Source: Candidatus Bathyarchaeota archaeon
Lineage (GTDB): Archaea; Thermoproteota; Bathyarchaeia; Bathyarchaeales; Bathycorpusculaceae
Length of the DNA: 64,000 nucleotides
Reading direction: 5' to 3'
Assembly: GCA_963715865.1 (NCBI GenBank)
Contig: OY970280.1
Span: forward strand, 1,184,001 to 1,248,000
Shown here: piece after piece, positions 1 to 64,000 of the stretch
Position numbering within the stretch: the first letter of the stretch is position 1
Layout of the letters: each line of letters opens with the position of its first letter
Position numbers and translations under genes: made by a program
Notes under the pieces: model-generated
Told to the model about the DNA's origin: nothing
Seen by the model: only the letters and a program-made list of their open reading frames with translations
Database searches by the model: none

Positions 1-89
1 GAATTAGCGGAGTTAACTGGTGTCAAATGCGTTTTTATTTCTAATTTGATGATTGCTAAATTGGTTGATGAAAAAATCAAACAGCTGCT

Positions 90-644
90 TTAGATGCGGA
101 TGTTTCTCAAGTACTTATTCCACAGATATGATGCTGCATAACCAGCCACTGCGCCGGTAACTGGACCCATGAATAATACAAGCGCATCAAGCATAGTGCT
201 TCTTTGAACAAATAAACCGACGCCTGGAAACTCTTTCGCTAAAGGAACGAACTGCGGAAAAAGAGCAAATGCTGAGTAGCTTATTATTCCAATCAACATT
301 GTGCTAAAAGCCATCGCAGCCATCAGCCTGTTACGGTTTACGCCTTGGGGGGAAGCAGTGATTCTGAAAATAAACAAGAAGCCGTCGACTAAAACTCCGA
401 AGAGAAAAGCAAACAAAAAAGTAAATGGACCCAAAGCAGGACTTCCCAGCGCTGTTAAGAGACCTCCAACTGCACCCACATAGGTAGCGCCTAGTTTTCT
501 GATGAATAATCCGCTCAAAGCAAGAAGAACAGCTTGGACCACGATTAGGAGGTAGTTTATTGGGGGCGGCAAAAAAACGTTTACCACAAAGATTATTGAG
601 CCGAAGAGCGCCGTTATGAATAATCGTTTAGCCTTCTGCGTCAT
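90..644 (-). CDS. Multi-pass membrane protein, ECF S-component-like
   Basis: 184 aa, about 5-6 hydrophobic helices, 'KLGATYVGAVGGLL' segment resembling ECF S components; divergent from the HTH-PRTase gene. Confidence 0.55.
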   Translation of the reverse strand: MTQKAKRLFITALFGSIIFVVNVFLPPPINYLLIVVQAVLLALSGLFIRKLGATYVGAVGGLLTALGSPALGPFTFLFAFLFGVLVDGFLFIFRITASPQGVNRNRLMAAMAFSTMLIGIISYSAFALFPQFVPLAKEFPGVGLFVQRSTMLDALVLFMGPVTGAVAGYAASYLWNKYLRNIRI

Positions 645-852
645 ATACCCCCTTTTGATATTAGCAGTTCACGTTACCATCTAAAAAAGTTTTAATGGGG
701 ATAGGGGTAAAATGGTTGAGCAAACATCTTGCAATGTTTCTCGCACTACATTCATTTGCTTTTTAACGGAAGATATAAATTGGCAAGCTACAATAATAAT
801 TAAATGTTATAATATTTGACGCATAAATGTATAAAAGGGAGCAAAGGGAAAA

Positions 853-1605
853 TTGAGCACTCACGCAGAAGATTTGAAACTTCGCTTAATGACAATCGAG
901 CTGTTAAGAACAGCGAAATATAAGCGAAATATTACTTACCGCGAACTAGCCTCAAAAACAGGCTTACCAGTCACCGTTTTAAGCCGCTACGCAAAAGGAC
1001 ATGTGCTACCAAACACTACAAGAGCCAAGCAACTGTGGCGAGTGCTGACCAAGATTGTTGGTTTAGAAGCAGAATTGCGTAGCAGAATAAAATTTGACGA
1101 AATCGGCTATTTTGACAATACCGAAATTGTAGGTGACTATAACATTCTTTCGCAAGCTGCAAATCACGCACTTGCAAATTTTGCTGGAAAACGAGTTACA
1201 AAAGTCTTAACCGCAGCCGTTGATGGGATTCCCTTAGCTACCATGGTTGCTAACGCATTGGGAGTTAACCTTATTGTGGCGAAGCGGAACAAGGAAGTCG
1301 GCGTTAAAGCCTTCCTTGACGAAACATACATTTTAGGGAGAGATTCAGGCGTAACCGTTACACTCTACATTCCCAAAGAAGCCATCAAGAAACGCGACAG
1401 CGTACTAATCGTAGATGACATGATTAAAAGCGGCGAAACACAGGAAGCGCTCGTAACCCTTGTAAAGAAGTCGAAAGCTGAAGTTTCAGGCATTTTCTCG
1501 CTTATCGCTGTCGGAGAGGAATGGAAGAAACGATTGAAATCAGGTGAAGACTCTCCAGTTGAAGTTGTCACTTACCTGAAATCGCCCTTTGACAACGCAA
1601 CATAA
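853..1605 (+). CDS. HTH + phosphoribosyltransferase-fold protein (PurR-like regulator architecture)
   Basis: N-terminal HTH 'ITYRELASKTGLPVTVLSRY'; PRPP-binding motif 'VLIVDDMIKSGET'; TTG start. Confidence 0.85.
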   Translation: MSTHAEDLKLRLMTIELLRTAKYKRNITYRELASKTGLPVTVLSRYAKGHVLPNTTRAKQLWRVLTKIVGLEAELRSRIKFDEIGYFDNTEIVGDYNILSQAANHALANFAGKRVTKVLTAAVDGIPLATMVANALGVNLIVAKRNKEVGVKAFLDETYILGRDSGVTVTLYIPKEAIKKRDSVLIVDDMIKSGETQEALVTLVKKSKAEVSGIFSLIAVGEEWKKRLKSGEDSPVEVVTYLKSPFDNAT

Positions 1606-1657
1606 GCACAAGCTTAGGCTAACATTTTTCTTTCCAATTCCATTTAACCATTAGGAA

Positions 1658-2050
1658 GTGAAAATGTTGAAGATAGGTCATATAACTCTCCTCGTCAAAG
1701 ACCAAGATGAAGCAGCAAAATTTTACGTGGAAAAACTTGGATTCCAAAAACGACAAGACACTGTCTTTTGGGAGAATATGCGGTGGGTTACTGTTTCATC
1801 AAAAGACCAACCGGACCTTGAGTTAACATTTGTCAAAGCAGACAGCGAAAACAAGCTTAAAGCGTTGGGAAAGCAGGCAGGAGACCATGTCTTTCTCACT
1901 TTAGAAACAGATGATTGCCGCAGAGACTACAATGCAATGAAGGCTAAAGGAGTGAAATTCTATGGAGAGCCAACGGAGCAGGCTTGGGGGATTGAGGTTG
2001 TTTTTGAGGACCTTTACGGCAACCTATTCGACTTAGTGCAAAGGTTTTAA
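1658..2050 (+). CDS. VOC/glyoxalase family protein
   Basis: 'IGHITLLVKDQDEAAKFY', 'WG..VVFEDLYGNLFDL' VOC pattern. Confidence 0.85.
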   Translation: MKMLKIGHITLLVKDQDEAAKFYVEKLGFQKRQDTVFWENMRWVTVSSKDQPDLELTFVKADSENKLKALGKQAGDHVFLTLETDDCRRDYNAMKAKGVKFYGEPTEQAWGIEVVFEDLYGNLFDLVQRF

Positions 2051-2128
2051 GCAATAGTTATCGAAAATCTTTAACAGAACCCTTCCTAACTAAGCATTAT
2101 AACAATCGTATTTGGGGGTACATGAAAA

Positions 2129-3160
2129 ATGCGGATGATACAGTGGCAAAACGGAACAGTCATTACTCCAGACCAGACTAAACTGCCCCTTCAAGAAGTC
2201 ACATTAGAAATTAAAACAGTTGAGCAAATGGCTGAAGCCATAAAAACCCTGCGTGTTCGAGGCGCTCCATTGCTGGGCGCGGCTGCAGCGTTCGGCATTG
2301 CATTGGCAGCTTACCATTCAAAAGCACATAGTAAAGAAAAATTGTTGGTTGAGCTGGAGGATGCAGGCGCAATTATCAAACGCCAGCGCCCAACAGCCGT
2401 GAACCTTTTTTGGGGCGTAGACCGAGTCTTAAACAAAGCACGAAGCTTTTCAGGAAACATTGAAGAACTGAAAGCAGCAGTCATCGAAGAAGCACAAAAA
2501 ATAGCAGATGAAGATGCACAGCAGAACCATGCAATCGGCAAAAACGGCGCAGTACTCATCAAGGACGGAGACACCATTTTGACCCATTGCAACGCGGGCG
2601 AGTTGGCGACTGTTGAGTATGGCACCGCGTTGGGTGTTATTCGTGCGGCTTGGGAGCAAGGCAAAAAAATTAAAGTTATCGTTGATGAAACGCGGCCACT
2701 GTTGCAGGGTGCTAGGCTTACGGCTTATGAGCTTAAGCGTGATGGGATACCTGTTACTTTGATAACGGATAACATGGCAGGTTACGTCATGAGCAAGGGT
2801 CTTGTTAACAAGGTTATTGTTGGCGCCGACCGCATTGTTCAGGACGCTGTGGTTAACAAGATTGGCACTTTTTCGGTGGCAGTGTTAGCGCATGAGCATG
2901 GCATACCGTTTTATGTTGCTGCGCCAAAATCCACCTTCGACTTGGCACACAAAGCGTCTGACGTGATTATTGAGGAGCGCAAACCTGAGGAAGTCACGCA
3001 TATCGGTTCTCACCAAATCGCTCCGGAAGGCGTCAACGTTATGAACCCAGCCTTCGACATTACGCCGCTTAAATATGTGTCAGCGATTATATGCGAGAGC
3101 CAAGTGTACTATAGCAAAGATTTTGGCAAGTTCAAGGATGAAGGAAAAAGAGCAAAATGA
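2129..3160 (+). CDS. mtnA: S-methyl-5-thioribose-1-phosphate isomerase (eIF-2B alpha-like family)
   Basis: 'VRGAP', 'RPTAVNL', 'LTHCNAG', 'ETRPLLQGARLTAYEL', 'VGADRI', 'NKIGT' motifs. Confidence 0.85.
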   Translation: MRMIQWQNGTVITPDQTKLPLQEVTLEIKTVEQMAEAIKTLRVRGAPLLGAAAAFGIALAAYHSKAHSKEKLLVELEDAGAIIKRQRPTAVNLFWGVDRVLNKARSFSGNIEELKAAVIEEAQKIADEDAQQNHAIGKNGAVLIKDGDTILTHCNAGELATVEYGTALGVIRAAWEQGKKIKVIVDETRPLLQGARLTAYELKRDGIPVTLITDNMAGYVMSKGLVNKVIVGADRIVQDAVVNKIGTFSVAVLAHEHGIPFYVAAPKSTFDLAHKASDVIIEERKPEEVTHIGSHQIAPEGVNVMNPAFDITPLKYVSAIICESQVYYSKDFGKFKDEGKRAK

Positions 3161-3708
3161 GCGAAACCAAAAAAACTCAGCCCCCAGAATTCAGAACAAG
3201 CGGCACGCTTGCAAAAAAAGGCGTTATAGTAGCTGAGAAAAGCAGCATCGACGCGCTCTCTTCCCGCGGATACGGCACGTTAGAAAATGAGGTTTTCACG
3301 CTTAACTTCTATGAGGCACTGTACCTTGTCGATAAGGGAATGCTTGAAGTCAAAGATGAAAAAGGCAAAGCAGTGGATTTCCAAAGCCTTCTCCACTGTT
3401 ACGAGGCGGTTAATGAGAATGCATGGGTTAGCTATCTGGTTTACCGTGACCTAAGAAGCCGAGGTTACGTTGCACGAGAAGGGTTCGGTGCTGGAATTGA
3501 CTTTCGCGTTTATGAACGAGGGGCGTACGGCAAGGACACTGCGCCTTACTTGGTTTTAAGCACTCAAGAAGGAAAACCATTAAGCATAGATGAATTAGCT
3601 AGCGCATTACAGCAGTGTCAGAGCCAAAAGAAGGAGTTAATCTTGGCAGTTATGAATCGCCGAGGCGAAATTGTTTACTATTCAGTCTCGCAATTAACGT
3701 TCAAATAA
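3157..3708 (+). CDS. endA: tRNA splicing endonuclease subunit, probably structural (non-catalytic)
   Basis: 'YLVYRDLRSRGY..REGFGAGIDFRVYERG', 'LILAVMNRRGEIVYY'; catalytic Tyr and His positions read Ala and Thr; ATGA overlap with mtnA. Confidence 0.85.
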   Translation: MSETKKTQPPEFRTSGTLAKKGVIVAEKSSIDALSSRGYGTLENEVFTLNFYEALYLVDKGMLEVKDEKGKAVDFQSLLHCYEAVNENAWVSYLVYRDLRSRGYVAREGFGAGIDFRVYERGAYGKDTAPYLVLSTQEGKPLSIDELASALQQCQSQKKELILAVMNRRGEIVYYSVSQLTFK

Positions 3709-3721
3709 GCCCCGTGGAAGC

Positions 3722-4525
3722 ATGGCAAACTCAAACAGTTATAATTGGAACGCTCAAGATTACGCCAAAAACTCCGCAAACCAGTTCCAATGGGCAAAAG
3801 AGCTTATTCCAAAACTAAAACTCCATGAAAACGAAGCATTACTCGACATCGGCTGCGGCGACGGAAAAATCACAGCAGAACTGGCAAACTGCCTACCACG
3901 CGGCAGAGCAGTCGGCATCGACAGCTCTAGTGAAATGATAAATTTGGCACAAAAAACTTTTCCAAGCAAGGATTATCCGAACCTTTCTTTTCAATTAATG
4001 GATGCTCGTAAGCTGATTTTCCAATCGGAATTTGACAGGATATTTTCTAACGCTGCACTACATTGGATTGTTGACCAAAAAGCTGTTCTGAGCGGTGTTC
4101 AAAGAAGCTTAAAAGCTAAAGGGCGGCTCTTGTTTCAGATGGCTGGAAAAGGCAACGCCAAAGATATACTCAGTCTTATAGATGAACTGTCAGTTGTGAA
4201 ACCTTGGAAACAGTTTTTCACCAACTTCACATTTCCTTATGGCTTCTACGACCCAGAAGAGTACAAATCGTTCTTGTATGAAGCAGGTTTGGTGCCTGAA
4301 CGACTTGAACTGTTCCCTAAAGACATGAAGCTTAATGGAGCGGAAGGGTTGGCTGGGTGGATACGGACAACGTGGTTGCCTTTTACTGAAAAGACGCCAG
4401 TTGAACTTAGGGCAAAATTCGTTGAAGAGATCGTTAACCGCTACGTTGAAGAGCACCCTGTTGATGGCGCTGGCATGGTTCATGTTGGAATGATGCGGTT
4501 AGAAGTAGAAGCATACAAGTCGTGA
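3722..4525 (+). CDS. Class I SAM-dependent methyltransferase (Tam-like)
   Basis: 'LLDIGCGDG', 'FDRIFSNAALHW'. Confidence 0.85.
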   Translation: MANSNSYNWNAQDYAKNSANQFQWAKELIPKLKLHENEALLDIGCGDGKITAELANCLPRGRAVGIDSSSEMINLAQKTFPSKDYPNLSFQLMDARKLIFQSEFDRIFSNAALHWIVDQKAVLSGVQRSLKAKGRLLFQMAGKGNAKDILSLIDELSVVKPWKQFFTNFTFPYGFYDPEEYKSFLYEAGLVPERLELFPKDMKLNGAEGLAGWIRTTWLPFTEKTPVELRAKFVEEIVNRYVEEHPVDGAGMVHVGMMRLEVEAYKS

Positions 4526-4592
4526 GCGAGAGTTTAAAAGATAAATTATACCTTCTTAATTGCAAAGCTTAACAGACAAAGGAGAGAACAAC

Positions 4593-5867
4593 ATGCCCAC
4601 TTTCCAAACCGTTCGTGGAATGAGAGACCTACTCGATGAGGAAGCGGAAACCTTAACTTACATTATCAGTAAGGCTCGTGAAATAGCGGTGCTTTACGGT
4701 TATAAGGAAGTTATTACGCCTGTAGTGGAGCCATTTGAACTATTAAGTGCTAAATCTGGGGAAGAGATTCGCCAGCGCATGTTCATTTTCAAAGACCTCG
4801 GCGACCGCAACGTGGCTTTACGTCCAGAATTCACCGCCTCAATCGCAAGGTTAGCTACAACAGCCCTGAAAAACGAGCCTAAACCGTTAAGGCTGTTTTC
4901 TGTAGGCAGTGTTTACCGTTATGATGAACCCCAACGCGGGCGCTACAGAGAGTTTTGGCAGTCAAACTTTGAGTTATTGGGCTCTAGCAGGCCAGAGGCA
5001 GATGCAGAAATAGTCTTGTTAACAAATAGTTTATTGAAAACGTTGGGTTTGCAGGGTTATGCCTTCAAAATAGGCCATATAGGCGTAGTACGGGGCATTC
5101 TCAGCCAAGAAAACGTTGACGAGAAAACTCAGAACGCGGTTCTTCAGCGCATGGACAAGAAAGAGTACGAGGAAGCATTCAAGCTTGTGCAATCGGATAA
5201 GTGCAAAAGCATGCTTGAAGGACTGCTACAGCTTAAAGGCAAGGATTGGCGTGAAACAGTTGAAAAAATAAAGGTTTACGTGGCTGGTTACGAGAAAGCT
5301 AAAGCTGCCGCAGAAAACCTCCAAGACGTGCTTAAGCTTATAGTTGAAAGCGGGTGCCCTGTTGAAGCTGTAGAGCCAGCATTCGCCCGAGGCTTGGAAT
5401 ATTACACGGGAATGATTTTTGAAGTGTATATTCCACAGTTAGACATTGCCTTAGGGGGCGGAGGCAGATACGATAGGCTTATTGAAGTATTTGGCGGTGA
5501 ACCAACACCTGCAGTGGGCGTCGCACACGGGATTGATCGGATTGCGCTTGCGATGCAAATGCAGAAAACAGTTCTTGCGACTAAACGTGGAAAAAGAGTT
5601 CTTGTGCTTTCGGTGAATGATTCGTTAAAGGTTGAGGCGTTAAAAATTGCTCAGATGCTCAGAGATGCTGGGATTATTGTGGAGTTTGAGGTTATGGGTC
5701 GGAAGATGGCTAAGGCATTGGAGGATGCTGACAAGCGGAAAGTTGATTATGCAGTGATTGTTGGCGAACGCGAGTTGAAGGAAGGCGCTGTGGTGCTTAG
5801 GAATTTAGCGAAGCGTGAGCAAACTATCGTTGTGATTAAAGAGTTAGTTGAGAAGATTAAGAGTTAA
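4593..5867 (+). CDS. hisS: Histidine--tRNA ligase
   Basis: 'RGMRD', 'LRPEFTA', 'YRYDEPQRGRYREFWQ', 'RGLEYYTG', 'GGGRYD'; ATG 4593 chosen after GGAG at 4581. Confidence 0.95.
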   Translation: MPTFQTVRGMRDLLDEEAETLTYIISKAREIAVLYGYKEVITPVVEPFELLSAKSGEEIRQRMFIFKDLGDRNVALRPEFTASIARLATTALKNEPKPLRLFSVGSVYRYDEPQRGRYREFWQSNFELLGSSRPEADAEIVLLTNSLLKTLGLQGYAFKIGHIGVVRGILSQENVDEKTQNAVLQRMDKKEYEEAFKLVQSDKCKSMLEGLLQLKGKDWRETVEKIKVYVAGYEKAKAAAENLQDVLKLIVESGCPVEAVEPAFARGLEYYTGMIFEVYIPQLDIALGGGGRYDRLIEVFGGEPTPAVGVAHGIDRIALAMQMQKTVLATKRGKRVLVLSVNDSLKVEALKIAQMLRDAGIIVEFEVMGRKMAKALEDADKRKVDYAVIVGERELKEGAVVLRNLAKREQTIVVIKELVEKIKS

Positions 5868-5901
5868 AAAACAAGAAAGGATGGTAAGCCTACTCTTAGG
5901 C

Positions 5902-7266
5902 TTAGAGTCGTTTGATGTAGCGGTTGACTTCCCACTCCGTTACTTGCGTGCGGTATAGGTCCCATTCTTTGCGTTTTTCACGTAGGAAGTTTTCGAATGC
6001 AGTCTCGCCGAGTGTTTCACGCATTAAATCGCTGGTTTCCAGTTCATCAAGGGCTTCTTGTAGAGATTCTGGCAGGGAAACGATGTTTCGGGCTTTGCGT
6101 TCTTCGTACGTCATGTGGTAAACGTTTAATTCCACTGGATCGCCTGGATCAATCCTGTTCTTGATACCATCCAAACCAGTTGCTAGGAGCACTGCGAATT
6201 GCAGGTATGGGTTTCCTGCTCCATCTGGGCAGCGGATTTCGCATCTGGCAGCGTTTTTCCTGCCACCAAAGTTTGGCACACGGATGAGCGGTGAGCGGTT
6301 CTTGTGCGCCCAAGCAAGATATACTGGTGCTTCGTAGCCGGGAACTAATCGTTTGAAACTGTTTGGCCATGAATCAAGAATTGCACACATTTTGCGTCCG
6401 TGAGCTAGTTGTCCGCCGATGAAGTTTCTAGCTAAGTCTGATAAGTAACCGTTCTTTTCATCATCTGCGTAGAAGAGGTTTTGCGTTACAGTTTTGTTCC
6501 ATAGACTTTGGTGAGTATGCATTCCTGAACCATTTATGCCGGCGAATGGTTTAGGCATGTACGTGGTGACGTAACCGTTTCGTGCAGCGACTACTTTTCC
6601 GCACATTTTCATTGTTATTGTTCTGTCCGCGGTTTTTAGCGCTTCATCATACTTGAAATCGATTTCGTTTTGTCCTAAGGCAACTTCGTGGTGGGATATT
6701 TCTATTTCTATGCCGAAGGCTTCAGCCGTATCAGCTATTTCTCGTCTCAGGTCGTCGGTTAAGTCGCCAGGGTGAAAATCGAAGTAGCCTGCCATGTCTA
6801 TTGGTGTTGGCAAGCCTCCATTTTCGCCTTCTTTAACTATGAAGAATTCTAGTTCAGGAGCGCAAACGTACGTATAGCCTGCTTTGGCAGCTTTTTCGAT
6901 GACTCGTTCAAGAACGTATCGTGGGTCTCCTTCAAAGCGTTTATTCTGTGGAGTATAAATATCGCAGATAAGTCTGCAGGATGATTTTTCTTTTGGACGC
7001 CAAGGTAGAACTGCGAAGGTGGTTGGATCTGGGTATAGTACCATGTCTGATTCTTCGATAGGCCTGTAGCCAGTTATGGATGATCCGTCGAAAGGTTGGC
7101 CGTTTTCAAACACTGATTCAATGTTTTTTGAGCTTACAGCTAAATTCTTTAGCATGCCGTTTATGTCAGTGAATTGAAGTCTAATGAATTTAATCTCTTG
7201 TTCTTGTATTTGTTGAATTACTTTTGTTACATTTTCCTTCCATTTTGAATCTTTGAAATTTTTCAT
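5902..7266 (-). CDS. glnA: Glutamine synthetase type I (intact copy)
   Basis: 'FDGSSI', 'HHEVALGQNEIDF', 'NGSGMH', 'NRSPLIRVP', 'EIRCPD'. Confidence 0.95.
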   Translation of the reverse strand: MKNFKDSKWKENVTKVIQQIQEQEIKFIRLQFTDINGMLKNLAVSSKNIESVFENGQPFDGSSITGYRPIEESDMVLYPDPTTFAVLPWRPKEKSSCRLICDIYTPQNKRFEGDPRYVLERVIEKAAKAGYTYVCAPELEFFIVKEGENGGLPTPIDMAGYFDFHPGDLTDDLRREIADTAEAFGIEIEISHHEVALGQNEIDFKYDEALKTADRTITMKMCGKVVAARNGYVTTYMPKPFAGINGSGMHTHQSLWNKTVTQNLFYADDEKNGYLSDLARNFIGGQLAHGRKMCAILDSWPNSFKRLVPGYEAPVYLAWAHKNRSPLIRVPNFGGRKNAARCEIRCPDGAGNPYLQFAVLLATGLDGIKNRIDPGDPVELNVYHMTYEERKARNIVSLPESLQEALDELETSDLMRETLGETAFENFLREKRKEWDLYRTQVTEWEVNRYIKRL

Positions 7267-7322
7267 TTTTTATCTTTCACCTATTGTCAGCGTTTGATCT
7301 TATTGTTATTTGGATAATTAAG

Positions 7323-7340
7323 CATAAAAACGTATATAAG
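7323..7340 (-). promoter_or_regulatory. Putative TATA box region of glnA
   Basis: Minus strand CTTATATACGTTTTTATG about 60-70 nt upstream of the start; similar to the element upstream of the second glnA. Confidence 0.4.
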
Positions 7341-7541
7341 GTTTAGAAAACTGCATAATTATTCATAATTTTAAGTAAAAATTGAAAAATTGAACATGCA
7401 CAAGCTCTTTTGTTAACAAAATTTAAAGAATATGAATCTTTAATGAAAAATTGAAATTAAAAAAATTTAGTGCAAGATTGAGGTTTACTCAAATTCTTGC
7501 CAGATTTTAAGGTTTTACGGTAATTTGCTTTGTTGCTTGTT

Positions 7542-9002
7542 TTAGTAGTCTAAGTATTTCATTATTTCCCAAGGCGAAACGTACAGGCAGTATTGGTTCC
7601 AATCGTTTGTTTTCAGTTCAATGAACGCGTCGAAAACATGGCTGCCGAGGGTTTCTTTTATGACGTCGTCGCTCTTCATCTCTTCTAGGGCATCCTTTAA
7701 GTGTGGTTGGCAGTTCTTTTATGCCTAGCTCCTTGCGTTTAGCAGCAGATAATTTGTACACATCTTCGTCAACTGGATCGCCCGGTTCAATCTTCTTTTT
7801 TATTCCCTCAAGGCCAGCCATCATTATGCAGGAGAATGCCAGATACGAGTTGCAGGATGGGTCAACGCCTCGGTATTCAACACGTTTCTGTGCTGCATGT
7901 GAAGGACCTTTATAGTACATGGGAATGCGTGCAAGTGCAGACCTATTGCTCTGGACCACATGACGTATATTGGAGCTTCGAAGCCTGGAACGAGGCGTTT
8001 GTAGCTGCTTACGGTTGGGCAGCAGACCGCGGTTAGGGCTTTGGCGTGGGCGAGAATGCCTCCGACGTAGTACCTGCCGATTTGGCTGAGTTCTGCGTAG
8101 TCATCTTCTCCGTCATACATGGCGTTTTTGCCGTCTTTCCACAATGAGGAGTGGACGTGCATTCCGCTTGCGTTATCAAGGTAGATGGGTTTAGGCATGA
8201 ATGTGGCGATTAAACCGTGTTTTTTTGCGATGTTTTTGGCGACAAACTTGTAGTAGATCGCTCTGTCGGCTGTGTCTAGGAGTTCTCCGTATTTGTAGTC
8301 GATTTCTACTTGACCGACTGTGGCTACCTCATGGTGATGTTTCTCAATTGTTAAGCCGAAGTTGTCTTCCAGTACTTGTGAGACTTCATTTCTGTATGAG
8401 ACGGTGGTATCTTCGGGCGGGCTTCGGTAGTAGGCTTCTTTGGGTCTCAGAATGAAACCACCGTTGTTAATTTCTTCGGAATTAGGCACAACACGTGGCG
8501 CACCCCATGAATCTCCTTCACCGCCTTTCGGGCTAACCCATAGGTCCCAAGTTAACTTAGTCGGGTCGATTGAGGAGAAGACAAAGTGTTCAAGTTCAGG
8601 AGCGAAAATTCCAGTGTATCCCATGTCCTTAGCTGCTTTTACAGCTCTTTTCGCTACGTAGCCTCTTGGGCAGGCAACAGAAGGCTCTTTGCCGCCGAAA
8701 GCTTCCAAGGCATCGCCGAGTATGATTGCGCTTTTTTGTAGTTCATCAGTTACCCACGGCATGATGGCGAGTGTTTTTGCGTCCGGCATGAAAATCATGT
8801 CTGATTCTTCGATTGATTTGAAGCCGCGCACTGAGGATCCGTCGAAGCCTATGCCTTCTGTAAAGGCTGCGCCGCTTAGATATTCTCTGGCTGGGAGAAC
8901 CATGTCTTGGAGTATGCCTCTAACATCGACAAATGCTGAATGCACCCATCGAATATTATTTGCTTTGAGGGTTTCAATTGCTTTCTTTATTTGTTCATCC
9001 AT
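7542..9002 (-). pseudogene. glnA: Second glutamine synthetase type I, interrupted by two compensating single-base indels
   Basis: Continuous GS similarity from MDEQIKK (9002) to ...EIMKYLDY* (7542). One base is missing at 7946-7947 (GCA AAT reads GCAAT) and one is extra at 7696-7698 (CTT AAG reads CTTAAAG). Total span is a multiple of 3; out-of-frame stop at 7824. Confidence 0.85.
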
Positions 9003-9046
9003 GACTTTCACCATATTAAATCATATGTTTTGGAATTCACTTAAAA

Positions 9047-9062
9047 CATAAACATATATAAG
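9047..9062 (-). promoter_or_regulatory. Putative TATA box region of the second glnA
   Basis: Minus strand CTTATATATGTTTATG about 45-60 nt upstream of ATG 9002. Confidence 0.4.
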
Positions 9063-9163
9063 CTTATCCCTAAAATGTTTGAATAAACGTTCACTAAAAA
9101 AGGCGAAATGCTAAGTCAAATTAAAGCGGTTAAAGCAAAAGAATGGTTAATTACAATTTTAGG

Positions 9164-9637
9164 CTAAAACTTACTTTTCGTTTCTCTACGCAAAAAATCC
9201 CCAACATCTAGTATGTTCTTAACCGCAACCTTACCCTCAGACCCATCTATGCCATCCATTATCTTGCCGAAACCAAGGCACTCACCGAACTCATTAAGCA
9301 CCAAAGTGGCATCACCCTTCCGCTTTGACCCCATTACCTTCAATATTCCTGTTCGAAAAACGTCTCTTCCGCAGATGAAAAGCCAAGCTACCTTCCTGTC
9401 AACCACCACCTTGTTCGCTGCCACATTCACAAGCATGTTTAACAGGTTGAAGCTTGGAAAGAAAATGCCATTCTTCACCTTGCCAAGATACAAACCAGCA
9501 TAGTAAAAGTCGCCTTGCAGCATGCTTTTCAGGCGAGGGTTCAAGAGATAATAACGTTGACCCTTTTCAATGACGAATTCTGGATTAAAGCTGATTTTGC
9601 TGCCGAAACGAGATGCAAAGACTTCAATCGGCTTCAT
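9164..9637 (-). CDS. NIP7-like PUA-domain ribosome biogenesis protein
   Basis: 'AWLFICGRDVF', 'VLNEFGECLGFG', 'KNILDVGDFLRRE'; TAATG coupling with the upstream methyltransferase sets the start at 9637. Confidence 0.75.
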   Translation of the reverse strand: MKPIEVFASRFGSKISFNPEFVIEKGQRYYLLNPRLKSMLQGDFYYAGLYLGKVKNGIFFPSFNLLNMLVNVAANKVVVDRKVAWLFICGRDVFRTGILKVMGSKRKGDATLVLNEFGECLGFGKIMDGIDGSEGKVAVKNILDVGDFLRRETKSKF

Positions 9638-10521
9638 TACGCCCCAACCTTCTTTAGTTTGCATACAAAGAAACCCTGTGTTTCCCCTGGCCAGATTCTT
9701 TTGCAATGTGCCACTGAAGGGTCAAGTTTTCTGCCGAAAACCTCAGTCAACCCGTTCTCGCCTGGACAAGCTATTTCCTGAGTCTGCAGTCCCAAGTTTT
9801 TGACTGACCAGTCCATGTTTAACTCGTCTTCCTCAGGCTCCAACGAGCAGGTGGAATAAAGGATTTCACCATCCGAGGCTAGACACTTTACAGCTTCAGC
9901 TAAAATTTCCTTTTGCACTTGCGCGTTCCGCTCCACATCGGCGAAGGTTCTTCGATTGAACCATTCTTTGTCAGAAGCGAAGTTGCCTGAGCAAGGAACA
10001 TCCAACAGTATGCGGTCAAACGTGCGGTTCAGCTTTGTAGCTTGCCGAGCATCGAGATTGTAGACGATTGTGTTGCTGATGTGGCAGCGCTCTAAATGGT
10101 TCGCCATCGCGGCTAACCGTTTCTTGTTAATGTCTAATGCTGTTATGGTGCCGCTGTTTGCCATGAGGTCAGCAAGTTGAACGGTTTTTCCTCCGGGCGC
10201 TGCACAGGCATCAAGCACCGTTTTGCCTTTCAAGGCGGTGAAGAGCGTGGCTGGGATTTGGGCTGCTGCTTCCTGAATTGAGTACATGCCAAGCAGGTAT
10301 TCGGCTGTGGCACCCACTGAAAATTTTGATTTGGTTATCCAGTATCCTGCTGGCAAAAAAGGCACTTTCTCAAGATCAACGCCTGAACTGCGGAGTCTTT
10401 CTGGGAGGTTTTTGCCTTTAGCGTTGGTTTGGTTTATCCGAATTGATTGTCTGAGCTTGGTTTCCTTAAATTTCCAGCCGAGTTGTGCGTAGCGGTTTAT
10501 GAAAAATTGTTTGCCAGACAT
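9637..10521 (-). CDS. RsmB/NOP2/NSUN family RNA m5C methyltransferase
   Basis: 'LDACAAPGGKT', 'DVPCSG', 'YSTCS' (both catalytic Cys present). Confidence 0.9.
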   Translation of the reverse strand: MSGKQFFINRYAQLGWKFKETKLRQSIRINQTNAKGKNLPERLRSSGVDLEKVPFLPAGYWITKSKFSVGATAEYLLGMYSIQEAAAQIPATLFTALKGKTVLDACAAPGGKTVQLADLMANSGTITALDINKKRLAAMANHLERCHISNTIVYNLDARQATKLNRTFDRILLDVPCSGNFASDKEWFNRRTFADVERNAQVQKEILAEAVKCLASDGEILYSTCSLEPEEDELNMDWSVKNLGLQTQEIACPGENGLTEVFGRKLDPSVAHCKRIWPGETQGFFVCKLKKVGA

Positions 10522-10580
10522 CAACTCTACATTGGACTAACCAAATAAAAAGCTTTCAAGAATTGCCAAGAGATGCCCGG

Positions 10581-13349
10581 TTAAGTGTGGTCATGCACCT
10601 TAAGCGCTTCTGCACTGGTTTTTGTGAATTTTCGGCTGAAGAACTTTCGGATTTCCTCAGCGAAAACCACGATCACAGCCAGCGACAGCAGAAATGCCCA
10701 GTCACTTAGGTTGAGCGCTGTTGTTGTGAAGATGCCTTGCATTACTGGAACGTATATTAGTAGTGAAAGGATTCCGATTTGCGAGATGATGCCGAAGATT
10801 ATCCACTTGTTAGTTTTCAAGCTTGTTCTAAAGATTGACTGCTTGCTGGTTCGACATGCCAAGACGTTACCTGCTTGAGCCACCACAATGCCGGCAAAAG
10901 TCATAGTCACACCTTTGGCGTAAACTTGGCTATCAGCAGCCAACTGCATTCCAAAATGCCATCCGCCTGCAGCCCAAGCGTTAAGGCACCCAATCATAGC
11001 TCCCGTAGCAATTATGACTCCGATGAATACTGACCGTAGCAGAACCTTACGGGTAAACAGTCTCTCCTTGATGCTTCTGGGTGGCTCCTGCATGATCCCT
11101 GCTTCAGGAGGTTCACGGCTTAAAGCCAACGAAGGAATAACGTCGATGGCGAGGTCTATGGCTAACACTTGCGGTACAAGCAGCGGCAAAGGAATGCCTA
11201 ACACGGCGTACAGTATGAACGGAATCAGTTCAGCCCAGTTGTGCGAAAACACGTAAACAATAAACTTGCGGATATTTTCGTAAATTGCTCTGCCAGACTC
11301 AATGGCTTTCACGATGGACGCAAAACTGTCGTTCAGCAAAACGATGTCTGCAGCTTCACGGGCTACATCAGTGCCTGTCGCACCCATAGCAACGCCTATG
11401 TCCGCTTCCTTAAGCGAAGGTGCATCATTGGCTCCGTCACCAGTGACAGCCACCACTTCAGCACTTTGCTTGAGAACCGTAACGATTCGAAGCTTTTGCT
11501 CAGGTGAAACACGCGCAAAAATCACGTTCCCTCTTCGCACTTGGTCAATAATTGCTTGGTCGCTTAAATTTTCCAAGTCTACGCCGCGAACTATCTGGCA
11601 ACACTGCCGCTCAACAATCCCAACTTCCTGAGCAATAGCCTGCGCAGTCGGACCATAGTCCCCCGTGATTATGATGGTTTTCACTCCTGCTTGCTTTGCC
11701 TTCAAAACGGCGTCTTTAACTTCTGTTCTTGGAGGATCACGCATTGCAGCCAAACCGACGAAAATTAGGTCTTTTTCGACCTCGACGCCTTTAGTGTACT
11801 CGTTTTTGGGCAGCCTCTTGTAGGCTACAGCTATGACACGTAAGCCTTCGTTGGCGAACTCATGGATTTGCGATTCTATAAGCATCATGTTTTCTTCGTT
11901 TAACTCTTCAACTTTGCCGTCAACAAGCACTTTACTGCAAACATCCAAGGTGTTCCTTGGAGCACCTTTCGTGTAAATGTAAACGTCACCGTTCAAACTG
12001 TGAACGGTAGTCATGCGTTTCCGCTCAAAACTGAAGGGCAAGACATGCACAATCGGTTTCTCATCCAAAGCATTCTGAACGTTCACGCTTGATTTAAGTG
12101 CGGCAACAAGCAAAGCGCCGTCAGTTGGGTCACCTATCACACTCCAATTTCTGTTTCTATCCGAAGGAGGATCAAGCTTCGCTCCGTTGCAGAGTGAAGC
12201 AATCTCAAGAAGCTTCTCCAGAGAACCTCTTTGCCCTTCCTGTAGTGGCTGACCGTTTATGGTAAAATCGCCTTCAGGCTTATAGCCTAAGCCGGAGACA
12301 TCCACAACGTAGTCGTAAACCCACAGCTTGTTTACAGTCATTTCGCCTTTGGTTATTGTGCCTGTTTTATCGGTGCAAATGACGGTTACACTGCCTAAAG
12401 TTTGCACAGCAGATAACCGCTTTACCAAAACGTTCTGCTTCACCATTTTCAAAACGTTGATGGCTAAGGCGCTGGAAACGGTTACTTGCAAGCCTTCAGG
12501 AACACAGCAGACCATTACACCGATCATGAAAAAAATGCTTGTGGCAAGAGAGGCATGCAAGAAAAGAAAACTAGCAGCAAAGAAAACTGTGCCTACAGCA
12601 ACAGCAATTATGAAATCGTATTTTGCTGTAAACGCGATTTCTTTCTGAAGTGGGCTTTCCTCTTCACGGATTGTCTGAGTTAAATTAGCAATTTTCCCAA
12701 ACTGAGTATCCATGCCAGTTGAATAAACAACAGCTTTTCCTTGACCTTTCGCGACGCTGGTACTCATGAAAACGAGGTTAGTTGCATACACGTAGGCTTT
12801 CTCAACCGTTTTCACTGCTTCAGCAACGCGTGGTTGCGGTTCAGATTCACCTGTTAACGGAACGTTATTAGTCCATAAATCAAAAGCTTCAATCAATCGC
12901 GCATCCGCTGGTACACGGTCACCCTCGTCCAAAGATATGATGTCTCCAGGAACAATTTCTCTAACTGAGATTTTTTTGAGTTCTCCATCACGAATTACCT
13001 TTGCAAACTCAGGCATCCAGCTTTTCAAGGTTGCCATAGCTTTTTCTGCACGCGACTCTTGGAACATGCTCACAAAAATGTTTACAAAAACAACTGCAAG
13101 TATGATTAAGGCAAGGTCTGGATTGCCACTTATGTAAGATAAAATGCTTGCAACGAGCAGTAAGATGCCAAATAAGTCTCGAAGATGCCTAATAAATTTG
13201 TGAATAAAAGGAATTTGCCTTTTTTCAGAAAGTTTGTTGTAGCCGTATTTTTTTAGTCGAAGTTTAGCCTCTTCGCTCGTTAATCCGTTCGGATTAGTCT
13301 TCAGGTCGTCGAAGACTTCATTAATAGGCATAGAAGCAGCTTTTTCCAA
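10581..13349 (-). CDS. Cation-transporting P-type ATPase (type II, Ca2+-like)
   Basis: 'DKTGT' phosphorylation motif, 'TGES', 'KGAP', 'TGDGANDAPSL'. Confidence 0.95.
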   Translation of the reverse strand: MEKAASMPINEVFDDLKTNPNGLTSEEAKLRLKKYGYNKLSEKRQIPFIHKFIRHLRDLFGILLLVASILSYISGNPDLALIILAVVFVNIFVSMFQESRAEKAMATLKSWMPEFAKVIRDGELKKISVREIVPGDIISLDEGDRVPADARLIEAFDLWTNNVPLTGESEPQPRVAEAVKTVEKAYVYATNLVFMSTSVAKGQGKAVVYSTGMDTQFGKIANLTQTIREEESPLQKEIAFTAKYDFIIAVAVGTVFFAASFLFLHASLATSIFFMIGVMVCCVPEGLQVTVSSALAINVLKMVKQNVLVKRLSAVQTLGSVTVICTDKTGTITKGEMTVNKLWVYDYVVDVSGLGYKPEGDFTINGQPLQEGQRGSLEKLLEIASLCNGAKLDPPSDRNRNWSVIGDPTDGALLVAALKSSVNVQNALDEKPIVHVLPFSFERKRMTTVHSLNGDVYIYTKGAPRNTLDVCSKVLVDGKVEELNEENMMLIESQIHEFANEGLRVIAVAYKRLPKNEYTKGVEVEKDLIFVGLAAMRDPPRTEVKDAVLKAKQAGVKTIIITGDYGPTAQAIAQEVGIVERQCCQIVRGVDLENLSDQAIIDQVRRGNVIFARVSPEQKLRIVTVLKQSAEVVAVTGDGANDAPSLKEADIGVAMGATGTDVAREAADIVLLNDSFASIVKAIESGRAIYENIRKFIVYVFSHNWAELIPFILYAVLGIPLPLLVPQVLAIDLAIDVIPSLALSREPPEAGIMQEPPRSIKERLFTRKVLLRSVFIGVIIATGAMIGCLNAWAAGGWHFGMQLAADSQVYAKGVTMTFAGIVVAQAGNVLACRTSKQSIFRTSLKTNKWIIFGIISQIGILSLLIYVPVMQGIFTTTALNLSDWAFLLSLAVIVVFAEEIRKFFSRKFTKTSAEALKVHDHT

Positions 13350-13813
13350 ATAAACTCCGCCAAAACCTCAGTGAAACAAGTAAGTTATGAACAACCCCAA
13401 CAATAAGAGAACACTGTTGACGCTAAGGAAACGTTCAATGAATTATATCCTTGAGCCGAAATGGATTGAAAGCACATTCATATCCTCAGCGTTTAACTTA
13501 ATCACATAGGCATTTTTAAAGACTATTTTTGGCTTTATTGTTGCTTGTTGAATTTAAACTAATCGGAGGCATAGTTGATTTAAATCGTGAATTATCAATA
13601 GTTTTTCTATTCATTTATTCTTTTTTCTCCTTTGAAATTTATTTTTCACTATAGGAAAATTTAGTTCTTTTATGCTTTTTTGCGAATTAGGCTTAACCAA
13701 CTTGCGAATTAAGCAACCGCTTACTTGTTAGCAAGAGGAATGTACTCGGTGAATTTTGAGCTTTAGATTAAGCTAAACTTAGAATTTCTGATAAGGAATT
13801 ACCGAGAATTGGT

Positions 13814-13850
13814 TACTACGTACATTATAGCCCTTAGCATGTACGTAGTA
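13814..13850. repeat. Palindromic element TACTACGTACAT-N13-ATGTACGTAGTA
   Basis: Perfect 12-bp inverted repeat (13814-13825 / 13839-13850); related copies at 16368 and 47483-47539. Confidence 0.9.
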
Positions 13851-14104
13851 GAAATAATTTTGACCTTACTTTTATCAAGAATTGCTCGAAATACCTAAAT
13901 TGTTTGAAGAAAAAAATATTTTGCGGTTGATTGCGCATGCGTGAATTATCAGAGCGTTTCAAAAAAGGATGCCATAAAGTTAATAGGTTGCAAATTCCCT
14001 TTCCATGTAGCTTATCAATTTCGAGAGATTACTAAAATGCCGCATATAATTAAAAAACAAGCCTTTCATGTGATAAATGCAATCAAAATGGAGACTGCAT
14101 AATT

Positions 14105-16321
14105 ATGGCACGTTACAGGCAAACAGAAGAAATCGTTAAACTGATGAACAACCCAGAAATCATTCGCAACACTAGCATTATCGCCCATGTAGACCACGGA
14201 AAAACCACTCTCTCAGACAGCCTTTTAGCTGCAGCAGGCATTATCAGCACGCAAACCGCTGGACAGAAACTGTTCCTTGACTCATGGGATCTTGAGCAGA
14301 AACGTCAAATGACCGTTTTCGCCTCAAATGTCAGCCTGGTCCACACTTACAATCGCCAAGATTACCTCATCAACCTCATCGATACACCTGGTCACATTGA
14401 CTTCTCTGGTGCAGTAACAAGAAGCCTCAGAGCAGTCGACGGTGCACTTGTGGTTGTGGATGCCGTTGAAGGACCCATGACTCAAACAGAAACTGTCTTG
14501 ATGCAGGCTTTGCGCGAACGTGTAAAACCAATTCTTTTCATAAACAAGGTTGATAGACTCATAAAAGAAATCAAGCTTACACCTCAGGAGATTCAAAGAA
14601 AATTCGCTAAGATTCTCCTAAGAGTAAACAATTTAATTGAGAAGTATGCACCTGCAGAGCACAAGAAAGATTGGCAGGTCACGGTTGAAGATGGTCGTGT
14701 GGCTTTTGGTTCAGCGCTTCATAAATGGGGTTTGAACATTGACCACATGAAACTAAAGAAAGTTACCTTCCAAGACATCATTGACGCTTACAGTGGTGCA
14801 CCTGAAGATGTTGGGAGAAAAGTCGATGAATTAAGCAAGAGAGCACCGTTGCACGAACCAGTCCTAGATATGTTCTGCAAACACTTACCTAATCCTTTTC
14901 AAGCGCAACCGTACAGACAACCTCAGATTTGGCCAGGAGATGTCAACAGTCCAACAGGTCAAGGCATGGCGAAAGTGGACCCTAATGCTCCTTTGCTTAT
15001 GTGTATATCCACCATTGAAGTTGATCAACACAGCGGAACAGTTGCAATTGGCAGAATTTTCAGTGGTTCGGTTACTAGAGGTAAAGTGGTCCAGCTTGTA
15101 AGCAGTAGCCAGAAGGGCACTGTACAGCAGGTTTTCATGAGTATGGCGACAGACCGTGTTATCATTGACCGTGTTCCAGCAGGCAACATTGGAGCGATCT
15201 CAGGTTTACCATCCATACATGTCGGTGAAACTATTGCTGAAGATGGTGTAGAAGTGCACTCGTTTGAAGGGTTAAGATATGTTACAGACCCGGTTGTAAC
15301 CGTGGCTGTTGAGCCAGAAGACGTCAAAGACCTGCCATTGTTTGATAAAGTCATGCACAAACTCACTACAGAAGATCCTAACCTGCACTTTATTATGAAC
15401 CAAGAAAGCGGCGAATTCCTTCTGTCGGGTATGGGTGAACTTCACCTTGAAATCACGGCTTACCGCATGCAGGAAGCAGGCTTGAAAGTTAAACTAAGCA
15501 AACCAATTGTTATCTACCGAGAAACCATAAGTCACGATTATCGTGGTCCAGCAATAATGGGTAAAAGCCCAAACAAACACAATAAGCTCTGGATAACCAT
15601 CGAAAAATTATCTGACGATGTGATTGAAGCGATAAAGTCTGAAAAAATTAGTGATATGCAAAGCAGAGACGAGAGAACCAAAGTTCTTAGAAGCTTAGGT
15701 TGGGCACCAGATGATGCTAAGGGCGTAGTAGCTGTTGAAGAAGACAACGTCCTTTGTAATCGTATTAGAGGAAGACAATACGTTGATGAAATCATTGATC
15801 ATATTAAAATTGGATTCCGCGAAGCAGTGCATACTTCACCTTTAGCTAAGGAACCAGCATATGGCTTGAAAATCAACCTTGAAGACATTACGGTCCACGA
15901 AGACCCAGTTCACAGAGGTCCAGCACAAGCTATCCCGATGACTTGGAGACCAATATATTGCGCTATATTATTGAGTGATCCAAAACTGCTTGAGCCGCTC
16001 TTAAGTTTTGAATGCAAAGTTCCAAGTGAATTCGTCAGTTCCGTTATCACTTTACTTAACAAGCGACGCGGCAAAATCTTAGACATGCCTTCTGAAGAAG
16101 ATATGATTACTGTTAAAGCTGAGATGCCAGTTTCTGAAAGCTTCGGAATAGCTGATGAATTACGCAGTTCCACACAGGGCAGGGCTTTCTGGGCGACTCA
16201 GTTTAGCCGTTGGGCGCCAGTTCCAGAGCAGTTGCAAGCTGACACAATAAAGAAGATTCGTGAACGTAGAGGTTTGCCGCCGGTTCCGCCGAAACCGGAA
16301 GAGTACTTTGAGTCGGAGTAA
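14105..16321 (+). CDS. fusA: Elongation factor 2 family GTPase, probably the divergent paralogue
   Basis: 'AHVDHGKTT', 'DTPGH', 'NKVD', diphthamide loop 'HEDPVHRGPAQ'; G2 region reads 'KRQMTV' instead of 'RGITI'; no rpsL/rpsG neighbours. Confidence 0.9.
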   Translation: MARYRQTEEIVKLMNNPEIIRNTSIIAHVDHGKTTLSDSLLAAAGIISTQTAGQKLFLDSWDLEQKRQMTVFASNVSLVHTYNRQDYLINLIDTPGHIDFSGAVTRSLRAVDGALVVVDAVEGPMTQTETVLMQALRERVKPILFINKVDRLIKEIKLTPQEIQRKFAKILLRVNNLIEKYAPAEHKKDWQVTVEDGRVAFGSALHKWGLNIDHMKLKKVTFQDIIDAYSGAPEDVGRKVDELSKRAPLHEPVLDMFCKHLPNPFQAQPYRQPQIWPGDVNSPTGQGMAKVDPNAPLLMCISTIEVDQHSGTVAIGRIFSGSVTRGKVVQLVSSSQKGTVQQVFMSMATDRVIIDRVPAGNIGAISGLPSIHVGETIAEDGVEVHSFEGLRYVTDPVVTVAVEPEDVKDLPLFDKVMHKLTTEDPNLHFIMNQESGEFLLSGMGELHLEITAYRMQEAGLKVKLSKPIVIYRETISHDYRGPAIMGKSPNKHNKLWITIEKLSDDVIEAIKSEKISDMQSRDERTKVLRSLGWAPDDAKGVVAVEEDNVLCNRIRGRQYVDEIIDHIKIGFREAVHTSPLAKEPAYGLKINLEDITVHEDPVHRGPAQAIPMTWRPIYCAILLSDPKLLEPLLSFECKVPSEFVSSVITLLNKRRGKILDMPSEEDMITVKAEMPVSESFGIADELRSSTQGRAFWATQFSRWAPVPEQLQADTIKKIRERRGLPPVPPKPEEYFESE

Positions 16322-16330
16322 TTGACCGCT

Positions 16331-16354
16331 TAATCTTCTTTTCTTTTCATTTTG
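16331..16354 (+). terminator. Oligo-T tract after EF-2, putative archaeal terminator
   Basis: TAATCTTCTTTTCTTTTCATTTTG directly after the stop. Confidence 0.4.
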
Positions 16355-16364
16355 TTAGCAAAAA

Positions 16365-16379
16365 GGTTACTACGTACAT
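16365..16379 (+). repeat. Half copy of the palindromic element
   Basis: GGTTACTACGTACAT is identical to 13811-13825. Confidence 0.8.
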
Positions 16380-16452
16380 ACAGCATCTTACATACGAATT
16401 CTATTGAGCTATTGGAAAGCAGTTTAGCCTAGATTTTTTAGTTGCAACTAAT

Positions 16453-16727
16453 CGCGGCGCAATAGTCGCAACTATTGAGCCTGCTTCTGGCGCATTTATG
16501 ATAAAGACAGCTTCCCTTGGAGAACGGTTGGTAGAGATTCAAAGGATAGGGACATTTGTTCGAGCTCGTAAAAGTTTTGTTCAAACAATCCAGCTGGCAG
16601 TTCTACAGTAGTATAGTCAAAGTCAAGCCCAGCGCCAAAGTTATAACTATTGAGCCAGCTATAGGCAGGCAAACCTGTTGTAGTATAGTGATAGTGAAGC
16701 CCGACGCCAAAGTGATGACTATTAAGC
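16453..16727. repeat. Degenerate tandem repeat (72-bp period) with a third partial copy
   Basis: Units start at 16609 and 16681 (TAGTATAGT..AGT.AAGCCC..CGCCAAAGT.AT.ACTATT.AGC); partial copy at 16453-16480. Confidence 0.6.
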
Positions 16728-16925
16728 GCTCTGTAAGACGCTTTGAGCATGGAGGAGGATGTTAGGAATTATGCATTCATCCTGTCGCTTTAACCAGCTT
16801 CATGTCTGACGCTTGGGCGACACAAAAGAAGAAATAAGCATTGAATTATAAGTGCTGTGTGAAATATTGTGTTCGGGCGAGGTCTAAGCGATTTAAGAGT
16901 CTAGTAGAGATAGGAAAGAGTCTGC

Positions 16926-17693
16926 ATGAAAAAAAGAAGTGAAAAACCAAAGTATGGTTTGTATGCAATTAAGATAATTGCAATTCTTTTTTCTGTTATA
17001 GAAATCATTGGGTTGCTCTTGCTTTCAGCAGGTTACTTTGTTTTCAGCAACACATATCTAACAATTGGTGGCGGGATAATTGTTGCCTTTGGAATTTACA
17101 TGATTGTTGCCCATTTTCTTTCTTTATACGTCTTCACCGGGTTTGGCATGAGCCTTGATTGGGTCGCAAAACTCCTGGAATTAAAAGGAAACGAGTATGT
17201 GCTGGATGTGGGAAGTGGCACTGGAAGAACGTCGGTGCGGATAGCGAAAAGGCTTACTACTGGAAGGCTTGTTGGGATCGACATTTGGGACACAATGGAA
17301 CTCAGCGGTAACTCGCCAGAAAGAGCGTACAAGAATGCGGAAATCGAAGGCGTGAAGGCTAAAGTTGATTTCAAATTTGGAAACGTCTTGGAGATACCTT
17401 TCAATGATGATATTTTTGACATCGTCACATGCAGTAGCGTCTTAAATAACCTTCCTGGAGAAAAGAACAGAATCAAAGCCCTGAAGGAAATCTTTCGAGT
17501 CTTGAAACCCGGAGGAAAATGCATGCTACTTGAACCTCTCAGGAACCTAAGAATGTTTTTCGCTTTCACACCCTTCGCGTTTTTCCAGTTAGGAAAAAGC
17601 GAACACTGGGAAAAGTACGCCAAGACTGCGGGCTTTTCAAAAGTGAGATTCCACGATAAAAAAGGCAGTGGCATTTTTATCCTAGAGAAATAA
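16926..17693 (+). CDS. Class I SAM-dependent methyltransferase with N-terminal TM helices
   Basis: Two hydrophobic helices, then 'VLDVGSGTG', 'FDIVTCSSVLNN'. Confidence 0.85.
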   Translation: MKKRSEKPKYGLYAIKIIAILFSVIEIIGLLLLSAGYFVFSNTYLTIGGGIIVAFGIYMIVAHFLSLYVFTGFGMSLDWVAKLLELKGNEYVLDVGSGTGRTSVRIAKRLTTGRLVGIDIWDTMELSGNSPERAYKNAEIEGVKAKVDFKFGNVLEIPFNDDIFDIVTCSSVLNNLPGEKNRIKALKEIFRVLKPGGKCMLLEPLRNLRMFFAFTPFAFFQLGKSEHWEKYAKTAGFSKVRFHDKKGSGIFILEK

Positions 17694-17824
17694 AGAAACG
17701 CTGCTAATTTTTCCGCTAACTGCTTAGTCTTTCCGTGTACTTTTTGTGTAATGAAGCTTATGCTTTTGGCGTATTCGCGCGGGTATACTGGTCTAAAATC
17801 CATTATTCATTAAAGCTGAACCTT

Positions 17825-18034
17825 TTAGAGAAGCTTTAACTTTCTTTCTATGAGTATAAATATAACGTATGTGAAGAACCCTAGAACCAATAAGATTACA
17901 CCTAGAAGTATGGATATCTCGAATATCGAGTATACTCCAAAAGCAAGAAGGATTAGCCCTATGATACCCATGATTCCAAGAAGGATTAGCCCTTTTCTGC
18001 TAACAACTTTCTTTTGACTCGTTTGTTTAGTCAT
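17825..18034 (-). CDS. Small two-helix membrane protein
   Basis: 69 aa, two hydrophobic stretches with basic flanks; fills the gap between genes. Confidence 0.6.
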   Translation of the reverse strand: MTKQTSQKKVVSRKGLILLGIMGIIGLILLAFGVYSIFEISILLGVILLVLGFFTYVIFILIERKLKLL

Positions 18035-18269
18035 TTTTTAACTCTTCTCTCAGCACCTTTTTTGAATCAATGCGAATATAAACTAATAATGGTTTTGGGC
18101 TTGGAGTTAAATTTTAACCAAAAGGTTCACCTCCACAACGGAAAAAACATGTAATCAATAGCTATGGAATAACAAAAATTGTGTGTGATTGTCAAAGTGT
18201 TATAACTTGCCGTTTTCAGGTGCACGCGCTTGGAGTAAGGCTTTAATGTAAATTGACAGTTAACGTTTA

Positions 18270-18866
18270 GTGAAGCTTATGATAGTTGGAATTTGCGGAA
18301 GCCCAAGAGAGCAAGCCACTGATTATGTTTTGAAAGAAGCCCTGCGAATGCTCAGCGAGAAAGGGTTTGAAACTCGTTTTTGGACCGTTAGAGGGAAGCA
18401 TGTTGGATTCTGTACGCACTGTGATTTCTGCCTGAAAAACAAGGAATGCGCATTCAAAGATGACATGCAAGAAGTCTACGCGCTCTTGAAAGATGCAAAG
18501 GGCATAATTTTTGCTACGCCTGTTTATAATGGCGGAGTCAGTGCACAAACCAAAACAGTAATGGACCGTTGCAGAGCTGCTGTGGCAGGTGACCCTGACT
18601 TTTTCAGGGGCAAAATCGGCATGGGAATTGCTTTAGGCGGAGACAGGGCGGGGGGGCAAGAGAACGCGTTGATGCAGATTTTAACGTTTTACATTCTTAA
18701 TGGCGCGGTTCCTGTTAGCGGCGGGTTTTTTGGCGCTAATTTAGGGGCAACTTTCTGGACTAAGGACACACTGGAGGGCGTCAAGCTTGATAAGGAAGGT
18801 TTTAGGAGTTTGAGGAAGACTGTGAAGCGGTTTGCAGTTTTCGTTGAGAAGTATGGAGAAAAATAA
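18270..18866 (+). CDS. isf: Iron-sulfur flavoprotein (Isf, flavodoxin fold)
   Basis: 'GICGSPR', 'CTHCDFC...C', 'TPVYNG', 'KTVMDR'. Confidence 0.85.
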   Translation: MKLMIVGICGSPREQATDYVLKEALRMLSEKGFETRFWTVRGKHVGFCTHCDFCLKNKECAFKDDMQEVYALLKDAKGIIFATPVYNGGVSAQTKTVMDRCRAAVAGDPDFFRGKIGMGIALGGDRAGGQENALMQILTFYILNGAVPVSGGFFGANLGATFWTKDTLEGVKLDKEGFRSLRKTVKRFAVFVEKYGEK

Positions 18867-18879
18867 CAAGGCGAGCGTT

Positions 18880-19467
18880 ATGGGTGAAAGCGTTAAAGTC
18901 AAGAAGCGTAAGGTTGCTTGGGGAATCACTGGCGGTGGTGACAAAATAGCTGAGATAATTGATGTTATGAAAGATTTAAGGAAGCAGTCGGAAGATGTTG
19001 TCGAGATTCAGGTTTTTCTTTCCAAAGCTGCTGATATTGTGTTAAAATATTATAAGCTTGAGGATGATTTAAAGCAGAATTTTCAAAAAGTGCAGCTTGA
19101 AATTAATTCTAATTCTCCTTTTCTTGCCGCTTGGATGCAAATGCGCAAGTATGAGTTTTTGCTGATTGCTCCTGCGTCATCGAACACGGTTGCTAAAATC
19201 GCCAATGGCATAGGTGACACGTTGCTATCGAATGCGGCGATTATGAGTTTGAAAGCCTTTGTGCCCGTTTACATACTGCCAACAGATTACAGGGAAAGCA
19301 CAGTTTACACTAAACTTCCAAACGGCAAAGAAATGAAGCTGAGAGTACGCAAGGAAGAAGCTGACCAAGTCCGAAAACTCGAAAAAATGGAAGATGTGCA
19401 TGTGCTGGAGAGCCCTCAAAAAATGAGGGAAGCTTTTTGGGAATGGATAAAAACAATAAAATCCTAA
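18880..19467 (+). CDS. afpA: Archaeoflavoprotein AfpA (HFCD-like flavoprotein)
   Basis: 'VAWGITGGG', 'IAPASSNTVAKIANGIGDTL'; follows isf. Confidence 0.8.
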   Translation: MGESVKVKKRKVAWGITGGGDKIAEIIDVMKDLRKQSEDVVEIQVFLSKAADIVLKYYKLEDDLKQNFQKVQLEINSNSPFLAAWMQMRKYEFLLIAPASSNTVAKIANGIGDTLLSNAAIMSLKAFVPVYILPTDYRESTVYTKLPNGKEMKLRVRKEEADQVRKLEKMEDVHVLESPQKMREAFWEWIKTIKS

Positions 19468-19514
19468 TTCTTTCTGCGGTAAACATCGCAAGGTTCTGTT
19501 AAAACAAGCATAAC

Positions 19515-19733
19515 TCATTTACTTAGGGCTTTATTGACAAGTGACTCTTCAGTGATCGCCTTTTCCATGAGACTTTTTACGGCTTCATTCAGGTTGCCCT
19601 TGAAGTAGGGCTTAACAATTTTTAAGGCAAACTCTTTCAGTAAACTTGCTGAAAAACCATGAAAAGTCAAGTCCACTAACAAATCTTCCTCGGTTAAAAC
19701 TGAATACTTCTCAATCACATATTCCAACTCCAA
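19515..19733 (-). CDS. Small hypothetical protein
   Basis: 72 aa with protein-like composition; TTG start preceded by GGAG-like sequence. Confidence 0.55.
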   Translation of the reverse strand: MELEYVIEKYSVLTEEDLLVDLTFHGFSASLLKEFALKIVKPYFKGNLNEAVKSLMEKAITEESLVNKALSK

Positions 19734-19883
19734 AAGCTGGATATGCGAAAAAAGCTAAGAATATGTGTGCGCATGGAGAAAATCAGACACACGGTAATAA
19801 ATGCTTCAAGTAAAAAAATGATTTTCACAGTTACTTGATAATTGGGTTTTTCTTCGCTCGGGATTATAGAATCTTTTTTCTTC

Positions 19884-20084
19884 TTACGCTTCTACTTCGT
19901 TTTTCAATTTGGGAATTACATTCCGTACCCATTCTATTTTAGTATTGTAAGCTTCATGCATTTGTGGCTGAGTATAATAGATTCTTTCTTTAGCCGCTGC
20001 AGCCATTCGACTTTCTAATCCAGTAATCTTGCTTATCCGTTTGGGCTGCCCTTTCCTTTTCGATTTATAACTTTCACGGTTCAT
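19884..20084 (-). CDS. Small basic hypothetical protein
   Basis: 66 aa ATG-start ORF in an accessory patch. Confidence 0.4.
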   Translation of the reverse strand: MNRESYKSKRKGQPKRISKITGLESRMAAAAKERIYYTQPQMHEAYNTKIEWVRNVIPKLKNEVEA

Positions 20085-20216
20085 ATTGATCTCCGCTAGT
20101 TCAAGCTCAAATACCTAACATATAGAAGTTTCGTAATCTTTTTGATTAAGTGCGCACCTGTCTGAGAATTAGAAAAATATGAAAATAAGTTTCGTTGCCG
20201 TTTTGCTTTAACAAGT

Positions 20217-20354
20217 CTAACTTTTAAGAGGTTCCGAGTGCTCGCGTTGCCGCTTTTCTTCTTCAACTTCCTTTTCTAGTTCGTTAAGTTCAGCCTCGAA
20301 CTTTTTGCGCCCCGAGCCGTAATGGAAAACATGAGCGGTGGCGTATATCTTCAT
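20217..20354 (-). CDS. Short ORF, possibly a gene fragment
   Basis: Manual translation MKIYATAHVFHYGSGRKKFEAELNELEKEVEEEKRQREHSEPLKS*. Confidence 0.3.
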   Translation of the reverse strand: MKIYATAHVFHYGSGRKKFEAELNELEKEVEEEKRQREHSEPLKS

Positions 20355-20510
20355 GTAAGCGAAAATGGGGTTATAGATGTTCTTTCAGAAGATGAGCCGA
20401 TTAAGCATCCCGACATCACTATAGCGAGTATTTGATTGGCAAAGCAGCGTTAGGGTTTGGGTTTTACAAATGTGTGTTGCACAATAATGTAAAACAAAAA
20501 TAAACATTTA

Positions 20511-20687
20511 ATGTGCTGCAATTCAGCATCTTCGATTCAGAAATTTGAATTAGCGTCAGCCTCACATGTCACAAGAGCCATCAAAAGCATGCTGGAAGAC
20601 GAAACGCTTGAAAAGATAAACGGCACCTACGCGCTTACAGACATTCTCTTCAAAGAATGGATAAAACGACAAAGTAACAAGCCCTAA
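20511..20687 (+). pseudogene. C-terminal winged-helix fragment resembling archaeal ATPases
   Basis: Manual translation ...SASSIQKFELASASHVTRAIKSMLEDETLEKINGTYALTDILFKEWIKR..*; no N-terminal ATPase part upstream. Confidence 0.45.
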
Positions 20688-20813
20688 ATCCAAAGGAAGG
20701 AGAAAACTAACCAAGTTCGAAAACTCGAAAGCATGGAAGACATGCACGTCCTTGAAAACCCGCAAAAGTTACGAGAGGTTTTTCTAGAATGGCTAAAAAC
20801 TATAAAACCTTAA
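20688..20813 (+). pseudogene. afpA: Diverged duplicate of the afpA 3' end
   Basis: IQRKEKTNQVRKLESMEDMHVLENPQKLREVFLEWLKTIKP* versus AfpA VRKEEADQVRKLEKMEDVHVLESPQKMREAFWEWIKTIKS*. Confidence 0.85.
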
Positions 20814-20879
20814 AATCACTTTAAACTTTAGTGCTCCCAGCGAGTGCCTGCTGAACCTAATGGTGTTTTGACTCTCCTA

Positions 20880-20900
20880 TTCCGCCGAACACTAGTCTTT
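20880..20900. repeat. Dispersed repeat TTCCGCCGAACA(C/G)TAGT(C/A)TTT
   Basis: 19/21 identical to 25990-26010. Confidence 0.6.
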
Positions 20901-21311
20901 GCTTGAAGGCTCATTCCATGAAATGAAAGAAGACGCTAGGATAGTCAATTGGGAAAAAATAGTGCGGCTCCACCAACTAATGAAGGAAGCACACCAGATA
21001 AGGTCAGAAACCAGACTCTAGCGTCCTTTGTTTTTTTTATTTTCCTATTTTAGTAGATTCGGTTTTTTTATTCGAGTTCGCAGTGGTTCTTATTTTAACC
21101 AAGCATTCTTTGGCTTGATTTAGAAACATTACTGCTTCATCTTTTTGTTTCTTCTCTACGTACAAAATGCTATTTAGCCCAGGGTGAAGGAGTTCATTTC
21201 GATTCCCTGCCTGAATTGCCGTAGGGTGGAAGTTCAACCCCCAACTTCAAGACAATTAGCGCGTGCTAATCTTTTTATGAGTAAATTGTTAAGAGAGCGT
21301 TAGGGATTGGT

Positions 21312-21650
21312 TTGAGAAGGGAAGAAGCAATATCGGTCCTAAAGGAACTCCTTGATAACTGTACAGGTCTTGATGGGCATTATTTGGAATTAGCACCACC
21401 CAGCACTCCTACGTCAACTAACGAGGGGTATCAAATTATTATTAGAACCGCTCTTGATCAAGAAACAGAAAAATGCATACAGGACATACTGATAAAACAT
21501 AAACTTACCTATCAAATTGGAAGCATGTGGAAAACAAAGCGGTCAATAAATAAAACAGACCTGGATACATTCATAATCTACAAACCTATACCCAAGCCAA
21601 ATTTAAACCAAAAACATAACGAACGTCTTGGAAAACCTTCCTTTAATTAA
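21312..21650 (+). CDS. Hypothetical protein
   Basis: 112 aa, TTG start, amphipathic N-terminal 'RREEAISVLKELL'. Confidence 0.6.
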   Translation: MRREEAISVLKELLDNCTGLDGHYLELAPPSTPTSTNEGYQIIIRTALDQETEKCIQDILIKHKLTYQIGSMWKTKRSINKTDLDTFIIYKPIPKPNLNQKHNERLGKPSFN

Positions 21651-21660
21651 AAAAGGGAAA

Positions 21661-21678
21661 GCGGGTGAGATCTCCACC
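21661..21678. repeat. Copy of GCGGGWGASATCKCCA motif
   Basis: GCGGGTGAGATCTCCACC; related copies at 25963 and 26069. Confidence 0.5.
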
Positions 21679-21919
21679 TGGTCTGGGGTTCAAATCCACC
21701 CAACGCTAAAAATAAGCTTCTTGTATTCATCAAAACTTCGAGAAATGAACGGTATCATAAGCTTTGATTAAGGTTTGCTGAGGCCTTGGAACAAATTTAA
21801 GGAGAAAAGCAAACGCATATTCTTAACTATGACTGTTCAACCAGAGCCTTCTCAGCCCCTTTTCTCCATTGCTTTTTGAGACTAAAAAAGGGGAAAGTGA
21901 ATTTTTGTTTGTGCTATTT

Positions 21920-24496
21920 TTACGCGTGTTTCCTGAGTATAAGCAATCCGACTATGGCTATTGCAATGATTATAGCGATTACTGAAGCGACCATGTACGT
22001 CATTAGGTCTGTTGTTGTTGCTAGGTTTGCTTGAGGTACAACGGTTGGTGCTGCTGTTGGTGCTGGGTCAACTGCGAAGCTGGTTTCCGCATACGAGCCA
22101 TAATAAGCTTTGGAGCCGCCGAACGTAGTGTATACAGTATACTTGCCTGAGATGTCAGGGGACCATTGGAAACTGTAGAAGCCGTCTGCATCGCTTGTGG
22201 TATTGCCGATTTGCCTGTAGTTGCCGTTTGAATCTAGAACGTAGATTGAAACAGGAACACCTGTTGCGTTCGCCGGACGCTCGAACTGCTTGTAAACGTA
22301 CAGCATCCAGTCGCTCATGCCCTCGTCAGATACCGCTGGAACACCATTCGGGAATCGGGCTGTCAAAGCGTATTTCTCTGTGCCGGGTGATATGTCAGTC
22401 ACGTAGCCTTCTACCAATACGCTGCTAGAGAGCGTGGTAACTTTTGGTGATGCAGTGACTGTTGTTTCACTTGGACCTTTTCCGATGGCGTATACACGTT
22501 GGTCATAGGTGTCCATGGTGGCGATTATGCTGTCACCGATGATTCCGTTGCCACCCCATCGGGTTTCACGGAACATGCCGTTTACTCTCCAAATAACGTC
22601 TCCTGTCGTTGCGTTAAGGCAGATATATGGTCCACCGCGTGGTATTGGTTGCTCGGCTGAGTGTTCTAATGTGCCGACATAGACTTTTCCATCAACAATC
22701 AGATCTATCCAGCCCCACCAGTTATTGCCAGTTACAGGTTCGTTGTATGGGTCTGACATTGTATAATTCCACGTTGTTTTCCCTGTCGCGAGGTCATAAG
22801 CATAGACTATACCGCCGATGCCAGTTGAATAGAGCTTTCCGTAGGCGAAGTACCAAGTGTGCTCTGCATTACCCCATCCGTAAGCATCTTGCCAAGCTTC
22901 AGGAGCAGTTTGCCACAGATAGTCTCCGGTTTCTGTACTAAACGCATAGTGTGTCCTTAGTTCTTTGTCCCATAATGCAATGACGCCGTTTTTAACTTCG
23001 CTAGTTGCACCGACATAGTTTAGAGTATTAGAGCCAGCTAGCCATTCGGCTGGTGCTGACCAAGTTTTGTCGAATAGCAATTGTCCTCTCGTTCCTAGTG
23101 CTGTACTTACCGCCCATACTCTTACCTGTGTTTGGTTGAAGGCCATAGACATTACTCTGTCCGGATAAACCTTCAATATTGGTGCAAAGAATGAAGTGCT
23201 GACTGTTAATCCTGCGGGGATTGATACGTTCCATGTGTAGCATCTTGGGTTTGCTCCATCCAATCCTGGTCCCAATGCGTTTCCATGAGCTGAGTTGCCC
23301 CAACTGCCATAGTCGGGAGTGCCAATAACTGCGTTCTGTAGTCCGCAATCGGTTGAGTTCCAAAGAGCCATCCATTTATTAGCGTAGTCTATTTGGTAAA
23401 TGAGGATTTCGCCGCTTGGACCGTATGCTCTAACGCCTGAAGGTACGTTTTTGATCCGCATCTGCTGGTTGCCAGTGAAGGGGTCGTATGCAATATAAGT
23501 ATTATTACTGGTAAAATCTGGATTGGTCGTGGTCTTTACTTCCCAGATGTAGGTGAATACGCCGTCAAAGTTGTAGCTGTTGAAATAAAAGACCTCTCCA
23601 AATGATAGTACAGTATTGTTTCTAAACATCCATTCTTCTCCAGTGTGCAAGTCTACTGCTATGATTGCTGGCGCCATTTCTGCTCTAGTATCTGTTCTTT
23701 GGTAGTAGAGGATTCCGTTCAATATTATTGAACCAGGGAATTTACCTTCGTATGCGTCGCCTGATTCAGAGGCTGCTGGAACTTGTCCGTCGCCCCACAG
23801 GCCACCGGTTAAGCCTCCAGTAGTCATATCGTTTGCCCATAGTACGTGAGCAGTTTCTGGTGCATCGTCGTTGTAGAGTCCATCAGTTACCCAATAATTA
23901 TTGTTAGCGTCGGGTATACCAACCCAGTTTCCTGAGATTGAATACCATTCTCTGAGCTGTGAATCTATAGGGCGAGTCCAGTATTCTGTTGGAAGTGGTT
24001 CGCCTGGTCGGATTGCGCGTGGTTCTGATGTTACAGTAAGGCTGAATGCGTCGCTAGTGCTTGCCTGCAATACGGTACCTTCCAAAATCAAGACGTTTGC
24101 TTCATAGCTGAAGAAGGTTGTTGGAACTGTTTGTTCAGGGAAGTTTGTCGTAAATTTGTATGTGCCAACTTGGGTGGGAGTGTATGATGTAATGGATGAG
24201 CCTGTTGAGTCTGTCGTGAATGGTCCTAGAGTTTCGGTTGTGTTGTCAGGTTTAACTACTGTTACTGTCACACCTGTCCAACCTTGCAGTACGGCGCCTG
24301 CCTGCTGCAAAATTCCGAATCGTACCAACACTGACTGTCCGACGCCTGTTGGATTGGGTAAAACATCGATGAGGGGATAGGTTTTCACTGAGAGTGCTGC
24401 TGTTTGTGCCTTAACGGGTACGGTAAAAGCGATAATTGGTAGAGCCATTAGTGCAATAATTAGAATAGCCGCTATTGTAGTCTTATTTTTAGTCAT
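21920..24496 (-). CDS. Secreted, C-terminally anchored PQQ-like beta-propeller surface protein
   Basis: Signal peptide; Trp-ended propeller repeats ('YAYDLATGKTTWNY', 'CLNATTGDVIW'); Ig-like C-terminal part; TM anchor with 'RKHA' tail; ATG 24496 after GGAGAG. Confidence 0.85.
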   Translation of the reverse strand: MTKNKTTIAAILIIALMALPIIAFTVPVKAQTAALSVKTYPLIDVLPNPTGVGQSVLVRFGILQQAGAVLQGWTGVTVTVVKPDNTTETLGPFTTDSTGSSITSYTPTQVGTYKFTTNFPEQTVPTTFFSYEANVLILEGTVLQASTSDAFSLTVTSEPRAIRPGEPLPTEYWTRPIDSQLREWYSISGNWVGIPDANNNYWVTDGLYNDDAPETAHVLWANDMTTGGLTGGLWGDGQVPAASESGDAYEGKFPGSIILNGILYYQRTDTRAEMAPAIIAVDLHTGEEWMFRNNTVLSFGEVFYFNSYNFDGVFTYIWEVKTTTNPDFTSNNTYIAYDPFTGNQQMRIKNVPSGVRAYGPSGEILIYQIDYANKWMALWNSTDCGLQNAVIGTPDYGSWGNSAHGNALGPGLDGANPRCYTWNVSIPAGLTVSTSFFAPILKVYPDRVMSMAFNQTQVRVWAVSTALGTRGQLLFDKTWSAPAEWLAGSNTLNYVGATSEVKNGVIALWDKELRTHYAFSTETGDYLWQTAPEAWQDAYGWGNAEHTWYFAYGKLYSTGIGGIVYAYDLATGKTTWNYTMSDPYNEPVTGNNWWGWIDLIVDGKVYVGTLEHSAEQPIPRGGPYICLNATTGDVIWRVNGMFRETRWGGNGIIGDSIIATMDTYDQRVYAIGKGPSETTVTASPKVTTLSSSVLVEGYVTDISPGTEKYALTARFPNGVPAVSDEGMSDWMLYVYKQFERPANATGVPVSIYVLDSNGNYRQIGNTTSDADGFYSFQWSPDISGKYTVYTTFGGSKAYYGSYAETSFAVDPAPTAAPTVVPQANLATTTDLMTYMVASVIAIIIAIAIVGLLILRKHA

Positions 24497-24553
24497 TTTC
24501 CTCTCTCCTAAATTATAACACATTTTTCAATGTGCGATTCAATTAAGAGATGC

Positions 24554-24588
24554 GAATAATATTTATTCTGAACTCACGATACGTGAGT
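24554..24588. promoter_or_regulatory. Two adjacent palindromes in a divergent promoter region
   Basis: GAATAA-TAT-TTATTC (24554-24568) and ACTCACG-ATA-CGTGAGT (24572-24588). Confidence 0.5.
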
Positions 24589-24631
24589 GTCTAATGAAAG
24601 AAAGATAAAGAATTGAAACGGAGATAAACGC

Positions 24632-25297
24632 ATGGACAATACTGCTTTGATCATAGTTGAAGTTGTTTCGGCAATAGTCTGCTTCGTTCTAGTGTGGTTT
24701 ATGGTAAAACCCTACCGCACAACAGGGGAGAGTCGATACCTTGGTTTGCCACTGGGATTTGCTTTTTTGGGCGTATCATACGTCCTAATGGGCACCGCAT
24801 ATTTTGAGTCGTTTCGCTTTGTCCAAGAAACTAAATGGCTACAGCTTTTCACACAAACCTATGCATTCACCTTTCTCGCCGCAACATACTTTTTTTCGAA
24901 GAAGCCTACCAAACATTCACGTTTGTGGTTGGATCTTACTTACGCAGTGTTAGTTTTGGTTGCCATCATTTCATATTTGGCTGCTGTCGAACCATTAATT
25001 TTCGGGTTGCCCAGCTACAAAAGAGCAAACGAATACTTACTGCTCTTCAACATCATTTGCCTCGCATACATCTCTATCCACACATTAAGAAGTCATGCGT
25101 CAAAGCCTGATCCTAAAACAATTTGGACTCCTCTCAGCTATATTTTGCTTAGTTTCGGTCAGTACTCTCTATTTATTTGGTCTGTTGATTCAAGCTTCGC
25201 GGCATACGTTGGCGCGCAATTCCTCAGATTGTCAGGATTGCTGATTTTGCTATTTGTGACCTACCAAGCTTTTCACGCTCTGCATGAAACGCCCTAA
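24632..25297 (+). CDS. About 7-TM membrane protein with no cytoplasmic output domain
   Basis: 221 aa, almost entirely hydrophobic helices; overlaps the downstream wHTH ORF. Confidence 0.75.
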   Translation: MDNTALIIVEVVSAIVCFVLVWFMVKPYRTTGESRYLGLPLGFAFLGVSYVLMGTAYFESFRFVQETKWLQLFTQTYAFTFLAATYFFSKKPTKHSRLWLDLTYAVLVLVAIISYLAAVEPLIFGLPSYKRANEYLLLFNIICLAYISIHTLRSHASKPDPKTIWTPLSYILLSFGQYSLFIWSVDSSFAAYVGAQFLRLSGLLILLFVTYQAFHALHETP

Positions 25298-25589
25298 AAA
25301 GAAGGTATCCATAATGAGGAAGCTTCAGCGTAGAGACAGATTAAAGATTTATGGGGACTTGCTTTTTATTCTAAACAGTGAATCGAAGAAAGAGAAAGTT
25401 GTTCTAACTCATGTTCAGCTAAAAATAAACGTTCCTTTTGACCGTCTGAAAACCTACATCGATGAACTCAGAGAACTAGGCTTGATTTTGGAAAATCCCT
25501 CATTAAAGTTGACAGAAAAGGGTAAACTGTACCTAAGAGAGTACGAGATGGTTCTTGATTTTGTGAAGCGCATGGGTTTAACTTATTAA
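25284..25589 (+). CDS. Winged helix-turn-helix transcriptional regulator
   Basis: 'RRDRLKIYGDLL', 'YIDELRELGLI', 'LTEKGKLYL'; alternative start at 25314. Confidence 0.8.
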   Translation: MKRPKKKVSIMRKLQRRDRLKIYGDLLFILNSESKKEKVVLTHVQLKINVPFDRLKTYIDELRELGLILENPSLKLTEKGKLYLREYEMVLDFVKRMGLTY

Positions 25590-25962
25590 TGGGACAATAT
25601 TGGCTTAGCGCGCGCGATCAAAAAAATAGAAATAATTTGAATTAATTAACTCCGAATAATTTAAGAAAATGGACGAAAACAAAGAGTACGCTTTTTAGGA
25701 AAAGATGTAGACTCCAACCTTTGGGAACAAAAACAGGCGAAGCGACAAAAACAAAAAGACCCTGGTGAAAATAGCGAAATTGGCAGGCACTTGCTGTTTG
25801 ACAATATTTGATTTTTTCCTGTTCTGGTCTACAGTCACGTTTGGTGATGCTCAATGGCCCATTTTAGTGGAAGCAATCTGGTGGAAGCGTTCGCGCTTCA
25901 AATGCAAGATTTTCTGAAAAACTAGAGACCACACTTTATTCTAGAAAAAGAGGGAAGAGGAC

Positions 25963-26010
25963 GCGGGAGACATCGCCACTTAGGGTATGTTCCGCCGAAC
26001 AGTAGTATTT
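25963..26010. repeat. Composite dispersed element (GCGGGAGACATCGCCA + TTCCGCCGAAC motif)
   Basis: First part matches 21661 and 26069; second part matches 20880. Confidence 0.55.
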
Positions 26011-26068
26011 TTGGAAGAATCACTGAAAAACAAGAAAATAATCTGACAAAAGAAAAAGGGTAAAGATT

Positions 26069-26086
26069 GCGGGAGACATCTCCATC
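26069..26086. repeat. Copy of GCGGGAGACATCTCCA motif
   Basis: Contains the palindrome GGAGA-CA-TCTCC. Confidence 0.55.
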
Positions 26087-26212
26087 TAACCCTAAATTCA
26101 AAAGAACTATTTTTGCCTCCGGTAAATAGAGTGGATACTATGCTTTCTTTTAGTTAGAAAGCTTTTTGTGTGTTCTAAAGGTTAATATTGTCTTTGTCCT
26201 TAGGGTGGAAGT

Positions 26213-26701
26213 ATGTCTTTTCATGTTCGACGTAAAGACCGAGAAATAACAGACCCCGACGAGTTGCGGCAGGTGCTAAAGGCTACTAAGTATGTTACTG
26301 TTGCCCTCTGCATGGAGGATGAGCCTTACCTTGTTTCGCTCAGCCATGGTTATGATGAAGCTAAGAACTGCCTGTATTTTCACTGTGCGCCTGAGGGCAA
26401 AAAACTCGTTTACCAAAAAGCGAACAGTAAGGTGTGGGGGCAGGCAGTGCTGGATTTCGGCGTTACCGACGAGTGCGACTACGCTTACACTTCTGTCCAT
26501 TTCTCAGGCAAAATGCACCTAATCAGCGATTTAAGCGAGAAGCAGCATGCAATAGAAGTGCTGGTGCGGCAGGTTTCACTTAACCCCGAGGCGAAACTCT
26601 CGAAGATTAAGCCTGAAAAACTCAGTAAAACAACGATGGGCAGAATCGACATCGATTACATGACAGGGAAAAAGCATCAAAGCCCAAAAAGCAAAAACTA
26701 A
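26213..26701 (+). CDS. Pyridoxamine 5'-phosphate oxidase-like FMN-binding protein (NimA-like)
   Basis: 'VRRKDREI', 'PYLVSLSHGY', 'LYFHCAPEGKK', 'YTSVHFSG'. Confidence 0.85.
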   Translation: MSFHVRRKDREITDPDELRQVLKATKYVTVALCMEDEPYLVSLSHGYDEAKNCLYFHCAPEGKKLVYQKANSKVWGQAVLDFGVTDECDYAYTSVHFSGKMHLISDLSEKQHAIEVLVRQVSLNPEAKLSKIKPEKLSKTTMGRIDIDYMTGKKHQSPKSKN

Positions 26702-26732
26702 TTTCGGCTACTTTATGAGTTTAATTGACGCC

Positions 26733-26993
26733 CTATTGTCTATTGCCAATTTTCCTTTCAAGTCGAGTTTCGTCATGTTTTCGCTCCGTTTGCAACTCTT
26801 CAAGCGCTTCTTTAGCTCCGATTATTGGTTTACACGCTTCTTCAAGCAACTGAACGTTTTTTTCTCGCTGATCAATTAAGAAACTTAAAGCTTCGTTAAG
26901 ATCCACTCGACGGCCTAGCTTAAGTTGAAGTTCAGAAGCTATCTTCCGCAACTTTTGTTTCACGTCTTCGGTAACTGATATAGTTGTTGTCAT
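26733..26993 (-). CDS. Putative VapB-like antitoxin (RHH-type)
   Basis: 'MTTTISVTEDVKQKL', 'DLNEALSFL', C-terminal 'ALEELQTERKHDE'; followed only by a 13-codon toxin-like stub. Confidence 0.55.
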   Translation of the reverse strand: MTTTISVTEDVKQKLRKIASELQLKLGRRVDLNEALSFLIDQREKNVQLLEEACKPIIGAKEALEELQTERKHDETRLERKIGNRQ

Positions 26994-27083
26994 AAACACT
27001 GACAAATATAATTACTATAACATATTATAGTTTTTCAATGCAGTTGCTAGAAATAAAACAAGAGACATTTGTTGGTTAAGCTC

Positions 27084-28979
27084 TTAAGTGCCACTCTGAG
27101 CCATGTCAACTTGGTATATTCTTAAGTTTTGGTCGGTGTAAACTGGCTTCAACCAGCCTATGCTATCAAAATGCGCTGTGCAATTTGGGTAATTGCTTAG
27201 CTCGTCATAGCCCACGTACACGTATGAGACATTGTACGTAGTAACAACCTGCTTTAAGTCAGTTGCATTGCCAGTGTACGCTCTATCGATATCGCTTTCT
27301 CTCTTCAAAATATTATCAAGCGGTACTCCCCACCCATAGGGCCAATTCACGTAAGATGAAACGGTCAGCCTTCCGCCGATAAACGCTGGCGGGCACTGAA
27401 TAGAATAATACGTTAAAAAGACAGAACGCTCAGGCGTATTGTTCCGCACCCAAAGCCCAAGCTGATACTCATTCCAGTTTGCAGCTGTATAGTTTGTTCC
27501 AACATTGTAGATGATGACGCTTGCTGAAGTCAGAATCGAAAGCAAAACCAACGTTACAATGACGATTTTTCTTGTTTTAGCTAAAACAACGCCACTTAGC
27601 ACTGCTATTGGAATCCAAGCGAAAATGAAGAACTTGTACATGTCCCATGGCCAAGGTGTTAATAGAAGAATGTTTGGAAGTAGGAATAGTAAGAGGAAGG
27701 TTCCTTTCAGAAGTTCATTTCCAGCCCTCGCAAAAGAAACAATAGCTATCACAAACGGGATGCCGAGATTCAAAAAGTAATAAACAAACGGGTTCTGCGC
27801 AAAATTAGCAATCCAAACAGTGCTTAACGCAAATGTCAGTGGAGGCCCGTTATGAATAATAAACGGCAATGCCAAAACGCTTGGCGCCAAAAAGTACAGG
27901 TAACTAATATTGAAGCGTTTAAAGTTAAACAGAACGGCGACAACGAAGGCGACATAGCAACAGAAGAATGCCACATTATGGAACTGGAACACTAAACCAG
28001 TGATGACGCCAGCTAAAAGTATTCTTTTTTTGTCATCCATGTCACGGAGCAAAGCCAAAACCAACGCGAAAGCGGGCAAACCAATCAACAGCGGTCTCTG
28101 CTGCAGCAAATTATCAAAAATCGACGGCAAACCAAACGTTTGGCCATACTGGTAAATATAATTTTGCGACGCACTAAACGACCCGCCAATCAATGCTGAA
28201 AAAAGCCCAAAGTAACTCAAACCCCAACCGAACGTAGCTATAACGGTTGCAATGATTGCGGCGCGTCTTCCATTCGGTCTTGCCAAAGCGTAAATTGCGA
28301 GTGCGAAGACAAGGATGAAAACAGCGTTTAAAACAGGCAAAAGCGTCGGCAAATAGCCGTAGACTTTCTCGATTATGGCTGTGTGAAAATCAACAAAGTA
28401 ATGATAAGTCAGTGGCGTCCCTGCATAATTGGGCATTTGCGGCGGGAAGTTACCGTTGTTTATGCTTTCAATTATCTCATAATGCAAGGGCGTATCTTGC
28501 CAGTTTGAACCCGTCAAAACTATTCCAAACTGGTTTCCAAACCACACACTCCTGCACAAAACAACAAGGGAAATGAGGAAAATTACAGCGAAAACCAAAA
28601 TGCTTGTTTTCTTAACCTGCCCAAGCCTGAGAAATTTTGGGGGCTTTAATGGTTCGCCTTTCTTGTAAACTACCAGTGTGTAGATTGCCGTTAAAGCGAG
28701 AAAGCTGAAGAGTATTGTTTCCCGTGAGTAGCCAAACGCCAACGATAGGTAATAGATTAATTGGACGGAGAATAAAACGCTGAAAACAGGCACAAAAGCC
28801 CATACTTCATGAGATTTTAACGAGAAAAACCGGTAGAAAATCAAGCCAGGAACCAAAAACGTGAAGACCAACGCGGTAAAAAGAGCAATGTAACCTGAGG
28901 CAAACGACGCTAAAGCCAGCAGCAACAGCAAGATGGAGAGCCAGTATTTTTGCAGAACCGCTGAGTACGCAGTGTTCAT
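27084..28979 (-). CDS. Large polytopic GT-C-fold glycosyltransferase-like protein
   Basis: 631 aa, many TM helices, 'WQDTPLH', 'FPPQMP.YAG.PL.YHYF', extracellular C-terminal domain 'YNVSYVYVG'. Confidence 0.7.
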   Translation of the reverse strand: MNTAYSAVLQKYWLSILLLLLALASFASGYIALFTALVFTFLVPGLIFYRFFSLKSHEVWAFVPVFSVLFSVQLIYYLSLAFGYSRETILFSFLALTAIYTLVVYKKGEPLKPPKFLRLGQVKKTSILVFAVIFLISLVVLCRSVWFGNQFGIVLTGSNWQDTPLHYEIIESINNGNFPPQMPNYAGTPLTYHYFVDFHTAIIEKVYGYLPTLLPVLNAVFILVFALAIYALARPNGRRAAIIATVIATFGWGLSYFGLFSALIGGSFSASQNYIYQYGQTFGLPSIFDNLLQQRPLLIGLPAFALVLALLRDMDDKKRILLAGVITGLVFQFHNVAFFCCYVAFVVAVLFNFKRFNISYLYFLAPSVLALPFIIHNGPPLTFALSTVWIANFAQNPFVYYFLNLGIPFVIAIVSFARAGNELLKGTFLLLFLLPNILLLTPWPWDMYKFFIFAWIPIAVLSGVVLAKTRKIVIVTLVLLSILTSASVIIYNVGTNYTAANWNEYQLGLWVRNNTPERSVFLTYYSIQCPPAFIGGRLTVSSYVNWPYGWGVPLDNILKRESDIDRAYTGNATDLKQVVTTYNVSYVYVGYDELSNYPNCTAHFDSIGWLKPVYTDQNLRIYQVDMAQSGT

Positions 28980-29163
28980 AATGATTTTTCGCCCACCTAA
29001 AGGATTAATTGTGTGTAAATATTTCGATAAAGTATTAAAATTGTCGCTTAATCACGTTTTAAAAACAGCAAGCAGTAAGAGACCGGTTTTCTAACAAACC
29101 GTTCAATGCCGATTGCAAGAAAAGTTAATTAGCTAAAGCAATTAGTATTCTTGCGGCGCTTAA

Positions 29164-29270
29164 GCCCAGGTAGTATAGTCCGGTCTCAGCACGAATTCTT
29201 TCATGTTGCCGGAATAGTATATGCGGCTGTCGCCCGTAGGACCCGGGTCCGAATCCCGGCCTGGGCGCCA
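29164..29270 (+). tRNA. tRNA-Asp(GTC) with a 29-nt intron in the D loop (29186-29214, position 20a/20b)
   Basis: Acceptor GCCCAGG/CCTGGGC, anticodon arm TGCGG-CTGTCGC-CCGTA, T arm CCGGG-TCCGAAT-CCCGG, encoded CCA; BHB-like motif CCGG/CCGG with TCT and AAT bulges. Confidence 0.92.
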
Positions 29271-29321
29271 CTATTCCACCTCAAGAACTCTTAACAAATA
29301 AAGAAGAAATTGAATAGTTAT

Positions 29322-29487
29322 ATCCCATAAACGCGAGAAAAATAAACGTGAAGCCTCATCAAAAAATCGTTAAGATTGAAAAAGACGGCGTTATTCACTG
29401 ATTCCTCAAAAACCGATAAGAGAAATGAGAGGATTCATAAAAGGAATGGACACAAGTCAACTTAGAGACGAACAGGACCGTTGGTAA
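29322..29487 (+). pseudogene. Frameshifted AbrB/VapB-type antitoxin remnant
   Basis: Reconstructed ...KPHQKIVKIEKDGVIH(L)IPQKPIREMRGFIKGMDTSQLRDEQDRW*, needing one inserted base at about 29398; 5' part degenerate. Confidence 0.65.
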
Positions 29488-29570
29488 AACTCATAGAATG
29501 CAACTCAGAGATTATAACAAGCGATAAACATTTGAAAGACCTAAAAAACGTCAAATTCATTAATAAATAA
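29481..29570 (+). pseudogene. Internally deleted VapC (PIN) toxin remnant
   Basis: MVKLIECNSEIITSDKHLKDLKNVKFINK*: PIN-like C-terminal 'IITSD..' end joined to a start that overlaps the antitoxin stop. Confidence 0.55.
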
Positions 29571-29709
29571 CAGTTTGCAGGCGTAGAGTTTCAATTTGTC
29601 GTGAACGCTATAGAGCTGTGTTGCTCAGGATTTCGAATACAAAGGGCTGCTCAAGATTTTCTTTTCATAACCGATAAATCAAGATTAGCCTAAACGCATA
29701 AACGAGTGA

Positions 29710-29910
29710 ATGATTGTCATGGAACACGAAGAGCAAATTCCCTGCGCTGACTGCCGTTTATGGAATTCAAAAGAGAAAAAATTCTCCTGCAAGCCCAAAG
29801 ACTGCAAGGAACTCTCCGCGTGGCTTCTTCAATATGCACCTCAACTTAGCGCAGAAAAAGCACAAATGCAAGTGCAGCTTCCAGAAATCGCAATCCAATA
29901 CGTAGTCTAG
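29710..29910 (+). CDS. Small Cys-containing hypothetical protein
   Basis: 66 aa with 'CADC..C....C'. Confidence 0.5.
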   Translation: MIVMEHEEQIPCADCRLWNSKEKKFSCKPKDCKELSAWLLQYAPQLSAEKAQMQVQLPEIAIQYVV

Positions 29911-30132
29911 AAATTAAAACTGACACTCCAAGCTGAAAAGAAAGGATCAGGAAGAAAGAAGTTCTGATTTCAAATGAGTTCTTTATGTAAGCCAACTTAG
30001 AGATGAAGAGGACCGTTTTTGATACTTGTAGATTCATACGGTTGGATAGAATCGAACAAAGAAATAAAAAGTTACTAAAGAATCTTTTTACATTTTATTG
30101 TGCGGAAAACATATCAAGCCGATGCAATCATC

Positions 30133-31488
30133 ATGCAAATGGCAATGACAGTTACATCAAAACCACCGCAAAGCGTTCGTGCTTCAGATAATTGGTTAAA
30201 AGACCTTCTAAAAAGCAGTAACAGCTTCGCGGATGATAGCCAAATTGTTGCCCGAGCCCGACAGGACAGCTTATGCGTACTGTGCAAGGGCGCAAGGTTT
30301 CTCTGCGGCAAAACCCGTTGCCCAATAATGGTTAAAGTTAACTATTTCCTCAAAAGCGTGCCGCTGATGGCAAGTGAAGACATCAATGGCATGTCTCCGC
30401 CAAGCGTTTTCATCGGTCGAATCGGCTACCCGAACGTTTATGCCGGACCGCTTGTGCCGCCTGTGCATGAGGATACGAGCATTTACGATTTGCCTGAACG
30501 TTGGTTTGGGAAATCAATGGATGAAATTGTGGGTTTCCGAAGCCTACTTGTACGTGGTAAACACAGGGTAAACGTGCAAAAATTCATGGACGCAGGCAAA
30601 ATACTGGACCAAACACGCGAGCTAGCCCTTGCAGACAGCAGCGTAGACACCGAATTGAACCTTACAAAAAAGCCGCGGGGCTCAATATTTCTCGATGACA
30701 ATGTTCAACCGTTTGGTCCTTCAGCGCCCATCCGAGACCTGCACGTCGGCAACGCACGGTACGATGATAAGATTGAGAAAGCGTATTATGATACGGATTT
30801 GCGAGCTACACAGGCGGTGCGTGAACTTTACAGTCGAGGCGTCATGGTCTCAAAGATTCAGAAAGCATTCAGCGTCGGCGCTTTTGGAGTTGAAAAGAAC
30901 AGGCGCCTGGTCCCTACACGATGGAGCATAACAGCCGTCGACGACATTATCTCAAAAAATCTCATGGAAAACGTAAAAACTTTTCCTGAAATCAACGAAT
31001 ACAGGGTTTACGAGTCAACCTACTTGGATAATGTTTTTGAGATTTTGATGATTCCTGCACAGTGGAGTTACGAGTCAATGGAAGCCTGGTACCCAGGCAC
31101 CGTTTGGAACCCGAATGGAAACAGCATCGCGATTTTCTCTGATTGGGAAGGCAACAGTGGACGAACCACTTACGCTCAGATAGGCGGCTGCTACTACTCC
31201 GCTCGCTTGGCAGTTTGTGAGCAATTAGCCAAAGAACGGCGCCAAGCCACCGTAATTGTGCTCAGAGAAGCAAGACCAGGCTACATCATGCCCATCGGCG
31301 TCTGGCAAGTACGCGAAAACGTGAGGAACGCCATGCGTCAAAAGCCGCACCTTTTCAAAAGTCTCGCTGAATCCATGCAGTTTATCGGTGGCAAATTCGA
31401 GATCCCAATTCAACGGTGGATTCTGCAAAGTGAACTGTTAAAGAAAGCACTGTTCCAGAAAAAAATAACCGACTTCTTTTCGCCCTAA
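30133..31488 (+). CDS. nreA: Nre family DNA repair protein
   Basis: N-terminal 'CVLCKGARFLCGKTRCP', 'LVPTRWSITAVDD', C-terminal PIP box 'QKKITDFF'; start uncertain (30133-30145). Confidence 0.9.
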   Translation: MQMAMTVTSKPPQSVRASDNWLKDLLKSSNSFADDSQIVARARQDSLCVLCKGARFLCGKTRCPIMVKVNYFLKSVPLMASEDINGMSPPSVFIGRIGYPNVYAGPLVPPVHEDTSIYDLPERWFGKSMDEIVGFRSLLVRGKHRVNVQKFMDAGKILDQTRELALADSSVDTELNLTKKPRGSIFLDDNVQPFGPSAPIRDLHVGNARYDDKIEKAYYDTDLRATQAVRELYSRGVMVSKIQKAFSVGAFGVEKNRRLVPTRWSITAVDDIISKNLMENVKTFPEINEYRVYESTYLDNVFEILMIPAQWSYESMEAWYPGTVWNPNGNSIAIFSDWEGNSGRTTYAQIGGCYYSARLAVCEQLAKERRQATVIVLREARPGYIMPIGVWQVRENVRNAMRQKPHLFKSLAESMQFIGGKFEIPIQRWILQSELLKKALFQKKITDFFSP

Positions 31489-31559
31489 ATAGCAACTTTT
31501 TCAACAAGGGCGCAATTATAATATATAACGTGCTGTCTCTTCAGAAACTGGAGAAACTT

Positions 31560-32027
31560 ATGCCATATACAATTTGTTATCATTTTAGTCAGAGTTTTGC
31601 TGTTTCCGCTCGTAAGGCATACCTGTGGTGCACTGACTTTACTCCTGAAGACCATGCCCTCATGGGTGAAGACAACGTTGAACGCCAAGTGATGCACCTT
31701 ACAGATAGTACCGTAGTTTTGAAGGAAATTTTTCACACAAGCAACGGTGATATTGAGAAGCAAAAGCTTGTGCAGTTCTATCCAGACCGACTATCTTGGG
31801 TCTCGACACATTTAACAGGTCCAAACAAATATTCCCAGTTCATTTATGAGGTCTCAGCAGAAGGCAATAATGCTTCACGTCTGAATTTTACTGCACTCCA
31901 TATAGAGCATGAAAAAGAAATCATGACCAAGACGGATATCAAGTTGCTTGCAGGTAAATTGTGTAAATATGATTCAAAAGCATGGAAGCTTTTAGCTAAA
32001 GCAATGGAGAAAGAGCTTAACAAGTAA
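31560..32027 (+). CDS. Hypothetical protein, possibly SRPBCC/START-like fold
   Basis: ATG after GGAG; beta-rich core with a C-terminal helix. Confidence 0.6.
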   Translation: MPYTICYHFSQSFAVSARKAYLWCTDFTPEDHALMGEDNVERQVMHLTDSTVVLKEIFHTSNGDIEKQKLVQFYPDRLSWVSTHLTGPNKYSQFIYEVSAEGNNASRLNFTALHIEHEKEIMTKTDIKLLAGKLCKYDSKAWKLLAKAMEKELNK

Positions 32028-32163
32028 CCGCAGGATAAAAAGAAGAATGCAGAATAATTACTTAAGAGGCGCTTTCCCAAAAGAAGATAACAGACTTCTT
32101 CAGGGCTTAAGTTTGACGGCAAATTTTAAAAAAGCAACCCCTTATACTCTGACCTGACGCCAA

Positions 32164-33795
32164 ATGTTAAACTCTGCAGTCAAACGGTTCATCTTGCCCT
32201 TTTCACCAGAGAAACGCAGAGAACCGTTCAGCTCCGAAGCTGAAGCAGCCACTGTTTATGCGCTTGCAGAGCTTGAAAGAACAAAAGGCGGCGGCTTAAT
32301 CGTAAAGCAGCCTGAAGAAAAACTCCTATTCATAGCGAAAACAGGTTATCCAGTGTGGCTGTTTCCCAAGAGCGAAACCACGTACATCTTCGACGGCTTA
32401 AACAATTCCAGCTATACCGTGCCCTACGTTGAATTGCCCACTGCAAAAGCATTCATCGAGAGCTTGGAGAGAAACTCGAAGACGCGTGAAAATTATATGA
32501 CTTTCCTATCTGACCATAACAGCTACTTTCAGCAGTCCAAGAAAGAGAAAGGATTCTCGCTGAGGGGCTTAATCGCTGACTTGGATTTTAAAAAAGAGTT
32601 CAGCGTTTACCGCAAAGAAGCCATGGAAGTAACAGGTCAGCTTGCAAATTTAGCCCTACTTTCTCCAACGCTGGAAGAGACAACGATTTCTTCTATGTTA
32701 GCTGAAATGGATAAGTTACAATCGTTCCTCAAGGAAGACGCTAAGAGGCTTCCAGAATGCCTAAAACTTGTAAACAAGGCTACCAGCCAATACATAACGG
32801 AACTGGATTATGCAGCAGAAGCTGTGAAAGACGAGGCGAAGGCTAAAATCAGAGCTCAAGAAGAACTTGTAAACCCCCAAGTCGCCAAGTTAAACAGCGA
32901 ATATAAACGGCGAATAGCTGATTTAACCAGAAGCTTTGACGAAGAACTCGAAAGTCTCGAAAAACTAAAAGCAAAAACAAAAAAATTCATGGAAAACGAT
33001 GAAGAAAAAATCAGACTTTACCAAAGGGAAGCGAAAGCTCAAGCATCAAAGAAACATGTAATCTATGAAAAGAGATGGAAAGAAAAAAGCAGTCAAACTA
33101 AAAAAGAACTCGATGGACTAAAAAAAGAACTAAAACGCATAGAAAAAAGCATTAAAAATCTAAAAAAGCAAAAGACCGCGGAAACATACAAGTTACAGTC
33201 TAAACTTGAAGCTGAAATTAAGTTAGCTCGTCAGCCCTTGCTTGAACTTGAAGTTGTCCGTGACGCTAAAATGCTTGCCTTTAGGCAGGAAACTGAGAAG
33301 CTGATTAAACAGGAAAAGCCCGTAATCGATGGACTTAATGGCACCATTAAACTGCGAGAAGCAATCAACGCTAGGTTTGAAATGCTAGGCATTAGAGACC
33401 AACAGTTGAAGAGTCCAGCGTTGTTTTATGTACCCTTCTACGTGGCTTGCTATCAAGCAGGATACGCGAAACGTTACATTTTTCTTGCTCCATCGATGAT
33501 AAGCGCCATCGGTTTCGCTGCCAAACTTAAGGGTGTATTAGGCATGTCAAAAATTAAAGAACTGTTTATTCCACGGTTCCAAGCAATAACAGCCTTAATT
33601 GACAAAGTCCAAGTGCTTGCTAAACAAGACACCTTGTTGGATAACCAAATTAGAGATTTGGGTGAAAAAAACAATCTCTTGAACACAGATTTGGCTCGTG
33701 ACAATATAGCTAAAGGCTTAGTTTACCTAAAACACGAAGGATGGCTTTCAGATAAAGAGTATCAGGTTTTAAGCAGTAGCTTGGCATATGCTTAG
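32164..33795 (+). CDS. Long coiled-coil hypothetical protein
   Basis: 543 aa, central K/E-rich heptad region. Confidence 0.75.
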   Translation: MLNSAVKRFILPFSPEKRREPFSSEAEAATVYALAELERTKGGGLIVKQPEEKLLFIAKTGYPVWLFPKSETTYIFDGLNNSSYTVPYVELPTAKAFIESLERNSKTRENYMTFLSDHNSYFQQSKKEKGFSLRGLIADLDFKKEFSVYRKEAMEVTGQLANLALLSPTLEETTISSMLAEMDKLQSFLKEDAKRLPECLKLVNKATSQYITELDYAAEAVKDEAKAKIRAQEELVNPQVAKLNSEYKRRIADLTRSFDEELESLEKLKAKTKKFMENDEEKIRLYQREAKAQASKKHVIYEKRWKEKSSQTKKELDGLKKELKRIEKSIKNLKKQKTAETYKLQSKLEAEIKLARQPLLELEVVRDAKMLAFRQETEKLIKQEKPVIDGLNGTIKLREAINARFEMLGIRDQQLKSPALFYVPFYVACYQAGYAKRYIFLAPSMISAIGFAAKLKGVLGMSKIKELFIPRFQAITALIDKVQVLAKQDTLLDNQIRDLGEKNNLLNTDLARDNIAKGLVYLKHEGWLSDKEYQVLSSSLAYA

Positions 33796-33864
33796 TGTAA
33801 ATTTGCTTTTTGGTTGATTCAAAAAACTTATTGCGTTCCTCACGTCTGATACTAATAAGTTAGC

Positions 33865-33880
33865 TGCACTGTTTAGTGCA
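33865..33880. promoter_or_regulatory. Palindrome upstream of the metal ABC genes
   Basis: TGCACT-GTTT-AGTGCA about 22 nt before ATG 33903. Confidence 0.3.
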
Positions 33881-33902
33881 CGACGAAAAACAGTGATAAA
33901 TA

Positions 33903-34598
33903 ATGGCTGAAAGTAACGATTACATATTGAAAGTTTCAAATTTAACCGTGAAACTACAAAATCAAGTTATACTGGATAACATTAGCTTTAATGTTAAGAA
34001 AGGAACAACCTTAGCCATTCTTGGACCAAACGGCGCAGGAAAAACAGTCCTTTTCAGGACGTTACTTAATCTTGTTCCACACACAGGCTCAATCGAGTGG
34101 GCGGAAAAAGTAAAAATTGGCTATGTCCCCCAATACGTCACCGTTTCGGACGTTCCTATTTCAGTAAAAGAGTTTTTATCAATGGGAAATGCAGTCGACT
34201 TTGAGAATTCATTAAGCATGGTGAAGTTAAAGGATAAGAATATTTTAAACAAGCGATTAGGTGTCCTCTCCGGCGGACAATTGAGGCGAATTTTGATTGC
34301 CTGGGCGTTGAATGATAGCCCCAATGTGCTGTTCTTGGATGAGCCAACAAGCGGCGTTGACATGGATAGTGAAGAACCAATATACCTCATGCTTAACGAA
34401 ATCAAAAAGACACAAAAAATAACTATTTTCCTGATAACCCATAACATTCATATTGTACAGGAATACGCAGACGATTTAATCGCATTAAACAAATGTGTTA
34501 CCTTCTGTGGACCATCAGAAGAAATAGCAAGGCCAGAGACTCAGAGGCTGATTTATGGTGAGACAGTCTGCGTCGAAACTATAAGAGGAGAAACGTAA
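33903..34598 (+). CDS. Zn/Mn ABC transporter ATP-binding protein (ZnuC-like)
   Basis: 'GPNGAGKT', 'LSGGQ', 'LDEPT', 'GYVPQ'. Confidence 0.9.
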   Translation: MAESNDYILKVSNLTVKLQNQVILDNISFNVKKGTTLAILGPNGAGKTVLFRTLLNLVPHTGSIEWAEKVKIGYVPQYVTVSDVPISVKEFLSMGNAVDFENSLSMVKLKDKNILNKRLGVLSGGQLRRILIAWALNDSPNVLFLDEPTSGVDMDSEEPIYLMLNEIKKTQKITIFLITHNIHIVQEYADDLIALNKCVTFCGPSEEIARPETQRLIYGETVCVETIRGET

Positions 34599-34602
34599 GA
34601 TT

Positions 34603-35400
34603 ATGCTTGATACTTTTTTTTATAGTATAGTTTTATCGATTTTTGTTGGGGTTGCCACAGGATACTTAGGCTCATTAATGGTTTTAGAGAAAATGGCTCT
34701 GGTTGGTGATGCTTTATCGCATGTCGCTTTGCCTGGATTGGCTATCGGAATTACCTTCCATTTTAACCCGTTTTTAGGTGCTTTTGCCTTTTTGTTTGTG
34801 TCAGCAGCTGTAATTTGGCATATTCAGAGAGTAACAAAGATTTCTTTTGAGGCGCTGGTTGGAGCAATGTTCACTCTTGCATTAGCAATAGGCATACTGC
34901 TCTATGGGAATAATTTGGATGCACTTGAAGCCGCACTTTTCGGTGATATTTCTCAAGTAACAATGGTTAGCACCTTAGTAGCAGCCTCAGTCTGTGTTAT
35001 AGCGATAATCCTCACAAAAATTATTTACGATAAGTTGGTTTTGGCGATGATTTCTGAAGATCTTGCAATTTCAAAAGGTATCAACGTTGCAAGAACAAAC
35101 TTGCTATATCTTTTTCTCGTTTCCGTCGTTGTGGCCATTGGCATTCAGATAGTTGGAACATTACTAGTTGGTTTTCTTGTTATTGTGCCTGCAATAGCAG
35201 CTAAGAATTTAAGCACTCATATGCGAAGATATTCTTTGTTTAGCTCAATTTTTGGTGCTGCCGCTGGGTTTTCAGGGGTTCTTTTATGGAGCGTTTTTAA
35301 CTTTGGTATTCCTTTTCCCGGACCGATGGTTGTTTTCTCAGGCATCGTAATCTTTGCTATAACTATAGTAATCAATTGGAGACTAAAAATAACAACCTAA
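34603..35400 (+). CDS. Zn/Mn ABC transporter permease (ZnuB-like)
   Basis: 'ALVGDALSHVALPG', 'LFGDI', 'VGTLLV'. Confidence 0.9.
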   Translation: MLDTFFYSIVLSIFVGVATGYLGSLMVLEKMALVGDALSHVALPGLAIGITFHFNPFLGAFAFLFVSAAVIWHIQRVTKISFEALVGAMFTLALAIGILLYGNNLDALEAALFGDISQVTMVSTLVAASVCVIAIILTKIIYDKLVLAMISEDLAISKGINVARTNLLYLFLVSVVVAIGIQIVGTLLVGFLVIVPAIAAKNLSTHMRRYSLFSSIFGAAAGFSGVLLWSVFNFGIPFPGPMVVFSGIVIFAITIVINWRLKITT

Positions 35401-35411
35401 GGTTGACTGCC

Positions 35412-35834
35412 ATGAAGAAGTATACAGGTAAAACCTCAACTGCCATAATACCGTTTACGACGGATCGGATTTTACTTGTTAAAAGAAACACTGTTCCCTT
35501 CAAGGGTTATTGGGCTTTGCCTGGCGGCAGAATGGACCCAGGCGAAACAGTTGAGCAAACCATCGTTCGCGAGGTGAAAGAGGAAACAGGTCTTGACGTA
35601 ACAGTGGTTCGCAAAATAGGCGAATACATCGAGAAAGGAGTAAAAGATGAAGTGGAATACGAGTATTACCCTACATGTTTCCTTGTTAAAACCGTCGGCG
35701 GAGAAATCAAAAAGCAAGAAAGCGAAATCCAAGAAATCCAAATCTTCAGCCTAAAAGAACTGCCGCAACCGCTGGCGTTTGAACACGACAAGATGATTAA
35801 AGATTATTTAAGCAGTAAAAATAAGGAACGTTAG
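35412..35834 (+). CDS. NUDIX hydrolase
   Basis: Nudix box 'GGRMDPGETVEQTIVREVKEETGL', 'LAFEH'. Confidence 0.9.
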   Translation: MKKYTGKTSTAIIPFTTDRILLVKRNTVPFKGYWALPGGRMDPGETVEQTIVREVKEETGLDVTVVRKIGEYIEKGVKDEVEYEYYPTCFLVKTVGGEIKKQESEIQEIQIFSLKELPQPLAFEHDKMIKDYLSSKNKER

Positions 35835-35885
35835 ACCGCAAACGTTGAATGATTGAATCGCGAGAGCTTACTTTCTTGATTATAG

Positions 35886-36293
35886 TTACTGCTTTTCCAA
35901 TACCTTCCTTACTTCACTAAGAACGTCTGAGAAATCGGCTTCTTTATCTGGCTTCATCCCTTTTTTAGAAACACTCAATATGGATTTATAGCCTTTGCTG
36001 GCTAACTGCTTTTCCAAAATCTTAAAAGTACTGCCCTTCCAAAAAGCGCAAGTGCAAAACAGGATTGCTTTTTTGCCTTCTTTCTTAGGCATAGTTTCTA
36101 TGAAAGCTAAAGTTTCCTTTGCAGGTCTGGAGCCCTCAACAGGCGTGCCTAGGATTAAGAGGTCAAAGTTTTCGATGGCTGATGGCTCAGTTGACGCTAT
36201 GTTGAAAATGGCTGCTTTTACTGTGTCAGCTATTGCTTCTGCTAGGCGCTTGGTATTTCCTGTTCTTGAAAAGTATAATACGCAAGCGTTCAT
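35886..36293 (-). CDS. Flavodoxin family protein
   Basis: 'YFSRTGNT', 'LILGTP'. Confidence 0.85.
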   Translation of the reverse strand: MNACVLYFSRTGNTKRLAEAIADTVKAAIFNIASTEPSAIENFDLLILGTPVEGSRPAKETLAFIETMPKKEGKKAILFCTCAFWKGSTFKILEKQLASKGYKSILSVSKKGMKPDKEADFSDVLSEVRKVLEKQ

Positions 36294-36391
36294 GGTTTTT
36301 AGATAGCGATTGCTCGGTTTATATGATCTTCTATTAAGCTATGGTGTTAATTTTAATAGTTCTGCAATCAGTATTTCTTTGAGCGAAAATT

Positions 36392-38164
36392 ATGGATTAC
36401 GCCATTATCGCTGATGAGTACGAAAAAATTGAGGCCACCACTAAACGGTTAGAAATGACCGACCTGCTAGTTGGCTTACTAAAAAATACTCCTGTAAACG
36501 TGATTTCAAAGGTTGTTTACTTAACGCAAGGCAAACTATACCCCGACTTCATGGGCGTAGAGATGGGCATTGCAGAAAAACTTGCCATAAAAGCCTTAGC
36601 CCGTGCTTCAGGACAGAGAGAAAGTGAAATTCAATCAGACCTGCAGAAGAGCGGAGACATCGGCGAAACCTCAGGGAAATTTTTAGCAAAACGCAAACAG
36701 TCAACTTTCTTTACAAAAAAGCTTACGGTGGAGCATGTTTACGAGACGCTTGACAAAATGGCTAAAACTTCAGGTTCAGGCGCGGTTGAGTCGAAAATGG
36801 CGCTTTTAGCTGGACTTTTGTCTGATGCCTCGCCGAAAGAGGCAAAATGGATAATCCGAACGGTAACTGGTAACCTTCGCTTAGGCATAGCGGACATGAC
36901 GATGCTTGATGCGTTGGCAATAGCCTACGGCGGCGGAAAGGAAGCTCGCGAACTCATTGAGCGAGCGTATAACATTTCTTCTGACCTTGGCAGAGTTGCA
37001 AGCGAAGTAGCCGAGAAAGGTTTGGACGGACTCAAAAAGTTTCAAGTTATGGTTTTTGAACCCATAAGACCCATGCTGGCAGAGCGGTTGGCTTCGCCTG
37101 AAGAGATTTTGGAGAAACTAGGCGGCAAATGTGTAGCTGAATACAAGTATGATGGCGAGCGGGTGCAAGCGCACAAGAAAGAAGGCAAAGTGATGTTGTT
37201 TTCTAGGCGTTTAGAGAACATTTCTGACCAGTATCCAGACGCGGTTGAATTAATCAAAGAAAAAATAGCTGCAAAAGAAGCCATTTTAGAAGCTGAATGT
37301 GTCGCGATTGATTTAGAAACAGGTGATATGCGCCCATTTCAAGAGCTAATGCATCGAAGACGCAAGTACGGTGTTGAAGCAGCTATAGAACAATATCCTA
37401 TTTCACTATTCGCGTTTGAAGCGCTTTACGTTGACGGCAAAGACTTAACCCTTGAACCTTTCCCTCAAAGGCGCAAAGCACTGGAAAAAATCGTGAAAGA
37501 AAGCGACCGCATAAAACCCGCCATTCAAAAACTAGTCAAGAACTCAAAAGAGCTTGAGGATTTCTTTGAGGAAGCCATAGAGAAGGGCTGCGAAGGGTTA
37601 ATGTGCAAATCCGTCGGGAAAGACTCAGTTTACCAAGCGGGAAGCCGCGGTTGGCTCTGGATAAAATACAAGCGCGACTACAAAAGCGAAATGACCGACA
37701 CAGTAGACCTTGTGGTGGTTGGTGCTTTTCACGGCAGAGGAAAACGGGTGGGAACGTACGGTGCTTTGCTTTTGGCTACCTATGACGATGAAGCGGACAC
37801 TTTTGAAACCGTAACCAAATGCGGCACGGGCTTCACAGACAAAGACCTTAAAACGCTTCACGAAACGCTTCAGAAGCATGTAATTCCCCGCAAGAACTCC
37901 CGTGTCCAGTCAACGTTGGAGGCGGATGTCTGGTTTGAACCCAATTTGGTGCTTGAGATTTTAGGTGCCGAAATCACTTTAAGCCCTATTCACACGTGCG
38001 CTATGGATTCAATACGCAAGGGAAGTGGTTTGGCGATTCGTTTTCCACGTTTCACCGGTAAATACCGAACTGACAAGAGCCCTGAAGACGCGACTACTTC
38101 AAAGGAGATTGTGGAGATGTATCGTGGGCAACTAAAGAAAATCAGCGAACCTCCACAAGCATAG
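36392..38164 (+). CDS. lig: ATP-dependent DNA ligase
   Basis: 'EYKYDGER', 'EGLMCK', 'WIKYKRDY', 'IRFPRF'. Confidence 0.95.
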   Translation: MDYAIIADEYEKIEATTKRLEMTDLLVGLLKNTPVNVISKVVYLTQGKLYPDFMGVEMGIAEKLAIKALARASGQRESEIQSDLQKSGDIGETSGKFLAKRKQSTFFTKKLTVEHVYETLDKMAKTSGSGAVESKMALLAGLLSDASPKEAKWIIRTVTGNLRLGIADMTMLDALAIAYGGGKEARELIERAYNISSDLGRVASEVAEKGLDGLKKFQVMVFEPIRPMLAERLASPEEILEKLGGKCVAEYKYDGERVQAHKKEGKVMLFSRRLENISDQYPDAVELIKEKIAAKEAILEAECVAIDLETGDMRPFQELMHRRRKYGVEAAIEQYPISLFAFEALYVDGKDLTLEPFPQRRKALEKIVKESDRIKPAIQKLVKNSKELEDFFEEAIEKGCEGLMCKSVGKDSVYQAGSRGWLWIKYKRDYKSEMTDTVDLVVVGAFHGRGKRVGTYGALLLATYDDEADTFETVTKCGTGFTDKDLKTLHETLQKHVIPRKNSRVQSTLEADVWFEPNLVLEILGAEITLSPIHTCAMDSIRKGSGLAIRFPRFTGKYRTDKSPEDATTSKEIVEMYRGQLKKISEPPQA

Positions 38165-38220
38165 AAAAGCTAAAACTGATAAGCATCAACCGCTAAAATA
38201 CTGCATGTGCGTGTACTGCC

Positions 38221-38829
38221 TTGGCTCAAGACACAGAAAAAATGAAATCACTCATCGCATTCAAAAAGCGGCTTGAAGAACAACTTGAAAAATTAACGGC
38301 TGAAACTAAAGAGGCTGAGGCTGCCTTGGATACGGTTAATTCTATTTTGCTTGATAAAGGCTTCAGGCGTGGGGACATCAAAGAAGCTCCTGAAGCTCCT
38401 GTACCTGTAGAGGTTATTTTGCCAAAACAAGAGCCTGAAGCGCCAAAGCCTGCTGTACAACATATGCCTGAACCGGAAAGCGTTATACCGTTGAAAACTA
38501 TGACGGATGAACCTTTGGCACTGATTTATTTTGATAAGCAGGCTATGCACGTGTTGCCTGATGAAAGCAAAAATTTCAGTGTTAACACGCCGCCTTTCGG
38601 CAATTTTCTTGTTGAAAGAGTCTTCGCTAAAATGCAGGAAAAAGACAGCGAACTAGTCAGGTTGGGGCAGTTAACAGCGGATAAGATATTCTCTTATAAC
38701 ATTGTGCGCGAAGGCGATTTGATAAGGGAAATAATAATTAGAAACGTTGATGATGAACGGTTGAAAGAGCTTAAGTCGAGCATTCGCTGGACTTTTGATA
38801 AAATGTATGAAAAAATGAAAAGTTCCTAA
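38221..38829 (+). CDS. Hypothetical protein with N-terminal coiled coil
   Basis: 202 aa, co-oriented after lig, TTG start. Confidence 0.7.
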   Translation: MAQDTEKMKSLIAFKKRLEEQLEKLTAETKEAEAALDTVNSILLDKGFRRGDIKEAPEAPVPVEVILPKQEPEAPKPAVQHMPEPESVIPLKTMTDEPLALIYFDKQAMHVLPDESKNFSVNTPPFGNFLVERVFAKMQEKDSELVRLGQLTADKIFSYNIVREGDLIREIIIRNVDDERLKELKSSIRWTFDKMYEKMKSS

Positions 38830-38831
38830 GG

Positions 38832-39158
38832 CTACTCTGAATGTTTCTTTATCGTGTCAGCTATTCTGCTTTTTGGGCATAAACCCACGAGTCTTTCGGT
38901 TTCCGCTCCGTTTTTGAAAATTATCATTGTCGGTATGCTGAAAACTTGGAAACGCTCAGCCGTAACTGGGTTCTCGTCAACGTCAAGTTTGCCGATTAAG
39001 GCTTTCCCGCTGTACTCTTTTGCTAATTCCTGGATTGTTGGAGCTAAGGCTCTGCACGGACCACACCAGTTAGCCCAGAAATCAACAAAAACTAGCTTGT
39101 TTTTCTTGATTGTTTCTTCAAAATTTGCATCGGTTACATGAAAAGGTTCAGTGCTCAT
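38832..39158 (-). CDS. trxA: Thioredoxin
   Basis: 'DFWANWCGPC', 'SIPT'. Confidence 0.92.
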   Translation of the reverse strand: MSTEPFHVTDANFEETIKKNKLVFVDFWANWCGPCRALAPTIQELAKEYSGKALIGKLDVDENPVTAERFQVFSIPTMIIFKNGAETERLVGLCPKSRIADTIKKHSE

Positions 39159-39317
39159 TTGTTTTGACTCCTTTTTCATAGAGTATTTTAAAGTTTGTTT
39201 GATATAAAGGCTCTTGAATGCTTAAGCGCGTTTGCCTCCTATTTTGTACTAAAACCAAAAAAGCGATAAATCAAGCAGTATTACTACTTCACGCGGTAAA
39301 TAGTTGCCTCAAAAAAA

Positions 39318-40466
39318 TTGAAGGAAAATCAAGCGGTGAAATTAAACTTAAAAGAGCAAATCCAAAAGATTCCTCACTCAGTAAAGTTAGCTATTCTCAT
39401 AGTTTTAGCTGCTAAAATTTTGGTCTTAGCCGTCGGCTTCATCACCACATACTTAAACACTGGTCCCCACCCACCGCTGTCAATAGTTATGGACATGTTC
39501 AACAAGTGGGATGCCCCACACTACGTTGACATCGCTAAGAACTGGTATGTCAACACAGGCGACGCAGCGAATTTCATCGTGTTTTTCCCCTTGTACCCCA
39601 TTCTGATTCGCCTCTTTACGGTTGACTTTAATTATGCTACGCTGTCTGCGTTAATAATTTCAAATGTTTGCAGCCTAATTGGCTTCTTCTACCTATACAA
39701 GCTAGCCAAACTAGAATTCAACGATGGTGTAGCTGTGAAAGCGGTGCTTTTCCTCAGTGTTTTCCCCACCGCATACTTTCTCTCAGCCCCTTACACCGAG
39801 GGGCTCTTCTTTGCCTTAGTTATCGCCAGCATGTATTGCGCACGATTAGGGAGATGGGAGTTTGCAGGTTTAACCAGTTTATTTGCCGCGTTAACAAGGT
39901 TTGCTGGATTGTCTCTTATGCCTGTGCTTTTGGTTGAGTATTTTCATCAGAGAGGTTGGAAACCAAAGAAATTAGACCTAAACATTTTATGGGTTTTTTC
40001 AGCTTTGGCAGGGTATCTGATTTACCTCAGCATTAACTATCAGGTGACTGGGAACCCGTTTACATATATGACGATAGAGTCTACACATTGGAGTAACAGG
40101 TTTGACCCCAAGAGTGGTGTAATGGCTACTTATAGTTGGGCAACAACCGCGTCTTACCCAAGCAACATAACTATCGGTGCTGCACAACTAGCCTTCGCTA
40201 TTTTTGGATTGATGATTCTTGGTGTTAGCGTTTGGAAGCGCTTGCGCCCAGCGTACATTTTGTACATGTTTCTTATTTGGGCGCTGAGTGTTTCAGAGTC
40301 ATGGTGGCTAAGCGTGCCTCGCTATATTATGACAATGTTTCCAATGTTCATGCTTTTTGGCTTACTTGCACGTAGAAAATCGGTAACAATTGCGGTTGCC
40401 GTTGTATCTTTAGCGCTTCTATGTTATTTCACGGTATTCTTTGCGAGAGGATGGTTTGCTTTCTAA
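39318..40466 (+). CDS. PIG-V-like GT-C mannosyltransferase
   Basis: 'KWDAPHYVDIAKNWY', 'FFPLYP', 'YTEGLF', 'RY' motif near the C terminus. Confidence 0.75.
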   Translation: MKENQAVKLNLKEQIQKIPHSVKLAILIVLAAKILVLAVGFITTYLNTGPHPPLSIVMDMFNKWDAPHYVDIAKNWYVNTGDAANFIVFFPLYPILIRLFTVDFNYATLSALIISNVCSLIGFFYLYKLAKLEFNDGVAVKAVLFLSVFPTAYFLSAPYTEGLFFALVIASMYCARLGRWEFAGLTSLFAALTRFAGLSLMPVLLVEYFHQRGWKPKKLDLNILWVFSALAGYLIYLSINYQVTGNPFTYMTIESTHWSNRFDPKSGVMATYSWATTASYPSNITIGAAQLAFAIFGLMILGVSVWKRLRPAYILYMFLIWALSVSESWWLSVPRYIMTMFPMFMLFGLLARRKSVTIAVAVVSLALLCYFTVFFARGWFAF

Positions 40467-40470
40467 AAAT

Positions 40471-40902
40471 CTATTTACAATGCTTCATTTTCTCCAACAA
40501 AGCCTTGAATACGGCATAAGAATCCTTTGGGTCAGAAATGCCCGCGGCAGCCTTCTCGAAGGGACACGTATCAGTCTTGTTTAAGTCAAGAACATTGTCC
40601 ACCAACTGCTTCCATTCGCAGGGCACCTTGTTCTCTTCAAACACTGCTTTGGCTTTCCTGCTTAAAACTTCAGCGTAAACTTCATGTATTCCAGCGTAAA
40701 CGCATAGTAGCGCTAATGCTTTGCCAGCCACTCGATCAGCCACCGAGGCACCGTTTAAATCAGTGTCGAATTTTTCTATGGCGCCTATAAAACCAGAGAT
40801 TCTGTGCGAGTCCGTTTGGAAGAATACTTGCCCGTTTTTCACTATAACAAGCGTTAGCTGCTTATCATAGAGTTGCTTTTTGGCTATTTCGAGGTCTTGC
40901 AT
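40471..40902 (-). CDS. DUF1893 (TM1506-like) protein
   Basis: 'VADRVAGKALALL', 'CPFEKAA'. Confidence 0.75.
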   Translation of the reverse strand: MQDLEIAKKQLYDKQLTLVIVKNGQVFFQTDSHRISGFIGAIEKFDTDLNGASVADRVAGKALALLCVYAGIHEVYAEVLSRKAKAVFEENKVPCEWKQLVDNVLDLNKTDTCPFEKAAAGISDPKDSYAVFKALLEKMKHCK

Positions 40903-40954
40903 GATTCTTCATTAATTTCAACGCTGGGCTGCTAAAAACACTATTGGTTCTAAA

Positions 40955-41392
40955 CTACTCAAGGGTAATGTTGAAGAGTTGGTTCTCAGGCATTTCGGCG
41001 AGTTCCCAAGCGAACGCTTCGTCTAGTTTATCTTGCTTTAGCTTCTGTTCCAATTGCTCCCTGAAGTGTTGTGTAAGTGTTATTTTTGCTGTTTTTGCAT
41101 TTTTTTCGCTCGTGAAGGTTGCTTGGATGGTTTTTGAGTTTTTGAATTTGAGTCTTTGGTTGCCTATTGTGCAGGTTGTTGAAACCTGTATGCCGTCGAG
41201 CAAGCAGGAAAACGGCGGATGCAACGGCAAAGCAACTTCTGCCCTGAGAAGCGTGCATTCTGCATCGGAGATGTTTAGGGCTTTTTTGGCTGCAGCACCC
41301 ATCTTTAAGCCGATAACCAAGAATGGTCCTACGTGTCCGTGTAGTTTGCGTGCGAATTCGATGAGTGCTGTGAGTTCATTTGGTTCTGGCAT
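40955..41392 (-). CDS. FmdE-family putative metal-binding protein
   Basis: 'HGHVGPFLVIG', 'CLLDGIQVSTTCTIGN'. Confidence 0.85.
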   Translation of the reverse strand: MPEPNELTALIEFARKLHGHVGPFLVIGLKMGAAAKKALNISDAECTLLRAEVALPLHPPFSCLLDGIQVSTTCTIGNQRLKFKNSKTIQATFTSEKNAKTAKITLTQHFREQLEQKLKQDKLDEAFAWELAEMPENQLFNITLE

Positions 41393-41409
41393 TTCTTTGC
41401 CTCTTTTAG

Positions 41410-42486
41410 CTAAGTTTTTGCGTTTATTGAAGATTGCTGTATCTGGTTAAACGGGACTGTCTTATCAAATTGCTTGTATTGCCAGTAGCCGAAAGAAACC
41501 AGCCAAGACACAACGAAGATGGCCACTATTCCGAAACCTATCATTTCAAAATTGAGCGCGTTAAGCCAGTTCCAGAACAACCCGTTAAGGTTTAATTCAC
41601 TTGAAAGCACCTGTAAAAGCTCCACGGTGCCTATTGCCCATGCAACAAGCACTGATATGACTGTGACTGTCAAGTTGTAGTATATCTTTCGTATGGGGTT
41701 GAGGAAAGCCCAGCCGTAAGCTACTCTCATTGCAACGCCGTCTGCAGTGTCTATTGTGACCATGCCACAGGTAAACAGTAGCGGAAGAATAAGGATATAG
41801 TACAGAGGAATGTTTGTGGAAACGCCGATTCCAACGCTTATGGCAATGAGGGCAACTTCGCTTGCAGTATCGAATCCTAAACCGAATAGCACGCCAACTG
41901 GGTAGATGTGCCAAGGTTTGCTTATGATTTTGAAGAGTGGACGGAAGAAGCGGTTCATGAATCCACGATTTTCGAGCAAATTGTCGAGTTCAGCCTGATT
42001 TAGTTTACCTTGCTTCAGCGTCTGGAAAATCTTGTAAATGCCAATCACGATGACGGCATTAATGAAGCCGATAATCCAAAGAAAGCTTCCTGAGACTAGG
42101 GTCCCGATTACTGCACCTGCACTTTGGAGAGCAGGAATGTTAGTCGCGACAGCCCGTGTTGCCACTATTAAGCCGATGATGAGGGCAACGACGACCGTGG
42201 AATGCCCAAGAGAAAACCACATTCCAACCGTAAATGGACGCTTTCCTTCCTGCATCAGCTTTCTTGTCGTGTTATCGATGGCTGCTATATGATCAGCATC
42301 AACGCCATGACGCAAACCAAAGACATAAGCCACTATTCCAAGACCTGCGAGGACCACTGCGATTTTTCCAATGACGAATGCTGCGGAGAAGCCAAGTGAA
42401 GTGACGGTTAATAGTATTGAGAAAATTATGGCTATCTTGATTTTCTCGTTGCGTGAGAGATTGAGTGCCGAAAGTTTATCCGTCAA
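41410..42486 (-). CDS. NiCoT (HoxN/NixA) nickel/cobalt transporter
   Basis: Signature 'GLRHGVDADHIAAID', 'FSLGHS', 'FGLGFDTASE'. Confidence 0.92.
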   Translation of the reverse strand: MTDKLSALNLSRNEKIKIAIIFSILLTVTSLGFSAAFVIGKIAVVLAGLGIVAYVFGLRHGVDADHIAAIDNTTRKLMQEGKRPFTVGMWFSLGHSTVVVALIIGLIVATRAVATNIPALQSAGAVIGTLVSGSFLWIIGFINAVIVIGIYKIFQTLKQGKLNQAELDNLLENRGFMNRFFRPLFKIISKPWHIYPVGVLFGLGFDTASEVALIAISVGIGVSTNIPLYYILILPLLFTCGMVTIDTADGVAMRVAYGWAFLNPIRKIYYNLTVTVISVLVAWAIGTVELLQVLSSELNLNGLFWNWLNALNFEMIGFGIVAIFVVSWLVSFGYWQYKQFDKTVPFNQIQQSSINAKT

Positions 42487-42499
42487 TCCTTAGCCTTCC

Positions 42500-42529
42500 A
42501 GTAACACTTTCTCCAAAATTCGTGTTACT
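42500..42529. promoter_or_regulatory. NikR operator
   Basis: AGTAACAC-N14-GTGTTACT, i.e. GTAACA-N16-TGTTAC (NikR geometry), between the TATA (about 42534-42545) and the NiCoT start. Confidence 0.8.
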
Positions 42530-42575
42530 CAACATATAAAAGCTTTTAGGTACAAAACACTCACATTCATCAGCG

Positions 42576-42989
42576 ATGTCCATGTCAAAAGTCACCCGAA
42601 TAGGCGTAACATTCCCACCTGAACTACTCAAAGACTTCGACGAAGTCATAAGCAAAATGGGCTACGAAAGCCGCAGCAAAGCAATACAAGACGCAGTAAG
42701 ACTATACGTTTCGGAACGGAAATGGCTTAAAGAGGAAGACAGCACCCAAACAGGCATTTTACTCATGGTTTTCGATCATGAAGTGAAAGGACTTGAAAGC
42801 GAACTAACCGAAACGCAACACCATCACTCTTCACTGATCTCGTCGACCATGCACATTCACCTTGGCGAACGAGACTGCCTAGAAGCCATAGCTGTTAAAG
42901 GTAAAGCTTCAGAAATACACGAGTTAAGCGATGAATTAACTACAAGAAGAGGAGTAAAAATCCTCAAAACAATGATAGTAACCGTTTAA
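42576..42989 (+). CDS. nikR: Nickel-responsive regulator
   Basis: RHH 'RIGVTFPPELL...SRSKAIQDA', 'HHH', 'MHIHL..RDCLE'. Confidence 0.9.
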   Translation: MSMSKVTRIGVTFPPELLKDFDEVISKMGYESRSKAIQDAVRLYVSERKWLKEEDSTQTGILLMVFDHEVKGLESELTETQHHHSSLISSTMHIHLGERDCLEAIAVKGKASEIHELSDELTTRRGVKILKTMIVTV

Positions 42990-43891
42990 ACCTGAAACAT
43001 TCTCTCCAACGAAGCACGAGCTTTCTTTGCAACCGCTTCAGGAACCTTAACCACATGCTTCTCCTCTTTCAACGCAGCGTAAAGCCGATCAAGCGTTGTT
43101 AGCTTCATGTTTGGGCATATTGCACCTTCATAAGCTAAGTAAAAGTTTTTCTCCGGATTCTCTTTGCGCAAGCGATGTAGGATGCCTTCTTCAGTGCCGA
43201 CAATGAAGTTTTTAGCGTTGGATTCTTTGGCATAACGGCACATTTTTGAAGTGCTGCCAACGTAGTCAGCTACTTTCCGCATTTCAGAACTGCATTCAGG
43301 ATGAACCATAACAGAAGCATCTGGATGCTGCATCTTTAGGACTTTCACGTCTTCAGGCTGGAAAAGCAGGTGCGTTGGGCAAAATCCCCATTCAGGAATC
43401 GGAATAAGCGTCTTCCCAGTCTTCTCGGAAACGTATTCGGCTAGGTTGCGGTCTGGACCAAACAGTATTGTTTCTGCATCGAGAGATTTTATGACTTCCA
43501 CAGCGTTGGCGCTGGTGCAGCAAACATCGCAGTTAGCTTTGCATAAAGCCAAAGTATTCACGTACAGCACTACTGGAGCATCTGGATAAAGGGCTTTAGC
43601 GCGTTTTATCTCATCAACCGTAAGCATCTGCGCCATGGGGCATCTTGCGCCTAAACAGGGCAAAAGAACTTTCTTGTCTGGGTTTAATATTGCTGCTGAT
43701 TCAGCCATGAAATCTACAGCTGAGAAAACAAGCATTTCAGCGTCTTTTTCCTCTGCAGCTTTGCGGCTCAGTTCAATGCTGTCGCCGACGTAGTCAGCTA
43801 TGTCTTGGATTTCTGGCCTTTGGTAATTATGAGCCAATATCACAGCTTTCTTTTCTTTCTTGAGCTTTAGGATTTTATCCGCTAACGCCAT
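42986..43891 (-). CDS. nadA: Quinolinate synthase
   Basis: 'LAHNYQ', 'GDSIELS', 'VHPEC', 'CPNMK'. Confidence 0.95.
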   Translation of the reverse strand: MALADKILKLKKEKKAVILAHNYQRPEIQDIADYVGDSIELSRKAAEEKDAEMLVFSAVDFMAESAAILNPDKKVLLPCLGARCPMAQMLTVDEIKRAKALYPDAPVVLYVNTLALCKANCDVCCTSANAVEVIKSLDAETILFGPDRNLAEYVSEKTGKTLIPIPEWGFCPTHLLFQPEDVKVLKMQHPDASVMVHPECSSEMRKVADYVGSTSKMCRYAKESNAKNFIVGTEEGILHRLRKENPEKNFYLAYEGAICPNMKLTTLDRLYAALKEEKHVVKVPEAVAKKARASLERMFQV

Positions 43892-44129
43892 ATTTCCGCC
43901 TAGTTTGCCTTAAAGTGAAAAATAATGAGGACAAGTCAACAGATATATGCTTTTACCCTCGCACTTATACTTTCATCCTTAAAAATAAAGAAAAAGCATT
44001 GCCAAAGCCTTTGAAACTCTAATGCTCTTTCTTTGACTATAGCCACCTTAATTATAGGTAGATTTTGGTTCTGTGAAGTCTCTGTCGAATATGGTGTTCA
44101 TGTGAAAAATCTATAAACTTCCATCTTAT

Positions 44130-45509
44130 TCAGCGGCGTGCTAGCCTGAGTAAAAAGCTAAGTTTGTGCCTACTTGCCCAGACAAGTCCAGATAACACAA
44201 ATGCGAACCCCAAATACTGAAGGCTCATTAGAAAGCTATATGTGCCTATTGGCGAGGGATTAAAAAGAGAATAACCCAAATTAATGTTCCTCTCCACTCT
44301 GAACAGCAAATAATCCCATGTGGAAAACATATGCGCATAATACATGTTGAAAAGTATTGACGCCCCCAGCAAAATCAGCCCCGCCAAAGCGGCCAAAACG
44401 AAGAGTAGCCTGTTCAGTTTCACCTTTGATTTTGCTGATTTAAACAATGAAAGGCTTTTGCCAGCCAATGACGCTGCTAACAAACTGAAGAAAGGCAAGG
44501 ACTGATAATCAAACTTAAAGGCGTCAGTATAAGGCGCTTTAAGATTCAGAACGACTCCCAAAAAAGTGTTGACGCTTACCACAGATATTATAGTTGCCAA
44601 ACAAATTAAATCAAAAACAAGTAACTTATGAAATAAGCTTCTCTGCATTAAACAGATGAGCAAGGACAAGATTGCTGCATCTATGAAAAACCATCCCAAA
44701 CCGTAATTCACAAGAAAATTGACGACAAATAGGTACGAAGGAATAACCTCGCTGGAATTATGGTTTATAAAATCACCATGATTGAAAACAGAAAGTATCC
44801 CTTGCCCTGAAATTACTTGATACCATAAGAAAGAAAATAATAGCGCAGGTAAGGAAAAAGCTACCAACTGGCTAAGTATACGTCTTGGATTCTTCGGTCG
44901 ATAATAAACGTACAACAACAACAGTGGAATAAGTATAAAGGCGGCGAATAACTTCGTCAGAAAAGCAGCAGCGAAAAAAGCCCCTGAAACCACAAAAAGC
45001 TTAACTGAATCCTTGCGAATAGCCAAGATTCCAACAAATAGACAAAGCAGACTAAAAAACAGACATTGCACATCTATGAGGAAGCTTCTCGAAAGAACGA
45101 GCTCCCACGGGGTTAAAGCAAAGAGCACAGCTGCGAACAACCCTGTTGACTTGCCATACAAATCCTTGCCTATTTTGTATACCAAGACAATGCATCCAAG
45201 CCCAAACAACGTTACTAAAGCTACGCCCGTGTCGATTGACAAGCCAAAGACTTTGAAGAACAATGCTTCAATATAGAAGCCTAATGGTGGCTGGTTCATT
45301 ATATTGCCAAAAGTGTTCACATAGGGCATGCCCCATTTAATTACTCCCATTGCAGCTTCGTATTCCCATTGCGTATCCCCGTTTTGATAAGGACCTATTG
45401 AAAAAGAAACGAGCACAACCCCAATTAGAACGCTTAACAAGGGATAATTTTCACTAACTAGTTTTCTAATGCTGTCCTTATCAAGCACATTTACACCCCC
45501 TTTCACCAT
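44130..45509 (-). CDS. GT39/ArnT-like GT-C glycosyltransferase
   Basis: 'QPPLGFY', 'FLTK' and a multi-TM pattern. Confidence 0.75.
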   Translation of the reverse strand: MVKGGVNVLDKDSIRKLVSENYPLLSVLIGVVLVSFSIGPYQNGDTQWEYEAAMGVIKWGMPYVNTFGNIMNQPPLGFYIEALFFKVFGLSIDTGVALVTLFGLGCIVLVYKIGKDLYGKSTGLFAAVLFALTPWELVLSRSFLIDVQCLFFSLLCLFVGILAIRKDSVKLFVVSGAFFAAAFLTKLFAAFILIPLLLLYVYYRPKNPRRILSQLVAFSLPALLFSFLWYQVISGQGILSVFNHGDFINHNSSEVIPSYLFVVNFLVNYGLGWFFIDAAILSLLICLMQRSLFHKLLVFDLICLATIISVVSVNTFLGVVLNLKAPYTDAFKFDYQSLPFFSLLAASLAGKSLSLFKSAKSKVKLNRLLFVLAALAGLILLGASILFNMYYAHMFSTWDYLLFRVERNINLGYSLFNPSPIGTYSFLMSLQYLGFAFVLSGLVWASRHKLSFLLRLARR

Positions 45510-45750
45510 TCAAACATGAGCTAATTGGAACTTTGATTATCTTGCTAGCTTCTTATCTAACACTTAATTCATTAGCAACGTTTTGAAAATAAAATTTTCC
45601 ATATTTCACTTAAAACGATGGTGGTTTGGAAATTTCTTTATAAAAAGGACTTTTTAATTTAACATATTTGCTAGTCTCTATCCATGCGAGATCCTAAAAA
45701 TTAAAGGAGCCGCTTTTTATCCTTGCAGGGTTAAGTATTGAAGGTCAACT

Positions 45751-47358
45751 TTAACCAGTGAAGTTTAAAATGAAAATTCTTCTTGGATCAGAACCAAACG
45801 TGGCATCGGGTGAAATTTGAGAAAAGTTGCTTGAATCATATATCTGTTCATAGATTTGGTGCAAGTTCAGCGTCGTGTTGAAGTAGGGCACTGTGCCCCC
45901 GTTCTCATAGGTGAAAACGAACTTTACGTTGTCCTGTTTGCATAAGCCGATGAATTCGGTTATGTTGAAGGTCGGCGTGTAGGTGTCAACTGGTAACTGC
46001 GGGTACTGGTAGGTTTGGATTTGGGTCTTGCCGTCTGCCCAAAGGTAGAAGTTTACCATGTCTTGGCTGAAAAAGTTGAATGGGCAAAGAACCATTATTG
46101 ACTGGTTTGCAGAGTCACGGGTGATGGCGTAGTTTGTAGCATCCTTGATGTCAATTTGGATGTTGTATTTTGCAACTATAGAGTAATTGTCACTTATACT
46201 GTAAACCATTGCAACCGCCAGGAAAGTTATGAATAATCCAGCGGCAAATTTGGCGGCTCGTTTCTTGTTTACGCTTACGTGCCCCTTCCAAGTGTTCTGT
46301 GCCTTACCATAAACGAATAAAATAAAGGCTGATGCTGAGATTGCCAAGGTTGGAAACAGCGGTAGTACATAACGCCACTGCCTATTCTCTATCAATGTAA
46401 AGAAAACGAAAACGCTCACAAACCAGATGAAAACAAATTTGTCTTCTTTTTTTCGTCTCCAAGCAAACAAGCCTAAACCAAGCAGACCTACAATGTAGAG
46501 CAAGAGCGAAATTGGATGAATATCATTGTAGGGCCAAGTCATTTCCACTAAATAAAATATAGGAAGCGGAAAACGGATGCTGTAGAGTGACTTTTCAGGG
46601 TTGCCCATTTGCAGAGCGTATATCCATTGGTTTAAAATTTGAGAAGCGTAAACTTGGTAGGCAATTATAATCCAGGGGATAATCACTATTGCCGCAGTAA
46701 CTATCAACAGAGTAAACTTTGAAAACAACCGTTTAAGCTGACCCCAGCCTAAAATTACTAAGCTAACAATCATCACAGCTCCCGCAGCAAGCACCTGATA
46801 CTTTGTCAGAAAGCCCAAGCCTAAAGCTAAACCGCTGAAAACTAACATTTTATTCTGATGGTTATTTAGCCAACGATAAAAGAAAAGCAATGACAACGTA
46901 AAAAAGAAAACAAGCATCACTTCTAACAAAGCCATGCGTGAAAGCCAAAAGTAACCTGGCATAATCCCCAATAAGACAGCTGAGATTAACGCGGCTTTTC
47001 CGCCGTACATACCGTAGGCAAATTCAAACACTGCCCAAAGCGAAAGAACAGAAAAAACAGCTGAAACCAGCCTACCAGAAACCAAGCTTACGCCAAAAAC
47101 ATTATAGAAAACCATGGTGATGGAATCAAAAAGCGGTGGATAAAACGAGTTATTGATAAATTTGTCGTATAGTCCCATTTTTAAATATAATCCGCCATTC
47201 AGGTGGACAACCTCATCCCACTGCATCGGCATATTGGAAAGATTCAGCACAAGCAAAACGGCGTAGGATAACGCAAAAACCAAAAAGGCTATTCGCCACT
47301 TGTTTAATCCTGCCTTTAATTGAGTTAGACGCATTTTTGAACCTGATTTATCAATCAT
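45751..47358 (-). CDS. GT39/ArnT-like GT-C glycosyltransferase
   Basis: 'WDEVVH', 'YPPLF', 'LGFLTKY', 'RYVLPLFP'. Confidence 0.8.
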   Translation of the reverse strand: MIDKSGSKMRLTQLKAGLNKWRIAFLVFALSYAVLLVLNLSNMPMQWDEVVHLNGGLYLKMGLYDKFINNSFYPPLFDSITMVFYNVFGVSLVSGRLVSAVFSVLSLWAVFEFAYGMYGGKAALISAVLLGIMPGYFWLSRMALLEVMLVFFFTLSLLFFYRWLNNHQNKMLVFSGLALGLGFLTKYQVLAAGAVMIVSLVILGWGQLKRLFSKFTLLIVTAAIVIIPWIIIAYQVYASQILNQWIYALQMGNPEKSLYSIRFPLPIFYLVEMTWPYNDIHPISLLLYIVGLLGLGLFAWRRKKEDKFVFIWFVSVFVFFTLIENRQWRYVLPLFPTLAISASAFILFVYGKAQNTWKGHVSVNKKRAAKFAAGLFITFLAVAMVYSISDNYSIVAKYNIQIDIKDATNYAITRDSANQSIMVLCPFNFFSQDMVNFYLWADGKTQIQTYQYPQLPVDTYTPTFNITEFIGLCKQDNVKFVFTYENGGTVPYFNTTLNLHQIYEQIYDSSNFSQISPDATFGSDPRRIFILNFTG

Positions 47359-47482
47359 AGTTCTCAGCGCTATAAAGCCAGTTGCTCAAACTATGGCAAG
47401 GAGAGATATAAAACCTTCCAATGCCTCGGAAATCTGATTTTAGGGGATAAATCGCCAACGTATCTTCAGGAGGCTTTTCTTT

Positions 47483-47539
47483 TACTACGTACATTTAAGC
47501 ACCTACTACGTACATTGTAGCCTAAGGATGTACGTGGTA
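47483..47539. repeat. Palindromic element with a duplicated left arm
   Basis: TACTACGTACAT at 47483 and 47504, spacer TGTAGCCTAAGG, right arm ATGTACGTGGTA at 47528-47539. Confidence 0.9.
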
Positions 47540-47606
47540 AAAATTTTAAGTGAGAGTTTCTATAGTATTAAAAAAATAGATGAAAATTTGTCTAGGTGCC
47601 TAATGT

Positions 47607-48647
47607 ATGCCTTACAATGAACTGAGAAAAGATTACTTACTAAACCGCTGGGTCGTAATCGCGACAGAACGAAGCCGCAGACCCAACGATTTTGCCAAAC
47701 AAAAAAATGAATCTGCCAAAAGCACGGTCTGCCCAATGTGCGTTGGCAATGAACACATGACGCCGCCAGCCATGATGCTATACTTGAAAGAGAATGGCGA
47801 AATAAAAAAGGCTAAAGACCCGCTGGTTGGTGAACGCCCAAAAAACTGGCTTGTCCGCTGCATCCCAAACCTTTTCCCTGCGTTCAGTCCACCTAGGCAG
47901 CCTGAAGATGAAACACAAATCATAAAGAGCGAATGTTTTGGCTACGCGATTGGGCACCATGAGGTTATAATTGAATCCCCAAATCATGATGAGGACCCAG
48001 CCGACGCTGAACTGCCACAGTTGGAACTGGCCATTACTACGTACATTGAGAGGCTCAGAGAGTTAAGCGCAAAACCCTACGTCAAATACGTTTCAATTTT
48101 TAGAAATTATGGACAGGAAGCTGGCGCTTCGCTTTCTCATGCGCATAGCCAAATAATTGCGATGCCTATGGTTCCTTCAATCATCCAAGAAGAGTTAGAG
48201 GCAAGTAAAGCGTTCTATGACAAACATGCGAAATGTGTTTTTTGCGACATAATCGAGCAAGAAGTGAAGGGCCCAAGGTTCGTGCTTGAGAATAATGATT
48301 TCATAGTTTTTGCTCCTTACGCAAGCATTAACCCAATGGCATTCTGGATAATGCCCAAAAAACACGCGCCAAGTATCCTTGACCTAACGCGACCTGAGGT
48401 CTCAGCCTTCGCACAAACCCTCAAGGCAAGCCTCAAAGCCTTAAAAGACCTAGTAAACGACCCACCCTACAATTACGGTTTCCACTTAGCCATAAACAAA
48501 GAAGCAAAAGACCATTATCATTGGCACTTGGAAGTTTACCCCAAACTATCAATTTGGGCAGGGTTCGAGATAAGCACAGGAACATACATAAACACTATTA
48601 CGCCAGAAACCGCCGCTGACAGCCTCAGAAAAGCAATAAAACCCTAA
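47607..48647 (+). CDS. galT: Galactose-1-phosphate uridylyltransferase
   Basis: 'ERSRRP', 'CPMC.GNE', 'HEVIIESP', 'GASLSHAHSQ', 'CVFC'. Confidence 0.88.
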   Translation: MPYNELRKDYLLNRWVVIATERSRRPNDFAKQKNESAKSTVCPMCVGNEHMTPPAMMLYLKENGEIKKAKDPLVGERPKNWLVRCIPNLFPAFSPPRQPEDETQIIKSECFGYAIGHHEVIIESPNHDEDPADAELPQLELAITTYIERLRELSAKPYVKYVSIFRNYGQEAGASLSHAHSQIIAMPMVPSIIQEELEASKAFYDKHAKCVFCDIIEQEVKGPRFVLENNDFIVFAPYASINPMAFWIMPKKHAPSILDLTRPEVSAFAQTLKASLKALKDLVNDPPYNYGFHLAINKEAKDHYHWHLEVYPKLSIWAGFEISTGTYINTITPETAADSLRKAIKP

Positions 48648-50716
48648 GTTCCAAAAATTGCCTTCCAATATCTCGGTTTAACCAGCAGCACATCTTCAAT
48701 GTAAGCTCTTAGGGGCTCAGCCACACTCCACGCTTGCGCAATGCAACCCCTCGGCGTGTTGGGTAGGTCGCAATCGTATATTTCGCTTACTGTTCCCAAC
48801 CCAGCTTGATGGATTCCGATGGTGAAAAAGGGCAAAATAAGATTTTTCAGTGCGTACTCACGTGATTCAGCGGTGTAGCTGTTAACTTTCAAATACGCAG
48901 TTATGAAAGGCCCTAGCAGCCAAGGCCAAATCGTACCGTTATGATAAGCGTTGTCTCTGCTTAACCTATCGCCAAAGCATTTGCCAGCAAATTTAGGGTC
49001 ATTTAACGCTAAAGTACGCAAGCCATAAGGCGTCACAAGCTCACGATTCACCACATCAACAACCCGCTCGCTCTTATCCTTGCCCAGCATCGAAAAGTCC
49101 AATGAGACCGCAAAAATCTGGTTTGGACGAAGCGACGCATCAGCACCGTTAGCTTCCAGAACGTCAAAGAGGCAACCTGCTTCAGCGTTCCAGAACTTTT
49201 CATTAAAGCTTTTGCTAGTTTTATTTGCCATCACAGAGTATTTCTCAGCTAAAGCTTTCTCGCCAAACTTGTTTGCCAGCAACTCCATAAGACGCAGTGT
49301 ATTGTACCATAAAGCTTGAATTTCCACAGCTTTCCCAACTCTAGGCGTAATCTCTTTGCCATCAACCGCCGCATCCATCCACGTAAGCCTTGAACCATGC
49401 ATAATCAAGCCGTCATAATTCAAGCGAATACCAAACAACGTGCCCCGCTCATGATAATCAACTATTGCTTGCAGATTTTCCCACTCTTCTTGAACAAACT
49501 CAAAGTCGCCGGTGTACTTTAGATATTGCAGCACAGCGTTAACATACCAGAGGGTGGCGTCAACTGTGTTGTAAGCTGGCTCACCAGACTTATCAGCCAC
49601 AAAATTCGGAATAAGCCCGTTTTTGCAGTACAAAATAAAATTCTGTAGAATATCTTTTGCGTCGCTGAATCTGCCAGTTACCAGCATCAGACCAGGCAGG
49701 GAAATGAAAGTATCTCTGCCCCATGGTTCAAACCAGAAGTACCCAGCAATGACTGATTTCTTGCCCATGGTGTTCTCAACTATGAAGGAGTCTGCGGCTA
49801 AAAGAACCCAGCTTAGCCAATCGCTCATTGGAACTTCAGGGTGTAAACTGTAAAAGTTAACCAGCAAGTCACTGCTTCGCTTTTGCTCACGATTCAAGCT
49901 GTCTTTAACCTCTAAAATTGTGCTTCCTACAGCATCCAAAACCTCTCTTGCTGCTTGGCTTTCATGGCTAACCGCTGCTGTCACCGCAAACTCCTTTTCC
50001 GTTTCAGCTGAAACCTGCACTTCAAAGTAGCCCGGCTGAAAACAATCATCAATGCTGGCTTCTCCTCTGAAAGCTTCAACGCGATAGAACAGGCGGTCTA
50101 TCCAATTAATTTTCTCCTTAAATTCCCCATCAGTTGAACGGCAAACGATTGTGGTTTCTGGACGGTGAAAGGCTGCTTCTAGTTCTTTGGCGCTGCTTTT
50201 TTGTGTGAAATTCAATGGTGTTTTCCGTCGGTCAACGACAGAGTGAAAGTGTCTGCAGGTTAAAAGCGGATAAATTCTAACCTTAGCCTCAAAAATATTC
50301 TTGTTAGAAACCTTATAGAATACTGAGACAGCGTTCTTGTTTTTGGGCACACAAATCGTCTTAACAACATCAACACTGCCAGCACCATAGATGTACGTGG
50401 GAAAAGGCGAAATTGAAAACCCTCTAATCAACCTGTAACCCTGCGGATAAAGCACGTCACGAAACTCGTTAGCTCCCAACTGGTAAACGCCGTTACCCAC
50501 AAAAACTTCCTCATCCAGCTTTGATAGGCACACGGTGCGGTCGCCCGGCGGATGCAACGCCCCGACCAACAAACCATGATATTTCCTAGTGTTAATGCCC
50601 AGCACTGTTGAAGAAGCGTAACCGCCTAATCCATTGGTTATGAGCCATTCCTTATCAATAACATCTTCAAAATGGGTGAGCGTTTCTTGAGTGAAGGTTA
50701 TGGTGGGCAGATTCAT
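48644..50716 (-). CDS. Glycogen debranching enzyme (amylo-alpha-1,6-glucosidase), archaeal type
   Basis: 'EWLITNGLGGYAS', 'WGRDTFISLPG', 'LRPNQ', 'YHNGTIWPWL', 'QAWSVAE'. Confidence 0.9.
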   Translation of the reverse strand: MNLPTITFTQETLTHFEDVIDKEWLITNGLGGYASSTVLGINTRKYHGLLVGALHPPGDRTVCLSKLDEEVFVGNGVYQLGANEFRDVLYPQGYRLIRGFSISPFPTYIYGAGSVDVVKTICVPKNKNAVSVFYKVSNKNIFEAKVRIYPLLTCRHFHSVVDRRKTPLNFTQKSSAKELEAAFHRPETTIVCRSTDGEFKEKINWIDRLFYRVEAFRGEASIDDCFQPGYFEVQVSAETEKEFAVTAAVSHESQAAREVLDAVGSTILEVKDSLNREQKRSSDLLVNFYSLHPEVPMSDWLSWVLLAADSFIVENTMGKKSVIAGYFWFEPWGRDTFISLPGLMLVTGRFSDAKDILQNFILYCKNGLIPNFVADKSGEPAYNTVDATLWYVNAVLQYLKYTGDFEFVQEEWENLQAIVDYHERGTLFGIRLNYDGLIMHGSRLTWMDAAVDGKEITPRVGKAVEIQALWYNTLRLMELLANKFGEKALAEKYSVMANKTSKSFNEKFWNAEAGCLFDVLEANGADASLRPNQIFAVSLDFSMLGKDKSERVVDVVNRELVTPYGLRTLALNDPKFAGKCFGDRLSRDNAYHNGTIWPWLLGPFITAYLKVNSYTAESREYALKNLILPFFTIGIHQAGLGTVSEIYDCDLPNTPRGCIAQAWSVAEPLRAYIEDVLLVKPRYWKAIFGT

Positions 50717-50719
50717 TTT

Positions 50720-51601
50720 TTATAGCATCAACTTGGCAACGTTTTTATCGCGTGGAACACAGAAATAATTGGCTACTGGAACACATTTTGTTCTGAATAA
50801 AAGCAAATGAGGCTTCGTTAACTTGTACTCGGTGAGGGTTTCAGCGTAACCCATGCCTTTGGCGAAAACCAGTTCTGCAGCATCATAAACTTTCAAGAAT
50901 TCAGGTGAAACTTCCTTTTTTTGTAAACCAACCGCGTCGGTTCCAGTGGTCAATACGTCGTCGGCTATTTTATCCATGCCTGAGAGCGCAACATCATCCA
51001 AAGTGGCATCGTTAATAACTGGTCCGCCTTTAACGACATAAGTTACTTTTAACCCCATGTTTTTTAACTGTTCAACTAGTAGCGTGTCAAAAACGATTTC
51101 TCCAGCGTTATCCGCTAAGTAAAGAACGCTATCTGCCTTCTTTGCTAACTCGTAAGCTTTGTCAATATCATCTATAACCAAGTCTTTAGCTGCTTCTCTA
51201 AAACAACCGGACAAATTATTCAAGTTGAATTTGTGGCCTGGAATATCGAACTCCATAATATTACCCACAATGGCACAGAGACATGCTTTCTTGAACCGTT
51301 CCTGCTGATTATTACCCTCTTCCACAAGCTTTTTTGCGCGCGGCAGCATTTTCAACGCTTTCTCGTTAGCCGCTTTCTTGCTTCGCATATACGGGTCATT
51401 ATTGCTTGTTAACTGTTTAATTATGCGGTCTCTTTTTGTGCCTAAATCCGCCGCCACCGACGTGGGTTTGAATTCCCGATTTAACAGTTTAACAACTTCA
51501 GCGAGACATCTGAAACGTAAGGCAGGGTTTGTTGTAGCTTGGTAGGTTTGCGTCGTTGCCCGTGCAAGTAAGCAAGATTCACATTCGGCTTCAACTTTCA
51601 A
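50720..51601 (-). CDS. ARMT1/DUF89 damage-control phosphatase
   Basis: 'CESC', 'GNIMEF', 'YLADNAGEI', 'KGMGYAE'. Confidence 0.88.
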   Translation of the reverse strand: MKVEAECESCLLARATTQTYQATTNPALRFRCLAEVVKLLNREFKPTSVAADLGTKRDRIIKQLTSNNDPYMRSKKAANEKALKMLPRAKKLVEEGNNQQERFKKACLCAIVGNIMEFDIPGHKFNLNNLSGCFREAAKDLVIDDIDKAYELAKKADSVLYLADNAGEIVFDTLLVEQLKNMGLKVTYVVKGGPVINDATLDDVALSGMDKIADDVLTTGTDAVGLQKKEVSPEFLKVYDAAELVFAKGMGYAETLTEYKLTKPHLLLFRTKCVPVANYFCVPRDKNVAKLML

Positions 51602-51615
51602 GGTTGCTCACACAA

Positions 51616-52350
<735 letters not shown>

Positions 52351-52401
52351 TCAAAAACGCCTATTAACCTTTAGTATTGACAATTTAACGTTAAAACTAG
52401 T

Positions 52402-54087
52402 TTATGAAACAGAGGCTTTAACTTGCAGGGCAACCCTTTTAGCAACATTTTCCGTTAACATTCCTATAAGTTGCCCGTTTTTAACCATGACAGCTCGCTT
52501 TATGCCCTTTTCCTCCATAAGCTTCATGGCTGTAATCATTGATTCGTTTCCTTGAAGAATTATAAGCGGCGTGTAGTTGAGGTCTTTTGCAAGTGTTTTC
52601 TTAGGGTCCTTGTGTTCTTCAACTATTTCCTTCAAAATGTCCCTGTCGTTTATTACCCCGACTGGCTTATGATGCTCAGTTATCAGAACTGAAGTAACAT
52701 TGTTTTGCAACATTTTGTCAACAAGTTTAGCCACTATTTCAGTTGTTGAAATCTCAACTATTGGAAGTTTAGTGCCCGCTTGGTTGCTGATTTCCGAGAT
52801 GTCGATTCCTCTCTTCCAAATATCATTAAGCATTTCGCTTACTCTTTCAATTTGGCTGGGATCACTGGAGTAGAAGGTGTCAGCCAAGTAAAAGGCAGAT
52901 TCAGTACCCAAATCGCTTAACGGCGGCATCTTAAACATGAACAGGTGCTTGTTATCAACAAGCATCATTGTTAGGTAGCTGATTGGCACATGCTTGACTT
53001 CATAACTAGTTGAAAGTTTTTGTGCTGGTTCAAGGTTGTCTAAGTCTATTGACGCCATTATTCGAACATTTAAGCCTTTTTTGAAGTATTTTATTAATGG
53101 GTCATCTTCAGCCAGACGGTTAATGCTTTGGGATGAAGTGATTATTACAATGTCTTTTTTTGCTGATTCAAGAATCTTAGTAACTTTGGACCAGGCTTCT
53201 TCAACGTCTTTAATGACAAGTGTTTCGCCTATTGGTATTCCACTCTTCAACTCCTCTATTCGCCTTGAAGCATCAACTCCGCTTTGCCACATTTGGAGGA
53301 AAAAAGCCTTCAGCACGGAAATGAACATTTTATCATTTATCCATAAACCTTCATCTTCCAAATTCAGCACGGATGCTTCATTGCCAAAAGGCGCATACAA
53401 GATGGCTTCTTCTTCATCCTTAATCAAAAAGCGCGGGAAAAATTTTGAACTCATAGCAACATGACGAAGTTTAATGTTTGATTTCTCTTCCGAAATATCC
53501 CTATCTATCCTTTCTGCAACCTTTAAGTTTTCATGGGAAATATCAGTTATAATTTGAAACGGTACATTCTGCTCTTGGGAAAAACTTTCGGCTGAATCAA
53601 AGATTCCCGCAATGTCTTCTTGAATGAAACCTAAAGCGGTTGTTAAAACTATAACTTCAGCTTCCGATTCCTCAATCATAGATAACATTTTAGCATGAAT
53701 CTTCTTCTTACCCGTAATTATGGAGAATTTAGCCAATGGATATTCTGATTCAGGAGCGCTTATAGATTGCCAAGCCGTTAAAAGAGTCGGTTTCTGTTCG
53801 CTTAGGTTGGCAACTTCATTCTTTTTAGAATTAATAAAAGAGTCCACTAACGCTTCAAAAGGAACAATCGTAAAACGTGTAGGTCTTTCCAAGGTTGCTT
53901 CAATAAAGCCTTTCTCCTGTAGTTTCTTGAATGTGCGGTATGCTTGAACACGTTCCATTTTAAGCCTTTTAGCTACAAAGCTAGTTGATTGGACGCCGCT
54001 TTTGGCAAGGAACAGGTAAACTTGAATTTCTCTTTTTGATAGACCGAGAATTTGCAGAAATCTTGTGACGTCCTTTTCACTCATCAA
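52402..54087 (-). CDS. TrmB-family regulator with C-terminal CBS domains
   Basis: TrmB HTH 'LGLSKREIQVYLFL...LQEKGFI...RPTRF', two effector-domain-like segments, CBS pair 'GVINDRDIL...GMLTE'. Confidence 0.85.
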   Translation of the reverse strand: MMSEKDVTRFLQILGLSKREIQVYLFLAKSGVQSTSFVAKRLKMERVQAYRTFKKLQEKGFIEATLERPTRFTIVPFEALVDSFINSKKNEVANLSEQKPTLLTAWQSISAPESEYPLAKFSIITGKKKIHAKMLSMIEESEAEVIVLTTALGFIQEDIAGIFDSAESFSQEQNVPFQIITDISHENLKVAERIDRDISEEKSNIKLRHVAMSSKFFPRFLIKDEEEAILYAPFGNEASVLNLEDEGLWINDKMFISVLKAFFLQMWQSGVDASRRIEELKSGIPIGETLVIKDVEEAWSKVTKILESAKKDIVIITSSQSINRLAEDDPLIKYFKKGLNVRIMASIDLDNLEPAQKLSTSYEVKHVPISYLTMMLVDNKHLFMFKMPPLSDLGTESAFYLADTFYSSDPSQIERVSEMLNDIWKRGIDISEISNQAGTKLPIVEISTTEIVAKLVDKMLQNNVTSVLITEHHKPVGVINDRDILKEIVEEHKDPKKTLAKDLNYTPLIILQGNESMITAMKLMEEKGIKRAVMVKNGQLIGMLTENVAKRVALQVKASVS

Positions 54088-54221
54088 ATAACCGCCGTAT
54101 AAAACCCGCTGTTCCTGATAATTAAAGAGGTAGCCGACATTTATATAACTAATGCTGGATTGTAGACTTTTTGAAAAGATATTTGACTACAACTAAAGAC
54201 ATCTTTATGTTTAAAGGATAG

Positions 54222-54902
54222 TTAAGCAAGCTTCTTTTGCAACGTCCCTCTCTCATTTTTTGCTCTTTTTGCAGGCTTCCACGATTTTCTAACAAAACTT
54301 GGATACTCCCCATTTTTTTCCAATAATCGCTTCAGGAAAATCATTGTTTTCTGGTCAGTTAAGTATCCGCTGCCAAAGTCGCCGTATTCCAGTTTTAAAC
54401 TTGCGATTTCTCTGTCCCGTTCCACCTTGGCTATGATGGATGCGGCTGAAACAACTGGAAAAATCTTGTCTGCCTTATGTTTAGAAATGATTCTGGTTTT
54501 GATTTTGAGGCATTCTTGAATGTGATTTCTGAATCGATATTCAACCGTGTCTGCTGCGTCAACGTAGACTTCGTCGGGCTTTAAGGCTTCAATTACCTGT
54601 GCCATTGCCTGCGCCTCAAGCCTGTTTAGTTTATGCAGTTTTCTGGCGCTTTCAACTACTTTGTCAATTTGATACGGAAGAATCTTTATTGTCTGGTATT
54701 TTTCGGTTAAGCGTATAATTTCAGGATACAACTCTTCACGCTTCTTGGGTGACAGGAGCTTTGAGTCTTTCACTCCTAACTCGCTGAGCAAAGGCAAAGT
54801 CTCGACTTTCACCGCGATGCCGGCGACTACTAGGGGACCAATAACGCATCCGCGACCAGCTTCGTCTACACCAGCAATCAACATTTTATTCAACTGCACC
54901 AT
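54222..54902 (-). CDS. rnhB: Ribonuclease HII
   Basis: 'GVDEAGRG', 'VKDSK', 'AASIIAKV', 'GSGY'. Confidence 0.95.
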   Translation of the reverse strand: MVQLNKMLIAGVDEAGRGCVIGPLVVAGIAVKVETLPLLSELGVKDSKLLSPKKREELYPEIIRLTEKYQTIKILPYQIDKVVESARKLHKLNRLEAQAMAQVIEALKPDEVYVDAADTVEYRFRNHIQECLKIKTRIISKHKADKIFPVVSAASIIAKVERDREIASLKLEYGDFGSGYLTDQKTMIFLKRLLEKNGEYPSFVRKSWKPAKRAKNERGTLQKKLA

Positions 54903-55003
54903 TAATTATGAATGGCTTTAGTATACTAAGCTATAATGCTTTTCCAAAAACTACTGTCACAAAGAAAACAAAAGCCAAGTGCAGTTTGATTTGAACGTTG
55001 AAA

Positions 55004-55702
55004 TCAGATTTTTTGAGCTACTATCATTGCATGCGCCTTGTCAAAAGGCTCCAAGCGTACAACCTCTTTAACGTCAAAACCCCTGTTCCTCAAAACTTTG
55101 GCTTCCTGCTGGTAAACCGCGTTTGGATCCATCGTCACGTCGATGCTTTGCGCTTTCACAGCCAGCATCACCCAACCATTTGGTTTCAGGAACACGTCTG
55201 CGTTGTCAGCTAACAGTTTAGCTTGTTCCGGCTGCGCAACATCACAATAAATCGAGTCCACCTTGCCTGAGATGAACATAGCGTATTTTTCTGGCATGCG
55301 TGCGTCCTCAAGAAGCGGGGAAATGTTAGGTCGATAAGCAGCAACATTGTTAACTAAATCTCGAATTGACCTTGAAGCGAATTCGACACAGTAAACGTGC
55401 CCACTTTCGCCAACAATGTCTGAAACGTGGCTTGCCGTGGTTCCTGAGGCTGCACCTAAATAAAGAACTTTGTTTCCAGGTTCTATGGGGACAACTTGTA
55501 CGCCTTTTATGATGGCTGCTGCTAGTTTGCTTCTGAAAGCGTCCCAAACACGGTACTCAACGCTTTTAAAACGGATAAGCCGTTCACCGTAAACGGTCAA
55601 GCCAGGGGTTAGGTTGCGTGTGGCTAACCGTTGTGCGCCATCTTCAAGCGTGGCTTGGAAGATTTCTTTAAACTGTGGATGCGGTTTAACCTTGACGTGC
55701 AC
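55004..55702 (-). CDS. flpA: Fibrillarin-like rRNA/tRNA 2'-O-methyltransferase
   Basis: 'VYGE', 'RSKLAA', 'YLGAASGTT', 'DVAQP'; start uncertain (GTG 55702). Confidence 0.93.
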   Translation of the reverse strand: MHVKVKPHPQFKEIFQATLEDGAQRLATRNLTPGLTVYGERLIRFKSVEYRVWDAFRSKLAAAIIKGVQVVPIEPGNKVLYLGAASGTTASHVSDIVGESGHVYCVEFASRSIRDLVNNVAAYRPNISPLLEDARMPEKYAMFISGKVDSIYCDVAQPEQAKLLADNADVFLKPNGWVMLAVKAQSIDVTMDPNAVYQQEAKVLRNRGFDVKEVVRLEPFDKAHAMIVAQKI

Positions 55703-56981
55703 GCCTGTCTCTTCTCCAATTCTGACCACCTTGGCGCTTTCTGCCTCGGTCGCGTTCTCTAAATGGCTGCTCTTGTCTTTCTGGTCTTTGTTCTCTGCGT
55801 TCGAATCCCGGTTTGTTTTCTTTTGGTGGCGGCGGCTCCTTGTATTTCTCGCGTATTTCTTCTAGTCGCTTGTTTATGTCCGCTTTTAATCGGTCTCCGA
55901 TGTAGTGGCCTCCGAAGGCGTCAACTCTAGCGGCGATGGCTAGTTTTCCAGCGATAACTCTTGCGATTTTTCCTCTCTGCCACCTTTTCGCATCATGCAA
56001 CAGTGTGTGCTGGAAGATTAAGCCGTGTTTTGGCGGTCTAGCGCCTGTTTTCAAGGAGCGGAACAGGGCTTTTTCTGCACCTAAAACTTGAATTGTGCTT
56101 GCTGGTCTCATAGCCAAGTTTTGCAGGCTGCCAGCGATGGCTATTAAGCGTGCGCCAAGAAGTGCTCCTGCAACTGCTCGTACGTTAGGCGCCATTTCCT
56201 CCATGGTTCTGTCAAGGTAGTTCTCCATGTTCTTGCGCAGTTCATAGAATTCAAGCACGTTTTTGGCTAAGGCTTGTATCTGCTCTAAGTCTGGTCCCGC
56301 GATGTCTGCGCCCATGGATGATTCAGCGGCTTTCGCAACTAATCCTGCTCTTTCTTTGGGAATATTTTCCTTTTCCAAGGCTTCTGCTGTGTAGTTTTCT
56401 CTGTAGCCTAAGTTCATGACGAGCCGAGCATAAGTTTCATGTTTTTCAATTAAGCGGTCAAGCTCAGGGAAGTACACGCCGTACCATTCTCTTAATCTGC
56501 CCATGAAGAGGTTAACTGTGCGGTCTAAGTCATCAAGCGTCTGGATGCCTTGAGCGATGATTAAGTCTCTTTTTTCCGAGGCACCTTTTATTCTTAATTT
56601 GGCAAGTTCCAAGCTGACGTTGCGGTTCCATAGGCTAAGTTCCTGCTCATCTTTAACAAAGCCTGATTCAAGTGCAACTTCATTCATGCGTGAGCGGAGA
56701 ACTTCAGCTTCGGCAAGTTTTGCCACTTCTACGGTAACGTTCATTTTTCGTTGAACTTCTTCTGCCAGGTTGGCGTTTTCAAAAACAAAAGTGTCAAAAC
56801 CCGCGTTTTTAAGAAGAGAAATCAAGGAAAAAACTTCATCTGAGAGCTTTCCTGTTTCGGTTTTCAGCAGGCTTCTTGCGACTGCCTGTGGTTTTTTTGG
56901 AAACAGAACCCTCTCTGCTAAGCCTTTTTTGTCGTCGAAAGCTGCAACTCCGAATGGAAATTGAATTATGAATGCTTTCAT
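55686..56981 (-). CDS. nop5: C/D box sRNP protein Nop5
   Basis: 'RLREWYG..FPEL', 'IQVLGAEKALF', 'PKHG.IF', 'RGKIAR'. Confidence 0.93.
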   Translation of the reverse strand: MKAFIIQFPFGVAAFDDKKGLAERVLFPKKPQAVARSLLKTETGKLSDEVFSLISLLKNAGFDTFVFENANLAEEVQRKMNVTVEVAKLAEAEVLRSRMNEVALESGFVKDEQELSLWNRNVSLELAKLRIKGASEKRDLIIAQGIQTLDDLDRTVNLFMGRLREWYGVYFPELDRLIEKHETYARLVMNLGYRENYTAEALEKENIPKERAGLVAKAAESSMGADIAGPDLEQIQALAKNVLEFYELRKNMENYLDRTMEEMAPNVRAVAGALLGARLIAIAGSLQNLAMRPASTIQVLGAEKALFRSLKTGARPPKHGLIFQHTLLHDAKRWQRGKIARVIAGKLAIAARVDAFGGHYIGDRLKADINKRLEEIREKYKEPPPPKENKPGFERREQRPERQEQPFRERDRGRKRQGGQNWRRDRRARQG

Positions 56982-57085
56982 GTTTCTGAGCCCCAATAAA
57001 CTAAGTATTGTCAACGTTCTAACTTAATAAACAGTTTTATTACCCTACGCAGTAAGAACCGTATTTTTACGTTAAAGGATTAAGC

Positions 57086-58288
57086 TTAGAGGTTTTCGAG
57101 TGGTAATTCAATTGTGAATTTTGTTCCTTTATCCTTTTCACTTTCAAAAGTTATTGAGCCGTGAAGTGTTTCAATAAACCGTTTAACTACAGCTAAGCCT
57201 AGGCCTTGCCCTTTAGCTTTTGTGGTAAATAATGGTGTAAAGAGTTTAGGCTTAATTTCTTCAGGGATGCCCATACCGGTGTCTGATACTTCTATGAGTG
57301 CTTTGTTTTCTTTTTTATTAGCTGTTATTTTTAGCGTACCACCGTTAGGCATAGCTTGCAGGGCGTTATTGATTAAATTTGTTAATGCACGTCTAAGCAA
57401 TGTTGGATCGGTGCGTATTTTTGGAAGAGCCTTAATGTCTATTTTTAGCACTGTTTTTTCTGGAATCCTTACTGTTTTAAAAATGCTAGCAATCAATTTT
57501 ATAAAATCTGTTTCTGAATATTCTGGTTTTAGCGGTCTAGCGTAGTCCTGCAGGTCGGATACTATTTTGCTTATGTAATCTGTTTGTTCTTCAATTATGT
57601 TTATGCTCTCTAACGTTTGCGTTTTATCTTCTAGGTAGGGAGTGTTGGCAATTGCTTCTTTCGCTAAGTATAATTCGCTTACAATTGCTTGCAAGGGATT
57701 GCGTATATCATGTCCAATCATGCCAGCAGTCTGGCCAATGGCGGCTAGGCGGTCTGTATCCTTGCGCTCTGTAACATGCTGAAAAATCCGCCAGCGATAT
57801 GAGTGAAGCTGTAAAGAGCTTAACGGGGCAACAACGTTTGCAAATATTAAGCTGAAAAGCGCTGTAAAAAGCGCTGGCGCCTCAAATGATTTAAAACTTA
57901 GCATAATTATTAGAACTCCACCAATAGTAAAAACTAACGACGGCAATGCTTGGTAAATAAATCGAGTTGGGATAACAAGATAGAAAACAAAAACAGCCAT
58001 GTCAATAATGATTATATGTGGAAGGAAATTTTGAGGGCGTGTGGAATCCACAAGTAATATTCCTACAACAAGGGTAAGCAAATAAATGAACGTTGATGTA
58101 TCATACGAGCGGTAATTTTTAACTTGACGGATATATCTAATCTGGTAAGCGGAATAAAATATTAACCCAAGCCTTAAGGCTGCAAGAGCATAGAATGTTG
58201 ATGATAAGCCAAAAAACATGTAATCGCTAATGGCGAAGAGCGCTACAGTTAACGCAAGGAGTACTATAACCATTCTAGTTTGAGACAC
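57086..58288 (-). CDS. Membrane-bound sensor histidine kinase
   Basis: About 5-6 TM helices, H-box 'GHDIRNPL', 'NALQA', 'DTGMGI', 'GQGLGL'; the frame stays open about 55 codons further upstream without a canonical start. Confidence 0.88.
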   Translation of the reverse strand: MSQTRMVIVLLALTVALFAISDYMFFGLSSTFYALAALRLGLIFYSAYQIRYIRQVKNYRSYDTSTFIYLLTLVVGILLVDSTRPQNFLPHIIIIDMAVFVFYLVIPTRFIYQALPSLVFTIGGVLIIMLSFKSFEAPALFTALFSLIFANVVAPLSSLQLHSYRWRIFQHVTERKDTDRLAAIGQTAGMIGHDIRNPLQAIVSELYLAKEAIANTPYLEDKTQTLESINIIEEQTDYISKIVSDLQDYARPLKPEYSETDFIKLIASIFKTVRIPEKTVLKIDIKALPKIRTDPTLLRRALTNLINNALQAMPNGGTLKITANKKENKALIEVSDTGMGIPEEIKPKLFTPLFTTKAKGQGLGLAVVKRFIETLHGSITFESEKDKGTKFTIELPLENL

Positions 58289-58768
58289 ATCGGAAGCAAG
58301 AAAAAAATCTCTATATTCATCGTTAGTCTCATAAGAAGTTCTCTGAAAAGCACCCTTTATTTTCTTAGTAACTTCTCCTATCGCGTGAGAAATCCAATCT
58401 GTTTTGTTTGTAATATTTTTCGCTCCTTGCTGAATGCCTTCCTTTCCTTTACTATTTTAGGACTGGGTCGAGCGCGCAAAATTACATTGCCCTAAAAATG
58501 TTAAGTTCAAAACAAAAGAGTACATGACTTATTAAGAATTAAACTTTTTTACCAATAACAAAGCAAAGTTTTCTTTTCACTTTTTTGCTTTTACCATTTA
58601 AAATTAAATGTTTACTTATTGTGCTGTATTAGTGATATATGGGTAAGCGTACACTTTCCTTACTAGTTGGTTTTTTAGAGTTTCTATAAATAAAGCCTTA
58701 GTTAAGTTTAAACTCTGCGTTGAATAATAGGTAGAGCACCAATCTGGGAGCGCAGGGGAAAAGGGTTT

Positions 58769-60985
58769 ATGGTTAATTCGCCACCGCATCGTGCACGAGG
58801 CGTAAAAGTACTCAAAGCCGTTTCTTCACCTCTCAGACTACAAATCCTAAATTTACTATTCGATAAAAGCGCTCTATCTTACACTGAATTAATGAACCAA
58901 CTAAAAATGAACCCAAGCAGAGACGCGGGCAGATTTGCCTACCACCTAAAATTCATGCTAAAAGCAGACTTGGTTGAGGCAGATGTTGAAGCAAAAAAAT
59001 ACTACTTAACTGACATGGGCAAAATGGTCCTTGACGTAGCCGACCGCATCGAAAAGAAAGCTGTTAAACCAAGAGGAATGCTTGTCCGCACATCCCATTT
59101 AACACTGGAAGAATTCGACGCAAACAAAATAGCAAATTCACTCATAAAAGAAGCCAAAGTTCCAGCAGAACTAGCACAGAAAGCGGCTAAAGAAGCTGAA
59201 AAACGCCTAATCAAATCAAAAACAAAATACCTCACAGCCTCCCTAATCAGGGAAGTAGTGAATGGCATTTTGGTTGAGAAGGGTTATGAAGATTACCGCC
59301 ATAAACTTACAAGAGTCGGAATGCCCGTACACGAGGTAACCGCTTCATTAGAAGCAAAAGACACAGCCGAAGACTCAGCAGCCATACTTACAAGAGCAGG
59401 CCAAACCGTCCTAGGCGAGTACACGTTGCTTAACATTTTCCCAAGAGACATAGCTGATGCTCACCTCTCAGGAGCTATCCACATTGATGGGTTAGGCACA
59501 TGGATTTTAAAACCAAACGAGGTCATCCATGACCTAAGGTTTTTCTTCCAAAACGGCCTCAAACTTGACAATCCGCTCCAAATTTCAATGGAACCGCCGA
59601 GCAGCTTTGAATCGGCGTTGGCAATTACCTTCAACGTTCTCTTGCATGCCAGCAAAGAAACAAACCGAATGCAAACCTGCAATTACTTCAACGTTTTTCT
59701 CGCTCCCTTTGCAAAAGGCGCTGAAACGGCAAGAACAAAGGAAAACTTACGCTTGTTCATACTAAACTTGAACCAGCATGCTGAAGCTACTTTGGGGCTT
59801 GAGCTTTCAATTCCAAAATTAACCGCGGAAAAAGAAGCCATTGGTCCTCAAGGAAAAATAAATGGCAAGTACGGCGACTTCGCCCAAGAAAGCCAACTGC
59901 TCGCATCACTTATCATTGATGTCTTTACGGAAGAGAGTACCCATAAACCACTGCTAAACCCAAAACTAGTCATAAAAATTAACAATACTGTTTTAGCTGA
60001 CGAAAACGCTAAAGCGGTTCTCCTCAAAGCCCAGCGTCTCGCGGCTGAAGGAGGAACCCCATACTTTGCTAACATGACAAAGAAGGAAGGCGAACAAGTG
60101 GCTTTTTCCGCTTCCGGAGTTAAACTTGCGCCGGACTTAACTGGAGACTGGGAAACCGACACCCTGAGGACAGGTTGTCTTGGTTTTGTAACAATTAATT
60201 TGCCAAGAATTGTTCAAGAGAGTGAGAAGGACAAAAACAAGTTTTTCGATTTGGTAAGGGAACGTTTTGAACTTGCTGCCCGCGCCTTAGGAATAAAAAA
60301 TAATGCTCTCAAGCAATTTGGGAAAAACGTGTTGCCGTTCCTGATGAAAAAAGCCAACGGGGACTTTTATTTCAGGCTAGAAAACTGCTCGCGGATAATT
60401 AATTTGGCTGGTTTCCGAGAAGCCGTGGAGGCTTTCACTGAAAAAGACATTAACTCAGAGGAAAGCCGCAAGTTTGCCGAGGAAATCATTCAGAATATTT
60501 TGGCTTTCAAGCAGAAGGTCGGCAGGAAACATGGAAAACGCTTGTACCCTGTTATACTTAGCAGTTCCGAAGCATCTGAAAGGCTCGCTCAATTGGATAT
60601 TGAGAAATATGGTGTAGCCAAAGTGAAGTTTTCGGGAACAAGAGAAAAGCCCTTTTACTCAACCGCTAAAAGATTCCAAGTTAAAGCTGGCGAAACCCTG
60701 TCTATACCGCCTGAAACGTTAGAGACGGCGCAAAAAATGAAAGGGTTGAACGCCGGCGGAACCTTAGAAATCATAGAGTTGGAAGACGCTGAATTTAAGC
60801 CGGAAGCGCTAATGGATTTGACCAGGCGCTTAATTGAAAATCAATCCTTGGAATTCTTCACTTACAACCGGATAATTAGTTTCTGTGAAAACTGCAAAAA
60901 AAGCTGGTTCGGAACCTTGCATAAATGCCCATCCTGCGGCTCCATGAGCACACTGGCAACGTTTGACAGGTTCGCCTCAACTTGA
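58769..60985 (+). CDS. ArsR-like wHTH + ATP-cone + NrdD (class III RNR)-fold fusion lacking catalytic motifs
   Basis: wHTH at about aa 10-95; ATP cone 'EEFDANKIANSL...LIREVV'; NrdD-like 'HLSGAIHI', 'DTLRTG..TINLPR', 'LAQLD'; C-terminal CxxC..CxxC followed by 'DRFAST*' instead of RxxGY. Confidence 0.85.
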   Translation: MVNSPPHRARGVKVLKAVSSPLRLQILNLLFDKSALSYTELMNQLKMNPSRDAGRFAYHLKFMLKADLVEADVEAKKYYLTDMGKMVLDVADRIEKKAVKPRGMLVRTSHLTLEEFDANKIANSLIKEAKVPAELAQKAAKEAEKRLIKSKTKYLTASLIREVVNGILVEKGYEDYRHKLTRVGMPVHEVTASLEAKDTAEDSAAILTRAGQTVLGEYTLLNIFPRDIADAHLSGAIHIDGLGTWILKPNEVIHDLRFFFQNGLKLDNPLQISMEPPSSFESALAITFNVLLHASKETNRMQTCNYFNVFLAPFAKGAETARTKENLRLFILNLNQHAEATLGLELSIPKLTAEKEAIGPQGKINGKYGDFAQESQLLASLIIDVFTEESTHKPLLNPKLVIKINNTVLADENAKAVLLKAQRLAAEGGTPYFANMTKKEGEQVAFSASGVKLAPDLTGDWETDTLRTGCLGFVTINLPRIVQESEKDKNKFFDLVRERFELAARALGIKNNALKQFGKNVLPFLMKKANGDFYFRLENCSRIINLAGFREAVEAFTEKDINSEESRKFAEEIIQNILAFKQKVGRKHGKRLYPVILSSSEASERLAQLDIEKYGVAKVKFSGTREKPFYSTAKRFQVKAGETLSIPPETLETAQKMKGLNAGGTLEIIELEDAEFKPEALMDLTRRLIENQSLEFFTYNRIISFCENCKKSWFGTLHKCPSCGSMSTLATFDRFAST

Positions 60986-60989
60986 AATC

Positions 60990-61919
<930 letters not shown>

Positions 61920-62101
61920 CTAAAAACAAGAAAGCCGTTAACTGCTAAATAACACTTTGTATGCCGAAAGCACGCTTTTTTCCCTTGCATGTTAGTGCTT
62001 ATATGCTTTTGTTGTTGCTTAGCGACTGTAACACACTTTTAATAATGAGACTTGAGTAATAATATTTCAATTCAGGTTAGCAACTTTGAAGGCGTTTTTT
62101 A

Positions 62102-62299
62102 TTGGAAGCAATTTTAAAACAACTTTCCAAACGAGAAAGCCCTAAAGAAATTGTTAATTCACGTGAATACATGCCGCGAGTGTATGAAGTTCGGGCACCG
62201 TGTCAGTGGCTTAAACATTGTTATGATGGCAAATGTCCAGCATTCGTAAGGCTTAACGGAAACTTTTACTGCGCGCGTGCCAAACAAAACCATAGCTAA
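62102..62299 (+). CDS. Small Cys-rich hypothetical protein
   Basis: 65 aa, TTG start, 'CQWLKHC..GKC...YC'. Confidence 0.4.
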   Translation: MEAILKQLSKRESPKEIVNSREYMPRVYEVRAPCQWLKHCYDGKCPAFVRLNGNFYCARAKQNHS

Positions 62300-62374
62300 A
62301 ACACTGCTTTCATTGAAAACTATTAACTGCAGTTTTATCCGTAACCGGCTAAAATGTAACTAATTTGAATAGCA

Positions 62375-63286
62375 TCAGCTCTTCAACGCTGCTATTGCTT
62401 CTTTAACTACGGCAACTGACTTTCCAAAGCGCTCTCTTGTTTGATCTGATAATTCTAGCTCAATTATTTTTTCAACCCCGTATTTTCCAAGTACCACTGG
62501 CACGCCAATTGAAACGTTTGAAAATCCGTATTCACCATCAAGGCATGTGGATACGCTCATAACTCGATTTCTTCCCGTTAGAATTGCATCGGCAGTTATG
62601 GCGATTACAACGGCAGGAGCATAAACCGTTGAGCCTTTCAATTGAATAACATCTAAACCTGATGTTACCGTTAAATGCACTATTTTTTCAATCTGCTCTT
62701 TAGTAAGTAAGTTTGTTATTGGAATGCCTGAAACAGAGGCGTATTCAACCAGTGGAACCATAGAATCGCCATGTTCACCGATCACCAAAGCACGCGTATC
62801 TTCTCTTGAAACGTTCAATTCATTAGCGATGTATGTTCTAAAGCGCATTGTATCGAGGATGTTGCCCATGCCGAATAAGCGGCTGCGTGGAAAACCTGAT
62901 TCTTGGAAGGCAACGTAAGTCATTATGTCAACGGGGTTTGTTACAATCATAAGCTTGCAGTCTGGGGCGTATTTGACGACTTCTTTTACGACGGATTTGA
63001 CGATTTGCGCATTAGTATTCATGAGGTCAATACGAGTCATGTCTGGTCTTCTTCCCAAACCAGCGATAACGATTACCAATTCGGACCCGCGCATTTCTTT
63101 AAAGTCGCTGGTTCCGCGGATATTGCCATCAAATTCGATGGCTGGTGCAGCCTGCATCATGTCAAGGGCTTCGCCTTTTGCTTGGTTTTCATTTAGGTCA
63201 ATTAACACTACGTCGCTTATTTTATAGCGTAGAATATCGAAGGCGGCTGCGCTTCCTACTTTGCCAGCGCCAATTATAGCTATCAT
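62375..63286 (-). CDS. mdh: Malate dehydrogenase (LDH-like)
   Basis: 'GAGKVG', 'GRRPDMTRIDL' (Arg at the specificity position), 'VTNPVD', 'GEHGDS'. Confidence 0.9.
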   Translation of the reverse strand: MIAIIGAGKVGSAAAFDILRYKISDVVLIDLNENQAKGEALDMMQAAPAIEFDGNIRGTSDFKEMRGSELVIVIAGLGRRPDMTRIDLMNTNAQIVKSVVKEVVKYAPDCKLMIVTNPVDIMTYVAFQESGFPRSRLFGMGNILDTMRFRTYIANELNVSREDTRALVIGEHGDSMVPLVEYASVSGIPITNLLTKEQIEKIVHLTVTSGLDVIQLKGSTVYAPAVVIAITADAILTGRNRVMSVSTCLDGEYGFSNVSIGVPVVLGKYGVEKIIELELSDQTRERFGKSVAVVKEAIAALKS

Positions 63287-63423
63287 GGGTAATTACCTAC
63301 TATTTGATACATAATTGATATACGCTCTTTTCAATTTTAACAAGACCTATTCACCGAATACATTAGATCTTAATATGTACTCGGTAATTAAAAAAGAAAC
63401 AATTTTGATGCAAAGTTCTTACA

Positions 63424-63630
63424 TCATCTTGCGAGAACTCTCTTTACTACTGGCGGTTTCGTCTTCTTTAAAACTCTGTATCCGCATACGATACATTTGA
63501 TTTCGCCGTTTCTCTCCTCTATGTTTTCGCCCATCGTGGTTGCTCCGCACCGAAGGCACTCGTAAGGTTGATTGCTTCCCCAATTGCTACGTGGACTTCT
63601 ATTAGATTCGAACATGTTCAAATTTTCCAT
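63424..63630 (-). CDS. rpoP: DNA-directed RNA polymerase subunit P (Rpo12)
   Basis: 'YECLRCG..IKCIVCGYRVLKK.KPPVVK'; start may be at 63615. Confidence 0.85.
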   Translation of the reverse strand: MENLNMFESNRSPRSNWGSNQPYECLRCGATTMGENIEERNGEIKCIVCGYRVLKKTKPPVVKRVLAR

Positions 63631-63668
63631 TTTTTTTCATATCATTACTTAAGCAATTATTTACCATC

Positions 63669-63815
63669 CTACTTATGCCTACCTTTCTTATACTTCCCCA
63701 TGCCACAATCAAGACACTTAACGACATCTTCATCTTCTTCAAGGCGAGTGCTACCACAATAAGAACACCTTGGACATAAAACGTTATTCCAGTTTTTCAC
63801 AGGTTGTTTATTCAT
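63669..63815 (-). CDS. 48-aa zinc-ribbon protein
   Basis: Manual translation MNKQPVKNWNNVLCPRCSYCGSTRLEEDEDVVKCLDCGMGKYKKGRHK*. Confidence 0.55.
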   Translation of the reverse strand: MNKQPVKNWNNVLCPRCSYCGSTRLEEDEDVVKCLDCGMGKYKKGRHK

Positions 63816-63865
63816 CTTATTTATATTTTATTTACCTTATTTTGGTGTTTGGCTATTTCTCCTTC

Positions 63866-64000
63866 CTATTTTTTGGCAAGTGCTATGCGATAGTTTGCGT
63901 ATATTTCTGCTTGGGTAAGCCCGTAAAACTCTGCGTATGCCTGCACGCGTGCTTTCTTGTTTTCAAGGCATTCAGGATTAATACAGGTGTACTCGCCACA
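63866..64000 (-). CDS. C-terminal part of a Cys-containing protein running off the window edge
   Basis: Open frame ...CGEYTCINPECLENKKARVQAYAEFYGLTQAEIYANYRIALAKK*. Confidence 0.45.
   Translation of the reverse strand, partial: CGEYTCINPECLENKKARVQAYAEFYGLTQAEIYANYRIALAKK

Follow-up and report, generated by a model that had tools for sequence, protein, structure and literature searches.

A catalytically dead class III ribonucleotide reductase joined to a winged helix in Bathyarchaeia and Nitrososphaeria: a candidate nucleotide-sensing transcription regulator

What is the role of a protein that carries the body of an anaerobic ribonucleotide reductase (RNR) behind a DNA-binding-type head? The question is raised by a single gene within the window (the whole 64,000-nucleotide stretch of Candidatus Bathyarchaeota archaeon DNA that was analysed), and we use X as shorthand for its product and for the family of orthologues that bear the same winged helix-turn-helix (wHTH). 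A sequence-only reading of this DNA had described one 738-aa frame with an ArsR-like wHTH, an ATP-cone and a core resembling NrdD, the class III RNR, and the profile searches agreed on all three: HTH_5 matched residues 20–70 (27.1 bits; cut-off 22), the ATP-cone profile PF03477 residues 105–177 (30.0 bits; cut-off 25.8), and the NRDD profile PF13597 residues 210–731 (235.2 bits; cut-off 26.2). DUF7347 also matched above its cut-off, at residues 14–89. The NRDD match spans profile positions 16–535 of 562, so that the final 27, corresponding to the glycyl-radical end, are uncovered. Against TIGR02487 X scored 245.3 bits, which is below the equivalog cut-off of 326.35, while the real NrdD of the same genome, to which X is 26% identical, scored 586 bits; the NrdR profile TIGR00244 found no match in X. 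Structure prediction, which had been proposed as a check, gave an AlphaFold2 model with a mean pLDDT of 87.6 and with the barrel at high model confidence, and a Foldseek search with this model ranked class III RNRs best (E 2e-27 to 6e-20). The features of the locus are collected in Table 1.

Table 1. Features of the X locus (positions in the window) and the nrdR gene found elsewhere in the genome.
Feature	Position	Strand	Details and basis
Whole X gene	58769..60985	+	738 aa plus stop, ATG start; single ORF; wHTH, ATP-cone, NrdD-like barrel and Zn ribbon, glycyl-radical end absent
Conserved X promoter block, candidate autoregulation site	58699..58740	+	TAGTTAAGTTTAAACT, then downstream AATAATAGGTAGAGCACC
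ArsR/SmtB-type wHTH	58802..59062	+	Residues 12-98; HTH_5, DUF7347, model
Variant ATP-cone, best-conserved part of X by alignment	59081..59326	+	Residues 105-186; PF03477 above cut-off
NrdD-like alpha/beta barrel without catalytic residues	59396..60868	+	Residues 210-700; alignments and structural matches
Zn ribbon CxxC-x10-CxxC	60884..60937	+	C706, C709, C720, C723; invariant in 46 aligned members
Truncated glycyl-radical loop remnant GSMSTLATFDRFAST plus stop codon	60938..60985	+	Translation, alignment
pyrB (aspartate carbamoyltransferase)	60990..61919	-	TIGR00670, 392.6 bits; convergent, 4 nt from X stop
True NrdR of the genome	L001:3582-4028		TIGR00244, 155 bits vs 124.65 cut-off; on nrd operon

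Whether X could still be a reductase depends on its catalytic positions, three of which had been reported lost from the sequence. At the position of the second active-site (resolving) cysteine, codon 59519–59521 is GAG, and the encoded E251 aligns with Cys79 of T4 NrdD (hand-counted on the HMMER alignment) and with the cysteine of the genome's own NrdD, confirming the first of these losses. At the position of the finger-loop thiyl-radical cysteine, which is Cys290 in T4 and Cys400 in the Streptococcus thermophilus enzyme, codon 60119–60121 is GTT (V451). The finger-loop alignment differs by about 3 residues between programs: by BLASTP V451 faces the second cysteine of 'CCRL' in the genome's own NrdD, and by HMMER it is A454 that faces Cys400 of the S. 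thermophilus enzyme. Whichever alignment holds, X has no cysteine in residues 305 to 469, and the finger-loop loss stands. C470 occupies the position of T4 Asn311, and 'DSA' replaces the NxN flap. Neither E251 nor C470 is conserved in the family; the residue at the Cys79 position varies (T, E, S, N, V or D), and the finger loop is shortened in the Nitrososphaeria proteins. Past the intact Zn ribbon, X ends in CPSCGSMSTLATFDRFAST, with the stop coming 15 residues after the last cysteine of the ribbon; no glycine follows G724, as had been noticed, and S737 would stand at the radical-glycine position if R734 were paired with the arginine of RxxGY. Because the stop codon lies only 4 nt from the end of the convergent pyrB, there is no room for a hidden downstream glycyl-radical domain. 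The canonical motifs quoted in the sequence-only reading agree with the nearest catalytic archaeal NrdDs (RPNCLQHDLR, NSMGCRT and YSRITGY in P0184). With neither active-site cysteine, no NxN flap, no radical glycine and nothing equivalent to Asn311, X cannot perform glycyl-radical ribonucleotide reduction and is, as judged from its sequence, a catalytically dead RNR scaffold. Two details of the sequence-only reading need revision. A retained substrate site had been thought possible, but X has lost both the NxN flap and the counterpart of Asn311, and conservation is lowest in its core. The missing glycine had been called the decisive change; however, it is the cysteine loss that is universal, and RxxG persists in about 9 family members.

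The X family is an old one, with a wide distribution in both Bathyarchaeia and Nitrososphaeria. Its full-length wHTH form is present in most of 201 Bathyarchaeia genomes, in about 30 families (a tally of 182/201 also includes genomes with only NrdD-strength matches), and X-matching stretches in species genomes number more than 570, Nitrososphaeria being named among the 80 kept. Aerobic ammonia oxidisers such as Nitrosotalea and the Nitrosopumilaceae also carry the family, and enzymes with an oxygen-sensitive glycyl radical would not be expected in them. Within 75 diverse wHTH members, a C79-type cysteine was found in 0 and a C[RK] finger loop in 1; RxxG[YF] was seen in 2 of 65 (P0146 and P0169), and no member of the 75 combined both cysteines with RxxG[YF]. 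By comparison, all three catalytic motifs are present in 7 of 13 relatives that lack the wHTH. The C-terminal tail is as short as that of X in 26 of 65 representatives, and in 33 of 65 it is long with the glycine replaced. In the tree X falls inside an all-wHTH clade of 50 representatives (SH-aLRT 100). Orthologues within the genus are 73–86% identical and share the position of the stop; 120 clusters at 78–99% identity are all ~738 aa long, and, compared over the same pairs of genomes, X evolves at about three times the rate of the real NrdD. Since the catalytic motifs are lost across the 75 wHTH members, the loss is a family trait and not a local degeneration or an assembly artefact, either of which would have undone the original proposal. 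The survey of homologues thus came out as that proposal anticipated, with consistent cysteine loss and a separate intact RNR in the genome. So did its suspicion that related fusions exist under an NrdD annotation: genome pipelines name X proteins 'anaerobic ribonucleoside-triphosphate reductase', a label that wrongly credits aerobic ammonia oxidisers with anaerobic synthesis of dNTPs and leads to double-counting of RNRs in Bathyarchaeia. Two groups of relatives were considered as related forms and set aside: long relatives that might have been dead intein-bearing forms are intein-bearing catalytic NrdDs, and N-terminally extended relatives that might have been catalytic wHTH intermediates are double-cone NrdDs without a wHTH.

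As judged by alignment, the wHTH and the ATP-cone are the best-conserved parts of X; at the 90% level, conserved columns number 30 of 82 in the cone and 21 of 491 in the core. ArsR/SmtB proteins have the helix-strand order a1-a2-a3-a4-b-b-a5, and the N-terminal domain of the X model shows the same order, superposing on HlyU, PagR, CzrA, SmtB and CadC with target-normalised TM scores of 0.65–0.79 and an rmsd of ~2–2.8 Å. The putative recognition helix lies around RDAGRFAYHLKF, where G54, Y58 and H59 are invariant. A dimer prediction with two copies of residues 1–200 (score 0.01, mark 0.42) gave no verdict either way. The cone is a variant one, although its model resembles the ATP-cones of NrdR and NrdB. 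LVRTS replaces the canonical VxKRDG (V106-R107-T108-S109), so that T108 and S109 face the lysine and arginine of the genome's own NrdD and the canonical Lys-Arg pair is absent; Arg107, adjoining the lost pair, is invariant. The ExF..KI element is retained (E114, F116, K120 and I121 are invariant or nearly so), as are Y176, R177 and R182 of the last cone helix. In Prevotella copri NrdD the corresponding pair, Lys7 and Arg8, contacts phosphates (PMC11226230). The claim that X keeps an allosteric ATP-cone is therefore upheld for fold, profile, ExF..KI and Tyr-Arg, but not for the Lys-Arg pair, and because this pair reads T108-S109, binding of ATP or dATP by the variant cone is plausible, not assured; the cone may instead take a different ligand or none.

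The surroundings of the gene differ between this genome and its relatives. The sole working reductase here is encoded in a separate nrdR-nrdD-nrdG operon ~890 kb from X, and its NrdD is of another subtype and has its own cone. The 64-kb window contains no NrdG, and the only above-cut-off NrdG of the genome is at 353 kb, adjoining the real nrdD, in keeping with the earlier remark that no activase lies nearby. Also as remarked, pyrB is convergent with X and a histidine kinase is divergent from it. The kinase is incidental and is beside X only in this genome. pyrB adjoins X in 12 of 12 loci of the genus and family, in 8 of another 16 loci from Bathyarchaeia and in 21 from Nitrososphaeria, and seems to be what is left of an ancestral gene order X-RNR-pyrB. 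In relatives, X is typically encoded directly upstream of a working RNR, whichever its class: of 79 Nitrososphaeria loci, 68 have the class II gene nrdJ directly after X on the same strand, and a catalytic nrdD comes directly after X in 7 fetched Bathyarchaeia loci, while 16 further Bathyarchaeia loci, not picked for adjacency, have nrdD beside X in 4 and nrdJ in 1 (the compared loci are related to each other, so these counts overstate independence). The family of this genome has no RNR beside X, pyrB alone being left, and has a bacterial-type NrdR. Within the Bathyarchaeia sample, NrdR is found only in families f1 and f18, and X in nearly all others. Gene order in relatives thus backs a regulatory link to ribonucleotide reduction, but the suggested analogy with NrdR does not fit this genome simply, since its nrd operon has a true NrdR. 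That X is not beside an RNR gene in this genome speaks against reading it as a regulator, and X-RNR adjacency as such is equally compatible with a protein partner of RNR.

How does X compare with known systems? It has the barrel fold of the solved class III NrdDs (T4, 1h78; Thermotoga maritima, 4coi; P. copri, 8p2s; S. thermophilus, 9d3x), with the same N-terminal ATP-cone and C-terminal four-cysteine Zn ribbon. Unlike them, it lacks the thiyl-radical and second active-site cysteines, the NxN flap, the radical glycine and an equivalent of Asn311; its glycyl-radical domain is truncated, it has gained an ArsR-type wHTH at the N-terminus, its score is below the TIGR02487 cut-off, and no activase is encoded alongside. 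NrdR consists of a Zn ribbon and an ATP-cone and is often autoregulated and encoded with nrd genes. X likewise joins a DNA-binding-type module to an ATP-cone, is encoded beside RNR genes in relatives (often upstream) and plausibly reads ATP/dATP, and in the sampled Bathyarchaeia the two proteins have largely complementary distributions. In contrast to NrdR, X is of unrelated architecture, with a wHTH in place of the N-terminal Zn ribbon and a 500-aa dead enzyme body; the resemblance lies in a possible common way of working, not in family membership. With the ArsR/SmtB repressors (HlyU, CzrA, SmtB, CadC and PagR) X shares the fold and topology of its N-terminal 100 residues, but it lacks their metal-sensing sites, and its putative sensor, ~640 aa longer, consists of a cone joined to the RNR body. 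In MocR/GabR (aminotransferase fold) and NrtR (Nudix fold), a wHTH is fused to a catalytically inactive enzyme fold. By analogy, X would follow the same design, a DNA-binding head on an enzyme-derived body that has lost catalysis and senses a ligand, except that here the enzyme ancestor is a ribonucleotide reductase.

Taken together with its domain make-up, X is probably a nucleotide-sensing one-component transcription regulator built on a dead class III RNR, whose ligand and DNA targets we infer. X would dimerise via its NrdD-type core, and ATP or dATP, or a related nucleotide, would bind the variant cone. In catalytic NrdD the position of the cone with respect to the core changes with ATP and dATP (PMC12662201). 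The same movement in X would shift both N-terminal winged helices and so switch binding to operators, conceivably in its own promoter and at genes that supply DNA precursors. Tentatively, and with less confidence than in a regulatory role as such, we suggest that Bathyarchaeia and Nitrososphaeria have in X their ancestral regulator of DNA-precursor supply, a former enzyme in which ATP/dATP-driven cone movement steers the two winged helices and no longer gates catalysis. In the family of this genome, the RNR that may once have stood beside X would have been displaced by a bacterial-type nrdR-nrdD-nrdG operon and lost. X was kept after this displacement and would then control more than the RNR gene, for example genes of pyrimidine synthesis or replication. 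The nrd operon of this genome is of another NrdD subtype and has its own NrdR; the first candidate target of X here would be its own promoter.

Other explanations share part of this evidence. X could bind DNA while neither cone nor barrel senses nucleotides, being a constitutive or otherwise controlled repressor or a chromatin-type protein in which the RNR body is a dimerisation scaffold. Replacement of the phosphate-binding Lys-Arg pair by Thr-Ser and the weak conservation of the core would fit such a protein, but the cone is the most conserved domain, with its 30 of 82 columns at 90% or above, its canonical elements persist (ExF..KI, Tyr-Arg and the further arginine of the last helix), and Arg107 beside the lost pair is invariant. 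As a scaffold alone accounts neither for cone conservation nor for the persistent RNR adjacency, we hold this explanation to be unlikely. Alternatively, X could be a non-catalytic partner of a working RNR, such as a regulatory subunit or chaperone supplying a cone in trans, with the winged helix serving protein contacts. X adjoins catalytic RNR genes in many lineages, the class II RNR beside it in locus L022 shows no ATP-cone, and NrdD enzymes are dimers, so that pairing of a dead paralogue with an active one is conceivable. Such partners would, however, span two unrelated architectures, class II and class III; the only RNR of this genome is a different NrdD subtype with its own cone, 890 kb away; and the N-terminal domain is a full ArsR/SmtB fold with a conserved recognition helix, all of which makes a partner role more doubtful still.

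That X remains an enzyme, using its barrel for other chemistry or drawing on another radical source, is very improbable. The model shows an intact barrel fold with high confidence, a minority of members have RxxG and two (P0146 and P0169) RxxGY, and, according to PMC4493059 as cited in PMC11226230, the Thermotoga-type NrdD illustrates that active-site layouts can vary. Yet no family member has the cysteines and the glycine together, the residue at the Cys79 position is unconserved, the finger loop is shortened in Nitrososphaeria, the NxN flap is absent, and X changes about three times as fast as the real NrdD across the same genome pairs. A decaying pseudogene or an assembly artefact would explain the missing catalytic motifs and nothing more; the reading frame is unbroken in this genome and in hundreds of others, and the constant stop across the genus and the 120 clusters of uniform ~738-aa length at 78–99% identity already refute it.

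RNR sets the supply of DNA building blocks, and bacteria control their RNR genes with NrdR. In archaea NrdR is rare (PMC9110341), and X offers a testable candidate for transcriptional control of RNR there, in two ecologically important groups, the ammonia-oxidising archaea and the Bathyarchaeia of sediments. A literature search, with subscription journals mostly outside its reach, found no report on the X family or on an RNR used as a regulator. If the regulator reading is true, X would be the first RNR-derived pseudoenzyme with a regulatory role found in that search, and a cone mounted on an RNR body would exemplify an allosteric device reused to control DNA binding.

Candidate sites for a regulator of this kind were sought in the promoters. 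The promoter block of X is conserved upstream of 12 orthologues of the genus and family, its TATA-like box lies within a 10-bp palindrome, AGTTTAAACT, and both of its words are essentially unique in the 2.35-Mb genome; the block is a candidate operator. One 3-mismatch match, at 96481, was dropped because it lies in an unrelated stretch. The 480-nt region upstream of X has no inverted repeats apart from one weak pair. Against the regulator reading, no other promoter in the genome was found to share a motif with that of X, and the nrd operon has a conserved inverted repeat of its own that resembles nothing at the X promoter. The X-nrdD spacers of seven Bathyarchaeia loci share no motif, and AATTTTTTAAAC, common in Bathyarchaeia X promoters, looks like an ordinary strong TATA box. 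TTGAC is not enriched in Bathyarchaeia X promoters (1.4 per kb vs a background of 2.25 per kb), and an instance by the nrdR TATA box of this genome was rejected, not being conserved within the genus. In Nitrososphaeria, the 100 nt preceding X contain TTGAC/GTCAA in 43 of 62 loci and those preceding nrdJ in 41 of 64, against 64 of 414 for other genes of the same loci, and ahead of the X start codon the element is fixed at 22–23 nt; as a putative cis-element common to X and nrdJ in this group, it is a lead only.

X joins a dead ribonucleotide reductase (RNR) body to a DNA-binding head and a cone, both conserved, and its genomic context links it to RNR genes belonging to two classes. The open reading frame is real and, as the sequence-only reading had it, Pfam profiles match an ArsR-like winged helix-turn-helix (wHTH), an ATP-cone and an NrdD-like core within its 738 residues, while the NCBIfam NrdD equivalog scored 245 bits, below its 326-bit cut-off. 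An AlphaFold2 model of X, for which the alignment input was 46 family members (mean pLDDT 87.6), placed the fold among class III RNRs, which made up all of the best PDB matches (S. thermophilus, T. maritima, P. copri and phage T4; E 2e-27 to 6e-20). Residues 1-205, modelled separately (mean pLDDT 80.6), resembled the ArsR/SmtB repressors HlyU, PagR, CzrA, SmtB and CadC (target-normalised TM 0.65-0.79, rmsd about 2-2.8 A) and also matched the ATP-cones of NrdR and NrdB.

Positions of the features discussed; L-numbers are fetched loci, G000:C1 gives a genome position, and all other nucleotide positions are those of the window
Feature	Position	Strand	Match or content
X ORF	58769-60985	+	738 residues
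HTH_5 (ArsR-type helix-turn-helix)	X residues 20-70		27.1 bits (Pfam)
DUF7347	X residues 14-89		Pfam
ATP-cone	X residues 105-177		30.0 bits (Pfam)
NrdD domain	X residues 210-731		235 bits (Pfam); match stops at profile position 535 of 562
Second active-site Cys place, E251	59519		GAG
Thiyl Cys place, V451	60119		GTT
Conserved block, X promoter	58699-58740		
True NrdR, heading nrdR-nrdD-nrdG operon	L001:3582-4028 = G000:C1 about 355.9 kb	-	TIGR00244 155 bits
nrdR promoter	L001:4030-4110		inverted repeat
X frame joined to P-type cation ATPase	L018:6059-11065	-	1668-aa ORF
wHTH member with RxxGY	L021:379-2691		
HTH/CBS-like ORF	52402-54087	-	561 aa

The glutamate codon noted earlier in place of a cysteine encodes E251, which aligned with T4 Cys79 and with the cysteine of the genome's own NrdD. 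In the finger loop, the valine codon stood, as did the lack of a cysteine (none of the seven cysteines of X lies between residues 305 and 469), but exact equivalence did not: V451 lies opposite the Cys preceding Arg-Leu of the own NrdD, whereas another alignment pairs A454 with Cys400 of the S. thermophilus enzyme, whose radical residues are Cys400 and Gly697 (PMC12662201), so that the alignment of this loop is uncertain by about three residues. The place of T4 Asn311 is taken by C470, which is not conserved in the family, and the NxN flap, which in P. copri NrdD serves to close the active site (PMC11226230), is DSA in X, against NSN in the own NrdD. All four cysteines of the Zn site (C706/C709/C720/C723) are kept in X and do not vary in the family. 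The chain after it ends GSMSTLATFDRFAST, confirming the absence of the radical glycine, and with the convergent pyrB just 4 nt beyond the stop codon, no hidden sequence follows downstream.

A complete, working RNR system is present elsewhere in the genome, in line with the proposed check for co-occurrence with a separate intact enzyme. An NrdD profile search of the whole 2.35-Mb genome gave a single full match (662 bits, profile 1-562), flanked by NrdG (TIGR02495, 186 bits) and a true NrdR; its finger loop reads CCRL, and SRVVGYLRPV follows the Zn ribbon. The genome yielded no class I or class II RNR and no further NrdG over the cut-off, in agreement with the reported lack of nrdG near X. This own NrdD belongs to the NF006126 type (1093 bits), unlike the NrdD found next to X in other genomes (316 bits, below the 548-bit cut-off). 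The nrdR promoter carries a genus-conserved inverted repeat, TGTAGTG-N17-CACTACA, around its TATA box.

We then examined how widely these features are shared. Protein clusters like X numbered 120 (identity 78-99%, nearly all 737-739 aa); most carry the source name 'anaerobic ribonucleoside-triphosphate reductase', as had been suspected of related fusions, while 'ArsR family transcriptional regulator' is used for a few. The full-length form (query ~10 to ~730) turned up in nearly every family represented among 201 Bathyarchaeia genomes; the exceptions, f18 and f15, gave matches of NrdD strength only. A pattern scan of species genomes returned more than 570 further stretches, and nearly all of the 80 kept were named Nitrososphaeria, including Nitrosotalea, Nitrosopumilaceae and Nitrosomirales.

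Catalytic features in representatives clustered at 50% identity, 600-830 aa long
Feature	With family wHTH	Without wHTH
Cys at C79 position	0/75	12/20
C[RK] finger loop	1/75	8/20
RxxG[YF] past Zn ribbon	2/65	7/13
All three catalytic features	0/65	7/13

A long glycyl-radical-like tail with the Gly replaced (for example YSRSLAKYLPL versus canonical YSRITGY) was found in 33 of 65 wHTH members and a short-cut tail like that of X in 26, while RxxG is still present in about nine (counted by eye). These counts indicate that cysteine loss is the universal change, after which the C-terminal end degenerated in different ways; the missing glycine, earlier held to be decisive, is not. Judged from these sequences, loss of catalytic residues is a family trait and not decay, a reading ruled out by the conserved full-length form and the shared losses. 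A few wHTH members (P0146, P0169 and one in locus L021) have RxxGY past the Zn ribbon (e.g., VRRAEGYVKV) with both cysteines gone. In a quick maximum-likelihood tree of the core, two changes of wHTH label were needed and X fell in an all-wHTH clade of 50 representatives (SH-aLRT 100); with only a small sample of catalytic sequences and no fixed root, we name no donor. Separately, the metagenomic representatives P0203, P0197 and P0220 are NrdD-like with two ATP-cones, no wHTH and a C-terminal end without RxxG[YF], and may be a second non-catalytic lineage; P0192, P0179 and P0224 are catalytic archaeal NrdDs of 1200-1700 aa with one or two inteins carrying LAGLIDADG homing endonucleases.

Next, we examined the gene neighbourhood. 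In 68/79 Nitrososphaeria loci the gene immediately downstream of X, on its strand, encodes a class II RNR, often with pyrB and pyrI after it. In Bathyarchaeia, X directly precedes a catalytic NrdD with WWSRITGYY in seven loci, chosen for a second match; among sixteen further loci chosen without that criterion, X was followed by nrdD in 4 and by nrdJ in 1, pyrB lay beside the locus in 8, and 5 had none of the three. Between X and nrdD, two loci (L115, L116; genomes G090, G077) have a small ORF of ~100-108 aa. The convergent pyrB noted earlier abuts X, with nothing between, in all 12 loci of the window genome's genus and family, of which only the window's genome has the histidine kinase upstream. 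On the simplest reading, the ancestral order was X, RNR, pyrB(I), and the RNR was lost in this family. NrdR was found in 26/27 genomes of the same family (f1), 10/43 of f18 and none of the other 30 families sampled; the NrdR and X distributions are largely complementary across Bathyarchaeia families. X in the window's genome is of the truncated-tail subtype, with an empty RNR slot next to pyrB, and coexists with NrdR; we infer that its family may have swapped its RNR operon for the nrdR-nrdD-nrdG unit and retained X. In one Bathyarchaeia genome the X frame is open from an upstream P-type cation ATPase, probably as adjacent genes without a stop codon between them rather than a real fusion.

How might such a protein work? 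X would dimerise in the NrdD manner and bind an adenine nucleotide in its cone. ATP and dATP cause cone movement in catalytic NrdD (PMC12662201); such movement in X would reposition the attached winged helices and switch operator binding. X could alternatively be a DNA-binding protein without sensing. Columns at least 90% conserved number 30/82 in the ATP-cone, 11/87 in the wHTH, 0/23 in the cone-core linker and 21/491 in the core, and motifs common to Bathyarchaeia and Nitrososphaeria include G-[KR]-F-A-Y-H-L in the recognition helix and, in the cone, LVRTS, ExF..KI, YLTAPLIRE and EEYRHKLTRLG. In P. copri NrdD, phosphates are neutralised by Lys7, Arg8, Arg87 and Arg91 (PMC11226230). The X cone has T108-S109 in place of the VxKRDG Lys-Arg pair, directly after an invariant R107, and retains Tyr-Arg plus another Arg in the last helix; it is thus a variant, for which nucleotide binding is plausible.

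X could also be an RNR-binding subunit. The class II RNR beside X has Ribonuc_red_lgN, lgC and TSCPD domains and no cone of its own in the one example scanned (locus L022). A residual enzyme is the remaining alternative, to be read beside the proposed homologue survey, in which no wHTH member had all three catalytic features; compared across the same pairs of genomes, X has 73-86% identity and the real NrdD 88-95%. The sensor-regulator reading of X would give it a working mode possibly like that of NrdR, although X is not a member of the NrdR family; its homology is to NrdD, whose defining catalytic features it lacks. Other regulators are known to join a wHTH to an inactivated enzyme fold. We found no RNR-derived example of this design in the literature searched.

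In Nitrososphaeria (L022-L101), the X promoter and the X-nrdJ spacer show about a fourfold enrichment of TTGAC/GTCAA half-sites, often arranged as palindromes such as TTGAC-N5-GTCAA; in the X promoter the element lies 22-23 nt ahead of the start codon, directly after the TATA box. It occurs within 100 nt upstream of X in 43/62 loci (69%), of nrdJ in 41/64 (64%) and of other genes of these loci in 64/414 (15%); because the loci are related to each other, this enrichment is a lead, not proof, and the element is a candidate operator common to the X and nrdJ promoters. The signal is absent at X promoters of the window's genome and other Bathyarchaeia. In the window, the X promoter contains a block that is strongly conserved and occurs nowhere else in the genome. 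Elsewhere in the window, a 561-aa ORF reads by eye as TrmB-type-like HTH at its N-terminus and CBS-like at its C-terminus.
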